The notes under the pieces were generated by a model, which was not told where the DNA came from, did no database searches, and saw only the letters and a list, made by a program, of their open reading frames with translations. The position numbers were made by a program, and so were the translations under genes. Of a DNA stretch of 64,000 bases, positions 1-64,000 are shown piece after piece. This DNA comes from Candidatus Altimarinota bacterium. GTDB lineage: Bacteria > Patescibacteriota > Gracilibacteria > CAIRYL01 > GCA-016699755. Each line of letters begins with the position of its first letter. Position 1 is the first letter of the stretch. The stretch covers positions 128,001 to 192,000 of the forward strand of contig OY760935.1 of the NCBI GenBank assembly GCA_963664295.1. Reading direction: 5' to 3'.

Positions 1-2
1 CC

Positions 3-419
3 TTAATTGGTGTTATTGGTGGATTTTTTCTTATTGGTTGGTCAATTTCTTTTCCAACGTTTATTGGTATTGTTTCTTTGTCAGGTATCGTGATCAACGA
101 TGCAATTGTGTTGATTGATCGAATTAGAGAAAACAGAAAGGAAGACATGCCCTTAAGAGAGTCAATTATAGATGCCGCACTCTCAAGAATGAAGCCTATA
201 TTTTTAACCTCATTAACAACTATTTTTGGTATTTTACCTTTAGCTTTAAGCGATCAAACTTGGGGTGGCTTAGGCTTTGCAATTGTCTTTGGTCTTGCTT
301 TTTCAACAATTCTTACCTTAATAGTAATTCCAAATCTTTATTACACATTTGAACACAGGGCAGAGGAAAGAAGATTAGCTAAAATACACCTTAGACAAAT
401 GCAAGAATTAAATAAATAA
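3..419 (+). CDS. RND (AcrB/AcrD/AcrF family) efflux permease, C-terminal part (starts before window)
   Basis: GIVINDAIVLID, RMKPIFLTSLTTIFGILPL and GLAFSTILTLIVIP match RND TM10-12; frame open from position 3. Confidence 0.9.
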   Translation, partial: LIGVIGGFFLIGWSISFPTFIGIVSLSGIVINDAIVLIDRIRENRKEDMPLRESIIDAALSRMKPIFLTSLTTIFGILPLALSDQTWGGLGFAIVFGLAFSTILTLIVIPNLYYTFEHRAEERRLAKIHLRQMQELNK

Positions 420-420
420 T

Positions 421-1110
421 TTAATTTATTAAGTTTTTTTCTATTTTTTTAATTTCTTCAATGGTCAGTTGTCCAGGAGCTGTTTTTTCGCTTGCCTCAA
501 TAGGCGCAAAAGTAAATTCACCATTAAAATAAACAGGAATTAAAAATCTACTTGGCTTACCAATATCACTCATTAAAATTGTGATGTGTTTAATTTTTTT
601 ACGATCAAGATTTTCTGCAAGACGCAGAATTGTAATTAAATCTTTTTTATCCTTTGGTGTGCAGGCTATTTTTACAATATCCGCTCCTTTTTTGAGCATG
701 TTTTTTACAAGATTAAGCAAGGCAGGAAGAGGAGGGGTATTATTCCAATAATGATGAGAAATAATTAACTGAGATTTGCCTTTTTTGTTTACTAATTCAG
801 CAATTACCTGATCAGAACTTTCAAAAGCAATATCAATATATTCTGCACCCAATTCTACTGTTTTTAGTAAAATGTCCACTTTTTCCCTGTCTGTTCCTCT
901 AAAAGCACCTTTTTCTTTTTCGTTTTTGAGATTAAAAACCAAAGGAAGTTTTTTGTTTTTAAAAATTGTTTCCAAATCGAGGTTTTTAATTTCACTAAGC
1001 CAGATTTCTTGTAAATCAGCGCCTTTTTCAGCACTTTTTTGCATTTTTTCAAGTACTTTATCCGTTGTTTTTTCTGTTATTGGAACGCAGATTTTAATTT
1101 TTTTCATCAC
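421..1110 (-). CDS. aroD: type I 3-dehydroquinate dehydratase (divergent)
   Basis: IISHH (catalytic His), ADIVKIA (Schiff-base Lys), GKPSR and TAPGQL motifs. Confidence 0.85.
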   Translation of the reverse strand: MMKKIKICVPITEKTTDKVLEKMQKSAEKGADLQEIWLSEIKNLDLETIFKNKKLPLVFNLKNEKEKGAFRGTDREKVDILLKTVELGAEYIDIAFESSDQVIAELVNKKGKSQLIISHHYWNNTPPLPALLNLVKNMLKKGADIVKIACTPKDKKDLITILRLAENLDRKKIKHITILMSDIGKPSRFLIPVYFNGEFTFAPIEASEKTAPGQLTIEEIKKIEKNLIN

Positions 1111-1213
1111 AAAATAATTATCATTAAAATACTAACTTTTTTATATCTAAAAGGCAATTAAAACCTTGTATTCAAGGCTTTTTTATGAGATAATTGATAG
1201 ATAGAAAATACAA

Positions 1214-2854
1214 ATGAAAGTTCCAGGAATACTTCAAAAAACAAACATTAGAAATAAGCGCTCTTTGCTTATATATGTATCTGCGTTCTTTTTTATGTTC
1301 GCTTATACTATCTTAGCATTTTCAATAGCTAGCTTTTTAATGCATAGGTTTCCGGAAAATCCCAATGCAATCATGTTCGTAGGTATGATTTTAGGAATAT
1401 CTAGTTTTTTAGCCATTTTTGTTGACTCTTTTTGGGCTTATTTGCAAAAAATAAAACCACCAAGAGTGTTAACACTATGGGCATTAGTAGGCTTAATTTT
1501 TACAGTCTCAATTTTCTTTTTTGCAAATTTGGGTGAGATGTTTTATCCGCTTAAATGGGCAATTTTTACTTTTATGGCTGCTTTTTTATATGGCTGGAGC
1601 ATGGATTTATATGATGTCACAGTAGTGACAACCATAATCTCACGTTCAGACAACAGCAAGCTTGCTCAAAGTATTTCTCAAAAAAAAGTAGCAGAAGCAT
1701 TGGGTATGGTCTCTGGCATTTTAATAGCTAGTTTTTTGGTTAGTTTTGGCAGTGAATCTTTTACACAATTTGTACTTTTAATTTTTCTTATCTTTGTTTT
1801 TGTGTTTTTCTATCATCATTTTGACAAAGAAGAATACGAATCAGAAAAACTTGAATTTGCTGAATACACATTTGTTGATTGGAAAACAATTTTTGCCAAT
1901 ATCTCTGACAAAGAAAGAGTAAATCAAGAACTTGCGCAAACTCCTGATAAACTGAAAAATTCAGTAGTAGAGTTAGCAGAAAAAACAGGCACAGCATTAA
2001 AAAATTTGCCAGGAGAAGCATATGATTTAGGGAAAGATGTACTCGAGGCTTCTCGTAGACAACTTGTAGAAATATTAGCTAAAGAAGGTGAAATAATCCA
2101 AAGAGAGGGCGTAGAAAGGGGTAAATTTTCTTTTCCTGAGATGGTTTCCGAAATTAAAAGTAATTTTGGTGATTTTATTAAAATTTTTAATTTTAAAAAC
2201 TTAAGCATTCCTCTTTTATGGGTTTGCGCTTGTGTAATGTTATTTTCCTTTTGGGACACAATGGTAGTCACTTATCAGCCATTATTTTTGCAAGAATTTG
2301 GCAGAAATAACGCAATAGTTAGTGCAATTAGCGGTTTTTTGATTATTTTATTTATCTTTCCAGTTTTTGCTCTCCAAGTACCATTTTCTATGTTGGCAGA
2401 CAGGGTAGGTAGAGAAAAAATGGTTATTTTAGGTTTGATAATTTCTGGCACAGCAGTAATTGTGCTCAGCACAACAACCAGTCTTTGGATATTAATTATT
2501 GCTGGTATATGTGGAGGAGCAGGTTATGCAGCCGCTTTTGCGCCTGCTCAGGCTATGTTTGTTGATGAATTCAATAAAGCTCGTGGCATTGATGGAGATA
2601 AAAATTCCGAAAAAAGCGCTGGATCGCTAAGATTGACTCTCAATACAGGTAATATTTTTGGTCAATTTCTAGGAGGAGCTGTTTTTGCTTCTTTTGGTTT
2701 TGCCGGAGGATTTTTAGTATTTGGTCTTATTTTTGCTGTTTTATCAGTCACTTCTTTGGTTTTTTATTTTAAAATAAGACCGCAAAAAGAAGAAAAATCA
2801 AACTTAAATACCGAAATAAAAACAAAATCAGAAACTGAAGCCATAGAAAATTAA
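1214..2854 (+). CDS. MFS transporter with enlarged central loop
   Basis: about 12 TM segments in two halves; motif A-like SMLADRVGRE. Confidence 0.85.
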   Translation: MKVPGILQKTNIRNKRSLLIYVSAFFFMFAYTILAFSIASFLMHRFPENPNAIMFVGMILGISSFLAIFVDSFWAYLQKIKPPRVLTLWALVGLIFTVSIFFFANLGEMFYPLKWAIFTFMAAFLYGWSMDLYDVTVVTTIISRSDNSKLAQSISQKKVAEALGMVSGILIASFLVSFGSESFTQFVLLIFLIFVFVFFYHHFDKEEYESEKLEFAEYTFVDWKTIFANISDKERVNQELAQTPDKLKNSVVELAEKTGTALKNLPGEAYDLGKDVLEASRRQLVEILAKEGEIIQREGVERGKFSFPEMVSEIKSNFGDFIKIFNFKNLSIPLLWVCACVMLFSFWDTMVVTYQPLFLQEFGRNNAIVSAISGFLIILFIFPVFALQVPFSMLADRVGREKMVILGLIISGTAVIVLSTTTSLWILIIAGICGGAGYAAAFAPAQAMFVDEFNKARGIDGDKNSEKSAGSLRLTLNTGNIFGQFLGGAVFASFGFAGGFLVFGLIFAVLSVTSLVFYFKIRPQKEEKSNLNTEIKTKSETEAIEN

Positions 2855-2897
2855 AAAAAAACACACCAATACAAATTAAGTATATTAGTGTGTTTTT
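2855..2897. terminator. bidirectional intrinsic terminator
   Basis: AAAAAAACACAC...GTGTGTTTTT imperfect hairpin between convergent genes. Confidence 0.6.
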
Positions 2898-2915
2898 AAG
2901 CGTGAATTAAAAAAA

Positions 2916-3335
2916 TTACTCACCAAGAGACATTTGAAGGTCTCTTTCATGCTCTTCTTCGTCAGCAAGAATTTGGCGCAAAACCTGAGTTAGGCCATAT
3001 AAACCAAGCTCTTCAGATTGTTTAACTCTTTCTGAATAATTTTTGATTGCTGCTCTTTCGCCAGCAATATCCTGTTCAAGCATTTCGCGAGAGTCAGTAG
3101 ATGTCCAGCGCTTAGAAACATCAACAGAAGGTACACCACCCAAATAAGCAACTTGCTCAGAAAGTAAAATGGCATGACCCATTTCTTCATTGGCATGCAC
3201 AACAAGTTCTTTTTGGATAGATTGATATTCAGCACCAGTAATAACAGAAGCATGCTGAACATATTGAATAGCAGCTCCGTATTCATCTTCAATGTCCTTA
3301 TTAAGGAGATTGATCAATTCTTCTTTTGTAATCAT
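2916..3335 (-). CDS. ferritin-like (bacterioferritin-type) di-iron protein
   Basis: DEYGAAIQY, EEMGH, GERAAI and DEEEH di-iron ligand pattern. Confidence 0.85.
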   Translation of the reverse strand: MITKEELINLLNKDIEDEYGAAIQYVQHASVITGAEYQSIQKELVVHANEEMGHAILLSEQVAYLGGVPSVDVSKRWTSTDSREMLEQDIAGERAAIKNYSERVKQSEELGLYGLTQVLRQILADEEEHERDLQMSLGE

Positions 3336-3406
3336 GTTTTTTTAAAAAAGGCAAAAATTATTTTCTCTTTCTTAAGAAGAAAATTCAAGTACTTATATAT
3401 TTTCTA

Positions 3407-3434
3407 TTGACAAAATATTTAAATATGTTAAAAT
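3407..3434 (+). promoter_or_regulatory. sigma70-type promoter
   Basis: TTGACA-16nt-TAAAAT with a TG extended -10, just upstream of ATG 3457. Confidence 0.6.
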
Positions 3435-3456
3435 ATTATCCTTTTTAAAAATAACC

Positions 3457-3864
3457 ATGAAAAAGGCATTACAACCAGCTTATCATGAAAATGGTCAGCC
3501 AGTACAATACCGACAAGAATCAGATTTTTCTCTTGAAAAAAGCATAAGACTTTCTGCTACAGAAGTCAGCAATGATGTTCTTGATTCAGGCGTCTTAATT
3601 GACACAATTTCATCTGATACGGATATTCAACGTCATCAGGAAAGAATTATGCAAATTACAGCAGAAGCAGATGCAATGCGCAATGCTGGCACATTAGAAG
3701 TGAGCAATAAAGAACTATTTGCAGATTTGATTTCTGCAAGAGAAGTTTTAGCAAAAACAGATCCTATTAAATTTGCACAAGCAAAAGCGCAAGCAGATGT
3801 ATTAAGTCGCATTCTAGAGCCAATTGAAGGAGAGAGAGAAGTAGAGTCAAGAATTATACACTAA
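3457..3864 (+). CDS. hypothetical protein
   Basis: 135-aa ORF with its own promoter; no recognisable motif. Confidence 0.7.
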   Translation: MKKALQPAYHENGQPVQYRQESDFSLEKSIRLSATEVSNDVLDSGVLIDTISSDTDIQRHQERIMQITAEADAMRNAGTLEVSNKELFADLISAREVLAKTDPIKFAQAKAQADVLSRILEPIEGEREVESRIIH

Positions 3865-3880
3865 AAAAATATTAAAAAAT

Positions 3881-3931
3881 TTGACAAAATAAATCATAAG
3901 AGTATTATGGGAAATGTCCCATAATACTCTT
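3881..3931 (+). promoter_or_regulatory. promoter overlapped by a 15-bp perfect inverted repeat (likely operator)
   Basis: TTGACA at 3881, TATTAT at 3903; AAGAGTATTATGGGA-AATG-TCCCATAATACTCTT at 3898-3931. Confidence 0.7.
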
Positions 3932-3933
3932 TT

Positions 3934-4389
3934 ATGCCTAGACAAAGAAAAAGAAGACACATCAGAGGCTGTATAAGATCAAATTTTTTCAAACCACAAG
4001 CAGTGCCAATCTCAAAATTGGAAATAATCACCTTAGAAATTGATGAAGTAGAAGCAATAAGATTAACAGAATATGAAAAAATGCCCCTACGCGAAGCATC
4101 AGAGCAAATGCAAATTTCAAAATCCACATTACATAGAATATTAGAACAAGCTCAATTTAAGGTAGCAGACGCACTTATTAACGGCAAGGCGATAAAAATC
4201 GCCAATAAAAATATTTTTTCAAATTTTACCCCCAATAACATGCCAAACAAAGACGGCACAGGACCAGACGGAAAAGGTCCAAGAACCGGCAGAGGAATGG
4301 GCACTTGCCCACCTGTCGAAGGGCAATCTTCAGGCCAAGCTCCAAGAAGAGGCTGTGGCAGAAGACCAAGACAAAATAGAGGGGAATAA
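3934..4389 (+). CDS. DUF134-family HTH protein with C-terminal DUF5320-like Gly/Arg-rich tail
   Basis: MPRQRKRR...FKP, EVEAIRL, ASEQMQISKSTLHRIL, KVADALINGKAI; tail MPNKDGTGPDGKGPRTGRGMGTC. Confidence 0.85.
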   Translation: MPRQRKRRHIRGCIRSNFFKPQAVPISKLEIITLEIDEVEAIRLTEYEKMPLREASEQMQISKSTLHRILEQAQFKVADALINGKAIKIANKNIFSNFTPNNMPNKDGTGPDGKGPRTGRGMGTCPPVEGQSSGQAPRRGCGRRPRQNRGE

Positions 4390-4402
4390 CCCCCTCTATT
4401 TT
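4373..4402. terminator. bidirectional intrinsic terminator
   Basis: AAAATAGAGGGG-loop-CCCCTCTATTTT between convergent genes. Confidence 0.75.
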
Positions 4403-4414
4403 TATGCGGAATAA

Positions 4415-4849
4415 TTATTCACTAAGCTCAACTTTTTCAAGCCAAGACAAAGGCAAAGACATAACACAATCTTCCTCTTGATCTAGTGGTTTTAAGACAG
4501 CATTAACACTAGAAGAAAAATTTTGCGTATATGTTGCTAAAATTGTTTTTAAATTAGTAATTATATGAATTTTCCCTTCTAGTAAGTCTTGAAGTTGTGT
4601 AATAATTTTTAAAGTTTCATCTCTTGATTGAATATTTGTTTGTAGGCTATTTTGCACTAAGTCATCTGAATTTTGTCGACGACCCATGTTTTCGAGTTCT
4701 TCTAGGAATTCTAATGTTTTATTAAGCCTTTTTCTTAATTCTTCAACTTCTTGCTTAATAAAATGTTTGCCTTCTTCATTAGCCAAACAAACTTTGTCAC
4801 CAATTTGTAACTTGCTAGATTTTTCTTGAGGATGATCTATTTTTTGCAT
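4415..4849 (-). CDS. hypothetical protein (KOW-like start plus coiled coil)
   Basis: 144-aa ORF; LQIGDKV followed by heptad-rich helices. Confidence 0.65.
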   Translation of the reverse strand: MQKIDHPQEKSSKLQIGDKVCLANEEGKHFIKQEVEELRKRLNKTLEFLEELENMGRRQNSDDLVQNSLQTNIQSRDETLKIITQLQDLLEGKIHIITNLKTILATYTQNFSSSVNAVLKPLDQEEDCVMSLPLSWLEKVELSE

Positions 4850-4902
4850 TTTTTAGCTTAAAAAGTATATAATCATGCTAAAATTTATTAAATTTGTCAA
4901 AT

Positions 4903-5508
4903 TTAAAATACAAAAAGCATATTTAAGCTACTATAAGTAGCCTTAATAGCGAAAACAATTAAAAGTAAAGCAAAAAACTTAAAAACATAAGGTACAAATT
5001 TTTCCTTAGTAAGCAAAGGGCGAAATCGAGCAAAAACAAAAGCCCAAAATAAATTTGCCAAAAGCCAACCGAGCTGAAAGAAAAACAAAAAAATTAAATA
5101 ACCAAAAGTATATTTTTCAGTGAGCAAAAAAGCCTGCGGAACACCAACAGTAAGCCAAAAAATCCACAAAGGACCATTAAAAACAGTAATTAAAATAATT
5201 TTATTAAGAGTAAAAATACTTTTTTGATTATTTTCAATTTTTTTAATTCGCCAAACCTGACTAGCCAGCCAAACAAGAACAGCCGAACCAGCAAGAGAAA
5301 GTAAATAAAAAAACTCAGCAGGTATATTTAAGTTAAAAATCACAGCAAAAATACCAAAAGCCAAAACACTTTCAGTAAGCATAGCAATAAAAATAATACG
5401 CAAGCTTTTTTTAAAGCCACCTGCCAAAACTTCTGTAAAAACAGAAGTTAAAATAGGGCCAGGAATAGACCCGCCAACAATGCCTAGTCCAACAGGAGTT
5501 AAAATCAT
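4903..5508 (-). CDS. LysE-family translocator
   Basis: N-terminal IPGP, 6 TM segments, NGPLWIFW matching the LysE NP..W pattern. Confidence 0.8.
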   Translation of the reverse strand: MILTPVGLGIVGGSIPGPILTSVFTEVLAGGFKKSLRIIFIAMLTESVLAFGIFAVIFNLNIPAEFFYLLSLAGSAVLVWLASQVWRIKKIENNQKSIFTLNKIILITVFNGPLWIFWLTVGVPQAFLLTEKYTFGYLIFLFFFQLGWLLANLFWAFVFARFRPLLTKEKFVPYVFKFFALLLIVFAIKATYSSLNMLFVF

Positions 5509-5553
5509 AAAATTATTCTAACAATTTTATTGTAGTTTACATAAAAATTTTAC

Positions 5554-5602
5554 TTGACATTTATGTTATATATATCTAACATAATGTTAGATTTAATTAA
5601 CA
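5554..5602 (+). promoter_or_regulatory. promoter with two tandem palindromic operators
   Basis: TTGACA at 5554; TGTTA-N8-TAACA at 5564-5581 and 5585-5602. Confidence 0.65.
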
Positions 5603-5606
5603 TAAT

Positions 5607-5996
5607 ATGAAAAAATTATCACAAAGAAAATATATACTTTATAGACTATTACTTATAATAACTCTTAGTGTAACAGTTGGTGCGTTTGTTTCTGTTGGGA
5701 ATTATATAATTCCCTTAGTTTCTTTCTGTGTAGTTATGTTGGCCATGTGGAGACTGAAAAAGAACACAGCAATACAATTCACGGACGAACGAGTGGAAAA
5801 AATCGGAGGTATAGCCGCAAGATACACATTATCTATCTTGCTTTTGTTTTTAGTTTTTATAGGTATTCCTTTAATTGCTTTAGGGAAAAATAGTCCAACT
5901 TTTTATTTTGTGGGCAATTTGGTAAATTTTATCGCAATGGGATCCTTGCTTTGTTACGCATTTATTTTTCATTTTTTAAATAAAAAAGGAGAATGA
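5607..5996 (+). CDS. DUF2178-like membrane protein
   Basis: 4 TM segments with central DER...IAA motif; paired with an XRE regulator. Confidence 0.75.
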
Positions 5997-6187
5997 AAAC
6001 CAAGCTTAGAGAATATCGTGTGCAAAAAAATCTCACCCAAGCAGAATTAGCAGAAGCTATTGGCGTACGACGAGAAACCATTGTTTTTTTAGAGCAAGGA
6101 AAATATAACCCTTCTTTACGTCTTGCATATGATCTTGCAAAATTTTTTAATGTAGCAATAGAAGATTTATTCCAATTTGGAGATTAA
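5993..6187 (+). CDS. XRE/Cro-family HTH regulator
   Basis: [29 protein letters not shown]; ATGA overlap with upstream gene. Confidence 0.92.
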
Positions 6188-6192
6188 ATAAC

Positions 6193-6567
6193 TTATTCCA
6201 AAATAACTTTTTTAGACAAGTTTTTAAGTTGCAGTTTGTATTCACCTTTTTTTAGATTACAGATTTTGCCTTTTAATCCATGCATTCCTAGGCTATCCAT
6301 GCAGTCAGTTGGATTTTTAATTTTAATTTTTATTAAATTATCACTAAATTCCGCGTCATATTCATAAGTACAATTTTGTTCCTGCCTGTTTATTTCAAAA
6401 ACAATACAATTTTCTTCTATAGAAGTATTAAAAAAAGTTTCATTATTATCAAAATGTGCAAACTCATATTCAAAACTAGGAGTTTTTGATTTTTTAGTTA
6501 TTTTTGTGCCTCCTCCACAGGCTGATAAAAACAATACTAGTGTTAGTAAAATAATTTTTTTATGCAT
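6193..6567 (-). CDS. lipoprotein, unknown function
   Basis: MHKKIILLTLVLFLSA-C lipobox from ATG 6567. Confidence 0.7.
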   Translation of the reverse strand: MHKKIILLTLVLFLSACGGGTKITKKSKTPSFEYEFAHFDNNETFFNTSIEENCIVFEINRQEQNCTYEYDAEFSDNLIKIKIKNPTDCMDSLGMHGLKGKICNLKKGEYKLQLKNLSKKVILE

Positions 6568-6583
6568 GAGCTTTAAAAATATA

Positions 6584-6988
6584 TTATTTGAATAATTTTT
6601 TCGTTTGTGTTGAAAAATCTGCAAAGTCAAAAGTGACAACAGCTATCCAAAAAAGCGCTAAAGATAGCCTAAAAACAAAAACATTACCGATCATTAAAAC
6701 AAGAAGTATATCGAGTATAATAAACAACATTCCAACCACAAGCATTGAGAAAAAAGTAGTCACATGACCCCACCACAAAGATTGCTTGTCTATTATGTTT
6801 TTATAACTATAAATAAAATTCGATGTGATTGGTGCTATGACAATTAAGCCCACAAACAATAAAAGAGTATCCAGTCTTTCAGTTGGCATTTTTGACACCT
6901 CTTTTGCAGTAATAAGGTAAAACAAAATCAGTAAAACATGTATCAAAATATTTTTTATTACTATATTTTTAATGCTTATTTTTTCCAT
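6584..6988 (-). CDS. hypothetical membrane protein
   Basis: 4 hydrophobic segments in 134 aa. Confidence 0.7.
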   Translation of the reverse strand: MEKISIKNIVIKNILIHVLLILFYLITAKEVSKMPTERLDTLLLFVGLIVIAPITSNFIYSYKNIIDKQSLWWGHVTTFFSMLVVGMLFIILDILLVLMIGNVFVFRLSLALFWIAVVTFDFADFSTQTKKLFK

Positions 6989-7052
6989 TTATTGCAAAAA
7001 CTTGATATTAAAACTATATCAGGGGTTTCGAGAGTGGACAAGGGGGGGATAA

Positions 7053-7334
7053 TTATTGATATGTTTTAATAAACTCATTTATTTTATATGATTCTATATT
7101 GGCTTTTTTTGCAACTTTATATTGCTGGTTGTCTTCAGTAAGAAGTATGCCTTTTTCTTGATGAGCTAAACAGACATAAATATAATCAGGTGGCTTTAGG
7201 TAGTCAATTTTGCTTTTTAAGCTATTTATCCAAAAAGCTTCATCTATTGAAAAAAATTTAGGCTCTAGGGCATTTTGTTTGGTTATATTTTGATTTAGGT
7301 TAAATATATTATTTACAAATAATTTCCCCTCCAC
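7053..7334 (-). pseudogene. PIN-domain (VapC-like) nuclease fragment, 5'-truncated
   Basis: DYIYVCLA...ILLTED matches the PIN C-terminal acidic motifs; the N-terminal catalytic Asp strand is absent and the ORF start lies in GC-rich repeat DNA. Confidence 0.6.
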
Positions 7335-7394
7335 TCCGCGCCCTCGTTATTCACTAGGTCGCTCCGCTCTGGGTCGTAATTCTCGCTAAGCACT

Positions 7395-8211
7395 TGGCGG
7401 GTGAGGTGGGGATCGAGTTTTTTGTTTCGGGTTTTGCTTCGCAAAAGCCCTCCACTGCAGACCGCACCCACGGGCTAATTAGATGGGCTCCCAACTCATA
7501 ATTAAAAACAATTTAAATACAACAAATAGCGAACGCTAGTGAGCGAGAGGGGTGAATTGGGCGGGCGTGTACCGCCCAAGAGGGGCGACGCTAGCCCCTT
7601 ATAATTGGCGGGTGAGGTGGGGATCGAGTTTTTTGTTTCGGGTTTTGCTTCGCAAAAGCCCTCCACTGCAGACCGCACCCACGGGCTAATTAGATGGCCG
7701 TGTGCTCGCTCCCAACTCAAAAAATATTTTCCAGCCAGCTTTGCTGACTAAAAAATATTTGGCGGGTGAGGTGGGGATCGAACCCACGGCCAATGGCTTA
7801 AGAGGCCACTGCTCTTAATTTATACCCAGCACAGCCCTAACGGGCTGTCCCGAGCTGGATATAATCCAGCTCTTACCTACGCCTCGCATCTGCTTGGTCG
7901 GTACATGCCCGCCCAAGCAGATGCTCGCGATCGCACCTTACGGTGCTCGGTAGAGCAGTGTCCTTAAGTTATCAGCCGAAGACTTAAATCCATTCACATT
8001 AAAAACCATTCCTGCTTTGCAGGACTGCTTTTTAATGGCGGGTGAGGTGGGGATCGAGTCTTTTGTTTCGGGTTTTGCTTCGCAAAAGCCCTCCACTGCA
8101 GACCGCACCCACGGGCTAATTAGATGGCCGTGTGCTCGCTCCCAACTCAAAAAATATTTTCCAGCCAGCTTTGCTGACTAAAAAATATTTGGCGGGTGAG
8201 GTGGGGATCGA
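7395..8211 (-). repeat. array of five tRNA-Lys 3'-end copies with structured spacers
   Basis: TGGCGGGTGAGGTGGGGATCGA at 7395, 7606, 7760, 8036 and 8190; 7606-7815 nearly identical to 8036-8245. Confidence 0.95.
7760..7815 (-). pseudogene. partial tRNA-Lys (3' 56 nt)
   Basis: identical to 8190-8245 (3' D-stem strand, anticodon arm, T arm, CCA) but lacks the 5' 19 nt. Confidence 0.85.
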
Positions 8212-8264
8212 ACCCACGGCCAATGGCTTAAGAGGCCACTGCTCTACCACTGAGCTACTCACCC
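8190..8264 (-). tRNA. tRNA-Lys (CTT)
   Basis: GGGTGAGTAGCTCAGTGGTAGAGCAGTGGCCTCTTAAGCCATTGGCCGTGGGTTCGATCCCCACCTCACCCGCCA folds as a full cloverleaf with encoded CCA. Confidence 0.97.
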
Positions 8265-8306
8265 AAGAGTAAAAAGACGAATTTTATTTTACCTTAATTC
8301 ATTTTT

Positions 8307-9782
8307 TTGTGTAGTATTTTTTTTGTGAATAGAAAAAAATTAATAATTTTGGCGCTTTTGAGTTTTATTTTTGGTGTTGGTGTAGCAGAAACCATGCTTT
8401 TATTTGCGCTTAATCCATATTACGCACTTATTTTTGCATTTTTGCCACTAGTTAATCCTAAAAAATTTGCTTTTTTGAGTATTTTTATTGCTTTGGGTGT
8501 TTTGCGCTCTGTGGTTTCTGTTCCAGATATCACCCCGGATCAAATTGCATACTATGCGCAATCCCATGAGCAAGCGGAAAAAGTAAATTTTATTGGCACT
8601 GTAATTGAACAGCCAGAAAAGCGCCCAGGCAAAACTCGCTTAATTATTGAAGCGGAAAAACTGGGAGACAAAGAGGTGAATGGCAAGGTTGTGGTTAATG
8701 TTTTGCAACTTCCAGAGTTTGAATATGGCGACAAGATCAGGTTTTATGGAAAATTAGAAATACCGCCTGAATTTGAGGATTTTTCTTACAAAAATTATTT
8801 GGCAAAGGATAAAATTTTTGTTTATTCGCCTTGGTCTAGTGCTGATCTTGTTTCTAAAAATAATGGCAATTTTGTGCAAGGTTTTCTGTATAAAATTAGG
8901 TCGAGCTTGGAAAACAATATTGAAAAAATTATTCCTAGGCCAGAGTCTGGTTTTGCGCAGGGGATTTTGTTTGGCACTTGTAGTAATATTTCCGAGCAAA
9001 CTATGGAGGATTTTAACAGGACTGGCTTGACGCATCTGCTTGCGCTTTCTGGTTTTAATATTACGATTATTATCATCGCACTTTTTTGGGTGCTTAAGTT
9101 TTTGCCAAAAAAATATGCTTTGGTGATTACTATTTTTGCTGTGATTGCTTTTGTTTTGATGACTGGTGCTTCGGCCAGTGTTGTACGGGCATCGATCATG
9201 GGTCTTGCTGGGCTTTTGGCCTTGCATTCTGGTCGGGAAATTGGTTCTTATTTTGCGCTTGTTTTTGCGAGTTTTTTGATGGTGCTTTGGAATTCAAAAA
9301 CTCTACTTTTTGATGTTTCTTTTCAGCTTTCTGTGGCTGGTGTTTTGGGGATTATTATTTTTGTGCCTGTTTTAGAAAAATCGCAATTTTTTAAAAAATT
9401 GCCTGAAACTCTGGGTTTTAAGCATGCTATTAGTGCAACTTTGGGTGCGCAAATTGCTGTTGCTCCGCTTTCAATTTTTTATTTTGAAACTTTTTCTCTT
9501 GTTGCTCCTTTGGCAAATCCTCTGATTGCTCCGCTTATTCCTTTGGCCATGTTGCTTGCTTTTGTGACTGCTTTATTGGCTTATTTTTCTACTTTTTTAG
9601 CCACTGTTGCTGGCTTTATTGCTTATTTTGTTTTGAAACTTGGTCTTTTGGTTGCTGATTTTTTTGCTGATTTTTCTTTTGCGCAAGTTGAGATTAAAAG
9701 TTCTTTTATTTTGCTGTTCTTTTGGCTGTTTTTGGCTGTTTTAGTCTTTTTTGCTTTCCGCAAATACCCGCAAAGGTTGTAA
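8307..9782 (+). CDS. comEC: ComEC/Rec2 DNA uptake protein (no C-terminal beta-lactamase domain)
   Basis: OB/DUF4131-like region, GLTHLLALSGFN, SVVRASIMG and SFQLS motifs; start may be GTG 8325. Confidence 0.92.
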   Translation: MCSIFFVNRKKLIILALLSFIFGVGVAETMLLFALNPYYALIFAFLPLVNPKKFAFLSIFIALGVLRSVVSVPDITPDQIAYYAQSHEQAEKVNFIGTVIEQPEKRPGKTRLIIEAEKLGDKEVNGKVVVNVLQLPEFEYGDKIRFYGKLEIPPEFEDFSYKNYLAKDKIFVYSPWSSADLVSKNNGNFVQGFLYKIRSSLENNIEKIIPRPESGFAQGILFGTCSNISEQTMEDFNRTGLTHLLALSGFNITIIIIALFWVLKFLPKKYALVITIFAVIAFVLMTGASASVVRASIMGLAGLLALHSGREIGSYFALVFASFLMVLWNSKTLLFDVSFQLSVAGVLGIIIFVPVLEKSQFFKKLPETLGFKHAISATLGAQIAVAPLSIFYFETFSLVAPLANPLIAPLIPLAMLLAFVTALLAYFSTFLATVAGFIAYFVLKLGLLVADFFADFSFAQVEIKSSFILLFFWLFLAVLVFFAFRKYPQRL

Positions 9783-10595
9783 AAAGCCATTTTTAATTTC
9801 GCCAACACAGACAATTTCGTTGTCCAAAAATACACTTCTGAGTCCGCCTCCTTGGGTGGGAATTTTTTTTCCTTGTCTTAGGGCTTCTGCTTCTTTTTGG
9901 TTTATTTTTATGCTTGGAAAATTAAAATGTTCTGGTGAAAGGGGGATTATATTTTTTTCTGTTATTTTTTCAGGATCTACTGATTTACTGATTGAAAAAT
10001 TGCCTATTTTTTCTCGAAATAAACTTTTGCAATAAGCACCTGTTTCCAGGGTTTTTCCTAGATCGCGGGCAAGTGAGCGCACATAAAACCCACTTCCGGA
10101 GTGGATTTTAATAAGTAATAACGGATATTTATAATCAATTATTTCTAAGTTTATTATTTCTACTGTTTTTGGTTTTATTTCTATTTTTTCTCCTGCTCGC
10201 ATACGATCGCAGGCTCTTTTGCCTTGAATTTTTACTGCGGAATAGCGTGGAGGAGTTTGTAATATTCTTCCTTGAAATTGCTGGAGAGCAATTTTTATTT
10301 CTTCTAATTCTGGTTTTTTATCGGATTTTTTGCTGACTTCCCCGTCTATGTCATGTGTATCGGAAGTTGATCCTAGCTCTATTTCTGCAATATATATTTT
10401 GTCTTCTTTGCTTAGCCAGTTTAGTGCTTTTGTTCCTTCGTTTATTCCCAAAACCAAGAGCCCCTCTGCAAAAGGATCAAGCGTGCCAGCATGGCCCACT
10501 TTTTTTGTGTTTAATGCTTTTTTTGCCATGCGCACAACATCAAACGAGCTTACGCCTTGAGGTTTTTTTGCGAGTAAAATTCCACCATTTTTCAT
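9741..10595 (-). CDS. truB: tRNA pseudouridine(55) synthase
   Basis: KVGHAGTLDPFAEG, PPRYSAVK, GFYVRSLARDLG; start placed at ATG 10595. Confidence 0.96.
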   Translation of the reverse strand: MKNGGILLAKKPQGVSSFDVVRMAKKALNTKKVGHAGTLDPFAEGLLVLGINEGTKALNWLSKEDKIYIAEIELGSTSDTHDIDGEVSKKSDKKPELEEIKIALQQFQGRILQTPPRYSAVKIQGKRACDRMRAGEKIEIKPKTVEIINLEIIDYKYPLLLIKIHSGSGFYVRSLARDLGKTLETGAYCKSLFREKIGNFSISKSVDPEKITEKNIIPLSPEHFNFPSIKINQKEAEALRQGKKIPTQGGGLRSVFLDNEIVCVGEIKNGFLQPLRVFAESKKD

Positions 10596-11472
10596 GATTT
10601 TGAGTAGTAAAATAAACACCAATAAAAATTATAATAAATCCAACTATTTGCTCTATTGTTGGTATTTCTTGCAGAAAAATAAAAGCCAAAAAAATACTAA
10701 AAGCAGGATATGAAGCACCAAGTACAAGTGCTTTTGAGACATCAATTCGCTTAATTGCTTCCATGAAAAGTATTTTTGATAAACCAAAAGCAACTATTCC
10801 GTTTGTTAGTATTAAAAAAATATTATTTTGACTAAAGGTTGTGTGAATATTTATTTTTTCTGTAAATAAACTAGCTGTAATTAAAATAATTCCACCAATT
10901 AAATTCCTAAAACAAACATGTGAAACTGAAGAGATTAATTTTATTGCTTTTTGTTGAAAAAAATTACCAAAAGGGGCAAAACAACACGCTAAAACAATAA
11001 TCCAATCCCAGACATTAAATAAACCTGAGAAGTTTTTAAGTAAAATCAATAAAACACCTGTTAAAACCAATATTGCACCAATTATTCTGTTTTTTGTGAT
11101 TTTCTCAAAACCAAGAAGACCAAAAAATAAAAAAGTAAAAAGAACCTCACTTTGTCCAAGGATAGACATATTTCCTGGACTGGTTTTTTGACCAGCAATA
11201 AAAATTAAAGGAAAAACAACAAGAACAATAAAAAAAGTAGCACTAAGCATATAGGGGAGTGCTTTTTTATTTATAAAATCTTTTATTTTTCCTCGTAGAA
11301 TTACAAAAAATAATAAAAATAATCCTGCTATGATTAAACTAGTTCCTGCAAAAAACAAAGGAGGTAAAATATTATTAGAAGTATTTATAAGCAAGGGAAA
11401 AATAGCCCAAGTAAGAACTTCGAAAAACATTATTATTTCTCCTTCTCTTTCTTTGTTTAGCTTAGTTGTCAA
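10540..11472 (-). CDS. DMT/EamA family transporter
   Basis: 10 TM segments in two EamA repeats. Confidence 0.88.
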   Translation of the reverse strand: MTTKLNKEREGEIIMFFEVLTWAIFPLLINTSNNILPPLFFAGTSLIIAGLFLLFFVILRGKIKDFINKKALPYMLSATFFIVLVVFPLIFIAGQKTSPGNMSILGQSEVLFTFLFFGLLGFEKITKNRIIGAILVLTGVLLILLKNFSGLFNVWDWIIVLACCFAPFGNFFQQKAIKLISSVSHVCFRNLIGGIILITASLFTEKINIHTTFSQNNIFLILTNGIVAFGLSKILFMEAIKRIDVSKALVLGASYPAFSIFLAFIFLQEIPTIEQIVGFIIIFIGVYFTTQNHEKWWNFTRKKTSRRKLV

Positions 11473-12781
11473 CTTTCTTTTTTAATAAGTCTAATTTTCC
11501 TTGAATTGATCCTTGAAAAATGTTGGCAATAACTGCTTTGTCGTTCCATGTTTCTTCTTTTCCTCTCATATTTCTGGTTTCCAACGCGCCCATGCCAGAA
11601 ACAATTACAGTATCATTAGGGCCAGCAATCTGCAGAGCGGATTCTATTGCTATTTTGCGATCAGGAATTTCAAAAAAAGTGTCATCTTCTCTGTCATTCA
11701 GATTTTTTTCTTTGAATATACCTGCCTTAATTTCATCTCGAATTTGGTAAGGATCCTCGGTATATGTTTCATCATCAGTCAATATGATAATATCTGCATA
11801 TTTTGAGGCAATTTCTCCTATTATTGGTCTTTTTTCTTTGTCGTGATCGCCAGCGCAACCAAAAACAGAAATAAGTTTTCCGCCTGTGCGTTGGTTTAAA
11901 TAACTCAAAACTTCTTTAAAAGCTTTTGGTGTTAGTGCAAAATCAATAAAAATTTGAAAATCTTGCCCAAAATCAATGTTTTCTAGTCGTCCTGGTACTT
12001 TATTAAAACTACTTAAGGCTTGGGCGGTAGTACCTTTAAGTACTCCAATGCTTGCACAGGCGGAAATTCCAGCCAAAGCATTTTCTGCATTGAAATAACC
12101 AAAAATTGGAATAAAAAATTCTTTATCTTCAAGTGTAAATTTAATACCATTTTCTTGATCTTGAAAATTGGCTCCTTGATAATATGCAGAGTTTTTAAAT
12201 GAATAAGTTTTTACTTTTATATTTTTAGTTTCAAGTTCATTTTTCCAATCACTAACAAAAGGCTCATCAGCATTCAAGATTGCAGTTCCACCTTTGTTCA
12301 AATATTTTGTGAACAATAGTTTTTTGGCTTTAATAAGACCTTCCATGCTTTTGTGGTAGTCTAGGTGTTCATGGGAAATATTAGTAAGCACAGCAATATC
12401 AAAATCAATTCCAAAAACTCTTTTTTGACTAAGAGCATGGGAAGAAACTTCAATTACCACGCTATCATAACCATCTTTAACGCACTGGCGTAAAAATTTT
12501 TGCATGACAAATGGCGAAACAGTAGTTCTTTTGGTTGTGTTTTGCCAAGAATTATCTCCTCGCGAAAAACTAACGCTAGATATTTTAGCAACTTTTCTGC
12601 CTGAAAATTTTAGAATATGAAAAATCATTTCTGTTGTAGTTGTTTTTCCATCTGTGCCAGTCACACCCACTACAGTTATTTTTTTTGCAGGAAAACCATA
12701 AGCAAAAGCACCAATAATCGCCTTTAGGGCTGAATACCATCTACGGAGAAAAAAGTTATCAGGAAGAAGTTTTCTAATCAT
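11462..12781 (-). CDS. murE: UDP-N-acetylmuramoyl-tripeptide synthetase (MurE family)
   Basis: GVTGTDGKTTT, EVSSHAL, TNISHEHLDYH, PGRLE, FGCAGD. Confidence 0.9.
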   Translation of the reverse strand: MIRKLLPDNFFLRRWYSALKAIIGAFAYGFPAKKITVVGVTGTDGKTTTTEMIFHILKFSGRKVAKISSVSFSRGDNSWQNTTKRTTVSPFVMQKFLRQCVKDGYDSVVIEVSSHALSQKRVFGIDFDIAVLTNISHEHLDYHKSMEGLIKAKKLLFTKYLNKGGTAILNADEPFVSDWKNELETKNIKVKTYSFKNSAYYQGANFQDQENGIKFTLEDKEFFIPIFGYFNAENALAGISACASIGVLKGTTAQALSSFNKVPGRLENIDFGQDFQIFIDFALTPKAFKEVLSYLNQRTGGKLISVFGCAGDHDKEKRPIIGEIASKYADIIILTDDETYTEDPYQIRDEIKAGIFKEKNLNDREDDTFFEIPDRKIAIESALQIAGPNDTVIVSGMGALETRNMRGKEETWNDKAVIANIFQGSIQGKLDLLKKKVDN

Positions 12782-12800
12782 ATTGTTTTGAAAAACATTT

Positions 12801-13163
12801 TTATTCTTTCATGTTTTTGGCTTGTTCACAATCTTTTTCAATTGCTTTTATTAAGTCTTTGATGCTTTTGAATTTTTGTATTTCTCTAATTTTTGTGCCA
12901 ACAAGAAGATTTACAACAGTGTTTTTGTTTATTTCTTGATTAAAGTCAAAAAGATGAATTTCATAAGTTTTTTTCTTGTTTCCAAAAGTTTTACTAGTGC
13001 CAACAAAAACAACTCCTTGATGAGTTTTATTGCTTATTTCAAGTGCTCCTTTAAAAACACCTGTTATTTTTAATTCTTTTTCTAATTTTAAATTTATTGT
13101 TGGAAAACCGATTTTTTTACCTCTGCCTTTTCCTGTAATTGTTTTTGCGGAGTATTTTTTCAT
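12801..13163 (-). CDS. stand-alone riboflavin kinase (RibF C-terminal domain)
   Basis: GKGRGKKIGFPTIN, EIHLFDF, IREIQKF. Confidence 0.88.
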   Translation of the reverse strand: MKKYSAKTITGKGRGKKIGFPTINLKLEKELKITGVFKGALEISNKTHQGVVFVGTSKTFGNKKKTYEIHLFDFNQEINKNTVVNLLVGTKIREIQKFKSIKDLIKAIEKDCEQAKNMKE

Positions 13164-14275
13164 TTATTTTCAATTTCTTTAAGCTTATCAATAGCAAAAT
13201 TATCAGTCATGCCAGCAATAAAATCTTTTATGCCAATTTCGTTTTTTTCAAATCCTTCTGGTAGTTGATCTAAATTATCTAAATAATAAAAAAATAATCT
13301 TTTTATTGTATGAGCGCCTTTTTCGCACTGACTTGCTACTAGATTATTGTGATAAAATCTGTCCATTAAAAGTTGTCTTAAGTAGCTATTTTCTTCTGCT
13401 AATTCCTTGGAAAAACTAATTATTCTTTTGCTTGCATTACGCACATCATCTGCACTTTTTGGGCTTAATTCACCAATATTTTGAGAGCTTTTTTGAAAAA
13501 CATCATGGATCATTATTTTAATTAAGGCAGAAACAACTGCAGAGATAAAGTTTTCTTCAGATAAATTGCCTGATACTTGTTCTTGTGCTTTGCGCCAAAG
13601 GCTAAGTTTATTTAAATCATCAAGCTCAAGTAAGCCACTTCTAAGTCCATCATCAATATCATGATTTTGAAAAGCAATTTCATCAGCCAAATCAACAATT
13701 TGTGCTTCTAAAAAAGGTTGTTCGGATAGTTTATGCTTGCTTTTGTCGTATGGTGTGCGGTGCTTCCATAGGCCCTCACGAACTTCATGGGTTAAGTTTA
13801 AGCCTAAAAAATTAGCAGATTTTTTTTCCAATTTTTCAACAATACGGCGTGATTGCGCATTGTGCTCAAAATCAAGACCAAAGCGGTGCATTAGCTCGTT
13901 CATAGCATCTTCGCCGGCGTGACCAAAAGGGGTGTGTCCAAGATCATGTGCAAGAGCAATACACTCAGTTAAATCTTCGTTTACTCTTAGTCCTCTGGCA
14001 ATAGCACAGGCAATTTGTGCAACTTCCAAAGAGTGGGTTAGTCTTGAGCGAAAATGATCACCATAGTGTGACACAAAAACCTGAGTTTTTCCTTTTAATC
14101 TGCGAAAGGCTTTGCAATGAAGCACCCTGTCTCGATCTCTTTGAAAATCCAGTCTATACAAATCGTGGTTTTCGTCATAATCTCTGCCTTTTGATTTAGC
14201 ATTAAAAATTGCATATGGTGCTAATCTTTTTAATTCCTCTTGCTCCAGTTCTTCTCTTGTTGCAATGATATTCAT
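13160..14275 (-). CDS. dgt: dGTP triphosphohydrolase-like HD protein
   Basis: FQRDRDR, KTQVF, RLTHSLEV, HDLGHTPFGHAGE. Confidence 0.95.
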   Translation of the reverse strand: MNIIATREELEQEELKRLAPYAIFNAKSKGRDYDENHDLYRLDFQRDRDRVLHCKAFRRLKGKTQVFVSHYGDHFRSRLTHSLEVAQIACAIARGLRVNEDLTECIALAHDLGHTPFGHAGEDAMNELMHRFGLDFEHNAQSRRIVEKLEKKSANFLGLNLTHEVREGLWKHRTPYDKSKHKLSEQPFLEAQIVDLADEIAFQNHDIDDGLRSGLLELDDLNKLSLWRKAQEQVSGNLSEENFISAVVSALIKIMIHDVFQKSSQNIGELSPKSADDVRNASKRIISFSKELAEENSYLRQLLMDRFYHNNLVASQCEKGAHTIKRLFFYYLDNLDQLPEGFEKNEIGIKDFIAGMTDNFAIDKLKEIENK

Positions 14276-15063
14276 GATTTTTTAGTTATATATGGAAATT
14301 TTTCACACATTTCTTTTGCTGTGAAATTAGTTTTTTCTTTTTTTAATTCTTCGCCGGTTTTGCCCCAAAAATAAGCTCCAATTTGGCAAGCTTCAAAATT
14401 ATTTACTCCTTGGGCAATTAAGCCACCAACAATTCCGCTTAGTGCATCACCTGTGCCACCAACAGTCATTTCTGCGCAACCTGTTGTGTTTTCTACATAT
14501 TTATCTCTTTCTGTTATCCAGTCAATTTTTCCTTTTTTTAAAATTGTTATTCCGTATTGTTTAGACATTTTTTGCACATTTTCTTTTCTTGCCTGTGCCT
14601 TAAAAATTCTTTCAAACTCTATTTCGTGAGGAGTTATTGCAAAATTTTCCTTTTTTTTACTTTGAAGAATTTCCGGAATTAGTCCTTCAGCGTCAATAAC
14701 GCCTGGAAGTCGGATTTGATCAAGAAAATATTCAATTGCTTGAATTATTTTTTTATCATGTCCAATGCCATTGCCAATTACAAATCCATCACACATTTTA
14801 TGTGCAAAATTAAGCAAAAATGGCACATCAGCAGAGGTAAAAACAGGGTTTTGAAATTCATGAACAATAAAATTTTCACTTGCTTGTCTTGCTATTGGTG
14901 CATTTTTTTTTGGCATAGCGAGGAAAATAAGGTCGCAACCACTGGCTTGTGCTCCTAAACCTGCTAATATTGGTGCTCCGTGATAAAGTTCATTGCCTCC
15001 GATGATTAAGATTTTGCCATTTTCTCCTTTGTGTGAGTCCTGATTTCTTTGTGGGTATTTCAT
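14272..15063 (-). CDS. nnrD: ADP-dependent NAD(P)H-hydrate dehydratase
   Basis: SHKGENG, YHGAP, TPHEIE, GGTGDALSG. Confidence 0.92.
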   Translation of the reverse strand: MKYPQRNQDSHKGENGKILIIGGNELYHGAPILAGLGAQASGCDLIFLAMPKKNAPIARQASENFIVHEFQNPVFTSADVPFLLNFAHKMCDGFVIGNGIGHDKKIIQAIEYFLDQIRLPGVIDAEGLIPEILQSKKKENFAITPHEIEFERIFKAQARKENVQKMSKQYGITILKKGKIDWITERDKYVENTTGCAEMTVGGTGDALSGIVGGLIAQGVNNFEACQIGAYFWGKTGEELKKEKTNFTAKEMCEKFPYITKKS

Positions 15064-15228
15064 TTTTGTTGCATGAATAAGCTAATTTTAATGAATTTTT
15101 CTTTTTTTCTCAATTATATTTTATTTTTGTATTACTGTACCGGTACACTAATACAGTAATACATTTTTAATGTTGATTATTTGGCTTTATATAGGGCAAT
15201 GAATTTTTTTTAATTGTTTTTATTTTTT

Positions 15229-15782
15229 TGTTATTGCAAGGGATTTGCTTAGGCGGACGACGAAGCAGGTTATTTTTTTGTCTTAAGTGTTTTTTTGTCA
15301 CTTTGAGCCCTCTTTCTCTGTCATCCTGAGTGAGCCTGTACTCTGTCATTCTGCCCCTTTTTTTTCTGTCATCCTGAATCCACCCAGGCGGACGCAAGCG
15401 CTCGATTCAGGATCTCCCGTAGTCATTACTGTTGAATTACCTAAGGCAGGACTTGAGCAAATGGACAAGGAGATTCTTCGCTCCATTTCATTCCGCTCAG
15501 AATGACAGCAAGGGTGGATTGTCGCATCCTCCGTTTTTGGCTTCATCCTCACGACACCTCCCGAGATTGCGGATCAAGCCCACAATGACAGCAAGGGTGG
15601 ATTGTCGCATCATCCGCTTTTGGCTTCATCCTCACGACACCTCCCGAGATTGCGGGTCAAGCCCGCAATGACACCCCAAAAAAATCCACAATGACACCTT
15701 CTGCCTCCCGAGATTGCGGATCAAGCCCACAATGACACCCCAAAAAGCCCGCAATGACATCCTAAAAAAATCCACAATAACA
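15229..15782. repeat. cluster of nested REP-like palindromic elements with TGTCAT/ATGACA ends
   Basis: four TGTCA(T) left ends, about seven ATGACA/ATAACA right ends, 83-bp tandem duplicate at 15508-15673; core shared with 59376-59535. Confidence 0.85.
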
Positions 15783-15885
15783 GAGTAGAGCGAATTATTA
15801 GTTATAGTAAGTAGATTTTTTTATGCTTTTTTGCGAAAAATTAACAAGCAGTGGTATAGTAGGCATAAATTATAAATTGATAATA

Positions 15886-16626
15886 ATGCCAGAAGACAAG
15901 GCAATAAAAGGCAAAATACATTCTTTTGAATCTTTTGGCACGCTTGATGGCCCAGGAATAAGATTAGTTGTTTTTATGTCTGGCTGTCCGCTTAGGTGTA
16001 AATATTGTCACAATATTGATGTTGTCTTAGATAAAAATTCACCAAGTTATATTCCTGAAGAAATAATTAAAAAAATATTAAAAAATAAGCCTTATCTTGA
16101 TGCTAGTGGAGGTGGAGTGACTTTATCCGGTGGTGATCCTGTTTTTCAGCCTGAATTTTTGAAGGAATTTTTAAAATTATGCAAAGAAAATAATGTTCAC
16201 ACAGCAGTGGATACATCCCTTTATACAAGCAAAAAGCTGATTGACGATATTTTGCCATATACAGATTTGTTTATGGTTAGCTTAAAGCATTTTGACACTA
16301 AAAAACACAGATGGCTAACCGGAGTTCCAAATGAACAAATCCTTGAAAATATTCATTATTTGAGCGAAAAAAAAGCCAGAATATGGCTTCGTTATCTTGT
16401 TTTACCTGGCATTACTGATACAGCAGAAAATTTACAAGCTCTAATTAGTTTTTGTAAAAAAATTAATTTTGAGCTCATTGAAATTTTAGCCTATCACAAA
16501 ATGGGCGTAAGCAAGTGGCAAGACTTAGGCTTGCAATACGAGCTTAATGATGTGCCTATCCCAAAAAAGGAAGAAATTGAAAAAATTAAAGACTTGATTC
16601 AGAAGGAAGGCTTTCAGATTGTCTAG
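15886..16626 (+). CDS. pflA: pyruvate formate-lyase activating enzyme (radical SAM)
   Basis: IHSFESFGTLDGPGIR, GCPLRCKYCHN, GGVTLSGGDP. Confidence 0.92.
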   Translation: MPEDKAIKGKIHSFESFGTLDGPGIRLVVFMSGCPLRCKYCHNIDVVLDKNSPSYIPEEIIKKILKNKPYLDASGGGVTLSGGDPVFQPEFLKEFLKLCKENNVHTAVDTSLYTSKKLIDDILPYTDLFMVSLKHFDTKKHRWLTGVPNEQILENIHYLSEKKARIWLRYLVLPGITDTAENLQALISFCKKINFELIEILAYHKMGVSKWQDLGLQYELNDVPIPKKEEIEKIKDLIQKEGFQIV

Positions 16627-17368
16627 TTTGCATATCTTCTAGCGCCCAAGAAATCACACCTAAACAACCTTCTGAAAATGATTTGGCGTTTTCGCATAAT
16701 TTACCCGCATCAGTATTATCTTTGATTGAGTTTTTATAGTCAGTTATTGTTTGTAAATGAGAAAGTAATGAGGCAATTTTTAGCTCCACTTCTGATAAGG
16801 TTTCGTTTTTTTGCATTTTTTTCTTTATTGTATCAATTTCTAAGTCATCACTTGATAATTCACTAATGGCTGTCTTAAGTTTTTTTTCTAAAAAATCTAG
16901 GAGTTTTTTATATTCTTGGAAAAATGTCTCTTTTGCTCTTGTTAATAATTTTTCATGGACTTTGATAGTAGTAGTATTTTCTTCATTTCCTTCTTCTTGT
17001 TCAAATTCAAATATCACTCTTTCAGTTTCTCTTATTTGCAAATAAGCCCTATATAAATCGTTATAAATTTTTACATTTTGTAGCTCATGATCTAATCCCT
17101 CTTCATAGCGGGTTTGTAATATTCTTAAAATCCTACTAATTCCTGCTTGCATACCCCCAATTTCAAAAAATAAAACATTTAAAGCAGTTGGTTTTTCTTC
17201 TGAAAAATCTACTCCTGTTAATTTAGAGATTTTCATTTTTAATTCACTTGTTGCTTTATCAAGGATTTGCTCTAGCTGAGGGGTGTCTTTGGCTTTTTGT
17301 TGTTCCGCCATTTCTTTTGCTGTTGCCATTAAGTCTTTTTTATCTTTTAGTGATCCTATTTGAGACAT
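16586..17368 (-). CDS. hypothetical helical protein
   Basis: 260-aa charged helical ORF. Confidence 0.7.
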   Translation of the reverse strand: MSQIGSLKDKKDLMATAKEMAEQQKAKDTPQLEQILDKATSELKMKISKLTGVDFSEEKPTALNVLFFEIGGMQAGISRILRILQTRYEEGLDHELQNVKIYNDLYRAYLQIRETERVIFEFEQEEGNEENTTTIKVHEKLLTRAKETFFQEYKKLLDFLEKKLKTAISELSSDDLEIDTIKKKMQKNETLSEVELKIASLLSHLQTITDYKNSIKDNTDAGKLCENAKSFSEGCLGVISWALEDMQTRQSESLPSESSL

Positions 17369-17385
17369 ATTTTTTTGATAAAATT

Positions 17386-17964
17386 TTAATCTAAACTTCT
17401 TTGCTCAGTAAGTCCGGCAAGTATCATAATTTTTGGCTGAATTTCTTTGAGTATTGCAAGGAAAACTTTTAATTCAGTTATGGCTTTTTCTTTGTCTTCC
17501 CCGTTTTTCATATAGGCTGTATTAACTAAATGAATTAGTGCAGTATCAAAAGCACTTGACGTATCAGAAGCCTCTTTTGTTCTTTGTTTTAATATTTTTA
17601 AAGCAGGGTCATCTTGATCTATGTCTACTGAATCTAAAATTTGTATTATTTTATCTGCTGTTAATATTTCACCAGGATAGCTTGCTTTCATAATAGCAGA
17701 CATTATTTTTTGTGTATCTTGAGGTCCATTTTCCTTTGCATGTTCCGTCGCTATATTTTGACCAAACATTAAGATGTCTCTTTGGTTTGTGCTTAGGGGG
17801 TTTTTTCTTTGTTCTATGTGTAGTATTGATTGGCAGGTTTTCGCTCTTGTTTGAACAATGTTTACTGCAAGTTTTTCTGGTAAAGTTTCTTTGTTTTTTT
17901 CTGCTTTTCTAAGGGCATTTTCTAGAATTTGTTTATAGTCTTTGCTAAGTGTAAGGGGTGTCAT
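17386..17964 (-). CDS. hypothetical protein (paralogue of 17979-18644)
   Basis: shares GE.LT...I...L, DP.... and ELKV.L.I. blocks with its neighbour. Confidence 0.75.
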   Translation of the reverse strand: MTPLTLSKDYKQILENALRKAEKNKETLPEKLAVNIVQTRAKTCQSILHIEQRKNPLSTNQRDILMFGQNIATEHAKENGPQDTQKIMSAIMKASYPGEILTADKIIQILDSVDIDQDDPALKILKQRTKEASDTSSAFDTALIHLVNTAYMKNGEDKEKAITELKVFLAILKEIQPKIMILAGLTEQRSLD

Positions 17965-17978
17965 TTTTGTTTAAAAAA

Positions 17979-18644
17979 TTATTTTTTAAGTGTGTTAATT
18001 ATCTTTATTGTTTCTTGGGCTTCATAATTAGCCTGTTGAATAATCGAAAGAATTACTTTTAATTCATATAGTATAACACTGTCCTCTGGTGAATTGTTGT
18101 CATCTAGACCTATTGTGCCTGCTAAGTGCAACATGGCTACATCAAGAAAATTTGCATCACTACTTGGTGTCAATTTTTGCAATTCTTCTTTAATAGTCAT
18201 AACGCCAGGATCAGCTGGGTTAAAGTTTTGTTCTGATAATTGTTTTAATATACTGCCAATTGTTAATTTTTCACCACGGTTTTTTGTTTTCATTAACCAT
18301 GTAATCAGCTCTCTGGTTTTTTCGGGAGCATTGTATTGGGCGTGTGCTGTTGCTAGAGACTCTGCCAAACTAAGTAATGATAAATATAGTATTTGGTGAT
18401 GACTTTTCTGTGCTTCATTAACTATTTTTGCCATTTTTATCCTATTTTGATCAATTAGTTCTATTATTTTTACTGGTGATTTTTCAGGATTTTTGCTTGC
18501 TTCTTCTTCTGCTGATTGATCAATTGCTTTTTTTAAATGAACTTGTTCTGTTGATGGACATTCTTCATGGTGCATTAAGCGCTTTAATGCTAGTATGGGC
18601 ATTTTTTGAGACTTATCCGCAATTGGTGTATTAAGGGGTTTCAT
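17979..18644 (-). CDS. hypothetical protein (paralogue of 17386-17964)
   Basis: shared blocks with neighbour; TTGACA on the minus strand near 18693-18698. Confidence 0.75.
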   Translation of the reverse strand: MKPLNTPIADKSQKMPILALKRLMHHEECPSTEQVHLKKAIDQSAEEEASKNPEKSPVKIIELIDQNRIKMAKIVNEAQKSHHQILYLSLLSLAESLATAHAQYNAPEKTRELITWLMKTKNRGEKLTIGSILKQLSEQNFNPADPGVMTIKEELQKLTPSSDANFLDVAMLHLAGTIGLDDNNSPEDSVILYELKVILSIIQQANYEAQETIKIINTLKK

Positions 18645-18762
18645 TTTAGGGGAAATTTATAGTACTAAAATCTAGAACATTATTAGTAATATTGTCAATA
18701 TACTTTTTTTATGATTTTTGCCGTGATTTTTTTTGTGTTTTGTGGCATAATAAATAAAAAAC

Positions 18763-20856
18763 ATGGAAAAACTTTTTGAGCCAAAATCAATCGTACTAAT
18801 TGGGGCTTCTGCTACTCCTGGCAAGTTGGGTTTTGATATTCTTGAAAATTTGGTTGAGTCTGATTATAAAGGTAAGATTTACCCTCTTAATCCAAAAGGT
18901 GGGGAGATTTTAGGTAAAAAAGTTTACAAAAAAATTGTGGATTTACCAAAAAATATTGATTTAGCTGTTGTTGCTGTTCCTGCTCAGTTTGTTGGTCAAG
19001 TTGTAGAAGAATGTGGACAAAAAAACATAAAAAATATTGTGATTATTTCTGCTGGATTTAAAGAAGTTGGCGGAGAAGGTGCAGAAAGAGAAGAGGAATT
19101 AAAAAAATTGATAGAAAAATATGATTTAAATTTAATTGGACCAAATTGTTTAGGAATATTAAATACTCATATTGACCTTAATGCTTCTTTTGCTGAGGGT
19201 ATGCCAAAAAAAGGCAAGATTGCTTTACTTTCGCAGTCTGGAGCAATGGCTGTGGCAATTGCAGACTGGGCATATGGTGAAAATATTGGTTTTAGCAAAA
19301 TAGTTTCCATGGGAAATAAAGCAGGAGTTGATGAAAATAAGCTTTTAGAATACCTTGAAAACGATAAGGAAACCGAGGTTATTATGATGTATTTGGAAAG
19401 TTTTGTAGATGGAGAAGAGTTTATGAAACAAGCACAAAAATTAGCACAAAAAAAACCAATAATAGTACTTAAGTCAGGCGTTTCTGATGCTGGTTCAAGT
19501 GCAGTAGCTTCACACACAGGAGCATTGGCAGGCTCAGATAAGGCAACAGAAACAGCATTAAGGCAATCTGGCATTATTCGTGCTAATTGTATTGAGTCCT
19601 TTTTTGATTATGCTCGTGTTTTTAGTATGCAGAAATTGCCAAAAGGCAATAAAGTAGCCATTATTACCAATGCGGGAGGTCCAGGCGTAATAACAACAGA
19701 CACAATCGAGCAATCAGATTTTCTAGAAATTGCTGAATTAGCAGAAAAGACAAAAAAACAACTCAAAAAAGACTTGCCAACTACAGCAAATACACACAAT
19801 CCAGTTGATGTTATTGGTGATGCTTTAGCAGATAGATATGAAAAAGCTTTAAGCTCTGTTTTGACTGACGACGGTGTGGACATGGTGATCACAATTCTCA
19901 CACCGCAGATAATGACAGAAAAAGAAAAGACAGCACGAATTTTGGCAAATTTTAATGATTTGTATCCAGATAAGCCACTTTTTGCCTCTTTTATTGGTGG
20001 AAAAAATATTGAATATGCTTCAGAAAAATTAGCAGAATACGGAGTGCCAAATTTTGTTTATCCATCGCGGGCAATAGGTGCAATGGAGGCAATGGTAAAG
20101 TTAAAAAATTGGCGTGAACAGAAAAAAGTTTGCACAATTAAAATTCAAAACAAAGCACCAGTTGACTTAAGAGAAAAAGTAAAAAAAGCCATAAAAACTG
20201 GAGATAGAGCTCTGCCACAAAAATTAGTATCAGAAATTTTTATTCATTATGGAATTTCTGTGCCACAAATAAAATTAGCAAAAAATGCTAAGCAAGCAGT
20301 GGAAGAAGCTGATAAAATAGGTTATCCGGTTGTTATGAAAATTTGTTCTGATGATGTTTTACATAAAACTGATGCTGGTGGTGTGCGCTTGAGCGTGAAA
20401 AATGCCCAAGAAGTTAAGGAAGCATACGAACAAATTATGAAAAATGTTTTAGGAAAGTTTCCAAAAGCCCATATTAAAGGAATTTTGGTGCAAAAAATGT
20501 ATCATGTGGGCAGGGAGGTTATTGTTGGCATGAAGCGAGATCCTGTTTTTGGCCCTTTGATTATGTTTGGTCTTGGTGGGATTTATGTTGAGGTGATGAA
20601 AGATGTTTCTTTTCGAGTTGCTCCTTTTTCGGAATGTGATGCTTTGGAGATGATCGAAGAAATCAGGGCAGTGAAATTGCTCAAGGGTGTGCGCGGGCAA
20701 GCTCCTGCTGATATCAAAAAACTTTCTGAAGCTGTTTTGGCTGTTAGTCGCTTTGCTTTGGATTTTCCGGAAATTAAGGAAATGGACATCAATCCTTTGA
20801 TGGTTTTTGATGAGGGCGAGGGCGCTGTGGCTTTGGATTCAAGGGTTTTGGTTTAG
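18763..20856 (+). CDS. ADP-forming acetate-CoA ligase, fused alpha/beta
   Basis: CoA-binding IGAS, GPNCLG, SQSGA, phospho-His ASHTG, ATP-grasp HKTDAGGV and EMDINPL. Confidence 0.93.
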   Translation: MEKLFEPKSIVLIGASATPGKLGFDILENLVESDYKGKIYPLNPKGGEILGKKVYKKIVDLPKNIDLAVVAVPAQFVGQVVEECGQKNIKNIVIISAGFKEVGGEGAEREEELKKLIEKYDLNLIGPNCLGILNTHIDLNASFAEGMPKKGKIALLSQSGAMAVAIADWAYGENIGFSKIVSMGNKAGVDENKLLEYLENDKETEVIMMYLESFVDGEEFMKQAQKLAQKKPIIVLKSGVSDAGSSAVASHTGALAGSDKATETALRQSGIIRANCIESFFDYARVFSMQKLPKGNKVAIITNAGGPGVITTDTIEQSDFLEIAELAEKTKKQLKKDLPTTANTHNPVDVIGDALADRYEKALSSVLTDDGVDMVITILTPQIMTEKEKTARILANFNDLYPDKPLFASFIGGKNIEYASEKLAEYGVPNFVYPSRAIGAMEAMVKLKNWREQKKVCTIKIQNKAPVDLREKVKKAIKTGDRALPQKLVSEIFIHYGISVPQIKLAKNAKQAVEEADKIGYPVVMKICSDDVLHKTDAGGVRLSVKNAQEVKEAYEQIMKNVLGKFPKAHIKGILVQKMYHVGREVIVGMKRDPVFGPLIMFGLGGIYVEVMKDVSFRVAPFSECDALEMIEEIRAVKLLKGVRGQAPADIKKLSEAVLAVSRFALDFPEIKEMDINPLMVFDEGEGAVALDSRVLV

Positions 20857-20873
20857 GTTGGACTTAAATTAAA

Positions 20874-20910
20874 AATAAAATCCTCTAATTTTATAATAGA
20901 GGATTTTATT
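20874..20910. terminator. bidirectional terminator
   Basis: AATAAAATCCTCTA-loop-TAGAGGATTTTATT perfect 14-bp stem. Confidence 0.7.
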
Positions 20911-20936
20911 AAAATACAGTAATAATTTTAATGTTT

Positions 20937-21362
20937 TTAAATTTCAGGATTTTCGTTAATTTCTATATTGCCAATATTTGTTTCTTCAAGAAGATTGTTG
21001 TCTGTTGAAAATGTTCGTATTACCAAAGGACCATTACATGCCGATAAATCAACGTTGTTAAAAATATAATCATTGTCATGTGGATGATCTTTTGTAAAAA
21101 CTACTGATTGACCACTAGGAAAGACAAATTCAACTTGAACTACTTCAGCAGGAGTGTCCACAGTAAAATGTGCAGCTTCTCCAGTATGTAGTTCGTTAGG
21201 AATGTTTATCGGATTAATGGCTGCTACATCCATTTCCTTCATAAGACTGTCTACATACTTTTTTTCTTCTTCATTTACAGCTTCTATATCAAAGTCATTA
21301 TCCGAAGGATCAACTTCAGAAGTATGAGGAATAAAGTTTTTTGATTCTTCCATATTATTCAT
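20937..21362 (-). CDS. hypothetical acidic protein
   Basis: 141-aa ORF with a beta-rich C-terminal half. Confidence 0.65.
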   Translation of the reverse strand: MNNMEESKNFIPHTSEVDPSDNDFDIEAVNEEEKKYVDSLMKEMDVAAINPINIPNELHTGEAAHFTVDTPAEVVQVEFVFPSGQSVVFTKDHPHDNDYIFNNVDLSACNGPLVIRTFSTDNNLLEETNIGNIEINENPEI

Positions 21363-21410
21363 ATTATTTTTTAAAATTTTTTTATATTATAAATTATTTT
21401 ATATTTCTTG

Positions 21411-23114
21411 TCAAGAAAACTTTTCCTTCTTGCTGTAATCTGTATATAGCAAAGAATTACGCTTTTTCTTGCTTTGTTTTTTTGCGTATTCCATAAACTC
21501 CAGTGCTACTGGGTTTTCATGTGCCTGACGCATTTTTAAATTACGGTCAATTTGATATAAACCTGCTATTCTTTTTTTCACAATTTCACTAGTGGAGGGG
21601 ATTGGTTGACCACCACCGCCAATGCAACCGCCAGGGCAAGCCATTACCTCAATGTAATCATAGGCTTTTGGGTCTTTTTTTAATTCATCGATTATTTTGC
21701 GAACGTTTTTTGCAGTGGCAACAACAGCTACTTTTAGCTTTAGTTTGCCAATTTTTATTTCTGCTTTTTTTACTCCTTTCATTCCACGAACTTCTTTTAG
21801 ATCCAAATTTTTCATTGGTTTTCCTGTGATCATGAAATGGGCTGTTCTTAGCGCTGATTCCATCACTCCGCCTGATGCACCATAAATAGCGGCCGCACCA
21901 GAATATGTGCCATATGTGTCCACTTCAGATTCTTTTAATTTTGTTGGATTGATTTTGTGTTTTCTTAGTAAATTGGCCAGTTCGCGAGTTGTGAGCACAT
22001 AATCAACAGGTTTTAAGCCATTTATGAATAATTTTTCATGTTGCGCTTCATATTTTTTTGATGTGCAAGGCATTACAGAAACCACCACAATTTTTTTTGG
22101 ATTTATGCCTTCTTTTTCTGCCCACCAGGTTTTATATGCTCCGCCAGAATGAATTTGTGGAGAGCGGGAAGTGGTTAAGTTTGGAATTAGCTCTGGATGA
22201 TAGAATTCTAAAAATTTTACCCAACCTGGACAACAAGAGGTAAACATTGGCATTGTTCCACCTTTAACTATTCTTTCTATTAGCTCTTCAGCTTCGACCA
22301 TTGTGGTTATATCTGCGCCCATGTTGACATCAAAAACTTTGTCAAAGCCAAGCTCTCGATAGGCACTATATAATTTTTTGGTTAAATCTTTGCCATATTC
22401 TTCGCCAAATTCTTCTCCTATGCTTGCACGCACTGATGGTGCTGTTTGCACGATTACTATTTTATTTTTATTTTTTAAAGCTTTTTCAACTTGTTCGATA
22501 TGGCTTTGTTCTCGTATTGCGCCAACAGGGCAGTGTACTGTGCATTGTCCGCAATAAATACAATCTACTTTTGGGTCTTTGTTGTAATCTATGCGGGTTT
22601 TTGAGTCGTGTCCGGATAATTGCAAAAAACAAGTACCGAGTTTTTCACACATTTCCACACATTTATTGCAATTTATGCAAAGCGCTGGATCAAACTCCGC
22701 GGCAGTTCCTAGTTTGTGAATTTTTCTTTTTGGATTATCTCTTTGATATTTTTTGCCTGTTATGCCGTATTTTTTCATTATTTCCCAGGTTTCGCAATAT
22801 AGACCTCTTGTGCACTTTGGACATTTTTCTCTATGACCTGCAAGGAGTAATTCCATGTTTTCTTTGCGGAGTTTTTTTACTTTTACTGTGTCTAGTTTTA
22901 TTTTTAATCCATCTTCTGCTTTTAGTGTGCAGGAAGTTGTTATGCTTTTTTCGGTTTCAACTAAACAAGTTCGACAGCTTGCTCCGGTTGGTAAGTCATC
23001 ATGATGGCAAAAATGTGGTATATCTAAGCCATTTCTGAGTGCAACTTGCAAAACACTTTCATCTGTTTTTGCTTGATATGCTTTGCCATTTATGTAAATT
23101 GTTATTTTTTTCAT
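21411..23114 (-). CDS. hydA: group A [FeFe]-hydrogenase catalytic subunit
   Basis: H-cluster motifs TSCCPGW, MPCTSKKYE and EVMACPGGCIGGGGQP; N-terminal 2Fe-2S, His-ligated 4Fe-4S and 2x[4Fe-4S] motifs. Confidence 0.95.
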   Translation of the reverse strand: MKKITIYINGKAYQAKTDESVLQVALRNGLDIPHFCHHDDLPTGASCRTCLVETEKSITTSCTLKAEDGLKIKLDTVKVKKLRKENMELLLAGHREKCPKCTRGLYCETWEIMKKYGITGKKYQRDNPKRKIHKLGTAAEFDPALCINCNKCVEMCEKLGTCFLQLSGHDSKTRIDYNKDPKVDCIYCGQCTVHCPVGAIREQSHIEQVEKALKNKNKIVIVQTAPSVRASIGEEFGEEYGKDLTKKLYSAYRELGFDKVFDVNMGADITTMVEAEELIERIVKGGTMPMFTSCCPGWVKFLEFYHPELIPNLTTSRSPQIHSGGAYKTWWAEKEGINPKKIVVVSVMPCTSKKYEAQHEKLFINGLKPVDYVLTTRELANLLRKHKINPTKLKESEVDTYGTYSGAAAIYGASGGVMESALRTAHFMITGKPMKNLDLKEVRGMKGVKKAEIKIGKLKLKVAVVATAKNVRKIIDELKKDPKAYDYIEVMACPGGCIGGGGQPIPSTSEIVKKRIAGLYQIDRNLKMRQAHENPVALEFMEYAKKQSKKKRNSLLYTDYSKKEKFS

Positions 23115-24112
23115 ATTTTTTTCTTGAGTACATTTTTAAGATAACTTTTTACTGGCACAGCTACAGACTGACCAAGTGCGCAAAAAGATGTTTGCTCCAG
23201 TGTTTCCACTATTTCCATGATTTTTTTCCAAGGAATTTGCTTATTTTCTGTAATTAATTTGTATAGCTGATAAGTGCCTTCTCTGCAGGGTGTGCATTTG
23301 CCACAAGACTGTAAATTGTAGAAATCAAACCATCTTTCCAGTACTTTGCGGGCTGGTGTTGATTTTTTGTAAATTTCTATTGAGCCTGCACCAGATACTT
23401 TGTGTTTTTTGAGTTGATTTTGATTGTAAACAACTCCGCTTGCACCTCCGCCAATTTGCACAAAAAATTCAAAATTTGGCAGGTTGTTTGTGTGTTTTAA
23501 TATTTTATATATGCTCCAATCTGCTGGCAGGTGATATACTCCTGGGCTTTTTACTTCGCCGTAAAGGCAGTAAAAACGTCTATTTTCAAATTCATTATTT
23601 GCTACTCGGGCAACATTGAACAATGTTTCTACATTGTGTACAAGAGTTGGTTTACCAAAAAGACCATGATTTGCCGGGTAGGGTGGTTTTATGCGTGGTT
23701 CTACTCTTTTTCCTTCTATTGCATTTATTAATGCGGTTTCTTCACCACCTATATATGAAGGAATTTCTTTGTAAATTTTTATTTCATAACCAAGTTTTTT
23801 GTATTTTTCAATTAAGCTAGTGACTGTTTTTTTTGTGCGGTGATAATAGGTTTCATTAAAATTAAAATAAGCTTTTTTTGTGCCTAAAAAATCCATTGCT
23901 ATTTTTAGTCCCTCAAAAACTTTTTCTGGATAATGTTCTATAATGAAAATGTCTTTAAAAAGACCTGTTTCGCCTTCAGAAGCATTGCAGACAACATACT
24001 TTGTTTTGCCTTTTGCTTTTTTAACAAATTGCCATTTTAAATAAGTTGGAAAGCCTGCGCCTCCTCTTCCTACTAGTCCTGCTTTTTGTATTTGTTTTAA
24101 GATTTTTTTCAT
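23111..24112 (-). CDS. NuoF/HydB-like NADH/FMN-binding subunit (minimal)
   Basis: GLVGRGGAGFPT, CNASEGE, GEETAL, NVETL, SCGKCTPCREG...FCALG. Confidence 0.92.
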   Translation of the reverse strand: MKKILKQIQKAGLVGRGGAGFPTYLKWQFVKKAKGKTKYVVCNASEGETGLFKDIFIIEHYPEKVFEGLKIAMDFLGTKKAYFNFNETYYHRTKKTVTSLIEKYKKLGYEIKIYKEIPSYIGGEETALINAIEGKRVEPRIKPPYPANHGLFGKPTLVHNVETLFNVARVANNEFENRRFYCLYGEVKSPGVYHLPADWSIYKILKHTNNLPNFEFFVQIGGGASGVVYNQNQLKKHKVSGAGSIEIYKKSTPARKVLERWFDFYNLQSCGKCTPCREGTYQLYKLITENKQIPWKKIMEIVETLEQTSFCALGQSVAVPVKSYLKNVLKKKI

Positions 24113-24609
24113 TTTTTTGTTGTTTTTATTATTGCAAAGGCGATTAATCCGCCTACTATTGCCGTTATAAATTGGGGCCAGCTCATCATTATGCTTAATT
24201 TTCCTATTAGCTTATCACTTAACATTGTGCTCATTAAAAATTGCACTGTTAAAAACAGAAAAATAAATTTCAAGAAAGCACTGGTAATAAGTGCAAAATA
24301 ATTATTTATTGGTTTTAAATAATAAAATCCAAGCACAAAAATAGCATTGGAAATAATAATAAAAGGCACCATTGGTGCAAGAGGCAAGGGAAGTAGTCCT
24401 GCTGACAATGCTACTGTGCTGGGAATTAAGCTTAAGACAAGTGCTTCACTAAGGCCAACTGTAAGCAAAGTTAGTATTAACAATCCATTAACCAAAGGAC
24501 CTGTAAGCCACTGGGTGTGTAAAAATACAGGTACAATACTAATTATTACTAAATAGCTTATAAATAAAATTATTTTTGTTTTTGGAAAAGAAATTATTTT
24601 GGTTTTCAT
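24109..24609 (-). CDS. small membrane protein, ECF S-component-like
   Basis: 166 aa, about 6 TM; QWLTGPLVNGLL and PQFITAIVGG; translationally coupled to the nuoF-like gene. Confidence 0.65.
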   Translation of the reverse strand: MKTKIISFPKTKIILFISYLVIISIVPVFLHTQWLTGPLVNGLLILTLLTVGLSEALVLSLIPSTVALSAGLLPLPLAPMVPFIIISNAIFVLGFYYLKPINNYFALITSAFLKFIFLFLTVQFLMSTMLSDKLIGKLSIMMSWPQFITAIVGGLIAFAIIKTTKK

Positions 24610-24631
24610 ATTAAATTAAGAATATTTTATC

Positions 24632-25633
24632 TTATTCTTCTGTTGTTATTAGCTGAGCTTGTTCAAGAAGAATGTCTCCTTGTTCTTTGATTTTTTTACC
24701 TAGAGGTTGAGTAGAAGGGTCATCAGCATAAGCTTCGCCAGCTAGGGTTTTTGCTGTTTCCACATGTTGAGCTAGTGCCTCTGTGTCGCCAGTTAAGCCA
24801 GCTTGATAAGCATAGCAAAGCTCTTGGAAACCAAGTGATATTTTATTTGCTGCTTTTGTTAGTCCTTGATCAGGCGCAGCTTCGACAGCTCTTTCAGAAA
24901 AATACACTGCCTCATTGGCCTCTTTTAAGGCTTCTTCAATATCATTTTCATTTAAAGCAACCAGAATGTTTATTAAATGAGATTCTGTAATGTTAAGCAT
25001 TTTTTGTGCATCGCCACCTCTGTTAATAATTAGTAATTTATAGATAATTTCTGCGCATTCACCTCTTGTTAAAGCTTTTTCAGGTTCTAATCTGTTGTCT
25101 AAAGTAGGGGAAATAATGCCAACAATTTTAGCATAGCTCATATAAGGCAAAAACCATTGGCCAGCAGAAGTATCCGCAGAAACACCTTCTGTTAGATTTT
25201 GATGCTTTGTTAGGTCTATTTCAAAGCTTTCTAAAAGCATTTTGAGAAATTCAGCTTTTTTAACTTGTTGAGTTGGGGTGAATTTTCCTGTGTCACCTTG
25301 CCCTTTGACTATTCCTATTTCTTTGGCTTTTTTTGTGTAGCGAGCAAACCAATCAGAAGTATTTACATCTGGAAAACCTGTTTCTTTTAATTCTTCTTCT
25401 TCGTTTATTTCTATTTTTGCGCTTAACAATATCATTTTTAAGGCGGCTGCTCTGTTTACTGAATCTTCTGGGCGAAAAGTGCCATCTGGATTGCCATTAA
25501 CTATGCCAAGATTTTTTAATGATTCTATAGCTGCATAATTTTCATGAGTTTCTGGTACATCAGAGAAAGAAGCACCCAAAGTTATTGGCATAAATAAGGC
25601 GAGTGATATGATTATTACTAAGAATTTTTTCAT
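24632..25633 (-). CDS. S-layer homology (SLH) domain protein
   Basis: signal peptide; three SLH repeats (FSDV...GIVNG...FRP...VNRA; FPDV...; ...LTRGE). Confidence 0.9.
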   Translation of the reverse strand: MKKFLVIIISLALFMPITLGASFSDVPETHENYAAIESLKNLGIVNGNPDGTFRPEDSVNRAAALKMILLSAKIEINEEEELKETGFPDVNTSDWFARYTKKAKEIGIVKGQGDTGKFTPTQQVKKAEFLKMLLESFEIDLTKHQNLTEGVSADTSAGQWFLPYMSYAKIVGIISPTLDNRLEPEKALTRGECAEIIYKLLIINRGGDAQKMLNITESHLINILVALNENDIEEALKEANEAVYFSERAVEAAPDQGLTKAANKISLGFQELCYAYQAGLTGDTEALAQHVETAKTLAGEAYADDPSTQPLGKKIKEQGDILLEQAQLITTEE

Positions 25634-25707
25634 AATTATGATTTAAAGTTTGTATTTTTTAAAAATTTTACAGTAATTTGTCAAAAAGACAAAATTATTT
25701 TTTAGTT

Positions 25708-28059
25708 TTAATAAGTTCTTAATCTTTCCCAATGAGCTGATCCAGAAGTATTTTCTATGTTAACATAAATTCTATCATTACTTGTGTTTACCCAAATTGT
25801 GCCTACTGCATAGCCATCATCAATATCATCATTAGAGTCTGGATTACTTGTGTCAAGGTGTTGCGACGCTCCCAAACTGGTATTTGAGCTATTGTCACTT
25901 ATCCACTCTGTGGTGTTTTCAAATTTATTATTACTAATTAAGGTTCGATCAGATGAAGAGTCAATATCTATGCCAATATCCCAAGAATATGTGCCACCAG
26001 TAATCATATTATTGGCAAAAATATTATCATCATTATTACCTTCTGTATAAAAAGCAGTTGCATCTGATGTGTCTGAAGCACCTTTCACCACATTTCCTTG
26101 GAAGATATTTCTGTGTACTTCTGTATCGCTATCTGAGCTTCCTATGGTAAAGCCTCTATTAAAGCCACTTCCACTATTTGCTGTGCCATCAATTGTGTTT
26201 GAAGAAAAGTTTGAATCAGTCACTTGTCTTGAGGCAGGTCCGCCAAATCCTTCAATTACTATTCCTTGAGAATTTGAGCTTAATGATCCGCTAACCACAT
26301 TGGCGGTCATGTTTACTCTGCTTGAATCACCAATAAAAATTCCATAACTTGTCCATGTGCCTGCGCCCATTCGTGAAAATCGATTATTGTATAGTGAACT
26401 GTCTTCTACGCCTACAAAAACCGCTACTGTTTCGCGTACATAATCAACATTATTACTTTCTATTAAAGCATTTCTGATTGTATTTCCATTTGTCCAAACT
26501 CCACTTCCTGAACCATAGCCATCACCACCGCTAACATGAATTCCATCTGTAAAATAACTACTCACAGTGCTGTCACCAAAAATACGACAATTTTTTATTA
26601 CTGGTCTTAATAAATCTTCACTAGTTCCATCTAAGAATTGAATTCCTATGCGGGCTGAATCACCACTTCCTGATTGTCCTGAAGTTTTTATTACTGTGAT
26701 GTTGTATAGCTGTATATCTTTTCCACCTGTTGCTCTGATGCCGTGGATACTTGGGCCATCTACTTCTAATTTAAAATCTTTAAGAATTACATTATCTACT
26801 GGAGTGGAGCCGTCAGCTGATCCTATTTGAATTGCTGATGTAGTTGTGCTTGATCCAGAAAAACTGCTTAAAACTTTGATCACAGAAGAGTCGCCATAGC
26901 CAATAATTTCAATATTGTCATGATTTATATTGACTGTTTCTTCAATTTCGTGAGTTCCAGGCAGTAGCGTGATTATTCCTCCACTTGGTAAACTATTGAT
27001 CAATGCTTGTAAATTCATTTCTGGATAAGCGAAGATTGTACTACTTGGATAAGTTGTGATGTTGCCAGTAGTGACGGCATTAACTGAACCTGAAAGTGCA
27101 ATATCCCAATCACTAAAATTTAGAGAGCCATTTCCACCTTGTGCTCCAATAAAAAAAGTTGAACCAGAATTAAAATTTGTACTTGCTTGTGCAGGTACTA
27201 TGTTTGCTGTTCCGGAAATTGAAGAAGAAGGGCTAACAAAACGAGTAATTACTGTTGGAGCTGGTGTTAATGAGCTATTCATTAAAAATTTATCATCTTC
27301 AGTAATAAAATTTACCCATTTAAAAAGCAAGGCGCTGTTTGTGCCTGTGCCGTCTTTGACATTAATTCCATAATCACTACTTAAGCTTGAATCAGCTTCA
27401 ATAATCATATTGTCAAATTGTGTGTTTTTGGCGATTATTTGACCATTATTTACAATTAGTATTTTTGTGTCTGTTTCACTTGCGCCAATAAGATTAATAT
27501 TTTCCAGATCCACACTTGTTGTGATTTGGTGAATTTCTGGAGTAAGCAAAATAATTCCACCTGTTAATCCATTTAGGTAAGTAGCTGCTTCAGCAATTGT
27601 TGCGTAGTTTCCACCTGAACCTACTGTCACCACCTTACTAGTTGCAGTTGTTGTTGTGGCAATAACTGCCCAATTGTAAACACTGGCACTTTCTTCAATA
27701 CAAATAAAACCATTTTTTGAACTTGTATTGTAGTATTGCCTACCTACATTGTTTATGTCGCAAGTTGGTGCTGAGCTATTATTTTCTAGGCGAAAATTAA
27801 TAATTTCATTGCCATTGAAATTTAGGTCGTTACTGATGGTGAAATATGAATTAGCTTCATCCCAAAGCAAAAATTCATTTAAAGAAGATCCAAATTGAAG
27901 TTTCATGTCACCGGTTGCATCTTCTTCATTGATTAAAAGAGTGTTTTGTTCAATGCCATAATCAATGTCACCACTAAACAAAATAAGCTCTTCAGCAAGG
28001 GATATTGGGAGAAGTAAAAATATGCTTATTATGATGCCGAAAAGCCTTTTTATAATCAT
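25708..28059 (-). CDS. secreted right-handed beta-helix protein with shared N-terminal fibre module
   Basis: signal peptide; LQFG..L.WD module; two pectin-lyase-like entry motifs (TIAEA...GGIILL and LQALIN...GGIITLLPG); Asn-ladder repeats. Confidence 0.75.
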   Translation of the reverse strand: MIIKRLFGIIISIFLLLPISLAEELILFSGDIDYGIEQNTLLINEEDATGDMKLQFGSSLNEFLLWDEANSYFTISNDLNFNGNEIINFRLENNSSAPTCDINNVGRQYYNTSSKNGFICIEESASVYNWAVIATTTTATSKVVTVGSGGNYATIAEAATYLNGLTGGIILLTPEIHQITTSVDLENINLIGASETDTKILIVNNGQIIAKNTQFDNMIIEADSSLSSDYGINVKDGTGTNSALLFKWVNFITEDDKFLMNSSLTPAPTVITRFVSPSSSISGTANIVPAQASTNFNSGSTFFIGAQGGNGSLNFSDWDIALSGSVNAVTTGNITTYPSSTIFAYPEMNLQALINSLPSGGIITLLPGTHEIEETVNINHDNIEIIGYGDSSVIKVLSSFSGSSTTTSAIQIGSADGSTPVDNVILKDFKLEVDGPSIHGIRATGGKDIQLYNITVIKTSGQSGSGDSARIGIQFLDGTSEDLLRPVIKNCRIFGDSTVSSYFTDGIHVSGGDGYGSGSGVWTNGNTIRNALIESNNVDYVRETVAVFVGVEDSSLYNNRFSRMGAGTWTSYGIFIGDSSRVNMTANVVSGSLSSNSQGIVIEGFGGPASRQVTDSNFSSNTIDGTANSGSGFNRGFTIGSSDSDTEVHRNIFQGNVVKGASDTSDATAFYTEGNNDDNIFANNMITGGTYSWDIGIDIDSSSDRTLISNNKFENTTEWISDNSSNTSLGASQHLDTSNPDSNDDIDDGYAVGTIWVNTSNDRIYVNIENTSGSAHWERLRTY

Positions 28060-28132
28060 TAGGGAATTTAAGTGATACTATTCATATAATTATATCACTT
28101 TGAGAGTTTTTTTTCAATGTTTTATCGCTTTA

Positions 28133-29467
28133 TTAAGGCTTTTTTTCTGTTATTACCCAAGATTGATTAGCAATCATATCTGAACTATAAGCTGAGCCCT
28201 CTCTCATGCATAAAATTTCATAATATTCATCATCAGAGCTGGTTTCGATAATAAAATTTGCTGTATTTGTTGCAAATTCATCAGTTGTATTTCTTGAGTA
28301 TGAATATGAATCAGAAGGGGTGACTTTTGTTGTGCCATTTAATCTTGCCCAACAATGTACATTTTTTCTTCCGCTTGTCTGGCTTTCATGAGAAATACTA
28401 TAAGAAATAGTATAAACACCTGCTTCATCAAGATATATTCTGCTATTGTTTGTTGATGTGTTGTGTGTTATTCCGCTGTCTTTTAGGCTTTCTTGGTTCC
28501 AGGGAATAGTTGTGGCAGTATCTGTGTTAACATCTGTTCCGCCGGTGCTATCATAAAACTGCGCCATTATTCTTGTTATTTCTGACCCCGATGAACTACC
28601 AGAAGAAACTCCTTGTTTCATTTGGGTTATTGTTAGTGTTGTTTCATTTATGATTTCATTTGATGTTGTGCGCATAACCTGTAAGGTAATGTAATCATTT
28701 GTGCTTAATTCTGCCAAAAATACTGCTGTTGTAGGACCATATTCATTTCCATAGTTGCGATTTACTAAATATGAGCCATTTAGCACTGTTGAATCATTTG
28801 CTCTTACTCTTGTTTCTAATTGATGTGTACTTGAATTATTTGCATTTACTTGATAAGAAATAAGATAAAGTCCGCTTTCTTTAATATCAATCCTATCCGT
28901 ATTGCTAGTATTGTGCTCAAGAATGGTGTCATCTGTTTCTATGTCTGTTGTGTCTAGCTCAAGATCATACCAAGTGCTTGTTGAAGACATTGTATAATCT
29001 GTTGTGCGACGAGCTTGTACTGCTGGTTGATCACTTGCTGTGACTGTGCCACCTCCGCCATTTATTGTTTCCCAACTTGTGCCATTGCAAACATAAGTAT
29101 TATTGTCTGCGGTGTTAAAATAAATTCTTCCTTGCGAACTACTGTCGCAAGTTGGCGCAGTAGCAAGGTTTTCAATATTAAAATTTAATAATTCATTTCC
29201 GCCTAAGTTAAGGTCATTACTAAGAGTAAAATAAGAATTTGCATTATCCCAAACAAGATACTCATTAAGAGTTTGTCCAAATTGTAATTTGGTGTTTTCT
29301 GTTGAATTTTCTGCATTGATAATTAAAATATTTTGATCAATTTCATATTCTTCATCACCAGTATAAAGCGCAATTTCGCTTGCGTTAGCAAAATTGTGCA
29401 GAAATACGCATATTATAGCCATTATTGAGATTTTTTGTTTTAGGGGCATGAATAAAGTTTTGTTCAT
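28133..29467 (-). CDS. secreted fibre-like protein with two C1q/BclA-like head domains
   Basis: signal peptide; LQFG module; GRIYFNT; duplicated HNTS.N..RI.....G.Y.ISY beta-sandwich. Confidence 0.65.
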   Translation of the reverse strand: MNKTLFMPLKQKISIMAIICVFLHNFANASEIALYTGDEEYEIDQNILIINAENSTENTKLQFGQTLNEYLVWDNANSYFTLSNDLNLGGNELLNFNIENLATAPTCDSSSQGRIYFNTADNNTYVCNGTSWETINGGGGTVTASDQPAVQARRTTDYTMSSTSTWYDLELDTTDIETDDTILEHNTSNTDRIDIKESGLYLISYQVNANNSSTHQLETRVRANDSTVLNGSYLVNRNYGNEYGPTTAVFLAELSTNDYITLQVMRTTSNEIINETTLTITQMKQGVSSGSSSGSEITRIMAQFYDSTGGTDVNTDTATTIPWNQESLKDSGITHNTSTNNSRIYLDEAGVYTISYSISHESQTSGRKNVHCWARLNGTTKVTPSDSYSYSRNTTDEFATNTANFIIETSSDDEYYEILCMREGSAYSSDMIANQSWVITEKKP

Positions 29468-29521
29468 ACAATTATATCATTTGTAAGCCATTTTTTCAAT
29501 CATTTCTTAGTTTAGGAATAT

Positions 29522-29554
29522 AAAAAAACACACTGACTTAGTCAGTGTGTTTTT
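29522..29554 (-). terminator. intrinsic terminator
   Basis: AAAAAAACACACTGAC-TTA-GTCAGTGTGTTTTT hairpin downstream of the 666-aa gene. Confidence 0.8.
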
Positions 29555-29576
29555 AGTCTCAATTTTTACTTTTATC

Positions 29577-31577
29577 TTATGAAGATTGAAGCGCTGTTGA
29601 GTTGTATCTTAGAACAATTTCCCCGATATATGGTGAGTAGTAAGTGCCTGCATTATAGCGTCCGTAACCTTTTACTGTGATGTAAACATAATCACCAGCA
29701 CTTGATGCACCGCCTGCAAAATCTTGTGCTAGTTCTGTCCAGGCTGTGTTGTATAGACCTGTTGAAGTCGCAATTGTTGTACCAGCTTCATCTTGAACTG
29801 TGATATCTAATTGTGTGTCTGATGTTGTTCCAGGGGCAGTATCATTTTTATAGAAGAAACTTAGATTGTTTCCAGAAGCTACGCTCCAGTCTTTGAAATC
29901 TTCAGGTAATTTTACTTTAAATCTTAGGGTTAAGTCTTGTTGTGCAGTACGGCGTGTTTTGAGGATATAATATTGGTGAGGATTTGCACCTGTTTCGCTA
30001 TCTGTGTATAGATTTGCTCTATTATTTGTGCCGTCTTCCTGAACAGTTAGGTCGTTCATAGAAACAAACATTGTTTGATCGTTTGTTCCTCCAGAAAGAG
30101 TGTCAATAGCTTGGTTCAAATCTTCCAAAGAGCCTGTGATTGTGTCGCCGTCTGTTAGGCTTAGTCCATCTGTGTAATCTCTATCACCAATAGCTACACT
30201 CAAATCTTCTACAGAGCCTGTGACAGTATCACCGTCTGTGACAACATTACCGTCTGTATAATCACGAGCTCCAATAGCAACATCAATGTTATCTACAGAA
30301 GTAGCTAGAGATTCACCACTTGTGATAATGTTTTCTTCTGTATATGCAGTTCTGTCGCCAATGGCAGCGTCAATATCTTCTGTCACTAGCTGTACATCTG
30401 TATTGTTTGAGTTATCAAAGTTATCAACTAAAGGTAGGTCTGCACCACTGATTTGTCCTGCGCCTGTGCCCCAGTCGATACTATCTTGATCAATTGAGTC
30501 ATCAATAATTACTTCACCATCAAGATTACCAGCAGCGTTTGTGATTGCAACATCGCCTGTTCCTGCTGTGATAGTACCATCAACATCGAGAGCACCTCCC
30601 ATTGTAGTATTAGAGTCAACATTAAGAGTGCCAGCGATATCAACATTACCGTTTGCATCAAAATTGCCATCTACTCTAGAATGACCAACTACGCGGAAAT
30701 TTTGATCAACTTGAGCATCGCCACCGATTGTAACATTGTCAGTCACATCAAGATCTGTGCCTACGCTCATAGTGCTATCTGAAGAGATGGTATTACCAGA
30801 AATGTCGCCAGTTGTGTCAATATTACCAGTTGCTGAAATTCCTCCTTGAATAGTTAGATCATCAGTAATTACAAAATTACCAGCAGAAGTATCCCAGTAA
30901 AGTTGTTCATTGATAGTATTTCCAAATGCCAAAGTGACATCAGCACCAGCAGGAAGATCATCAGTATCAATGACAAAAAGATTACTTTTTGTACCTGTGA
31001 TATTAGTATCACCTCCGCCAAGAGCTTGATCTAAGGCGTCAATAGAAGCTGTCACTGTTTCGCCGTCACTAACAAAGTTGTTTGAAGTATAGTCACGATT
31101 TCCAACTTCAGTATTGATAGTTTCCATGTTGTCCGCTAAAGAATTAGCTTCGTCAACATCTTGCAACATATAATAGTTGCCATTTGTATAATCTTGGTCA
31201 CCAACTTCAGTGTCCAATTCAGAAACATCAACACCATCTACTGTTTCACCAGCTTGCATGTTTACACTGCCTGTTAGATCAATATCGCCAGTAACACCTA
31301 GGTCACCAGTAACATTAACATCATCAGTGAAAACAAACTCACTTTGGTCAATATCCCAATATAATTGGTGAAGACCAGTTCCAAATTGGAGTGTGATGTT
31401 TTCTGTTGCCGCACTATCACCGTCATTGTCCAAAATAAGCAAGTTAGAGTTTTCCTCTTTTTGTTCATTGCTGTAGATTTGGATTTCGTCGGCCTGTGCT
31501 GTGGCTAATCCTTGAGACAAAACCATGGCAAATGCCAGGCTTGTGCTGAGGATTTTTCGTAATTTTTTGTGTTTCAT
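29577..31577 (-). CDS. secreted acidic fibre-like protein
   Basis: signal peptide; two LQFG/LAFG modules, G.l.V.G beta-strand repeats and 28-aa repeats; C-terminal domain shared with 33393-34835. Confidence 0.75.
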   Translation of the reverse strand: MKHKKLRKILSTSLAFAMVLSQGLATAQADEIQIYSNEQKEENSNLLILDNDGDSAATENITLQFGTGLHQLYWDIDQSEFVFTDDVNVTGDLGVTGDIDLTGSVNMQAGETVDGVDVSELDTEVGDQDYTNGNYYMLQDVDEANSLADNMETINTEVGNRDYTSNNFVSDGETVTASIDALDQALGGGDTNITGTKSNLFVIDTDDLPAGADVTLAFGNTINEQLYWDTSAGNFVITDDLTIQGGISATGNIDTTGDISGNTISSDSTMSVGTDLDVTDNVTIGGDAQVDQNFRVVGHSRVDGNFDANGNVDIAGTLNVDSNTTMGGALDVDGTITAGTGDVAITNAAGNLDGEVIIDDSIDQDSIDWGTGAGQISGADLPLVDNFDNSNNTDVQLVTEDIDAAIGDRTAYTEENIITSGESLATSVDNIDVAIGARDYTDGNVVTDGDTVTGSVEDLSVAIGDRDYTDGLSLTDGDTITGSLEDLNQAIDTLSGGTNDQTMFVSMNDLTVQEDGTNNRANLYTDSETGANPHQYYILKTRRTAQQDLTLRFKVKLPEDFKDWSVASGNNLSFFYKNDTAPGTTSDTQLDITVQDEAGTTIATSTGLYNTAWTELAQDFAGGASSAGDYVYITVKGYGRYNAGTYYSPYIGEIVLRYNSTALQSS

Positions 31578-31732
31578 TTTTGTGTTTTTAAATAGGGAAA
31601 TTTTTAAATTATCAGAAAATTATAACCCAAAAAAATAAAAAAGTCAAAGGTAAAAAAAATAAGCAAGAATAAAACACTATAAGTTGATTTTTGCAGTATT
31701 TTTTGATATTATATAAGGATATAAAACAAAAA

Positions 31733-33328
31733 TTGAAAAAACAAAAATTAGCTATATTTTTATTATTGGCTTTTGCCTTAACAAAAACCTGCTTTGCAAG
31801 TAGTAGTGCTGATTTTAAATTAGAATATGATTCGATAGACACTTCTTTTAGTGCTTTATATGGAGATGATTTTTATATAGACGGAGGAATGATTTCAATT
31901 CAACGCATTGGGTCTTCTGCTGACTTTAAAATAGAGCCTATTTTTTTAACTGACCCTGCTGGGCCTACTTGTGGCAATGGTGTTATAGATAGCGGTGAAA
32001 TTTGTGATTCTGGTAATTTTGGAGGTTTAACTTGTGGTGATTTTGGTTATCCAAATGGTAATTTAGTTTGCGTAAGTTGCACCTCGATTGATATTTCTTC
32101 TTGCTATACATCAAGAAGTGGATCATCTAATCCTGCTGGTAATCCAAATTGGATTTGGAACAATGACGACGACGATGATGATGACAATGAAACTGGCAAT
32201 GAAGAACAGGAAGGTGAAAATCAGGAAGAAGAAAACCAAGAACCAACAGAAACACCAGATGAAAATGAGCAAGCAAGTGAAGATGAAGAACAGGAAGAAG
32301 AAAATCAAGAAGCAACAGAAGAAGATAATGAAAATAATGAGGAAGAAAATAAAAAAGAAGATCAAGACCAAGTTTCTGAGTCAGAAGAGAGTGGAGAACA
32401 AGAAAAGCCAAGTGAATTATTAGATGAAGAAAAAATTCCGGAAAAAATTGAAAATAAAATAGAGAAAAAACCAAGTGAACCAGAACCTGCCACAGCAAAG
32501 CCAGAGATAGAGTCAGAAAAAACAATAGAAGATAAGCAAGAAGAACAAAGAGAAAATTTATATCCTGCCGCAGAGGAACAAAAAGAAGCACAAGCAGAAC
32601 AAATACATTTTAATTATAATTGGCTATTTAATTTTGAATATCACTTAAAAACTTATAGCAAATGGCAAATAATTGACTCAATCGACCAAACTCCGCTTTT
32701 AGCAGGAGAATTAGAAAAAAATAAAACTTATTCACTCAGTGTTTATGATCAAAAAAATCAATTGATTGAAAAAAAAGAAATAAAAACAAATGAAGATGGT
32801 GATTTTTCTTACGAAATAGAAAATCAGCTTGAGCCAGGCAGGTACGATGTTGTTTTTGTAGAACAGGTAAATGGTAAACCAAAATTTATTCGTCAGTATT
32901 TTTTAAATGTAAAAAAAGAAAAAGAAGAAGATAAAAAAATAAATCTTGGAACAATAAATCCAGATCAAAATTGGCCAACAATAAATATAAAAGCATCACC
33001 GCGCAATGAAGTTTTTATTTATATTGAAGACAAAAAAGGCTTAATAGAACTTTTTGAGGAAAAAGTTGATAATTTTGGCTTAATGGATTTTGAAATTCCA
33101 AAAGATTTACCAAAAGGGGAATATAAAATGTATATAATAGAACTAACTCAAGCAGGAAAAGAAAATTATAAAATCACAAAAGATATTACTTATTTATTTG
33201 AGATAGATGATTTACTGCACGCTACTGCACCCGAAGAAAATAGTAATTATTTATTTTTATATTTTATTTCTTTTTGGGTTTTATTGCTTTTCTTTTCTTA
33301 TCGTTTAATAGTAAAAAATAAAAAATAG
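31733..33328 (+). CDS. membrane-anchored surface protein (Cys-rich repeat, acidic linker, Ig-like domains)
   Basis: signal peptide from TTG 31733; CGNGVIDSGEICD; E/N/Q-rich tract; C-terminal TM followed by KNKK. Confidence 0.7.
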   Translation: MKKQKLAIFLLLAFALTKTCFASSSADFKLEYDSIDTSFSALYGDDFYIDGGMISIQRIGSSADFKIEPIFLTDPAGPTCGNGVIDSGEICDSGNFGGLTCGDFGYPNGNLVCVSCTSIDISSCYTSRSGSSNPAGNPNWIWNNDDDDDDDNETGNEEQEGENQEEENQEPTETPDENEQASEDEEQEEENQEATEEDNENNEEENKKEDQDQVSESEESGEQEKPSELLDEEKIPEKIENKIEKKPSEPEPATAKPEIESEKTIEDKQEEQRENLYPAAEEQKEAQAEQIHFNYNWLFNFEYHLKTYSKWQIIDSIDQTPLLAGELEKNKTYSLSVYDQKNQLIEKKEIKTNEDGDFSYEIENQLEPGRYDVVFVEQVNGKPKFIRQYFLNVKKEKEEDKKINLGTINPDQNWPTINIKASPRNEVFIYIEDKKGLIELFEEKVDNFGLMDFEIPKDLPKGEYKMYIIELTQAGKENYKITKDITYLFEIDDLLHATAPEENSNYLFLYFISFWVLLLFFSYRLIVKNKK

Positions 33329-33392
33329 TTTACTTGTGAATGTTTTTTAACTTTGATAAAATATTATGATACATTGCCCGCAATATAAATAA

Positions 33393-34835
33393 ATGAAGAA
33401 AATAATTTGCAAATTTTTGGCTTTAATAATAGCAATAACCACTGCTAATTTCTGTGAATTAACAGAAGTTAAAGCTTTGCAAGTGCCTGATTTTATTATT
33501 TATGAAGGCAGATTATTAGATAGTGCGGATCAGCCGATCACAACAGCTTATATGTTTCGCTTTTCTTTGTGGAAAAGCAATGATTTTAATTCTGCTGTTG
33601 ATCTTAATGCTACGGGCGGAATAGACACAACCGCACCAAATTATGGACAATGGCAAGAACAACAAGTGGTGACCCCAAATAGTAAAGGTATTTTTTCTGT
33701 TCAACTTGGAAAAACAACACCTTTCACAGGTATTGATTTTAGTTTACATAAATATTTGCAAGTTGAAATTAAGGCAGTGGCCGACCCAGCTACTGCTTAT
33801 CAACTCATGGATCCTACTGGAGACAATGGCACAGATGCCAATGATCGCAAAGCAGTTGGCTCTTTGCCATATGCTCTTAATGCAGAAAGTGCATACAAAA
33901 GTAATCAAGAAGTTTTTGTTATAGATGCCGACGATACAATAGAAACCGCAGGAGTAGGTGCAATTCAGCTTCAGTTTGGCAATTCTCTTGGCAAGATTTT
34001 GTCGTACGATTTTACTAATAGTTATTTTGATTTTAATGATAGTGTAAATATTCAGGGTGACTTAACTCTGACTGGTCTTATCAATGGTGTTAATATCGCT
34101 CTTGTTCACACACAAAACACAGACACAGGCACAAGTTCGCCAACTTTTGAAATTAATAGTGCTGGAAATAAATTAGTTATTGATACAGCAGGGCTCACAG
34201 ACGATAGAATAGTGACCTTTAATGACGCCGATACTGTTGTGGTGGGTGAAGACAATGTTCAGACTTTGACCAATAAAACAATCGATGGAGATCAAAATAC
34301 ATTAGTAAATATCGACCGTTCTGCATTAAAAAACCAAAATAAAACAATAATTCTTTCACCTGATTATCAAAATATCACCATTTATCAAGATGGCACTGAC
34401 AATAAAGCTAGTATTTATGGCGGTAATGATGGTGATCAGCAGTATTATTTCTTAAGCTCACAAGAAAGCACTCTGCAGGATTTAGACTTAAAAATTGTAG
34501 TTCCTGTGCCAGATGACTTTGTGGCTTGGCAGTCAAGCGCAGTTGTTGGGCAAAGTGATCCTCTGGGAATGGTTATAAAAACCACAACAATAGATCCAAG
34601 CATTACTCAAGTTGATGTTGTTGTTAACGATAGCCTTGGTAATCCTGCCACCTTAACAGGAGGAAGCGACCTTGCTGGTTTTAATGTTGATATTTGGGAA
34701 AGAAAAAACATTGCATTTACTGGTACACCAACTTTTACCCCAGGTGAAAGTTTTTTGCTTACAATAAAAATGCAAGCCAAAGACAATAAAAAAGTTTATG
34801 TTGGCGAAATAAAACTAAATTATATTGGTAAATAA
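33393..34835 (+). CDS. secreted fibre-like protein
   Basis: signal peptide; YEGRLLD...GIFSVQLG...PYALNA N-terminal domain; LQFG module; QTLTNKT; C-terminal domain shared with the 666-aa protein. Confidence 0.75.
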   Translation: MKKIICKFLALIIAITTANFCELTEVKALQVPDFIIYEGRLLDSADQPITTAYMFRFSLWKSNDFNSAVDLNATGGIDTTAPNYGQWQEQQVVTPNSKGIFSVQLGKTTPFTGIDFSLHKYLQVEIKAVADPATAYQLMDPTGDNGTDANDRKAVGSLPYALNAESAYKSNQEVFVIDADDTIETAGVGAIQLQFGNSLGKILSYDFTNSYFDFNDSVNIQGDLTLTGLINGVNIALVHTQNTDTGTSSPTFEINSAGNKLVIDTAGLTDDRIVTFNDADTVVVGEDNVQTLTNKTIDGDQNTLVNIDRSALKNQNKTIILSPDYQNITIYQDGTDNKASIYGGNDGDQQYYFLSSQESTLQDLDLKIVVPVPDDFVAWQSSAVVGQSDPLGMVIKTTTIDPSITQVDVVVNDSLGNPATLTGGSDLAGFNVDIWERKNIAFTGTPTFTPGESFLLTIKMQAKDNKKVYVGEIKLNYIGK

Positions 34836-34893
34836 AACTCTTGACAAGAATAAAAATGTATGCTATGTTAGCAAACATTTTTATTTATATTTT

Positions 34894-35451
34894 ATGAAAA
34901 ATAAAAGAATTTTATCAAATGAAGCTAGTTTTTTAAGGGAAAAAGTAGCTGGTGATGAAAAAAAATTTCAGTTTGCACAAAAAGTTATGCAAGGATCTAT
35001 TGATGGCTATTTTGGTGACGATCCTGTGCAAAAAGTGTTATTTGAGATAGCCTTAAAGCTGAAAGTGTCAGGCACAACAGACTTGCAAAGTTATTTAGAT
35101 AGTATGTCTTTTAATAAGGAACAATTGCAATTTATTGAAGAAAGACTAAAGGCAGATCTTGAAACAATATTTATAGCAATGTATGCCAACCTAAGAGGTG
35201 AAAAATTGAGAAAAAAATTAGAAAAAATTATGACAATACCTGAGATGGTGCTTAGAAGTGGTGGATTAAAAACTGATAATAAATTGTTCGCGCTAATTGC
35301 TAATCATATACATGCCTTACTTCAAAATGGTTTTTCTTTAGAAGAAGTTCAGGAAATTTTTAAAAATACACAAAAAAAAATCAGTCCTAAACCTAGCATA
35401 AAAGATCAGCTTGACTTAATAGATGAAATTTTTAGTCGTAAATGGCTATAA
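34894..35451 (+). CDS. hypothetical protein
   Basis: ATG 34894 downstream of TTGACA at 34841. Confidence 0.65.
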   Translation: MKNKRILSNEASFLREKVAGDEKKFQFAQKVMQGSIDGYFGDDPVQKVLFEIALKLKVSGTTDLQSYLDSMSFNKEQLQFIEERLKADLETIFIAMYANLRGEKLRKKLEKIMTIPEMVLRSGGLKTDNKLFALIANHIHALLQNGFSLEEVQEIFKNTQKKISPKPSIKDQLDLIDEIFSRKWL

Positions 35452-35453
35452 GC

Positions 35454-36371
35454 TTAGCTATTTAAATACTCAAGGGATTTTTTTACTTCTTCTTTACTGC
35501 CAATAAAAATAGGTGTTCTTTGATGAACTTCTTTTATTTCTAAGTCTAAAATATTTTGCCCTTTTTCATCTTTTGCCAATCCGCCAGCCTGCTCACTAGC
35601 AAAAGCAAAAGGCGCACATTCAAAAAGCAAACGCAATTTGCCATCAGGATGCTTACTAAAAGAAGGATAAGAAAAAATACCATTACCTTTTGCGAAAATT
35701 TGATGAATATCTGGCACCATACCACCAGAATAACGCAAAGTTAAAGGTTTTTTTTGCCAATAATCAACCAGTTTTGCATATTTTTCATTTTCAGAAGAAG
35801 CACGCAAATTACCAGGAGAAAAAGTTTTTGCAACAGGGCTGATTTGCATATTTTCGTTAGTAATTGAAAATTCACCTAATTCATTCATAGTAAATTCAAG
35901 TATTTTACCCCTAATAGCCATAACAAAAACAGTGCGAGGGCCAAAAATAAGATAACAAGATGCCACCATATCTCGTCCTTTTTTGCCAATAAAATTGTTT
36001 CCCTCAAAAATTCCAAAAATAGCACCAATGCTGAGATTAGTTGTCACAAGAGAAGATCCATCTAAAGGGTCAAAAGCAACAGCAAATTTGCCATTTTTGT
36101 TGATTTGTTCCGCGTCATCTTTTTCCTCAGAGGCAATTACGCTAACAAGCTCAGTTGCTTTAAGGTGATTAGTAAAAATCATATCCGCAAGCACATCTAA
36201 GGCAAGTTGGTTTTCGCCATAAAGATTAGAAGTGCCAGCAAGTCCAAGGTCGCCAGTGCGAATAGCATGAGCAACAAATTTACCAGCTCTAGCAATAGAA
36301 AAAAGCAGTTTAGATAAATCTGGATCAATATTTTCTTTTTCTAAAAAATTATTTAAAAGCTTTGGAGGCAT
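35454..36371 (-). CDS. fbp: class 1 fructose-1,6-bisphosphatase
   Basis: QLALDV, ASEE, FDPLDGSS, RYSGGMVPD, KLRLLFE; start ATG 36371. Confidence 0.93.
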   Translation of the reverse strand: MPPKLLNNFLEKENIDPDLSKLLFSIARAGKFVAHAIRTGDLGLAGTSNLYGENQLALDVLADMIFTNHLKATELVSVIASEEKDDAEQINKNGKFAVAFDPLDGSSLVTTNLSIGAIFGIFEGNNFIGKKGRDMVASCYLIFGPRTVFVMAIRGKILEFTMNELGEFSITNENMQISPVAKTFSPGNLRASSENEKYAKLVDYWQKKPLTLRYSGGMVPDIHQIFAKGNGIFSYPSFSKHPDGKLRLLFECAPFAFASEQAGGLAKDEKGQNILDLEIKEVHQRTPIFIGSKEEVKKSLEYLNS

Positions 36372-36447
36372 ATGTTTTAAAAATATATTATAAACTTGCC
36401 ATAAATTGCTTTGTTTTTCAATTAAAACTCTGGCAAAATGCAAACGC

Positions 36448-37239
36448 ATGAGGAGAATACCTATTCTGATTTTGGCACTAGTTTTACTGACTAATACTTG
36501 CCAAGCAGGCGAGTTTTTTAGCTCTGTTTCGGAAAAATTAACACAAACAAAAAGCACAGTTTTTTCGGTTTTTTATTCACAAAATAGCGAAAAAAAAATA
36601 AATCAAAAAATTCGTACAGATTTATCCAAAGAAGAAATTGAAGAACTAAAAAAAGAGGTAGAAAGAAAAAAAATAATTCGAGAAAAAGAAAATTGGCGCT
36701 TAACTGAACATTATTGTCTTTTGCGTTCTGATTATGACAATTTTCTTTTTTGTTTAGAAAAATTAGAAGAGCAAAAACAAGCTTGCGAAGCACAAAAAAC
36801 ATACGGAAACAATATTTATATTTCTTTAAATGACCAGCTTTTGTATGCGGTTAAAAACTGCCAATTAGTTGCTTATAGCATTGTTATTACTGGCAAAAAC
36901 AAAACACCAACTCCAACAGGCACTTTTCATATTTATTCTGCCAGAGGTCCACACTATATGCAGGGAGAATGGTTTGTGAATAAAGCATTTTATTTTTGGC
37001 GTGGTTATGCCTTGCATGATGCTGGTTGGCGCACAGGAAAATACTGGGAAAAAGAATATAGAGCCTATTATGGTTCACATGGTTGTGTAAATTTACCTCA
37101 AAAAACAATGAATATTTTGTGGGATCAGTATGTAGTTGGAGATAATGTTTATGTTTATTATTCACTTCCAGAAGAAATTTTTAGTGAATTAAAAGAAAAA
37201 ATAGGCACTAAAAAGCCAATAATATCCACAGACGAATAA
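36448..37239 (+). CDS. L,D-transpeptidase (YkuD family)
   Basis: signal peptide; TG...TPTGTF, ALH, SHGCVNL. Confidence 0.88.
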   Translation: MRRIPILILALVLLTNTCQAGEFFSSVSEKLTQTKSTVFSVFYSQNSEKKINQKIRTDLSKEEIEELKKEVERKKIIREKENWRLTEHYCLLRSDYDNFLFCLEKLEEQKQACEAQKTYGNNIYISLNDQLLYAVKNCQLVAYSIVITGKNKTPTPTGTFHIYSARGPHYMQGEWFVNKAFYFWRGYALHDAGWRTGKYWEKEYRAYYGSHGCVNLPQKTMNILWDQYVVGDNVYVYYSLPEEIFSELKEKIGTKKPIISTDE

Positions 37240-37324
37240 ATAAAAAAATATATTTACTGAAATATGCGCTTTGCTTGAAAAAATCGCTTTTTTATGAGAT
37301 AATATTATGATTTGAACCTTATTT

Positions 37325-38980
37325 ATGGGCGAAGATAATCAAAATAAAGATCAAAATGGCGTAAAATCTCTGCTTACTGGGCTAAATCAAGAGTTCAAAG
37401 AGCGAGAAATAGCAGAAAAAGCAAAAAATATGAGTATTGGCTATGTTGATTTAACAAAATTGCCAATAAACATAGATTTACTTGATATTATTAGTCGTGA
37501 ACAGTCTATAAAAGCTCAAGTAATGCCATTTTTTAAAGTTGGCAAAAAATTACGCTTAGCTGTAATAGATCCAGAAAAAGAAGAAACAAAAAATTTAATA
37601 AAAGAATTAAAGGAAAAAGATTTTGATATTCATTTAAGCCTTTGTTCTGAAGAATCACTTGTTTTTGCTCAGCAAAAATACAAATCAGAACTTCATTTTG
37701 AAGAAAAAGAACTAATAGCAGAAGACAGCGCAAGAGTTGATAATGTAGCCCAAGAAATAGATTCAATTCGTGAACTTCCAGAAAAATTAAAAGATTTAAA
37801 ATCTGATGAAGCATTAAATTTATTGCATGTTGAGATTTTGCGCTTAAATGCTAGTGATTTGCATTTTGAGCCACAAAAAAATTCATACAGAATAAGAGCA
37901 AGAATAGACGGATTATTAACTGATTTTTTTGATTTAGACCTAAACACAAGCCAAGGTTTAGTAAGGCAAATTAAGCATTTAGCTCGCATGAAGCTTAATG
38001 TTGTGAATGTGCCTCAAGATGGCAAATATTCTTTTAAAGCAACAGAAAGAAGTGTTGATGTGCGTGTTTCCACTTTACCAGCAAAAAATGGAGAAAGTAT
38101 TGTTATGCGTTTTTTAGATCCAAAAAAAGGTTTACTTAGCTTGGAGCAACTTGGTTTTTCAGAAAAAGCATTAGTAAGATTTAGGCAAGCAGTTTCACTA
38201 ACAAATGGTCTAATACTAGCAACAGGTCCAACAGGAAGCGGTAAAACAACCACTCTTCATTCTGTTTTGCACGAAATAAACACACCAGATAAAAAAATTA
38301 TTACCATTGAAGACCCAGTAGAATTTCAAATTCCTGGAGTTGTGCAATGTGAGGTAAAAGAAGATCAAGAATTTACTTTTGCAAGTGGCTTAAAATCTGT
38401 CTTAAGGCAAGATCCAAATATTGTTATGATTGGTGAAATCAGAGATCAAACAACAGCAGAAACAGCAGTACAAGCCTCACTGACTGGACATTTGGTGCTT
38501 TCAACTTTACATACAAATTCATCTGCTGATGCAATTCCTCGTCTTTTAAACATGGGAGTTGCGCCTTTTGTGCTTGCTCCTGCAGTAAAATGTATAGTTG
38601 CACAAAGATTAGTGCGCACATTATGCAAAGACTGCTTGCAATATGAAGAGCCAGAAGAAATTGTATTAAGAGAAATAAAACAAGTTGTTGATAATTTAAA
38701 TAATCGTGGAGAAAAAATAGAATTACCAACAAAATTACCAATAGCAAAAGGTTGTGACAAGTGCTCAAATACAGGCTACAAAGGCATTACAGCAGTTTCA
38801 GAGGTTTTATTTATTGACGCAACACTCGAAAATATGATTTATAAAAATCCTACAGATATGGAAATAATAAAATACGCAACCGAAAACGGCATGCGTACAA
38901 TGTGGGAAGAGGGGATATTAAAAATAATTAACGGAGAAACTTCTTTTGATGAAATTGTCCGCCATATTAACAAACAATAA
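37325..38980 (+). CDS. pilB: type IV pilus/T2SS assembly ATPase (PilB/GspE)
   Basis: ASDLHFEP, GPTGSGKTTT, TIEDPVE, RQDP..IMIGEIRD, STLHTN, CxxC pairs. Confidence 0.92.
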   Translation: MGEDNQNKDQNGVKSLLTGLNQEFKEREIAEKAKNMSIGYVDLTKLPINIDLLDIISREQSIKAQVMPFFKVGKKLRLAVIDPEKEETKNLIKELKEKDFDIHLSLCSEESLVFAQQKYKSELHFEEKELIAEDSARVDNVAQEIDSIRELPEKLKDLKSDEALNLLHVEILRLNASDLHFEPQKNSYRIRARIDGLLTDFFDLDLNTSQGLVRQIKHLARMKLNVVNVPQDGKYSFKATERSVDVRVSTLPAKNGESIVMRFLDPKKGLLSLEQLGFSEKALVRFRQAVSLTNGLILATGPTGSGKTTTLHSVLHEINTPDKKIITIEDPVEFQIPGVVQCEVKEDQEFTFASGLKSVLRQDPNIVMIGEIRDQTTAETAVQASLTGHLVLSTLHTNSSADAIPRLLNMGVAPFVLAPAVKCIVAQRLVRTLCKDCLQYEEPEEIVLREIKQVVDNLNNRGEKIELPTKLPIAKGCDKCSNTGYKGITAVSEVLFIDATLENMIYKNPTDMEIIKYATENGMRTMWEEGILKIINGETSFDEIVRHINKQ

Positions 38981-38983
38981 ATA

Positions 38984-39235
38984 TTATTTTACCTCTTTAA
39001 TATCAAGTGTTGCTCCTGCATCAGCAAGGCTTTTTAAAAAAAGCTGAACTTTTTCTTGAATTAGTGTTGCTCCTGGGATTTTTTCCACAAAAATAGCATC
39101 TTCTGCAACAGTAATGCTATCTATTCCTAATACTCCTTTTGTCACCTCTTCTTCTATTGAGCCAAAAGGTTGATCATTGCCATTATTGATAGTAAGGTCA
39201 TATAGCCGAGTTGTTTCAATTTTGGGATATTTCAT
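38984..39235 (-). CDS. small hypothetical protein (paralogue of 39248-39520)
   Basis: PKI....Y.L.I, LG and PG..L....Q.FL shared with neighbour. Confidence 0.7.
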   Translation of the reverse strand: MKYPKIETTRLYDLTINNGNDQPFGSIEEEVTKGVLGIDSITVAEDAIFVEKIPGATLIQEKVQLFLKSLADAGATLDIKEVK

Positions 39236-39247
39236 TTTAACCTTGAA

Positions 39248-39520
39248 TTATTTAGTTTCTATTTCGCCAATAACAAGATTAAATTTTTCTTGATCAATAT
39301 TGCTAAGAAAATCTTGCATTTTACTTTTCATCAAAGCTTCTCCTGGTACGCCACCAACAAGAAGAGTTCTGTTAAGTGCTTGTAAATTTTCTAATCCTAA
39401 GTTTGCCATCATAAAACTTCTTGCGTTAGTAATAATTTTTTCTGCTTCTGCAGTTTCAGGGTCTTTAGGTGAAATAATAAGATTATATTTTTTTTCAGCA
39501 TCGATTTTAGGGATTGTCAT
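39248..39520 (-). CDS. small hypothetical protein (paralogue of 38984-39235)
   Basis: shared motifs with neighbour; upstream TTGACA on the minus strand. Confidence 0.7.
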   Translation of the reverse strand: MTIPKIDAEKKYNLIISPKDPETAEAEKIITNARSFMMANLGLENLQALNRTLLVGGVPGEALMKSKMQDFLSNIDQEKFNLVIGEIETK

Positions 39521-39664
39521 ATGTTTTAAAATAAGGGCAAATAATATTCACTATTATTGTAAATTTGTCAAGAGTAAAAAAATATAAACACAAAAATCAG
39601 ACCTTTTACTTGAGAAAAGAGGCTTATTTTGATATAATAATATGAATATATAGAAACCAAAAAA

Positions 39665-40567
39665 GTGCTTCAATACAAAATTCCACAAAATGTGCAAATT
39701 GAAGACCGCATAACTTCATTTTTAACAGTAAGACAACTGATTATTTGCGCTATTGGCGGTGGGATTATATATATGATTTATATTTGGCTTTCAAAGTATT
39801 ACTACGCAGAAGTTTGGCTACCGCCAGTTTTTATTCTTAGCGCAATCACTCTTGCTGTTGCATTTGTAAAAATAAATGGACTAACTTTTACAAAATGGAC
39901 ATTGCTTTTTTTGGAACACATGATCAACCCAAAAAAAAGAGTTTGGGATAACACAAAAACAAATGAATTGTTTTTTAGTTTTGTGACCAGCAAAAGAACA
40001 ACAAAAAAGAAAGAAGCAAAAAAAGAGCAAGAGTTAGAAGAAAAAGACTTCACAGCCTTGGAAGAAATCACAGCAAGATTAGACAGCAATCCATTTGAAA
40101 ACATAAAAAAAACAGAAAAAAAACAAGAAGTAGCAAAAAAAGAAAATTTTTCAGACCATAGTATCTTACTTGATGACAAAGAACGAGAAAGACATGAGCA
40201 AAGGCTAGAAGAAGCAATATTAGCAAATATAAAACCGAAAAATCCTCAAAAAATAAAAAAATCACTACAGGAAAAAATCACAAAAACACCACAAAAAGAA
40301 GCAAAAATCGAAATAGAACACGAAATAAAACCTTTAAAAAGCACAGCCTCTGTACAAAAAAGAGAATTTGCAATACCAGAAATAGCAACAACAAACCCAC
40401 AAACAACAATAAAACCACAGACAGCAAGTCGTTTTCGTCCAGTTCGTGAGAAAAAAATAAACACAGTAGAAAAACCGCAAGTACCAGAAGACCACAAAGA
40501 AATGCTTAGTAAAAAAGGCGAAAAAGAAATTAAAGTAAATTTTGTTCCCAAAAAAGATGAACGATAA
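39665..40567 (+). CDS. PrgI-family membrane protein
   Basis: QYKIPQNVQIEDRI...LTVRQL, two TM segments, PKKRVW, long charged tail. Confidence 0.8.
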   Translation: MLQYKIPQNVQIEDRITSFLTVRQLIICAIGGGIIYMIYIWLSKYYYAEVWLPPVFILSAITLAVAFVKINGLTFTKWTLLFLEHMINPKKRVWDNTKTNELFFSFVTSKRTTKKKEAKKEQELEEKDFTALEEITARLDSNPFENIKKTEKKQEVAKKENFSDHSILLDDKERERHEQRLEEAILANIKPKNPQKIKKSLQEKITKTPQKEAKIEIEHEIKPLKSTASVQKREFAIPEIATTNPQTTIKPQTASRFRPVREKKINTVEKPQVPEDHKEMLSKKGEKEIKVNFVPKKDER

Positions 40568-41264
40568 AACAGTAAGACAACGCAAAACCAGTCCACAGGC
40601 AACAACACAGGTTTTTATGCCAGTTTCAGAAGTAAAAGACAGCACATTGGTATTAAAAAATGGTGGAATTAGAGCAGTTTTGCAGACATCAAGCGTAAAT
40701 TTCAATCTCAAATCAGAACAAGAGCAAAATTCAATTATTTATGGTTTTCAGAACTTTTTAAATAGTGTTGATTTTCCTGTGCAAATTGTTGTGCGCAGTA
40801 AAAAACTAGATATTGATAATTATCTTGAAAATCTCACAGACATAGCAGAAAAACAGGAAAATCCATTACTTAGAAAGCAGTCTTTTGAATACATAGAATA
40901 CATTAAAAAATTAGTAGAATATGCAGATATTATGGAAAAGAAATTTTTTGTAATTGTGCCCTATGATCCCCTAAGAGCAAAAACTCAAGGAATGTGGAAG
41001 ACTTTTTGGCAGGGAATTCACCCAGCTGATTCTTTGGAAGCAATTCGCCAAAGACACAGAGAGTTTTCTTCACTTAAAAAAGGCTTAGACACAAGAGTAA
41101 ATTTAGTAAAAGCAGGACTAGAAGGTTGTAATTTAAGAGTAGAAAGATTAAACACAAAACAATTGGTAGAATTGTTTTTTCAGATTTACAATCCAGACAC
41201 AGCGCGTAATCAAAAAATAAAAGGCAAAGATGGCTTTGAAGCATTAGATATTCTCCCAACCTAA
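40557..41264 (+). CDS. VirB4/TraC N-terminal-like conjugation-associated protein
   Basis: SVNFNLKSEQEQ..II..FQNFLNS.DFPVQI, the gene usually found after PrgI in CPR genomes. Confidence 0.7.
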   Translation: MNDKTVRQRKTSPQATTQVFMPVSEVKDSTLVLKNGGIRAVLQTSSVNFNLKSEQEQNSIIYGFQNFLNSVDFPVQIVVRSKKLDIDNYLENLTDIAEKQENPLLRKQSFEYIEYIKKLVEYADIMEKKFFVIVPYDPLRAKTQGMWKTFWQGIHPADSLEAIRQRHREFSSLKKGLDTRVNLVKAGLEGCNLRVERLNTKQLVELFFQIYNPDTARNQKIKGKDGFEALDILPT

Positions 41265-41301
41265 GTCAAGACGTGATTTGAAAGATAACATAAAAAATAT
41301 A

Positions 41302-42191
41302 ATTTGTCAAGAGATAGTTGAAAAAAATCACAAAAAGAAAAAACGGCCACAGCCCGGGGCGGGCGTGCGACCGTTTTGATGAATCATCCTCCTTTCTTTT
41401 TAGTTGTTTTCCAGTAGCGCTGGGATGTCGATCGACAGGTCGGTGATATTTCTGCGAATGTATTCCGCCAATATTCCGCGCGGAATGCGAAGCGTCATGG
41501 TGGATTGTCTTTGGGCGTGGTCATAATCGACCTTGATGTACGGCTCGAGTTCGAACCAGTTTCCCACGCTCCCGTAGGCAATTTTTGTCACATTGTTGCC
41601 ATTGACCTGCAAAACGCTGGCCAAGCTCGAGAGCAGATTTGCCGCCATGTAGGCCTCGGCGACCTGTTTTGAGACATATTTGCCCCCACTTTCACTGTCT
41701 TCGTTGGGGGCACGTCCTATGGATGTGACGACGACTATGTCGCCTTCCATTTTTGTTATAACTTCGGCAGCCCCGCAGACTGCCGGGAGAATGAGACAAA
41801 TAAGCAGAGCACTAGCCAATTTTTTCATGATTTCCTCCTTGGAAAAGTGTGTAGTGGGGCATAATTGCCCAAGCTCTAAAAAATAAACCTTAACTTCGAC
41901 TCTTTTAAGCACAAAATATATATAAATTTATGACCAAAAGAGTCGAAGTTAGTATTAAACAACAATAATAATGAAGAGAGGATCTGCTCTCATGCTTAAA
42001 TAATTTAAGCACCGATTCATTTGCAATCATGCATTTATAAGCAAAAAGATATACATAAAGCATAAATTGTACTAAGAGCAGGTCACTCTTCACTATCTAC
42101 CTATGCTGTCAAAGATCAGCTTAATAAATAAATTATTATTCTTAAGTTGCAATAATTTACAACAAAAATAGACATTTGTCAAGAGATAGTT
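41302..42191. repeat. 18-bp direct repeat bracketing a GC-rich gene
   Basis: ATTTGTCAAGAGATAGTT at 41302-41319 and 42174-42191. Confidence 0.8.
41400..41828 (-). CDS. secreted protein (LPP20-like?), atypical GC-rich gene
   Basis: AAGGAGG Shine-Dalgarno before ATG 41828; signal peptide MKKLASALLICLILPAVCGA. Confidence 0.7.
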   Translation of the reverse strand: MKKLASALLICLILPAVCGAAEVITKMEGDIVVVTSIGRAPNEDSESGGKYVSKQVAEAYMAANLLSSLASVLQVNGNNVTKIAYGSVGNWFELEPYIKVDYDHAQRQSTMTLRIPRGILAEYIRRNITDLSIDIPALLENN

Positions 42192-42213
42192 TTTCTAAAG
42201 ATAAATTATAATT

Positions 42214-43296
42214 TTACACTTGATCAAATTCACTTTCTCCAAAGGCAATTAGTCTCTTTAGAGCCATGTCAGAGCTACTTATTCCCATTGCCTTTCTGGT
42301 TGCTGGTGAAAAATCATCAACATGTGCTCCTCTAACAAATTGATTACCTCTTTTAACAGGGTCAGCAGAGGTAATTACATTTTCATTTGCAATTCCATAA
42401 GTATTTTTTAAGTGTTCTGTTAAAAATATACTTGCTTTGATTTGTTCTAATTTTGGCTCCTCAACTCCATATTGGCCTTTTTTGTCTTCTCTAAGTGCTA
42501 TTTCAACTGCAATAGTATGACGATTGATATCCCCATAGCCAAGTTTGTAAGGAATATTGCCTAAAGCCCCGTAGCCTTGTTGTGCATCAAAAAACTGCAC
42601 AATTGCACCATTGTGAGCAATCATAAAAGCTGCATCCATACTTTTTGCTAGGGTTTTTAATCCTGATTTGGTCACCTCTTGGTCACTCATTTTGTTGTGA
42701 GCGCCAGTGCCATGATAGGCAATAAAGTTTTTTCTTCTAAATACCTTTGATGATTGCATACTAAATGGCTTTGTATCAGTTATGTAATAAATAATTCTTC
42801 TACCATTTTCATCATAAACTTCATTATTATTAATTTTTTTAATTGCTTCTGCTTGTGTACATTTTATGAGTAATAATTGTTCATTCAAAATTTCTACATT
42901 AGGGGTTATGTCTTTTCTAAAAGTTTTTCGTTTTAGTGATGTTAAGTGAGGAATACTGCTATCCACTTTTGCTTTTAAGTTTCTTTCTTTTTGCACACTT
43001 TGTTGAGCTACTTGTGCTTTTGCTTTTTCTTTTGCCTTGTTTCTTATTTTAATTAAGTCATTGAGGGTTAAATTTTTTAATTCATCTCCTTCTGCCAATG
43101 TTGTTTGCCATGTTTTCATGTAATATTCTGCTCCATCCCAGCTTTTGCCCAGTTTATAAAAATAATTGATCATTTTTTGAGCATTTTCTGCGTTTTGATT
43201 TTCTCGAAACTCATTACCTAGTTGATTAGCACCACTATTTTCTAGTTTACTCTTTGCTTTTTGCAAGAAACCGCCAATTTGCTCACCTAAAGTCAT
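42214..43296 (-). CDS. N-acetylmuramoyl-L-alanine amidase-like (Amidase_2 fold), divergent
   Basis: IAYHGT, AAFMI..NGAIVQ, NRHTIAVE and EQIKA pattern in the C-terminal half. Confidence 0.65.
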   Translation of the reverse strand: MTLGEQIGGFLQKAKSKLENSGANQLGNEFRENQNAENAQKMINYFYKLGKSWDGAEYYMKTWQTTLAEGDELKNLTLNDLIKIRNKAKEKAKAQVAQQSVQKERNLKAKVDSSIPHLTSLKRKTFRKDITPNVEILNEQLLLIKCTQAEAIKKINNNEVYDENGRRIIYYITDTKPFSMQSSKVFRRKNFIAYHGTGAHNKMSDQEVTKSGLKTLAKSMDAAFMIAHNGAIVQFFDAQQGYGALGNIPYKLGYGDINRHTIAVEIALREDKKGQYGVEEPKLEQIKASIFLTEHLKNTYGIANENVITSADPVKRGNQFVRGAHVDDFSPATRKAMGISSSDMALKRLIAFGESEFDQV

Positions 43297-43410
43297 TAAT
43301 TTTATCCATAAATCATATAATTATAACATAAAATTATCAAAAATAACAATTTAATGTCCTGAATTTTTCATTTTTCTGCTATGATTCTGTTCAGCATTAT
43401 TTTTTGATTT

Positions 43411-44823
43411 ATGTCTGAAATTCGAGTGCGTATACCGCCATCACCAACAGGTCTTTTGCATGTGGGCACAGTCCGCACAGCACTTTATAACTATCTTTTT
43501 GCAAAAAAACACAAAGGAAAAATTGTTTTTCGCTTTGAAGATACAGACAAAGAACGAAGCAAAAAAGAATACGAAGAAGATATTTTAAGTGGCTTAAAAA
43601 ACCTTGGATTAAGCTATGATGAAGGTGTTTTTTATCAATCAAAACGCACAGAAATATATAAAAAATATTTAGAAGTTCTCTTAGAAGAAGGCAAAGCTTA
43701 TAAATGCTTTTGTACCAAAGAAGAATTAGAAAAAAAACGGGAAGAACAAATAAAAAACAAGCTTCCTCCTCGTCACGAATGTTGCTGTTGTGATAATCAA
43801 GACAGAAAAGGGGACTTTGTTGTTCGTTTTAAAGTGTCAAAAAATAAAGACATTATTTTTGATGACCTTGTGCGAGGAAAAGTAAAAATAAGCTCAAATG
43901 AAATTGCAGATTTTGTTATTGCAAAGAGCATGACAGAGCCACTTTATAATTATTGTGTGGTTGTTGATGACTATGAAATGAAAATAAGCCATATTATTCG
44001 TGGAGAAGATGGCATATCGAATACTCCAAAACAAATTATGATTTATGAAGCTTTTAACTGGAATATTCCTCAGTTTGCTCATTTGCCTTTAATATTAAAC
44101 CAAGACAAATCCAAGCTTTCTAAACGAAAAAACAGGGTTAGCGTTGATGCATTTTTAGAAGATGGGATTTTGCCTGATGCTTTGTTGAACTTTTTAGCTC
44201 TTTTGGGTTGGAATACTTCCGATGAAAAAGAGATATTCACACTAGACGAGCTTATTCAGGAATTTGATTTAAAAAATGTACATAAAGGAGGAGCAGTTTT
44301 TGATGAAAAAAAACTTTTATGGATAAATGGTTTATATATTCGCAATAAATCCACAGAAGAATTAAAAAAATTAGTTATTCCTTATTTAAAAAAAGCAAAT
44401 ATTGATTATATGAAACATGGTGAAGATTTTTTCACAAAAGCGCTTAAATCTACGCAAGAACGTATGAAAAAACTTTCTGAAGCACCAGAGTTATTAGCTT
44501 TTTTCTTTAAAGAAGATTTGGATTATCCAGTTGATTTTTTTGAGCATGAAAAAATGGGTGTCACTCAAGATGTGGCAAAAAAAGCCCTTAAAGAAGCCAT
44601 AAATGCAATATCAAATTTAGAAGAAATCACCCAAGAAACAACAGAAGAAGTATTAGTGGCAAAAATTAAAGAATTGGGTTGGAAAAACGGACAATTACTT
44701 TGGCCTATTCGAGTGGCATTAAGTGGAGAAAAGTTTTCACCTGGTGTTTTTGAACTTTTGGAGATTTTTGGTCGCAATGAATCATTAAAACGCATAAATA
44801 AAGGCTTGGAAATTCTCGCATAA
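43411..44823 (+). CDS. gltX: glutamate--tRNA ligase
   Basis: PSPTGLLHVG, RFEDTD, HIIRGED, KLSKR. Confidence 0.96.
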   Translation: MSEIRVRIPPSPTGLLHVGTVRTALYNYLFAKKHKGKIVFRFEDTDKERSKKEYEEDILSGLKNLGLSYDEGVFYQSKRTEIYKKYLEVLLEEGKAYKCFCTKEELEKKREEQIKNKLPPRHECCCCDNQDRKGDFVVRFKVSKNKDIIFDDLVRGKVKISSNEIADFVIAKSMTEPLYNYCVVVDDYEMKISHIIRGEDGISNTPKQIMIYEAFNWNIPQFAHLPLILNQDKSKLSKRKNRVSVDAFLEDGILPDALLNFLALLGWNTSDEKEIFTLDELIQEFDLKNVHKGGAVFDEKKLLWINGLYIRNKSTEELKKLVIPYLKKANIDYMKHGEDFFTKALKSTQERMKKLSEAPELLAFFFKEDLDYPVDFFEHEKMGVTQDVAKKALKEAINAISNLEEITQETTEEVLVAKIKELGWKNGQLLWPIRVALSGEKFSPGVFELLEIFGRNESLKRINKGLEILA

Positions 44824-44826
44824 ATC

Positions 44827-46431
44827 ATGGATCTATCATTTTTTAAGAAAAAATGGCACTTTCGACATCAAAAAGAAAATGAAAAAAATCTTTATGAGCT
44901 TTTTCTTAAAGCTCGTAAGCTAAATCCCACGGATGAGTTTTTAAGCCCTAATAATAGCCATTTGTCCGATCCTGATAATTTTCCAGAAATGCAAAAGGCT
45001 TGCGAAAGGGTTTATTCTGCTATCCAAAAAAATGAAAAAATTTTGGTTTTTGGTGATTATGATCTAGATGGGATCTCTGGTGCGGCCATTCTTTTTCGCA
45101 CATTAAAATTATTAGGTGCTAATGTTTCTGTTTGGCTTCCTTCGCGTGCTGATGGCTTTGGATTAACAAAAAAATACGCTCAATCCGCAATAGAAAGAAA
45201 ATTTGACCTAGTAATAACTACAGACTGTGGTTTTTCAGATTATAATTCTGTTGTGAGCCTAAAAGAGCAGGGGATTGACACAATAATCACAGATCACCAC
45301 TCCATACCAAAAAAAATTCCACCTTATTATGCAATTATTCATCCTCAATATCCGATTATGCAGGATACTCTTTTCGCTGGCGCGGGAGTGGCTTTAAAAT
45401 TTGCCCAAGGTTTGTTGAAAAATAATCTCCCAGCAGAATTATTAGAATTTTCTGCTTTGGGTACAGTAGCGGACTTAGTTGAACTCACTAATGAAAATAG
45501 AATTATAGTTGCTCTGGGGATAGAATGTCTTAAGAAAACAAAAAATCCTGGACTACAAAGATTATTTGCATTGTCTGGCACAAAACAAAATGAAATTGAT
45601 GTGGAAAAAATAGCTTTTTTTATTGCACCTCGTCTGAATTCAGCCGGCAGAATGGCACACCCAATGGAGGCACTGGCTTTGCTTTTGGGTAAAGTGGAAA
45701 ATGCACCTATCTTAGAAAAAATAAACTCAGAAAGACAATTAGTGACAGAAAAATATATAAAACAAATATTAGAAGAATTAGACCATAATCAGCCAGCTTT
45801 AGTTGTCAAAACTGATGCAACAGCAGGCATAATCGGGCTTTTGGCTGGCAGATTGCAAGAACGGTTTAACAAACCAGTTGTTGTGCTGTCAGAAGAAGAA
45901 AATGAATTCAAAGCTTCCTGCAGAAGCCCAGAGGATTTTCATCTTGCAGATTCGCTCAAAGAACTTTCAAGTCATTTTTTGGCTTATGGCGGTCATGCGC
46001 AAGCCGCAGGCTTTTCTTTGATTAAAGAAAATTATTCTAATTTTGAAAAAGATTTTCATAATTTAGTGCTCAAAAAAAGAGGGAATAAGCCACCAGCGCC
46101 TTTATTAAAAATAGACGCACAAATTAGCTTAGACGACCTAAGTCTTGAGTCGGTGGAGCAACTTTTATGCCTTGCTCCTTTTGGTGCTGGTTTTTCCGCT
46201 CCTGTTTTTTCTATAAAAGCAGAAGAAATTTACGACTCCAGATGCGTTGGTAAAACAGGTAAGCACCTGCTTTTTAGATGCGGATCTTTTTCTGCCATTG
46301 CTTTTTCTTGTGCTGATGCGCTTGATTTTATTCACAAAAAAGGTAGCCGAGTCGAAATTGCCTTTACTCCGGAAATAAACACATGGAATGGCTCAAAATC
46401 TGTAAAATTAAAAGTTTATGATTTTAGATAA
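44827..46431 (+). CDS. recJ: ssDNA exonuclease RecJ
   Basis: GDYDLDG, TTDCG, TDHH, PRLNSAGR, GGHAQAAG. Confidence 0.95.
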   Translation: MDLSFFKKKWHFRHQKENEKNLYELFLKARKLNPTDEFLSPNNSHLSDPDNFPEMQKACERVYSAIQKNEKILVFGDYDLDGISGAAILFRTLKLLGANVSVWLPSRADGFGLTKKYAQSAIERKFDLVITTDCGFSDYNSVVSLKEQGIDTIITDHHSIPKKIPPYYAIIHPQYPIMQDTLFAGAGVALKFAQGLLKNNLPAELLEFSALGTVADLVELTNENRIIVALGIECLKKTKNPGLQRLFALSGTKQNEIDVEKIAFFIAPRLNSAGRMAHPMEALALLLGKVENAPILEKINSERQLVTEKYIKQILEELDHNQPALVVKTDATAGIIGLLAGRLQERFNKPVVVLSEEENEFKASCRSPEDFHLADSLKELSSHFLAYGGHAQAAGFSLIKENYSNFEKDFHNLVLKKRGNKPPAPLLKIDAQISLDDLSLESVEQLLCLAPFGAGFSAPVFSIKAEEIYDSRCVGKTGKHLLFRCGSFSAIAFSCADALDFIHKKGSRVEIAFTPEINTWNGSKSVKLKVYDFR

Positions 46432-46521
46432 AAATATATTGCAAAAAATCTCCTCTTCACCTTTTTTGTTAAAATTAAATTAAAAAGTGCGATGAAAGAA
46501 GGAGATTTTCTGCTAGTTTTA

Positions 46522-46875
46522 TTATTTGTTTTGAGCAATGGCAGTATCACCTCTAATAAACTTAGGTTTCTCGGCATCAACCATAGAGGCGATTTTTGGA
46601 TCACTTTCCAAATTTTCCAAGCTTTGTAAGTCAGCTATTTTCATTCCCAAAACTTCGTTTTGGGTTATTAAACTTGCCCTTTCTTCTCTTAAAACCTTCA
46701 AAACATGACCCTTGGTAGCTACCCTGTTTGAATGAGAAAGAAAAAGCAAGGACAAAAGGCAGATTACCGCTATCATAACGAATAGAGTTGCCGTTAGTCC
46801 AGTTTCCATTCTCTCGGAAAGAGTCCTTTTTTTAATTCTTTTTCTTGCTGGATTGCTAATAGCAACTGATTCCAT
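46522..46875 (-). CDS. ftsL: FtsL-like cell division protein
   Basis: single TM plus coiled coil directly downstream of rsmH. Confidence 0.65.
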   Translation of the reverse strand: MESVAISNPARKRIKKRTLSERMETGLTATLFVMIAVICLLSLLFLSHSNRVATKGHVLKVLREERASLITQNEVLGMKIADLQSLENLESDPKIASMVDAEKPKFIRGDTAIAQNK

Positions 46876-46888
46876 TTATTTTGAAAGA

Positions 46889-47818
46889 TTAAATTAATTT
46901 TTGAATTGCTCTCAGCTTTGCGCTTCTTGAGCGGGGATTTTCTGTTATTTCTTTTTCTGTTGGTATAATTGGTTTTCTGCTTAGTAGTTTATATTCTGGT
47001 CCATTGCATATACATTTTGGTAGTTCTTTTGGGCATTTGCAGTTTTTACTTGCTTCTCTGAATATATTTTTGACTATTCTGTCTTCGAGTGAGTGAAATG
47101 TGATAACTGCAATTATTCCGTCTTTTTTCAATATTTTCATTGCGCCCTGAAGGGCTTTTTCTATGTTTTCAAGTTCATTGTTCACTTCTATTCTTATTGC
47201 TTGGAAGGTTTGTGTTGCTGGATTTTTACCTCCCCATCTTCCTTGTCTTTTGCTTTTTTTAATTATTTCTACTAATTCTGTTGTGTTTTCTATTTTCTTA
47301 TTTTTCCTGTATTTGCTTATGTTTTTTGCAATTCTTCTGCTGTCTTTTTCTTCTCCGTATTTGAATATAATTTCAGCTAATTTTTCCTGGGGATAAGTAT
47401 TTACAACTTGATAAGCAGTAAGACTTGTATCATCAGACATTCTCATGTCTAGTATTGCCTCTTTTTTGAATGAAAAACCTCGTTCGTCAGAATCCAGATG
47501 GGGCGATGAAATCCCTAAGTCAAAAAGAATTCTGTCTGCTTCCTTTATTTCCTCTTCTAAGTGAATAAAGTTTTTCCCGATAATTGTGCAATTTTTAGCG
47601 TATTTTTTCAACTTATTTTCAGCTCTTTCTGCGTTTTTTTTGTCCCATTCAAATCCGTATAAATGCCCGTCGGGAACTATCTTTTTAAGGATTTTTTCAG
47701 AATGACCACCAAGTCCAAGTGTGCAATCAACGCAAGTTAAGCCGTTTTTTAAATTTAATATTTGGATTACTTCGTCAAGAAGTACGCTTTTATGCATTGG
47801 TAAGGTCATTTTTGGCAA
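46889..47818 (-). CDS. rsmH: 16S rRNA m4C1402 methyltransferase
   Basis: HKSVLL, DCTLGLGGHS, DLGISS, FQAIRIEVN, FHSLEDR, NPRSRSAKLR. Confidence 0.96.
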   Translation of the reverse strand: MPKMTLPMHKSVLLDEVIQILNLKNGLTCVDCTLGLGGHSEKILKKIVPDGHLYGFEWDKKNAERAENKLKKYAKNCTIIGKNFIHLEEEIKEADRILFDLGISSPHLDSDERGFSFKKEAILDMRMSDDTSLTAYQVVNTYPQEKLAEIIFKYGEEKDSRRIAKNISKYRKNKKIENTTELVEIIKKSKRQGRWGGKNPATQTFQAIRIEVNNELENIEKALQGAMKILKKDGIIAVITFHSLEDRIVKNIFREASKNCKCPKELPKCICNGPEYKLLSRKPIIPTEKEITENPRSRSAKLRAIQKLI

Positions 47819-48018
47819 GAGGCGATAGTTTTAAAGATCGTTTTTGTATAAATTTTTTGTATGTGGATAACTTTTTTACTCAAAATTTCTATATTGCTCG
47901 TTAATATACTGCTAAAGGCTGTTTTTTTTGTCAAACAAAATTTTTGGATTTTTCTTAAAATGTTCACTTTTTTTGAACGCTAAATTAAAAAAATAGCTTA
48001 AATAAGCCAAAATATGCA

Positions 48019-48660
48019 CTAATTTTTTTTCAAAATTTCTCTTGCAATATTATTTATTTTATTACTTAATAATATTCCTTCTCTTAGCATTTCCACTTTT
48101 TCATTATCAATTTTGACAATAGTGGAAGGAACTGTGTTTTTGCTTTCTTTTTCTGTCTCACAAAAAAGAATTTTTTGACCATCAAATTGATTTTTTATTG
48201 ATTTAAAGTCATTTTTTGTTTTTTCTCCAGACTTATTTGCACTTGTGGAAACAAGTGGTTTTTTCCAATATTTTTGCAAAAATGTCAAAAGGTTTTTGTT
48301 ATCAGGAATACGAATGGCTAAATTAGCTTGATTTGGAAAAAAATCAGAAAGAGCACCAGATTTGCGAGGAAGAATGATAGTGCAAGCTCCAGGCCAAACT
48401 TTTTTTGCAAATCTTAGCGCAAAATCAGAAAATTCCACGATTTTTTTAGCAGTTTCAAAATTATCAACTAATAATAAAAATGGTTTTTCTTCTTCACGCC
48501 CTTTTGTAGTTTGGATTTGCTTAATTGCTTCTGGGTTTGCAGGATCGCCAGAAAATCCATACACAGTCTCGGTAGGAATTAAAGCAATATTTCCTTTATT
48601 TAACCAATTGTTTATTTGAGGAAAATTTTCTTCTGTAAATTTTATACTTTTCGAGTTCAC
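48019..48660 (-). CDS. tsaC: L-threonylcarbamoyladenylate synthase (Sua5/YrdC)
   Basis: PTETVYG, KGR...KP, AIRIP, STSANKSG, PSTIV; start placed at GTG 48660. Confidence 0.9.
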   Translation of the reverse strand: MNSKSIKFTEENFPQINNWLNKGNIALIPTETVYGFSGDPANPEAIKQIQTTKGREEEKPFLLLVDNFETAKKIVEFSDFALRFAKKVWPGACTIILPRKSGALSDFFPNQANLAIRIPDNKNLLTFLQKYWKKPLVSTSANKSGEKTKNDFKSIKNQFDGQKILFCETEKESKNTVPSTIVKIDNEKVEMLREGILLSNKINNIAREILKKN

Positions 48661-48709
48661 AAATTCATAAAAATATGCAAAAATCACATAGAAAATTTTA
48701 TCAAGAAAA

Positions 48710-50359
48710 TTGTCTACAAAAAAGAAGATTAAAAAAGTTCTCTTGCTTGGTTCCGGTGCTTTGAAAATAGGTGAAGCTGGTGAATTTGATTTTTCTGGTT
48801 CACAAGCCATAAAAGCATTAAAACAAGAAGGAATTGAAGTTGTATTACTAAATCCAAACATTGCTACTAACCAAACCTCAAAAGGAGTAGCAGATAAGGT
48901 TTATTTTTTGCCTGTAAATGCTGAATTTGCAGAAAAAATAATCAAAAAAGAAAGACCTGATGGAATATTTTTAGCATGGGGTGGTCAAACAGCACTTAAT
49001 TGCGGTATAGAACTTTTTGAAAAAGGTGTATTAAAAAAATATAATGTTGAAGTTCTTGGTACTCCAGTACAAACAATTCAAATGACTGAAGATAGAGATT
49101 TGTTTTGCAAGGCTTTGAGTGAAATTGATGTGAAATATTGCCGTTCTGTGGCTTGTAAAAATAAAGAAGAAGCCAAAAAAGCAGTTAAAAAAATTGGTTT
49201 TCCGGTAATTATTAGATCAGGTTTTACTCTTGGTGGAGGTGGTTCTGGTTTTGCGGAAAATTCAAAACAATTTGAAAAATTAATAGAAAAAGCTTTTGCT
49301 CATGCTCCGCAAATATTAGTAGAAGAGAGCATAAAAGGCTGGAAAGAAGTTGAGTTCGAGGTTGTGCGTGATAAAAACGGCAACAAGATTACAGTTTGTA
49401 ATATGGAAAATTTTGACCCTATGGGTATTCACACAGGAGAATCTATTGTTGTTGCACCAACTTTAACCTTAAACGACAGAGAGTGGCAATTGCTTCGTTC
49501 AACTGCCTTAAAAGTAATTGAACATTTGGGAATAGTAGGAGAGTGCAATATTCAATATGCACTTGATCCTTATTCCGAAGATTATCGTGTTATTGAAGTT
49601 AATGCTCGTTTATCTCGTTCTTCTGCGCTTGCTTCCAAGGCAACTGGTTATCCACTTGCTTTTATTGCTGCTCATATTGCTTTGGGTAAAACTCTGCCGG
49701 AATTGCAAAATGAAATCACTAAAAAAACAGTAGCTTTTTTTGAACCTGCTTTGGATTTTATTGCTTTAAAAATTCCTCGTTGGGATTTGGATAAATTCCG
49801 CAAAGTTTCTCATAATATTTCTTCAGAAATGAAAAGTGTCGGTGAAGTCATGGCAATTGGTCGTAGCTTTGAAGAAGTTTTACAAAAAGGCTTAAGAATG
49901 TTGCAAATAGGAGCACACGGCATAACCCATCACCCTTTTGATATAAAAGACATAGACAATGAGCTTACTAATCCAACACCAAAGCGTATTTTTGTAATTT
50001 ATGAAGCATTAAAACAGGGTTATAAAATAGAAGATATTTGCGAAAAAACCGGCATAGACAAATGGTTTATTCGCAGAATTGAAAATATTGTAAAAACAGA
50101 AAAAGAAGTTAAAAAATGTCTCAAGGATGAAAAATGCGACAAAAAAGAAGCGCTTTTAAGAGCAAAAAAAGATGGATTTTCTGATGCTCAATTAGAAAAA
50201 ATATCAAAAGGAGCATACACAGAAATGGAAGTTCGCAAATTACGCAAAAAATACAAAATAACCCCAGCAATCAAACAAATAGACACACTAGCAGCAGAGT
50301 TTCCAGCAGAAACAAATTATTTATATATGACTTATCATGGTCAAAAAAGTGATATATAA
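48710..50359 (+). CDS. carB: carbamoyl-phosphate synthase large subunit, N-terminal half only
   Basis: LGSG..KIG.AGEFDFSGSQA, GIHTGES, IEVNARLSRSSALASKATGYP, IDTLAAEF; stops at 549 aa. Confidence 0.9.
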   Translation: MSTKKKIKKVLLLGSGALKIGEAGEFDFSGSQAIKALKQEGIEVVLLNPNIATNQTSKGVADKVYFLPVNAEFAEKIIKKERPDGIFLAWGGQTALNCGIELFEKGVLKKYNVEVLGTPVQTIQMTEDRDLFCKALSEIDVKYCRSVACKNKEEAKKAVKKIGFPVIIRSGFTLGGGGSGFAENSKQFEKLIEKAFAHAPQILVEESIKGWKEVEFEVVRDKNGNKITVCNMENFDPMGIHTGESIVVAPTLTLNDREWQLLRSTALKVIEHLGIVGECNIQYALDPYSEDYRVIEVNARLSRSSALASKATGYPLAFIAAHIALGKTLPELQNEITKKTVAFFEPALDFIALKIPRWDLDKFRKVSHNISSEMKSVGEVMAIGRSFEEVLQKGLRMLQIGAHGITHHPFDIKDIDNELTNPTPKRIFVIYEALKQGYKIEDICEKTGIDKWFIRRIENIVKTEKEVKKCLKDEKCDKKEALLRAKKDGFSDAQLEKISKGAYTEMEVRKLRKKYKITPAIKQIDTLAAEFPAETNYLYMTYHGQKSDI

Positions 50360-50377
50360 AATTTTTTAATAAAACTT

Positions 50378-51076
50378 GTGATTAAGTTTAAAAATATTTC
50401 CAAATCATACGGCATAAGTGAGGTATTAAGTAATGTATCTTTTGATATTAACCCTGGAGAGTGTGTTGCTATCACAGGAGAGTCTGGAACAGGAAAGTCA
50501 ACTTTGCTCCATATGCTCATTGGTGCAAAAAGACCAACAGAAGGCAGTATTCAGCTTGATAATTTTCGAATTGAAAAATTAACTCCTCAAAACTTACAAA
50601 CATTTCGAAGAAGTATAGGGGTTGTGTTTCAAGATTTTAAATTACTTCCTCAGAAAACAGTATTCGAAAATATTGCTTTTGCAATGGAGGCTTGGGGCGA
50701 AAGTGATCCTGTAATTGAACAAAGAGTATATGAGGTGCTTGCAAAAGTAGGTATGAAAGACAAAGAAAATAGATTTCCAAAAGAATTATCCGGTGGAGAA
50801 CAGCAAAGAACAGCAATAGCCAGAGCTATTGTGCACAATCCAAAACTTATTATTGCTGATGAGCCAACTGGTAATTTAGACAAAAGGAATTCCGAAGAAG
50901 TTTTAAATCTCTTAAAAAAACTAAATGAAGAGGGGATAACCTTAATAGTAGCCTCTCATAACAATGAAGTTTTAAGTTTATTAAAGCCAAGAATACTAAA
51001 AATTGAAAATTGTAAAATAACAGAAGCAGAACAAGCTGATATGACTACTAATAAAATTGATCTTTCTCAAAAATAA
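50378..51076 (+). CDS. ftsE: FtsE-like ABC ATPase
   Basis: GESGTGKST, IGVVFQDFKLL, LSGGEQQR, ADEPTGNLD. Confidence 0.82.
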   Translation: MIKFKNISKSYGISEVLSNVSFDINPGECVAITGESGTGKSTLLHMLIGAKRPTEGSIQLDNFRIEKLTPQNLQTFRRSIGVVFQDFKLLPQKTVFENIAFAMEAWGESDPVIEQRVYEVLAKVGMKDKENRFPKELSGGEQQRTAIARAIVHNPKLIIADEPTGNLDKRNSEEVLNLLKKLNEEGITLIVASHNNEVLSLLKPRILKIENCKITEAEQADMTTNKIDLSQK

Positions 51077-51649
51077 ATGAAAAACTCAATTACACGCGAA
51101 GAGGCTTGGGAGCTTCTTAATAAACACATCAAAAAACAAGAGATGATTTTTCATGCTCGCGAGTCAGAAGAAATAATGCGAAAAGTCGCAGAAAAAATGA
51201 ATGAAGACCCTGAATTTTGGGGAATTTGTGGCTTATTGCATGATCTTGATTATGAAGAAATTGGTGAAGACTATGCAAAACATGGAATAAGAACAGTGGA
51301 AATATTAAAAGAAGAAGGCTATGAAATTCCTGAAATGTTTCAGGCAATTTTAGCCCACACAGAAGCCCTGGAAGAATCAGAGCAAAAAAGAGAAAGTAAA
51401 TTAGATTTTGCCTTGGCATCTAGTGAGACTATTTCTGGTTTTATTGTGGCTGTTGCCTTAATGCGTCCAACAAAACTAGATGGCATGAAGCCAAAATCTG
51501 TAAAAAAGAAGCTAAAAGACAAAGCTTTTGCAGCAAAAGTAAATAGAGAAATGATTAATGATATTGAAAAGATAGGACTTTCTCGTGATGAGTTTATTGT
51601 CCTTGCTATCGAGGCTGTTAGTGGAATGAAAGAGGAAATTGGTTTATAA
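51077..51649 (+). CDS. HD/HDIG-domain hydrolase
   Basis: TREEAW, GLLHDLDYE, SVKKKLKDKAFA. Confidence 0.88.
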   Translation: MKNSITREEAWELLNKHIKKQEMIFHARESEEIMRKVAEKMNEDPEFWGICGLLHDLDYEEIGEDYAKHGIRTVEILKEEGYEIPEMFQAILAHTEALEESEQKRESKLDFALASSETISGFIVAVALMRPTKLDGMKPKSVKKKLKDKAFAAKVNREMINDIEKIGLSRDEFIVLAIEAVSGMKEEIGL

Positions 51650-51653
51650 ATTT

Positions 51654-52142
51654 TTATATCAATCTTACTCCAGCCTTAACCATGCCATAATCAGTTAATT
51701 CAAGCTGAGTTTTTTGAAATAATTCATAATTAAATTCAACACTAATTTTTTCAAAAAATTCTCTTAATCTTTCTCTAAACTTAGAGATAAAATTATCAGA
51801 ACAACCCATTTCGCTTAAATTAGAGCAGGGAACTCCCAATGCGCTATCTATTTTATTAAAAATAGGCCCAGAAATTAAAATTAAGTGAGTTGTTTCTTGC
51901 CATTTTTCAACAAGACTCAATATTTGCTCCATACAAAGCCAGAGCGGGTAAGTAAAGTGATGATTTCTTTCAAAATCGGTAAATTGATCTCTGTGTTCAT
52001 TGGGGCAAAAAATATCAAGATTAATATTAACATCAGGTGGTACAAATTGCTGAAGCCAGTCTTGAAGCTCTTTAGTCTCGTCTTCAATCATCATGCAATG
52101 CACAAAGCCAATATTTATTTCTTTTTGAGGGGATTTTTTCAT
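51654..52142 (-). CDS. hypothetical protein
   Basis: 162-aa ORF with no recognised motif. Confidence 0.6.
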   Translation of the reverse strand: MKKSPQKEINIGFVHCMMIEDETKELQDWLQQFVPPDVNINLDIFCPNEHRDQFTDFERNHHFTYPLWLCMEQILSLVEKWQETTHLILISGPIFNKIDSALGVPCSNLSEMGCSDNFISKFRERLREFFEKISVEFNYELFQKTQLELTDYGMVKAGVRLI

Positions 52143-52198
52143 TTTTAATGAAAATTAGAATATATATTCTACAAATAAATTAAAAAAAGTCAATACAT

Positions 52199-52225
52199 AA
52201 AAACGGCCTTTTGCGACCGTTTTTA
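52199..52225 (-). terminator. probable intrinsic terminator after aspS
   Basis: AAAAACGG...CCGTTTTT stem-loop. Confidence 0.55.
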
Positions 52226-52246
52226 TTAAAAACAAATTTATTTAAA

Positions 52247-54019
52247 TTATTCTTCGTCAATAATTTTAATTCCCAATTCTTCAATTTGATCATTAGGCAT
52301 AACACCAGGAGCACCAAGCATAAGGTCTTGAGCATTTTGATTTTTTGGAAAAGCAATAACTTCGCGAATATTAGGTTCATCACAAAGCAACATAATCAAA
52401 CGATCCAAGCCAAAAGCAATTCCGCCATGAGGAGGTGCGCCATACTCAAAAGCACGAAGCATATGACCAAATCTGCGTTCAGCATCTTCTTTGGTAATAC
52501 CAAGAATATCAAAAATTTTTGCTTGCAAATCTCTTTCGTGAATTCTAATAGAACCTCCGCCAAGCTCAACACCATTCATAACCATATCATAAGCAACAGC
52601 ACAGGCTTTTAATGGATCAGAATCAAGCAAGTCCACATCTTCTGCTTTTGGGCGAGTAAAAGGATGATGACAAGCTCCAATTGAGCCATCTGAGCCTTTT
52701 TCAAACATTGGAAAATCCGTGATCCAAAGTAAGTAAATTTCTTCATTTTTGCGAAGACCAAAATGGTCACCAAGAGCTACACGCACAGCTCCAAGGCTGT
52801 CACAAACTGTGTGAAAATCGCCAGCACCAAAGAAAAGCGCATCACCTTCTTTGAAGTTAGTTTTTTCATATAGTTCTTTTATTTGTTCTTCGTTAAAGAA
52901 TTTCAAAATAGGAGAAGCAGGCTCTTCACCTTTTCTCCAGAGAATATAAGCAAGTCCTTTTGCTCCGTTTTGTTGAGCAAGTTCAGTAAATTTATCAATT
53001 TCTTTTCTAGTCAAACTACCGCCATCAGGACATTTAAAAACACGAGCAATTCCGCCTTCTTTCACTGCACTAGCAAAAACAGAAAAATCTGACTTAGATG
53101 CCCAGTCAGTAATATCAACAAACTCCATACCAAAGCGAAGATCTGGTTTATCTGAGCCATATTTATCCATTGCGTCTTGATAAGTCATTTTTGGCACTGT
53201 ATCACCAGAAAGAATTTTTTTATGAGGATTTATTTCTTTAACAATGCGCAAAATAAGTTCAGAAAATAAATTTTGTACATCATCTTGATCCACAAAACTC
53301 ATTTCGATTTCAAACTGAGTAAACTCTGGTTGCCTGTCTCCTCTTTGGTCTTCATCACGAAAACAACGGGCAACTTGAAAATATCTTTCCAATCCACCAA
53401 CCATTAAAAGTTGTTTTAATTGCTGAGGTGATTGTGGAAGCACATAAAACTTACCATGATGCAAACGAGCAGGCACAAGATATTCTCTTGAGCCCTCTGG
53501 TGTTCCTTTAATCAAGATAGGAGTTTCTATTTCCAAAAAGTCTTTTTCATCAAAATAATCACGAATTATTTTTGTTGTTTGATGACGCACCTTAAGGTTT
53601 TTTTGCATTTTTGGACGCCTAAGATCAAGATATCTGTACTCAAGGCGTAAATCCTCACGCACTTCCTTATTGTCATCAACCTCAAATGGAGGAGTTTTTG
53701 CTTTATTTAAAATATCAATTTCATCTATTAAAACTTCAATTTCACCAGTATTAAGATTTGGATTAACCATTTCCGCTGGGCGTTCTCGCACAGTTCCTTT
53801 TGCTTTAATTACAAATTCAGAACGCAAATGTTCTGCTATAGCATGGGCTTCTTTATTGTGCTCAGGGTCAAAAACAATCTGCACAACACCGGAGCGATCA
53901 CGAAGATCAATAAAAATAACTCCGCCATGATCTCTCCAAGAATTTACCCAACCACAAAGAGTGACTTCTGTGTTAGCAGTTTTTTTATTTAGTTCTCCGT
54001 TACTGTGAGTTTTCAGCAT
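52247..54019 (-). CDS. aspS: aspartate--tRNA ligase (probably non-discriminating)
   Basis: [40 protein letters not shown]. Confidence 0.97.
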
Positions 54020-54138
54020 GATTTTTTTTAAAAAATACTCAAAGAAGATTTTTCCATAAAAAAGAAATTAAAAAAAGCAAAAAAACTTGAGAAAAACACC
54101 ATAAATTGATAAAATTAGATAAATTTTTTAAAAAAACA

Positions 54139-54747
54139 ATGAAAAAATTATTTTCACTAATAACATTAACACTATTACTTACAGTTGGCCTAAGCGCTTG
54201 CACAAGCGATAAAGACAATGAAAAAACTGAATCAGAAGACACTCCTCCTGCAGAAAGAGTGGTTTCCAAAGACGAACTAAAAGACATTGTCTTTAATGAA
54301 AATTTTACAAGTGAAGAATATTACGCAGAACTTGCAAATTCTGCAGAAAGTATTCAAATGAATATTGCATTAGAAACAGCAAAAGAAAAAAATGATCCAG
54401 CTGAATGCGATGTTTTAGCTACAGAAAAAGAGCAAACAGCATGTAAAGATGATTATTATGTAAACAAGGCAAGAGAAGATAAAAACATGGAGACCTGTGC
54501 GAATATTCAAGATGAAGGCAAAAAAGATATTTGTGAATCAATGGCAATTAACGCTAAAGTTAATGAAAGCAATAATCCTGAAGATTGTGAGGCCTTAAGC
54601 GATCCAGCAAAAGTTCAAAGATGCAAAGACAACTTATTAAAAGACCAAGCTATTGAAGAAATGAATGAAGAAAAATGCGATAGAATAAGCGACAATATTA
54701 TTCAAAAAGCTTGTAAAGATATTGTAAAAATTCGCAAAGGCAATTAA
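54139..54747 (+). CDS. lipoprotein with Cys-pair repeats
   Basis: lipobox GLSA-C; four C-x2-(I/L)-x7-C helical repeats. Confidence 0.75.
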   Translation: MKKLFSLITLTLLLTVGLSACTSDKDNEKTESEDTPPAERVVSKDELKDIVFNENFTSEEYYAELANSAESIQMNIALETAKEKNDPAECDVLATEKEQTACKDDYYVNKAREDKNMETCANIQDEGKKDICESMAINAKVNESNNPEDCEALSDPAKVQRCKDNLLKDQAIEEMNEEKCDRISDNIIQKACKDIVKIRKGN

Positions 54748-54773
54748 GTAAAACAATTTATTTTTAAAAACAT

Positions 54774-54803
54774 AAAGATCCGGATTTTTTCGGATCTTTT
54801 TTT
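54774..54803 (+). terminator. intrinsic terminator
   Basis: AAAGATCCG-loop-CGGATCTTTTTTT. Confidence 0.7.
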
Positions 54804-54819
54804 ATGTTAAAATTCCCGC

Positions 54820-55878
54820 ATGTTTAAAGAAATAACAAGCAAATTAGGCGAAAAAAAATATCGCAAAAAACAATTTGAACATGCGATATTTCGTGAATTA
54901 GTAGAAAATATTGAACAAATTACTGTATTTCCAAAAGAACTCAGAGAAAAGCTCAAAAAAGAGCCATTTTTTCAGATGGAAATAAATAATTTGCTAATTA
55001 CAAAAGACAAAAAAACCAATAAAGTTTTATTTAAAACCAAAGATAATTTTTTTATAGAAAGCGTTCTTATGCGTCATGTAGGTCGCAATACTGTTTGTGT
55101 ATCTTCGCAAATTGGTTGTCCTTGTGCTTGTGCTTTTTGTGCAACAGGCAAAATGGGCTTTAAGCGCAACCTAAGTACTCAAGAAATAATCGAACAAGTG
55201 CTTTTTTGGGCAAGGCAATTAAAAAAAGAATACCTAGAAGAAAAAAAAGGAGAATGGAATCCAAAAAATCCACCACCATCACATAGAGTGCGCAATATTG
55301 TTTTTATGGGAATGGGGGAGCCACTTTTAAATCTAGACAATGTCTTAGAAGCAATAAAAATTCTTAATGATGATCACAAATTTGGCATAGGCGCGCGCAG
55401 AATAACAATCTCCACAGTAGGCATAATTCCACAAATAAAAAAATTAACAGAATTAGATATGCAAATAAACTTGGCAGTTTCTTTGCATGCACCCGAAAAC
55501 GAACTTAGGTCACAATTAATTCCGCAAAATAAAGTTTTTCCATTAAAAGATTTAATGCAGTCTCTTTGGGATTTTTCCAAAAAAACACTCAGAAGAATAT
55601 TTTTTGAATACACTGTTATTGATAATATTAACGACTCTGAACAAGATGCGCACAATCTTGGAAAATTATTACAAAACAAACTTGCCCATGTGAATTTTAT
55701 TCCCCTTAATGAAAACCCAGATGTAAATAAAGATTTTAAAAAACCAAAAATGGAAAAAATTCGTAAAATGCAAAAAATATTAGAAAAATATGATCTTCCA
55801 TCAACAGTAAGAGGGGAATTTGGAGATGAGATTGCTGGTGCTTGTGGACAACTAGCCGGCAAAAAGCTTGACAAATAA
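54820..55878 (+). CDS. rlmN: 23S rRNA/tRNA m2A methyltransferase RlmN
   Basis: CVSSQIGCPCACAFCATG, VFMGMGEP, SLHAP, GACGQL. Confidence 0.95.
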   Translation: MFKEITSKLGEKKYRKKQFEHAIFRELVENIEQITVFPKELREKLKKEPFFQMEINNLLITKDKKTNKVLFKTKDNFFIESVLMRHVGRNTVCVSSQIGCPCACAFCATGKMGFKRNLSTQEIIEQVLFWARQLKKEYLEEKKGEWNPKNPPPSHRVRNIVFMGMGEPLLNLDNVLEAIKILNDDHKFGIGARRITISTVGIIPQIKKLTELDMQINLAVSLHAPENELRSQLIPQNKVFPLKDLMQSLWDFSKKTLRRIFFEYTVIDNINDSEQDAHNLGKLLQNKLAHVNFIPLNENPDVNKDFKKPKMEKIRKMQKILEKYDLPSTVRGEFGDEIAGACGQLAGKKLDK

Positions 55879-55919
55879 GCTAAATTTGTAAAAAATAAAC
55901 CACCTTTTATGTTTATTTT

Positions 55920-56318
55920 ATGGAAAAAGTAAGAGACAGACTGGTGCCACGAATACCCGAACCTAGTGTGGAGAAGGTTAATCCTGAAAAATTGCCTACC
56001 AAAAAAACATTAATGCTTTCTCCAAAAGTTCCAAGAGAGCCAATTCAAGTTGGCGATACGCTTGAAGTTAGTGTTCCAGTGATGAAATTGCCAGATCCTT
56101 TGCCAGTGCAGGTTGGTGTTTGTATTGCACCTGCTTATTTAGACTTTAAAGATGCAGAAAAACACCCTTTTGATCAGGTTTATAATGGCAATGGCTCTTT
56201 AAATATTGCAGTACAAGCAAAAAGACCAAGCACTAAAGCTTTTTTATTTGTTGATCTTTTTGATAAGCAAGGTAATAAATTAGACACAGCAGTTTCAATA
56301 GACTTTACTATTAGGTAA
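55920..56318 (+). CDS. hypothetical protein
   Basis: 132-aa ORF, Pro-rich start and beta-rich end; TTGACA at 55868. Confidence 0.65.
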   Translation: MEKVRDRLVPRIPEPSVEKVNPEKLPTKKTLMLSPKVPREPIQVGDTLEVSVPVMKLPDPLPVQVGVCIAPAYLDFKDAEKHPFDQVYNGNGSLNIAVQAKRPSTKAFLFVDLFDKQGNKLDTAVSIDFTIR

Positions 56319-56319
56319 A

Positions 56320-56562
56320 ATGGATCAAGTTAGTCGTTTTGTTTTAGAAGGTGCATCTGCCAATATAGATCCAAACTTAAAAAAAAGAATTGGGATAGAT
56401 AAATTTTTAGAAAATCCTCCAGAAGATCCAGAGGCAGAAAAGCAAGCAATTAAACAAATTTTAGCTATTATAAGAAGAGGTGTGGCTAATGGTCTTCCAG
56501 TATTTATTGTTGCTGATTTATCTCTAGCATTGTTAAAATACAGAGATGAAATTGATATATAA
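56320..56562 (+). CDS. hypothetical protein
   Basis: 80-aa ORF starting 1 nt after the upstream stop. Confidence 0.6.
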   Translation: MDQVSRFVLEGASANIDPNLKKRIGIDKFLENPPEDPEAEKQAIKQILAIIRRGVANGLPVFIVADLSLALLKYRDEIDI

Positions 56563-56648
56563 AAATTTTTTAAATAAGGTGAATTATTTGACATAATATA
56601 ATTTATATGTTATTATAATATTCGAAAATTCCCCTTTAAAAAACAAAA

Positions 56649-57026
56649 ATGCGAATAAGATCTGGATCTGAAAATGGTTCTAATAAACATAGGTCTTTAT
56701 TGTCAAAGAAGTCCAGTTCTGATTTTTCTGATGACCATGACAAGGTTATTCATGATCCAGGAAAAATAATTCCCCATACCCCTTGGGTAGAAAGTCAGAA
56801 AAAAGTGGTACAACTGTTAACTGGGGAAAGTGCGCGTTTTAATAGGACTGGAAAAGAAAAAGAAGCTAGAATATATGAATTAGCTGCTATGAGAGCGCAA
56901 CAAAGATTGCGAGAATTAGAAGCGACTTTAAAGGCGCAAGGAGAAGAAATTCAAAGATCTCAAGCACAATTTAGCAAAAATGTCAGAAGCACATTAGAAG
57001 GAGATAGTTCAGGAAAAGCCGCATAA
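56649..57026 (+). CDS. hypothetical coiled-coil protein
   Basis: 125 aa; TTGACA at 56588 and TATAAT at 56613 upstream. Confidence 0.65.
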   Translation: MRIRSGSENGSNKHRSLLSKKSSSDFSDDHDKVIHDPGKIIPHTPWVESQKKVVQLLTGESARFNRTGKEKEARIYELAAMRAQQRLRELEATLKAQGEEIQRSQAQFSKNVRSTLEGDSSGKAA

Positions 57027-58163
57027 CTAAATATTCTTCACAGCTTCTGCAACCTTAGTGCCAACATTTTTGTCAAATAAAGGTGGCATAATATTTTCAG
57101 CTTGCGGATTAGAAACCATATCAGCAAGTGCCTCAGCCACAGCAATAAACATTTCGTTTGTAAATTTTTCTGCGCCAAGATCTAAAATCCCTCGAAAAAG
57201 CCCAGGAAAACAAAGCGCATTATTAACCTGATTAGGAAAATCGCTCCTACCAGTAGCAACAACCAAAGCTCCACCTTTTTTTGCTTCATCAGGCATAATC
57301 TCTGGAACAGGATTTGCCATAGCAAAAACAATCGCATTCTCAGCCATTTTGGCAATGTCTTCAGCTTTTAATAAGTCGGGAGCAGAAACGCCAATAAAAA
57401 TATCAGCACCCACTAAAGCTTCCTGTAAAGATCCTTTTTCATTATTTAAATTATATTTAGCCATTTTTTCTTTGGCACTATTAAGATTTTCTCGTCCTTC
57501 ATAAATAGCTCCTCGAGAGTCACACATCACAAGATGTTTAGCGCCAGCACAAATTAATAATTTTGCAGTCGCAATACCGCCAGCGCCAGCGCCAGAAAAC
57601 ACAATTTTAGTCTCAGAAAGATTTTTATTAGCTACTTTGAGAGCATTTTTAATGCCAGCAAGAGTGACAATGGCAGTACCATGCTGATCATCATGAAAAA
57701 CAGGTATTTTTAATTCTTCTTTTAATCTTTTTTCAATCTCAAAACAACGAGGAGCAGAAATATCTTCCAGATTTATGCCACCAAAACAAGGTTCAATTAA
57801 TTTGCTAAAACGAATTATTTCTTCAGTGTCTTTGGTATCAAGACAAATAGGCACTGCATTAACATCGCCAAATTCTTTAAAAATTGCTGATTTTCCCTCC
57901 ATAACAGGTAAGGACGCCTTTGGCCCAATGTCACCAAGTCCCAAAACAGCACTACCATCAGTAATAATTGCAATAGTGTTTTTGCGCCATGTTAATTCAT
58001 TAACTTTTTTTGGATCTTTAGCAATTTCTTGGCAACAAGCTGCCACACCAGGAGTATAAAAAACTGAAAGGGCTTTTTTTGTATCAAGTGGTGCTTTTGA
58101 TTTTATATCAATTGCTCCTCCTAGTCTTTTGTGTTCCTTAATTGATTCTTCGTTAAAATCCAT
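57027..58163 (-). CDS. NAD(P)-dependent malic enzyme
   Basis: YTPGVA, TDGSAVLGLG, INLEDI, FHDDQHGTA, ATGRSDFPNQVNN. Confidence 0.94.
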   Translation of the reverse strand: MDFNEESIKEHKRLGGAIDIKSKAPLDTKKALSVFYTPGVAACCQEIAKDPKKVNELTWRKNTIAIITDGSAVLGLGDIGPKASLPVMEGKSAIFKEFGDVNAVPICLDTKDTEEIIRFSKLIEPCFGGINLEDISAPRCFEIEKRLKEELKIPVFHDDQHGTAIVTLAGIKNALKVANKNLSETKIVFSGAGAGGIATAKLLICAGAKHLVMCDSRGAIYEGRENLNSAKEKMAKYNLNNEKGSLQEALVGADIFIGVSAPDLLKAEDIAKMAENAIVFAMANPVPEIMPDEAKKGGALVVATGRSDFPNQVNNALCFPGLFRGILDLGAEKFTNEMFIAVAEALADMVSNPQAENIMPPLFDKNVGTKVAEAVKNI

Positions 58164-58168
58164 AATTA

Positions 58169-59107
58169 TTATTTATTTTTTTCAATAAAAAATCTTACTT
58201 GCTCCATAATGCCATCAGCATCAAGACCATATTTCATATAAAGATCTTCGGGAGTACCACTTTCGCCAAAGGTTTTCATTCCAAGTCGTAAAAGCTTAGT
58301 TCCAATTCCATTGTCAGCAATAATTTCCGAAACAGCACTGCCTAGGCCACCAGTTACACTGTGATCTTCAACACTAATGGCAAATTTATTATTGCTTAAT
58401 ATTTTTTTGATACCTTTTTCGTCAACAGGATTAAGCGCAGATACATTCACAACAGTTGGTTTAATGCCCATTGCTTCTAGTTTGCCAGCTCCAGCCAAAG
58501 CGCGATGCACTACAGCTCCAGTTGCAAAAATCACCACTTCTTTTCCGTCTCGCAAAATATTCACTTTGCCAATATCAAATTTTGTTTTTTCCTCAAAAAT
58601 AACTGGCACTTTTTGCCTGCCAAGTCGTAAATAGCAAGGTCCATGTTCTTTTTTAAGAATATGTTGAACAATAGCTCTTGTTTCCACGCTATCAGCAGGG
58701 GAGTATATTTTTATATTTGGAATTGAACGCAAAATAGCCACATCTTCAAGAGCTTGATGAGTTTCACCATCTTCACCAGTTAATATGCCAGCATGAGAGC
58801 CAACAATAACCACAGGTAAGTTTGATGTGCAAACAGTATTGCGAATTTGTTCCCACCCACGACCAGTGACAAAAATAGCAAAACTACAAACAAAAGGTTT
58901 TTTTTCGGCTATTGCTAAGCCAGCACCTGTGCCAATTAAGTCTTGCTCAGAAATACCTACATTAAAAGCACGATTAGGATATTTTTTGGCAAATTCTTTT
59001 GTTTTTGTGCTACCTGCAAGATCGGCATCAACAGTTACCATTTCCGGAAACTGATCAGCAAATTCTACTATTGCCTTGCCAAATGCACTTCTTGTTGCTT
59101 CTTCCAT
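58169..59107 (-). CDS. transketolase C-terminal (pyrimidine-binding) subunit
   Basis: DADLAGST, GISEQ, GEDGETHQ, VEDHS..GGLG, FGESG. Confidence 0.9.
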   Translation of the reverse strand: MEEATRSAFGKAIVEFADQFPEMVTVDADLAGSTKTKEFAKKYPNRAFNVGISEQDLIGTGAGLAIAEKKPFVCSFAIFVTGRGWEQIRNTVCTSNLPVVIVGSHAGILTGEDGETHQALEDVAILRSIPNIKIYSPADSVETRAIVQHILKKEHGPCYLRLGRQKVPVIFEEKTKFDIGKVNILRDGKEVVIFATGAVVHRALAGAGKLEAMGIKPTVVNVSALNPVDEKGIKKILSNNKFAISVEDHSVTGGLGSAVSEIIADNGIGTKLLRLGMKTFGESGTPEDLYMKYGLDADGIMEQVRFFIEKNK

Positions 59108-59232
59108 GAATAAATTTAAATGCTTTGTTATTTTTGCACGAAGACATTAAAAATCCAAATCAATCTTAGTGCTAATTAAATTTATTTTTGCCTTTCGCAA
59201 TTCAAAAAGAAACTCACGACAACCTTTACTAC

Positions 59233-59587
59233 CGTTGTTTCGAGGAGTCCACTTAGGTGGACAACGAAGTAATCTCTTTTTTTTATCCTGCCCTCTTTTT
59301 TCTTGCCATGTCCTCTTACTCTGTCATCCTGAGCCCCCTTACTTCGTCATCCTAAGTGAGCGTAGCGAAGCGAAGGATCTCCCGTAGCCATTACTGCTGA
59401 ATTACCTAAGGCAGTATTTGAGCGAATGGACAAGGAGATTGCGGTTCGTAGCCCGCAATGACAAGATAGATTTTGAGTAAATGGATAAGGAGATTCTTCG
59501 CTCCATTTCATTCCGCTCAGAATGACAGCAGGGGTGTGTTTTCCGCTCAGAATGACAAAAAAAGAGGCAGGCTTGCTCGGAATGACA
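59233..59587. repeat. second cluster of TGTCAT/ATGACA REP-like palindromic elements
   Basis: GTCATCCT(G/A)AG left ends, four ATGACA right ends; GATCTCCCGTAG...AGAATGACAGCA core shared with 15411-15516. Confidence 0.85.
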
Positions 59588-59655
59588 GAAGAGGGAATAT
59601 TTAGGACAGGCTTTAAGTATTAGCACTTAAAAATATTAATTGTTTTTGGTTTTTT

Positions 59656-62600
59656 CTACTCACCCCAGCAGAGATCAAAATAAGGACACCTAGAATTATC
59701 GTCACCAATTTTTTCACAAATTTCAGATTTTTTATTCTCCTTTAGCTTGGAGAAGTCCAAATTTTGAATTTTTTCCCAAGTTCTAATAATTTCTTTTTTA
59801 TGTTGCTCAATTTCTTCTGCATTTGGCATAAATTTTCGCTCAACATAACCATTTTGTGGTTTCAAAAAATGTAATTCATAACTTTGAATATTATATTTTT
59901 TTGAAAAACTTTCCGAATTTTTAGCAAGTACGCCAAAAAATAAAAGTTGGCGATAATAATTGCCTTTTTTTAATTCATTTTTTTGTGTTGTGCCTTTGAT
60001 TTCACCTTCACTTTTTGGGGTACCGCTTTTGTAGTCAATAATTTTAACTGTTTTTGCTTGTGGGTCAATAAACTCAATTTTGTCTATTTTTCCAGTTAAA
60101 TGAGCTACGCCAACAAGCACATTATCTTTGCGAAAATTATATTCTGTGTCTGCTGGTTTACCAAAAGTACCCTTTTTTTCTGCAAAATAATCTTCTAAAA
60201 TTCTTTCACCCTCTTTTAAAGCCAATTCTTTATCATTTTTATCTGCCTTTTCTTTGTATATTGAGTTTTTTAAAGCTTGAATTGCTATTTCCACTTTTGG
60301 CTCTTTTTTTTGATTTATCATTTCTTGAAAATAAACCTCCAATCCTTTATGTACAGCGGTTCCAAGTAGCAAAAGATAAGGTTTTTTGCGAGGCAAAGCT
60401 AAAACATGTTCATAAAGACATTTTCTTGGGCAGACCTGATAATCTTCATAAACAGTATGAGAAAGTTTAAATTTTCCAGGACTTAACTTTTCTTTAATAA
60501 TTTCCAAACTTTCTTTGTGTAGATTTTTTTCCTGATATTCAAGTTTTATTTTTGCTTTTTTTTCAAAATTATCGCCCTTTTTTTCAATAATAATTTTTTC
60601 AATTAAATCAGGTGCATTTTCTTCCAATTCAGCAACAAATTTACTTTTATTTTTTTCTTTACCGTCAATATTTTGCTTAAAATAAGAAATAAACAGCATT
60701 TCTTCTGCCCTAGTCATAGCAACATAAAACAACCTGCGCTCTTCCTCTTCGCTATTACTATTTTCTTGAGATTTTAATTTGATTAGCAGGTTAATGCTTC
60801 TGTCATTTTTTTTGCCCCAATTATTTTGAATAGCAGAAGGAATAAAAACCACAGGATATTCCAGGCCTTTTGCTTTGTGTCCAGTAATTATTCTCACTGC
60901 TTCTTTTTCTGTATAAAATTCTCGTTTATTTAAAGAAATATCAAACTCTTCCCTTAATTTAAGAATATTAAGAAATTCTTTGATATCTAAGTCAGGGTCA
61001 TTAAAATACAATCTTTCTGCTTCCGACAAAATAGTACTGAGATTGTTTAAGTCCTGCACTTTTAATTTATCTTCTTTAATTAAATAATTTAATAACTCAC
61101 TTTCTGTGAAAATTTTTCGCAAAAAATCAGGAAAATTCATGTTATGTAAATCTTTTTGCCATTTTAATAAATTATTTGAGAATTTTTTGATCAAAAAATC
61201 ACTTTCTGTCTCAGATAAATGCTCAAAATAAGATTTTTTTTCTTTTTCTTTAAAAATTTTCCAAATTTCTTTTTCAGGTATTTTTAAGAAATTAAAATGA
61301 ACAACCTTAAAAAACAATTCATCACTCAAAGGCTCTTCAATAAGTTTAAGCAAGGTTAAAAACTGGCGAACAATACTTGAATCAAGCGCATTTGATTTGC
61401 TCTCAAAAACCGCAGGAATATTATTTTTTTCTAAATATTTAAGCCATTCTGATCCTTCAATATTTTTTCTAACAATAATTGCCATTTCAGAAAACTTTTT
61501 TCCTTCCATGTTTAATTTTTGGATCCAATTTGCTATTTCTGTTTTTTCTTCTTCCTCGTTTTCAAGCTCAAGAATTTTATTTTTAAAATTATTTTTTCCT
61601 TTATGTGAAGCAAGATTAGACCAAAACAAATCAAGATTTTCCTGATTTTGCATTCTTTCTGTGTTTTTTTGAATTAACGCTTGTCCGCCATTAACAACTT
61701 CTTCGCTTGATCGATAGTTTGTGCTTAATTGAAGCACATTTCCATCAGGAAAATATTCCTTAAATCGCAAAATATTTTCCATTGAAGCTCCCTGAAAGCG
61801 ATAAATAGATTGATCCGCATCACCAACAGCAAAAATATTAGGCTTTTCGTCTTCACTTATTGTTTTAATTATTTCTAATTGACTATTGTTTGTGTCCTGA
61901 AATTCATCAATAAGAATAAATTGATACTCCTCGCGCAAGTTATAAAGCAAATCTTCGTCTTTTTTTAATTGCTCCAACACAAATAAAATCATGTCATCAT
62001 AATCATACAAACCTTTTTGCTTAATTTCTTCTTCATATTTTTCATACAAAATCACAATATCCTCACACCTTTTAATCTTTTTTTCTTGTGATGAATATTT
62101 ACCCTTCATTTTGCCTGTTTTTGGGTTGTATTTTTCCTCATTAGGAATATTTTTAAATTCCTCAACTTCTGCTTCAATAAGTTTTTTATAATCCCTTGGG
62201 CTATATCCTTCTCTTTTTAAGGTGGATATAGCTGATCTTATTTGCTTAAGTGCTCCATTGAAATTCGTAAATGTTCTAAGTATTCCTAATTTTTCTCTTA
62301 AAAGAATGTTTTTTATGAGTTGCACATGCGCTAAATCATCAATTGCCTCTAGTTTATTAGTGTTAATAAATTTTTCTGGATATTGCTGAATAATATCATT
62401 TGCAAAGGCATGAAAAGTTTTAATATTCACATCATAAGCAACAGCGCCAATAATCTCTGCAAGCCTTTCCTGCATTTCTGCTGTTGCATTTTCTGTAAAA
62501 GTAAGTGCAAGAATATTTTTTGCAGGATAGTCAGTTTTATGAAGAATATTTGCAATACGCATGGTGAGCACCCTAGTTTTTCCTGCACCTGGTCCGGCAA

Positions 62601-62688
62601 TTAACAAAACAGGTCCGTAGATAGCATCTACGGCCTGTTTTTGTTCTTCCGAAAGTATTATTAGTTCTTGTTCAAAATCTTTTTTCAC
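59656..62688 (-). CDS. UvrD/PcrA-type SF1 helicase fused to a PD-(D/E)XK nuclease
   Basis: AGPGAGKT, DEFQDTN, VGDADQSIY, KAKGLE, EERRLFYVAMTRA; GKIDKI...IIDYK; Cys at both ends of the nuclease domain. Confidence 0.92.
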   Translation of the reverse strand: MKKDFEQELIILSEEQKQAVDAIYGPVLLIAGPGAGKTRVLTMRIANILHKTDYPAKNILALTFTENATAEMQERLAEIIGAVAYDVNIKTFHAFANDIIQQYPEKFINTNKLEAIDDLAHVQLIKNILLREKLGILRTFTNFNGALKQIRSAISTLKREGYSPRDYKKLIEAEVEEFKNIPNEEKYNPKTGKMKGKYSSQEKKIKRCEDIVILYEKYEEEIKQKGLYDYDDMILFVLEQLKKDEDLLYNLREEYQFILIDEFQDTNNSQLEIIKTISEDEKPNIFAVGDADQSIYRFQGASMENILRFKEYFPDGNVLQLSTNYRSSEEVVNGGQALIQKNTERMQNQENLDLFWSNLASHKGKNNFKNKILELENEEEEKTEIANWIQKLNMEGKKFSEMAIIVRKNIEGSEWLKYLEKNNIPAVFESKSNALDSSIVRQFLTLLKLIEEPLSDELFFKVVHFNFLKIPEKEIWKIFKEKEKKSYFEHLSETESDFLIKKFSNNLLKWQKDLHNMNFPDFLRKIFTESELLNYLIKEDKLKVQDLNNLSTILSEAERLYFNDPDLDIKEFLNILKLREEFDISLNKREFYTEKEAVRIITGHKAKGLEYPVVFIPSAIQNNWGKKNDRSINLLIKLKSQENSNSEEEERRLFYVAMTRAEEMLFISYFKQNIDGKEKNKSKFVAELEENAPDLIEKIIIEKKGDNFEKKAKIKLEYQEKNLHKESLEIIKEKLSPGKFKLSHTVYEDYQVCPRKCLYEHVLALPRKKPYLLLLGTAVHKGLEVYFQEMINQKKEPKVEIAIQALKNSIYKEKADKNDKELALKEGERILEDYFAEKKGTFGKPADTEYNFRKDNVLVGVAHLTGKIDKIEFIDPQAKTVKIIDYKSGTPKSEGEIKGTTQKNELKKGNYYRQLLFFGVLAKNSESFSKKYNIQSYELHFLKPQNGYVERKFMPNAEEIEQHKKEIIRTWEKIQNLDFSKLKENKKSEICEKIGDDNSRCPYFDLCWGE

Positions 62689-63998
62689 GCAAGCATTTTA
62701 CCAATAATTCTTTTTGTCGCATACTTAATTTTAGTGGCCATTTTAATACCTCCATTAGCAATGATTTGATCTAGATAATCTTGATCTTGTGCTTCTACAA
62801 TAGAAAGAGAATCAAGTAAGTCTAAATTAATAACCACTCCATTTTTATGTAAATAAATAAGTGCATCAACATAATCTGCATTCCCGCTTTTTTCTAGAGT
62901 TAAGCCAAATAAAAGTTCATCATAAACTTTAATTCCATTTTGTTGTAGCCTAATAAGCGCGTTAATATGATCTGTGCTTACTGCTTCTTCCAATGTTAAA
63001 CATCTAACAAAGCTACCATTAACCTTAACTCCATTTTGATGCAGTGCAATTAATGCATTTACATAAGTTTCACTCAAGGCTTTATTTTCAGGTAAGCTTG
63101 CTATAAAAATACTGTCAACATTAACTCCATTTTCTTGTAGCTGAAATAGTGTATTTATATAAGCTTCATTTGTTCCTTCTGATAAAGTTAAATTTTTTAT
63201 AATATAGCCACTAACTTGAATTCCATTTTCCTGTAATTCAATAAGAGTGCTTATGTAGTCTGAATTTAAACTTTTTTCAAGAGATAGATGCTTTATTAAA
63301 TCATCGTCAATCTGAATTCCATTCTCCTGTAATCCAGTAAGAGTGTTCATATATTCTGGATTTAAAACTTTTTCAAGAGATAGATAATACACTAAAGGGC
63401 GATCAATTTTAGCTCCATTTTCCTGTAATTCAATAAGAGCATCTACATATTCTGGACTTAAAACTTTTTCAAGGGTCAAAAATTCCATTATCATGTGGTC
63501 AATAGTAATTCCGTTTTGAAGCAATCTTACAAGAGCATCGGTGTAGTCACTATTTTCGACATCTCCCTTAAAGAGATAAATCATAAGACGTAAATTATTA
63601 AGATCCATTCCATTTTGCTGTAATTTAATTAAATTATTAACACAGGCTTCGCTTTCACCTTTTTCTAGGTCTAAAAATGATATAAAGCTTTCATTAATAT
63701 TAATTCCATTTTGCTGTAATTTAATTAGTCCGTTTACATATGCTTCGCTTGCGCCTTTTTCTAGTGTTAATTGACGCACAATGTCATCAAAGTCATCTTG
63801 AATACCGTTTTTGTGTAATTTAATTAAATTATTCACATAGACTTCATTTTCACCTTTTTTTAAATTCAAATCCGTCAACACATTATCTATACCATTTTCC
63901 ATAAGTTTTAGTAGATTTTTTGTGTAAACAGAGCTTTTAAACTCATTGCTCCCGTTAGCATAAAAATTTTCTGGGTTCGGTTCTCCTCCGGCATGTAC
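62685..63998 (-). CDS. 32-aa tandem helical-repeat protein (start lies beyond the window)
   Basis: about 12-13 repeats LTLEK..S..YVN.LI.LQ.NG; frame stays open from ATG 63902 to the window edge and encodes one more repeat (SSVYTKNLLKLMENG). Confidence 0.85.
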   Translation of the reverse strand, partial: VHAGGEPNPENFYANGSNEFKSSVYTKNLLKLMENGIDNVLTDLNLKKGENEVYVNNLIKLHKNGIQDDFDDIVRQLTLEKGASEAYVNGLIKLQQNGININESFISFLDLEKGESEACVNNLIKLQQNGMDLNNLRLMIYLFKGDVENSDYTDALVRLLQNGITIDHMIMEFLTLEKVLSPEYVDALIELQENGAKIDRPLVYYLSLEKVLNPEYMNTLTGLQENGIQIDDDLIKHLSLEKSLNSDYISTLIELQENGIQVSGYIIKNLTLSEGTNEAYINTLFQLQENGVNVDSIFIASLPENKALSETYVNALIALHQNGVKVNGSFVRCLTLEEAVSTDHINALIRLQQNGIKVYDELLFGLTLEKSGNADYVDALIYLHKNGVVINLDLLDSLSIVEAQDQDYLDQIIANGGIKMATKIKYATKRIIGKMLA

Positions 63999-64000
63999 CC

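Follow-up and report, generated by a model that had tools for sequence, protein, structure and literature searches.

The closest known kind of sequence to the array described here is the tRNA-linked repeat (TLR) of Escherichia coli. Twenty-two TLRs are reported at ten loci, with 1–5 repeats per locus and each repeat ending in 18–19 bp of the end of the upstream tRNA or rRNA; the loci include tyrT/tyrV with their 178-bp repeats and RttR, the lysT cluster, proK, and rrA/rrB/rrF (PMC8144298). As far as the sections of PMC8144298 used here go, TLRs have been known since 1978 and have no known function. Two further systems resemble the array in part. Islander islands pair an intact tRNA gene with a displaced 3′ fragment in the same orientation, and tandem arrays of them occur (PMC4383910, sections used here). 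Small GIY-YIG proteins of the Ssn kind can cut single-stranded DNA near directional hairpins, and a mobile-element origin has been proposed for them (PMC11893778); tRNA is not mentioned anywhere in the main text of that paper.

We analysed a 64,000-nucleotide stretch of DNA (the window) from a Candidatus Altimarinota bacterium. Its sole tRNA call is a tRNA-Lys(CTT) gene, behind which, on the minus strand, follow four units. The exact 22-mer that forms the 3′ end of this gene is present five times in the 1.215-Mb genome, both strands counted: at 7395, 7606, 7760, 8036, and 8190. An earlier sequence-only reading had listed these five copies with their spacings (211, 154, 276, and 154), and all five are indeed exact matches. 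It had given every copy a length of 22 nt, which holds at three units, but the copy at 7760 is 56 nt long and runs from the D loop on. A module that it had seen reused in inverted orientation (7557–7580 at 7893–7916) is real, with 92 per cent identity over 24 nt. The 210-nt block at 7606–7815 shares 99.5 per cent identity with 8036–8245. Two things were absent from that reading: the likeness to E. coli TLRs and the inverted tRNA copies within the spacers. The features are as follows, in order from the gene.

8190–8264, minus strand: tRNA-Lys(CTT) gene, intact, with CCA encoded (ARAGORN; Rfam RF00005, 75.2 bits).
8152–8189, minus strand: hairpin H1a of unit 1, immediately 3′ of the CCA, with a C(AAA)G triloop, terminator-like.
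8126–8149, minus strand: degenerate inverted copy of about tRNA positions 43–68 in unit 1 (alignment P-value = 0.002 against 1000 shuffles; folds).
8107–8125, minus strand: conserved AT-rich spacer of unit 1 (8116–8125) and direct copy of the 5′ strand of the T stem (8107–8114).
8058–8106, minus strand: folded insert H2 of unit 1 (49 nt), in the T loop after T54, with two purine-rich internal loops and a GCGAAGC tip.
8036–8057, minus strand: direct copy of the tRNA 3′ end, 22 nt, from T loop to CCA.
7999–8035, minus strand: hairpin H1b of unit 2, kin to the hairpin behind tRNA-Lys(TTT).
7945–7997, minus strand: degenerate inverted tRNA copy of unit 2 (core 7949–7978 corresponding to positions 17–48, P-value = 0.003; remainder by eye; fold).
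7816–7944, minus strand: GC-rich hairpin cluster of unit 2, with a compensatory change at 7888/7922 in a related strain.
7760–7815, minus strand: 56-nt direct tRNA copy, from D loop to CCA, with the same start point as the copies behind GIY-YIG genes at relatives' tRNA-Lys.
7606–7759, minus strand: unit 3, a copy of unit 1 with one base different, ending in a 22-nt copy (7606–7627).
7519–7605, minus strand: module B, the start of unit 4, immediately 3′ of the CCA, with 98.9 per cent copies behind tmRNA and tRNA-Ser(GGA).
7395–7518, minus strand: remainder of unit 4, with an inverted copy (10-nt deletion), spacer, T-stem copy, H2 (7417–7465), and 22-nt copy (7395–7416).
7317–7394, minus strand: terminal module C behind the final CCA, with about 94 per cent copies behind tRNA-Gly(TCC) and tRNA-Phe.

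Unit 1 spans 8036–8189 and unit 2 spans 7760–8035; unit sizes are 154–276 bp. The general build of a unit is a hairpin, a degenerate inverted copy of part of its own tRNA, a folded insert, and a direct 3′ copy. The inverted copy is significant in three of the four units of the window and not significant in unit 4 (P-value = 0.95). When the 3′ part of the gene is folded together with unit 1, under both RNA and DNA parameters, the predicted structure joins the inverted copy, across H1, to the T arm of the gene itself; for the inverted copy of unit 2, the predicted partners are the D and anticodon arms of whichever gene or copy precedes it. Between 7335 and 8264 there are no open reading frames (ORFs) of at least 80 aa, the small ORFs of the array (25–72 aa) are not alike between copies, and Rfam returns only tRNA matches on the array. 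A 93-aa ORF (7053–7334, minus strand) starts inside module C. It has zero Pfam or NCBIfam matches, one of its Atlas neighbours, at 0.91, is a cluster of PIN-domain proteins (81 per cent of members carry PF01850), and it is possibly a truncated PIN-domain gene.

The host genome is a single contig of 1,215,430 bases (33.5 per cent GC) with 38 tRNA/tmRNA genes. Fifteen of these genes are followed by copies of their own 3′ end, 27 copies altogether, where a copy is the last 16 nt with at most two substitutions within 900 nt downstream; the upstream control gave 0 of 38. That the spacers of the array might be unique had been raised as a ground for doubt, but they recur behind tRNA-Lys(TTT), tRNA-Ser, tRNA-Gly, tRNA-Phe, and tmRNA. 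The Lys unit is also present at tRNA-Lys(TTT), with 98 per cent identity, and all five matches to module C begin 3 nt behind a CCA. In a second (sister) subtype, the insert follows A58 and is shared, with 95–100 per cent identity, by six unlinked tRNA genes that serve four amino acids; each of the seven full matches to this insert lies behind a tRNA, the tRNA-matching flanks track each gene, and the 3′ copies are about 18–19 nt long. The 3′ copies of the Lys units likewise track their own gene: all five CTT ends read G-CCA and the TTT pair reads A-CCA, and among the matches listed the CTT genes of relatives end in A-CCA in 7 of 7 cases. For the inverted copies, the gene's own tRNA ranked first and untied in 6 of 38 downstream regions versus 1 of 38 upstream regions. 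Perfect 80–85-bp tandem units lie behind tRNA-His, tRNA-Glu, and tRNA-Phe. As a separate observation, tandem copies of the 5′ end of tRNA-Tyr form a gene-less 5′-duplicating array between tRNA-Thr and tRNA-Tyr (C1:591577-591841).

The array shares with TLRs its gene-less units behind a tRNA gene, their number (1–5 per locus in E. coli, four here), the copy of the upstream gene's 3′ end that closes each unit, and their presence at many loci per genome. By our own computation on the E. coli units, the likeness extends to the internal layout of hairpin, inverted T-arm copy, direct T-stem copy, T-loop insert, and 3′ copy, a criterion that was derived in this analysis and is not a published definition. 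The inverted copy is significant in four of the seven E. coli K-12 units tested (tyrV, tyrT, proK, and lysQ) and is not significant in the short lysT/W/Y units. In the same four units, the insert follows A58, as it does in the second subtype of the host genome, and the two sets align on GAGAACC-loop-GGTTCGA and on the 3′ junction. Comparisons between E. coli inserts and second-subtype inserts gave 11 of 18 at P-value ≤ 0.05 (best z of 4.8), versus one of three for the Lys insert. The Ser, Gln, Arg, and Gly units of the host genome have the junction and some sequence in common with E. coli TLRs. The Lys units differ from TLRs in copying 22 nt (three units) or 56 nt (one unit) rather than 18–19, in having their break after T54 or in the D loop where TLRs have it after A58, and in carrying the extra modules B and C.

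Model searches place the Lys units apart as well. The Rfam RtT family (RF00391, cut-off of 45 bits) scores 47–138 bits on the E. coli units, but has no match at E ≤ 10 in the array and none at E ≤ 5 at eight other loci of the host genome; among 151 genomes of the class, it gave no match above the cut-off and three weak ones. A joint model of E. coli and sister-subtype units detects the signature in 7 of the 151 class genomes, and its best score on the Lys units is 8 bits (E = 0.15). Judged by its sequence, the array is of the TLR type, and because it has the TLR layout with neither RtT membership nor a joint-model score, it is a distinct subtype that is not matched to any described family. Our literature search found nothing on tRNA-end repeats in Patescibacteria and nothing linking TLRs to GIY-YIG nucleases; the original TLR papers lie outside its coverage and may already describe the inverted copy.

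Among relatives, a genome of the same family (G004) carries units that have diverged but keep this build, at Met, Ala, Val, Ser, Arg, and tmRNA. Covariation of the spacers, which the sequence-only reading had named as a check, is present in H2, where double changes preserve seven of eight pairs (24 cells, versus 0 of 500 shuffles; 4–9 cells in slid controls), in a set of nine sequences from two genomes (the host and G004) and with a structure derived from the same alignment. Elsewhere the Lys units thin out. A model built on them (R1) matched 11 of the 151 class genomes, strongly only in the host genome and G004. A BLAST search of the array against 40 relatives found little past the tRNA, and module B had only short matches in 300 class genomes, with a plausible one in G004 alone. 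Of 72 tRNA-Lys genes fetched by tRNA similarity (three more were excluded as too close to a contig end), eight have a 3′ copy, four have a downstream GIY-YIG gene, and two have both. Two pattern searches returned chance matches: of the 56 stretches in genome contigs that fit the sister-subtype pattern, just two have a tRNA at the locus, and the two matches to the Lys-unit pattern in metagenome contigs lie in GC-rich, apparently coding DNA. In-frame TGA codons occur in some relatives of the class, which together with the small size of the host genome suggests that the host is a member of Patescibacteria. Four genomes of other families have H2-like inserts upstream of tRNA-Leu(GAG), beside short 5′-end copies (L216, L217, L219, and L222).

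No assembly artefact, which would have undercut the array, is evident in the reads. Unitigs from three runs (X1–X3), which represent one sample, perhaps the source of the assembly, and hence are not independent biology, cover the junctions at 7326–7423, 7457–7548, 7669–7793, and 7786–8069 without any other letters, with no single contig across the whole array. Depth in X1 is about 11–14 in the unique parts, 27 in the two-copy part, and 50 in the four-copy insert; since depth does not equate to copy number and no contig reaches across the array, we take these values as consistent with the assembly and no further. A seawater run from 2017 yielded one contig (depth of 6.1), about 98 per cent identical, that matches 7687–8035 with seven other letters and joins 8190, without unit 1. 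It carries the compensatory change in the hairpin at 7888/7922. In a second seawater contig, also a single one, 7047 is joined directly to 8038.

We give roughly even odds (about 50 per cent) to the reading that the units are non-autonomous mobile elements that act as folded single-stranded DNA. It draws on near-identical modules behind different tRNA genes, on the covariation, and on the strain contig that lacks unit 1, all of which fit the earlier suggestion of tiny non-autonomous elements mobilized in trans. In such a process, pairing of the inverted copy with the preceding tRNA arm would help to place the element; cleavage within the T or D loop, followed by repair by host enzymes, would rebuild the gene and displace its old end; and recombination between the 22–56-nt repeats, together with gene conversion, would let the units expand, contract, and shuffle. 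Because units sit at the same tRNAs in the host genome and in G004, old modules kept by vertical inheritance fit this distribution as well as mobility does.

The least certain step is the identity of the cutter, which may be the nuclease of about 80 residues, of the GIY-YIG type, that accompanies tRNA-end duplications in this lineage. Among the best 90 of 581 matches in the class, 36 GIY-YIG loci have a tRNA or tmRNA on the same strand no more than 400 nt away and 19 have an end duplication, 18 of them of the 5′ end; in five close relatives, 12 of 26 GIY-YIG loci fall within that distance. In the host genome, the tRNA-Pro locus (C1:482635-483430, L001) holds a tandem of 321-bp units with two identical GIY-YIG genes of 81 aa, in which each gene is preceded by the 5′ half of tRNA-Pro with its anticodon arm replaced by a short GC hairpin, and the intact tRNA gene lies downstream. 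The cassettes share with the Lys units both the target gene, tRNA-Lys, and the duplication junction. Two relatives (G011 and G007) have at tRNA-Lys a GIY-YIG gene and, behind it, a 3′ copy that begins at the D-loop point of unit 2, a start that is common to L015, L249, and L281; the other tRNA-Lys of G011 carries what looks like such a cassette with an internal deletion, and a coding cassette at a tRNA-Lys in G104 (L258) has the T-loop junction. The GIY-YIG protein of G007 has no relative among viral contigs.

Other observations argue against a GIY-YIG mover. The cassettes do not share the H2 end structure: the H2 motif, the only shared end feature tested, occurs in 0 of 122 flanks of small GIY-YIG genes, by a matcher for which 9 of 16 host-genome matches fell away from known units. 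Of the 11 joint-model loci in other genomes, eight have a called tRNA directly upstream and none has a GIY-YIG gene in the locus. The 60-contig assembly of G004 holds many units, and its sole GIY-YIG match is UvrC-sized. A small GIY-YIG nuclease is the leading candidate mover on these sequence comparisons, by a link that is circumstantial and unproven.

Described GIY-YIG systems match the tRNA-linked ones in part. The Ssn single-strand nucleases, with their NTS/SRM repeats, likewise combine directional hairpin repeats and a small single-domain GIY-YIG gene (PMC11893778, sections used here); however, the SRM consensus has no match in 7250–8300 and one in the genome, and the tRNA-adjacent proteins have no cd10448 assignment here. 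A 95-aa Ssn-like GIY-YIG gene does lie between hairpin repeats at C1:622557-622841 (L003), and away from tRNAs the genome has about 43 perfect hairpins whose 5-nt loops are related and which may be a variant SRM family. SegB, a free-standing homing endonuclease of the T4 tRNA cluster, is also of the GIY-YIG type and is associated with tRNA genes and with local amplification, but it belongs to double-strand homing in a phage, and gene-less units that mirror tRNAs do not figure in the sections of the two papers used here (PMC2330249; PMC13096335).

A rather unlikely alternative is that the units work as structured RNAs: read-through transcripts would be cut at each CCA into small RNAs that serve as sponges, decoys, or antisense to their own tRNA precursor. 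The sequence-only reading had proposed a polycistronic RNA of this kind, for which we find an analogy in E. coli and nothing in support at this locus. There, rttR is annotated as a small RNA, and the three rRNA-operon TLRs are reported to be transcribed via terminator read-through, to be processed, and to bind Hfq and CsrA in vitro (PMC8144298, sections used here). The strand bias and the presence of units at the same tRNAs in the host genome and G004 would fit RNA too, and the covariation of H2 is equally compatible with DNA and RNA folding and so cannot separate them. The hairpin tips point the other way. In the 38 downstream regions, the tRNA strand contains GC[AG]AAGC 28 times and the opposite strand just once, against an expectation of 2.0, GCAAAGC being the commoner form (17 of 28), and 17 of 29 perfect hairpins near tRNA ends carry a C(AAA)G or C(GAA)G triloop, versus 3 of 172 elsewhere. 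GCGAAGC is an exceptionally stable hairpin in DNA, and its RNA counterparts are much weaker; GCAAAGC is not mentioned in the sections of that paper used here (PMC13037366). The GCGAAAGC tetraloop is absent from all 38 regions. In addition, the H1 hairpin directly behind the CCA is terminator-like, none of the 27 units folds a complete 7-bp acceptor stem, RNase E/G has no match in the host genome or G004, and the models match genomes patchily (11 and 7 of 151). The triloop tips, the terminator-like H1, the missing acceptor stems, and the lack of an RNase E/G match together favour units that act as folded DNA rather than RNA.

Still less probable is an origin without any element family, in which local slippage and fold-back copying at a terminator hairpin generated the units and recombination amplified them. 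It would account for the tRNA 3′ end, H1, and the inverted copy forming one long quasi-palindrome, for the near-identity of the 210-nt block, and for the perfect tandems behind tRNA-His, -Glu, and -Phe. However, the spacer motif and the architecture of H2 are not derived from tRNA, yet they turn up behind different tRNAs and in two genera, six tRNA genes that are not linked hold one and the same insert, and the signature appears again in E. coli and in other families of the class. A fold-back origin is largely refuted, although it probably still explains part of the change in copy number.

Least probable of all, and only a slim prospect, is the reading of the repeats as serial att scars of tyrosine-integrase islands or as minimal satellites decayed to 150–280 bp. 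A tRNA gene with a displaced 3′ fragment is the island signature, and crossover in the T-stem region is common (PMC4383910, sections used here), and that islands occur in the host genome is suggested by a degenerate tRNA-Asp end that lies about 4.1 kb past the gene it matches. This short 3′-end match (C1:74340-74390, behind tRNA-Asp at 70113–70189) is followed by an H1-type hairpin and is a possible island remnant. But Islander islands require an integrase and at least 2 kb, whereas the units here are gene-less, uniformly small at 15 genes, and contain an inverted tRNA copy, which, like a T-loop insert, is not among the island features in those sections (PMC4383910). The absence of an integrase from the window, reported earlier, stands: the genome's only tyrosine recombinase (PF00589, C1:1158017) falls outside it, is Xer-like, and does not adjoin a tRNA. 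Because there is this one Xer-like recombinase and because scars leave the inverted copy and the conserved insert unexplained, the tyrosine-integrase frame is weak; as readings of the array, integrase scars and aminoacylated RNAs are both poorly supported. In G004, tRNA-Pro and tRNA-Asn are each followed, after about 1 kb, by a large serine recombinase gene (C46:4657-5088 and C29:1233-1673; L375 and L377); according to the sections of PMC4383910 used here, no serine integrase is known to target a tRNA gene.

Other candidates fall away directly: REP/RAYT, IS200/IS605, IS110, and retroelements, as the host genome has no match to PF01797, PF02371, PF00078, or PF00239 (Y1 transposase, IS110 recombinase, reverse transcriptase, and resolvase), and a tRNA intron or permuted tRNA, as the gene is whole and the pieces that are interrupted have no 5′ half.

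What the tRNA-Lys locus contributes is a rich example of a TLR, a strain variant, and a junction that matches GIY-YIG cassettes, and no new category. TLR-like units resemble att sites, and island finders will be misled by them. Their anatomy opens direct tests, namely of DNA versus RNA folding, of guide swapping, and of cleavage by small GIY-YIG proteins. With the layout at 15 of 38 genes, in several subtypes of which one resembles the E. coli units, TLRs form a broad family rather than an enterobacterial oddity. We regard as unlikely, but worth stating, the wider conjecture that TLRs from E. coli to these ultra-small bacteria are gene-less members of an undescribed family of mobile DNA that is self-guided and inserted by an 80-residue GIY-YIG nuclease without a recombinase. 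If it were true, the inverted tRNA copy would be a base-pairing guide for T and D loops, and a change of guide would retarget the element.

Follow-up and report, generated by a model that had tools for sequence, protein, structure and literature searches.

A conserved gene cassette in Gracilibacteria that probably encodes an attachment fibre of chains joined end to end

Six adjacent genes in a 64,000-nucleotide stretch of the genome of a Candidatus Altimarinota bacterium (this whole stretch is the window below) probably encode one attachment fibre, in which secreted and probably trimeric chains are joined end to end by plug and socket. We put the probability of this reading at about 0.6. The six-gene cassette is conserved in about a third of the genomes sampled from the class Gracilibacteria/Peregrinibacteria, and we regard it as a real, conserved system with a plausible new assembly principle. 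The genome is a single contig of 1.215 Mb that reads by translation table 11; it encodes numerous SLH proteins and has no match to Omp85, and the bacterium itself is tiny and probably depends on a host.

All six open reading frames have the lengths given in the initial annotation, and they form two divergent units. On the minus strand are a 333-aa protein (24632-25633) with three SLH repeats (Pfam SLH, 83 bits in three stretches) and a conserved helical C-terminal domain, SLHC (24635-25018); two tip chains of 783 aa (25708-28059; identified by sequence alignment, an AF2 model and fold match) and 444 aa (28133-29467; Pfam and alignments); and a 666-aa extender, chain B (29577-31577; alignments). 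On the plus strand are a 545-aa protein that we regard as the anchor (31691-33328) and the 480-aa base chain A (33393-34835). The initial annotation had the SLH protein and a membrane-anchored Ig protein flanking the fibre genes; both are present, but the membrane protein is inside the cluster, immediately upstream of the gene for A. N-terminal hydrophobic stretches are found by hydropathy in all six proteins, most weakly in B, in keeping with the earlier view that all are secreted. Likewise, the reported absence of phage genes nearby agrees with the lack of any Terminase_6N match in the genome, and the GC content of the locus is like that of the rest of the window. Sigma70-like sites, each matching 11/12 of the consensus on the minus strand, lie 5' of the 783-aa gene (28089-28117), the 444-aa gene (29471-29499) and the B gene (31619-31647), and a terminator-like 14-bp hairpin with a T-tail lies 3' of the B gene on the same strand (29524-29554). 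These promoter-like sites are consensus matches only, and overall such sites are not more frequent than in shuffled sequence (51 versus 44.4).

The fibre chains share a module with an LQFG motif, reported earlier in the 783-aa, 444-aa and 480-aa proteins and twice in the 666-aa protein. We find that the module aligns in all of these places, with invariant L, FG, L, D, F and G (783-aa chain, 27775-27981; 444-aa chain, 29162-29368; B, 31272-31481 and 30810-31013; A, 33870-34091). The module is real and only the wording of its motif string was too strict: the second copy in B has LAFG, and A has YD for WD. When an HMM from which the five window copies had been left out is run against the 4,356 ORFs of the genome, these copies reach 61.9-78.7 bits, the next-best ORF 9.4 and reversed ORFs at most 6.7; the genome has exactly five copies, all at this locus. 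No Pfam family covers the module above its cut-off, which leaves it outside the characterised Pfam domains. In a sample of the phylum it was found in 5 of 151 genomes, two of them outside the class and weak. Clustering at 50% identity gives 1,361 clusters with the module, which is frequently present in several copies per protein. The label Bactofilin carried by module-bearing proteins was rejected: it is below cut-off for the window protein and is placed on Gly-rich beta repeats. Because the module is often internal and present in several copies per chain, it behaves as a stalk unit, and we suggest that this repeated unit serves as stalk and not as joint. As a socket or plug it was rejected, since it is frequently internal and repeated, and since one chain with the DF motif described below has no detected module. 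The likely joint is the short stretch that precedes the first module, together with a C-terminal jelly-roll. Sequence searches of the PDB with the 480-aa protein, its alignment, the module, the C-terminal domain, the 783-aa alignment and the 444-aa protein returned nothing significant.

Chain A is composed of a MAT_N-like domain (33474-33896), the module, a short stalk and a C-terminal jelly-roll, CT, of A-type (34338-34829). The first of these matches the NCBIfam family NF053851 (Bdello_MAT_N) over residues 27-169 (E 9.5e-6), at 25.5 bits against a cut-off of 60. Among homologues of chain A, NF053851 matches 29 of 84 (E<=0.01) and no other NCBIfam family does; its cut-off is passed in 0 of 41 genomes. 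Judged by these sequence matches, the N-domain of A appears to be a remote homologue of the Bdellovibrio MAT fibres. The earlier reading of the locus had overlooked this domain. Named homologues of A belong to Patescibacteria, Ca. Gracilibacteria, Ca. Peregrinibacteria and Peribacteraceae; together with the TGA-recoded genomes in the class sample, they suggest that the bacterium belongs to the class Gracilibacteria (CPR). For A, the ESM Atlas gave only leads under 0.9.

The C-terminal domain that the initial annotation saw in both B and A is confirmed by alignment (30% over 183 aa, E 3e-12), with the B-type copy at 29595-30083. In an AF2 monomer model of chain A (mean pLDDT 86.8), CT is predicted to be a complete galactose-binding-like jelly-roll that resembles TmCBM61 (Z 12.0, rmsd 2.8, 133 residues aligned); further fold matches are tailspike C-domains and an archaeal virus turret. 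The MAT tip structures Bd2133 and Bd1334 are not among the matches listed for the CT fold, an absence that carries no weight. CT is strictly terminal, being internal in 0 of 121 locus hits, with none flagged among 358 proteins; unlike CT, the module, C1q domains and beta-helix do occur as internal beads. S74 gave no Pfam hit in the window proteins or in the 84 homologues of chain A. VGIGTxxP capping-loop repeats were not seen by eye in the window proteins; they are present in a second A-type chain of another genome (G282). Some A chains end in what we take to be plain adhesin heads, either a lectin-like domain or a MAT-like fibre of VGIGT repeats.

Four features lead us to propose that CT serves as a socket into which the following chain inserts its short N-terminal segment: the restriction of CT to chain ends, the typing of N-terminal segments, a set of fusions and head losses, and the coupling of a third CT type with its own N-terminal motif. 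Chains that start with the module have a short family-typed segment at the mature N-terminus (the putative plug; 27967-27990 in the 783-aa chain and 31464-31487 in B) that is absent from internal modules. In the order to which this genome belongs, the segment of B is of the IQIYSNE type and is consistently distinct from tip segments, which are of the I-F/Y-x-G-D type. In one other family (f9), B and tip segments are nearly identical. Turning to the fusions, four loci (L023, L025, L044 and L053) have a long A chain and no separate B; here A and B are fused, the B-type CT is kept, the A-type CT and the N-terminus of B are both gone, and the tips are kept. The CTs of these fusions group with the B-type in a quick tree (98% SH-aLRT clade). 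Fusions of A with B could also come from recombination between modules. In the genomes in which A ends in another head (G203, G214, G306 and G384), no CT is found anywhere, and two CT matches are found in 57 of the 73 genomes with CT (hand count; one is a split gene).

The third type, CT3, is divergent from CT (P 88%, E 2.7e-6 by HHalign between the two); 13 of 401 genomes carry it, and the window's genome does not. It accompanies a distinct N-terminal motif, the DF-type, on another chain. By locus, 11 have both, 2 have CT3 only, none has the motif only and 40 have neither (L096 was dropped from this table), which gives a Fisher p of 1e-9 that is overstated since the genomes are kin; both states are found within families f10 and f12. 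Genome-wide, matches that cover the DF motif are present in 11 of the 13 CT3 genomes (12 of 13 counting G271 by eye) versus 0 of 34 others. Of the 11 positive genomes, 9 had contributed to the training alignment; the 34 lack CT3 in the loci fetched from them and do not appear in the list of CT3 positives, though not every one of them is covered by that list. In G271, discordant in the table, inspection by eye shows the motif on a chain that the script missed and in which no module was detected. CT3 genomes found after the idea had formed show the DF motif on the next gene in three of four cases, the fourth being fragmentary. G187 lacks B; its chain A ends in CT3, and a tip carries the DF motif. 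From genome to genome, each side of the junction is joined to different bodies, and retention of the motif spans four families and two genetic codes. Exceptions are one locus (L016) whose weak CT3-like end is not accompanied by a DF tip, and G380, an 81% complete genome in which the gene lies at the end of a contig and no DF chain is seen. A DF gene invariably follows the CT3 gene immediately, so that block inheritance could yield the co-occurrence, and the genomes are also related.

We also compared distance matrices from 30 loci by partial correlation. The N-terminal segment of B correlates with B's own CT (0.50-0.55) and with SLHC (0.41-0.46), versus -0.04 to -0.08 for the CT of A. These correlations, for which the atypical CT chains of L052, L072 and L082 were left out, are heuristic, reflect mostly between-family signal, are weak within families and depend on the distance used.

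Chain B has the order module, module, stalk, CT, and its length before CT ranges from about 210 to 980 residues, which suggests that fibre length is set by the chain. The two tip chains have no CT. As the initial annotation held, their N-termini are alike (50% identical over 121 residues; DNA 70% over 223 nt) and their tips differ, with a beta-helix by fold match in the 783-aa chain and twin C1q domains by Pfam in the 444-aa chain. The 783-aa chain consists of the plug, the module, an APT knob, a beta-rich segment (27061-27633), a right-handed beta-helix (25867-27039) and a C-terminal knob. Using VIA-align on its AF2 model, in which the first 116 modelled residues are of low confidence, we find that residues 341-731 match AlgE4 (Z 38.4, rmsd 1.8, 321 residues aligned), and that the beta-helix also matches PfbA (Z 35.1), a non-phage adhesin with the same fold, and tailspikes (Z 30-35). 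The beta-helix may trim host surface glycans. Ten tips from four other families share 30-48% identity with the tip region of this chain, and no such tip is present in the loci fetched from the chain's own order, a distribution that fits tip exchange. In the 444-aa chain, the plug, module and APT knob are followed by two C1q/BclA_C-like domains (28619-29026 and 28142-28567), which Pfam BclA_C matches in two stretches at 38.7 bits against a cut-off of 38; the knob is similar to phage virion proteins. In two loci (L046 and L050), a 783-like and a 444-like chain are fused into one chain.

The 545-aa anchor, recognized by Pfam, hydropathy and relatives fused in frame to chain A, has three N-terminal repeats of S-S-x-D-F type (31799-31975), a Cys-rich repeat, an acidic linker, Ig-like domains and a C-terminal TM helix. 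Of the 66 strong A chains, 27 follow an anchor within a single ORF, which runs from the TM helix through a basic loop and a second signal-like helix to the N-domain. For another 34, a distinct ORF in the same orientation lies upstream; 4 lack one nearby, and the last falls at an edge. An automatic test for repeats plus a TM helix is passed by 22 of the 34 upstream ORFs versus 3.7% of 435 background ORFs. Together, the anchor-A fusions and the upstream anchor ORFs make the anchor the likely partner of the MAT-like N-domain of A. The SLHC domain of the 333-aa SLH protein is encoded by 99 of the 251 class genomes, among them every one of the 73 with CT. In the 26 CT-negative genomes that have SLHC, all 16 loci examined contain SLH-SLHC without a fibre gene nearby. 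In three genomes (G022, G198 and G239), B travels with an SLH-SLHC copy, apart from A. In the PDB, the sequence of SLHC matched designed helical repeats and, beyond these, just a few weak entries. We regard the 333-aa protein as a likely wall brace or assembly factor.

The wider distribution of the cassette was assessed in the same 251 class genomes, which include TGA-recoded ones. The N-domain of A is found in 80 and CT in 73, with both in 70 (hand count). We mapped 81 loci of up to 20-24 kb each, many ending at contig ends; among the 71 with an A chain, B is present in 51, a tip in 46 and SLHC in 46. Relatives were read with table 11, and table 25 was used only for L029 and L062, which were left out of most alignments; L061 and L021 were mis-cut and left out of the alignment of B N-termini. 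Synteny of the proteins in relatives is strong. Comparison with 50,697 phages and 72,556 plasmids and a viral-contig scan gave no match to the cassette. What had been put forward as an undescribed appendage is therefore conserved, syntenic and phage-free, with tail-fibre-like parts and exchangeable heads; it is not wholly undescribed in kind, because its base chain is a remote relative of the Bdellovibrio MAT fibres.

We propose the following assembly. All chains would be exported, likely by Sec. The 545-aa protein would sit in the membrane and, as the fusions suggest, likely grip the MAT-like N-domain of A with its three N-terminal repeats. The CT of A would then likely receive the 8-25-residue N-terminal segment of B, and the CT of B the similar segment of a beta-helix or twin-C1q tip chain; fusions, swaps and co-occurrence point to both junctions. 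The LQFG module, which by architecture follows the plug, would space the globular beads. Each tip would be expressed behind its own promoter-like site, the SLH protein would likely brace or chaperone assembly at the wall, and the tips would likely bind host-cell surface glycans, which the beta-helix may trim. In the window's genome, the chain would run anchor, A, B and then either tip. Domain types and the homology to MAT fibres suggest a trimeric state. A bolder version is more tentative, and we would give it somewhat less than even odds: that this is a new appendage class, a programmable chain of trimers resembling phage fibres, in which typed C-terminal jelly-roll sockets and typed N-terminal plugs recognise each other in at least three pairings, the three-repeat anchor is the missing receptor of the MAT N-domain, and tip swapping chooses hosts in Gracilibacteria/Peregrinibacteria.

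The same data can be read without a joined fibre. The genes could encode a bouquet of independent MAT-like homotrimers, with A on the membrane anchor, B and the tips inserted N-terminally in SLHC, CT as a sugar-binding or folding head and the module as a recombination point for tip swapping. CT may be merely a sugar-binding head because it has the fold of a carbohydrate-binding module, like the C-terminal heads of tailspikes. A bouquet would also account for the tracking of SLHC by the N-terminal segment of B, for the presence of SLH-SLHC in every CT genome and its duplication where A and B are apart, and for the A chains that end in presumed adhesin heads. We nevertheless consider it rather unlikely, given that it leaves unexplained the coupling of CT3 with the DF motif across four families and in G187, the near-fixed number of two CTs and the loss of B when A has no CT, and given that SLH-SLHC occurs on its own in the CT-negative genomes.

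Alternatively, B could polymerise with itself as pilins do, its N-terminal segment entering the CT of the previous B, with the first B on SLHC or A and the tips as caps. The segment of B does track B's own CT most strongly, the B gene is equipped with a strong promoter-like site and a terminator of its own, the segments of B and tips are nearly identical in family f9, and the A-B fusion lineages, which could not polymerise in this way, have stalks of 520-680 residues. Nonetheless, self-polymerisation is improbable: the segment of B differs from those of the tips in this genome's order, the length of B is already variable, and the correlation may come from shared gene history. That the locus is left over from a prophage, or from some other mobile stretch of tail-fibre genes, and has no cellular role is suggested by the parts that resemble phage fibre pieces (PHROG hits and tailspike folds). 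This explanation is largely refuted and very improbable in view of the signal-like N-termini, membrane anchor, SLH partner and intact ORFs, the conservation across many families, the lack of phage, plasmid or viral-contig matches and of a Terminase_6N match, and the GC content like that of the rest of the window. We favour the plug-and-socket fibre.

Type IV pili apart, little is known of the means by which CPR bacteria locate their hosts and stay attached to them, according to the abstract of PMC11623550. Our searches of the open-access literature found no description of the cassette in CPR. The cassette is a concrete, class-wide candidate for CPR host attachment. Given the small set of tips, glycan arrays could predict the hosts of uncultured lineages, and the 545-aa protein is a candidate for the unidentified anchor of the MAT N-domain. 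If true, plug-and-socket joining would be an undescribed mode of fibre assembly, open to study with short peptides and one 170-residue domain, and possibly a source of orthogonal protein connectors.

Three known systems invite comparison: the proposed fibre resembles the first in its purpose, the second in having several chains and the third in its logic. The mosaic adhesive trimer (MAT) fibres of Bdellovibrio bacteriovorus (Caulton et al. 2024, PMC10769870) are presented as single chains in 21 copies, 13 with S74 and 8 without, and the Discussion of that paper says that what the MAT N-domain binds at the surface has yet to be identified; the available sections of a 2026 review (PMC13689555) say nothing further on this partner. 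Both systems have secreted, chromosomally encoded, phage-fibre-like chains and mosaic tips that include C1q/TNF-like ones, and in both a beta-rich domain probably follows the signal peptide directly. Here, in contrast, the MAT-like N-domain is on chain A only and below cut-off, and B and the tips are without it; the variable tips are mostly on separate chains that share one base chain, although swappable C-terminal tips are otherwise found; and the host cell has no Omp85 match, with an anchor candidate encoded beside A or fused to it. We do not class the fibre as a member of the MAT family because its N-domain, which falls short of the cut-off, is found on a single chain only and because we infer the trimer from domain types and homology.

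In the branched tailspikes of Ackermannviridae (CBA120 TSP1-4), spike chains are assembled on one anchored chain by N-terminal docking (PMC8825819, PMC11414711). The likeness is that several chains have different receptor-binding ends. The tailspikes belong to phages and are assembled through the N-terminal region of TSP4, whereas the system described here has a putative C-terminal socket and is cellular and probably Sec-exported. For XD/TD docking, the profiles of chain A, the module and CT gave no PDB sequence match, and fold matches are dominated by CT or the beta-helix. Neither a phage context nor baseplate anchoring was found, and the N-termini are signal-like instead.

Finally, donor-strand pili (chaperone-usher and type V) order an anchor, extender and tip by an inserted N- or C-terminal strand. 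Their subunits are monomeric and Ig-like or transthyretin-like, they are exported by an usher or lipoprotein route, and pairs of strand and groove set specificity. The fibre proposed here has the same ordering logic of anchor, extender and tip. It differs in that no lipoprotein signal was seen, in that its chains are long, phage-fibre-like and probably trimeric, and in that its socket is predicted to be a complete jelly-roll.

In two loci of relatives, base chain A of the fibre cassette is encoded in two parts (L052:11283-14783 and L072:9365-13157). The first part consists of the MAT-like N-terminal domain (N-domain) and the shared 'LQFG' stalk module and ends in a small Cys-rich domain, which we take to be lectin-like. 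The second, which comes next, is a separate chain, also secreted, whose long Cys-rich N-terminus precedes the module and the A-type C-terminal jelly-roll, the proposed socket. Possibly, a fourth pair of socket and plug (the short N-terminal segment of the next chain) has been put into chain A at these loci. At the tips, long multi-C1q proteins without the module directly follow short chains of module and knob (L017:13391-17065; L018; L020; L086:7148; L089:8241), and this is another split-tip arrangement.

Polyproteins that join the membrane anchor to chain A in one family of relatives, f9, start with an in-frame helix-turn-helix or IS-like segment ahead of the anchor part (L059:13375-16272; L063:3632-6637; L064:11041-16227; L075:13261-16233; L048:8060-11167); Pfam gives helix-turn-helix labels to similar proteins.

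The SLH protein gene with its conserved helical C-domain remains without fibre genes in loci L097-L112, often adjoining rpsL/rpsG or a Mur-ligase-like gene, and may have a separate role of its own. In the window, the SLH gene is immediately followed by co-directional genes labelled by eye as [FeFe]-hydrogenase-like, NuoF-like and a small membrane protein (21411-24609). Also near the cassette (37325-41264) are a PilB/GspE-like ATPase (by eye), a PrgI family protein (Pfam) and a TraC/VirB4-N-like protein (weak match). Outside the window, the same genome has two giant ORFs, of 4,435 aa with SLH repeats (G000:C1:1163525-1176832) and ~4,700 aa (G000:C1:103418-117628).

A divergent second N-domain subtype occurs on additional chains (L016:5390-7441; L042:7195-10290; L066:2237-3541; L081:5995-6927; L092:1896-3461), so the number of base-like chains per locus exceeds one in some cases. 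Fibres made of one chain that resemble the mosaic adhesive trimer (MAT) fibres of Bdellovibrio also occur in CPR bacteria: one chain is 1,728 aa long and carries VGIGT-type repeats (L064:11041-16227), and another, of 2,417 aa, has a Peptidase_S74 domain and a weak module match (L096:5216-12469) and comes from a genome outside Gracilibacteria/Peregrinibacteria.
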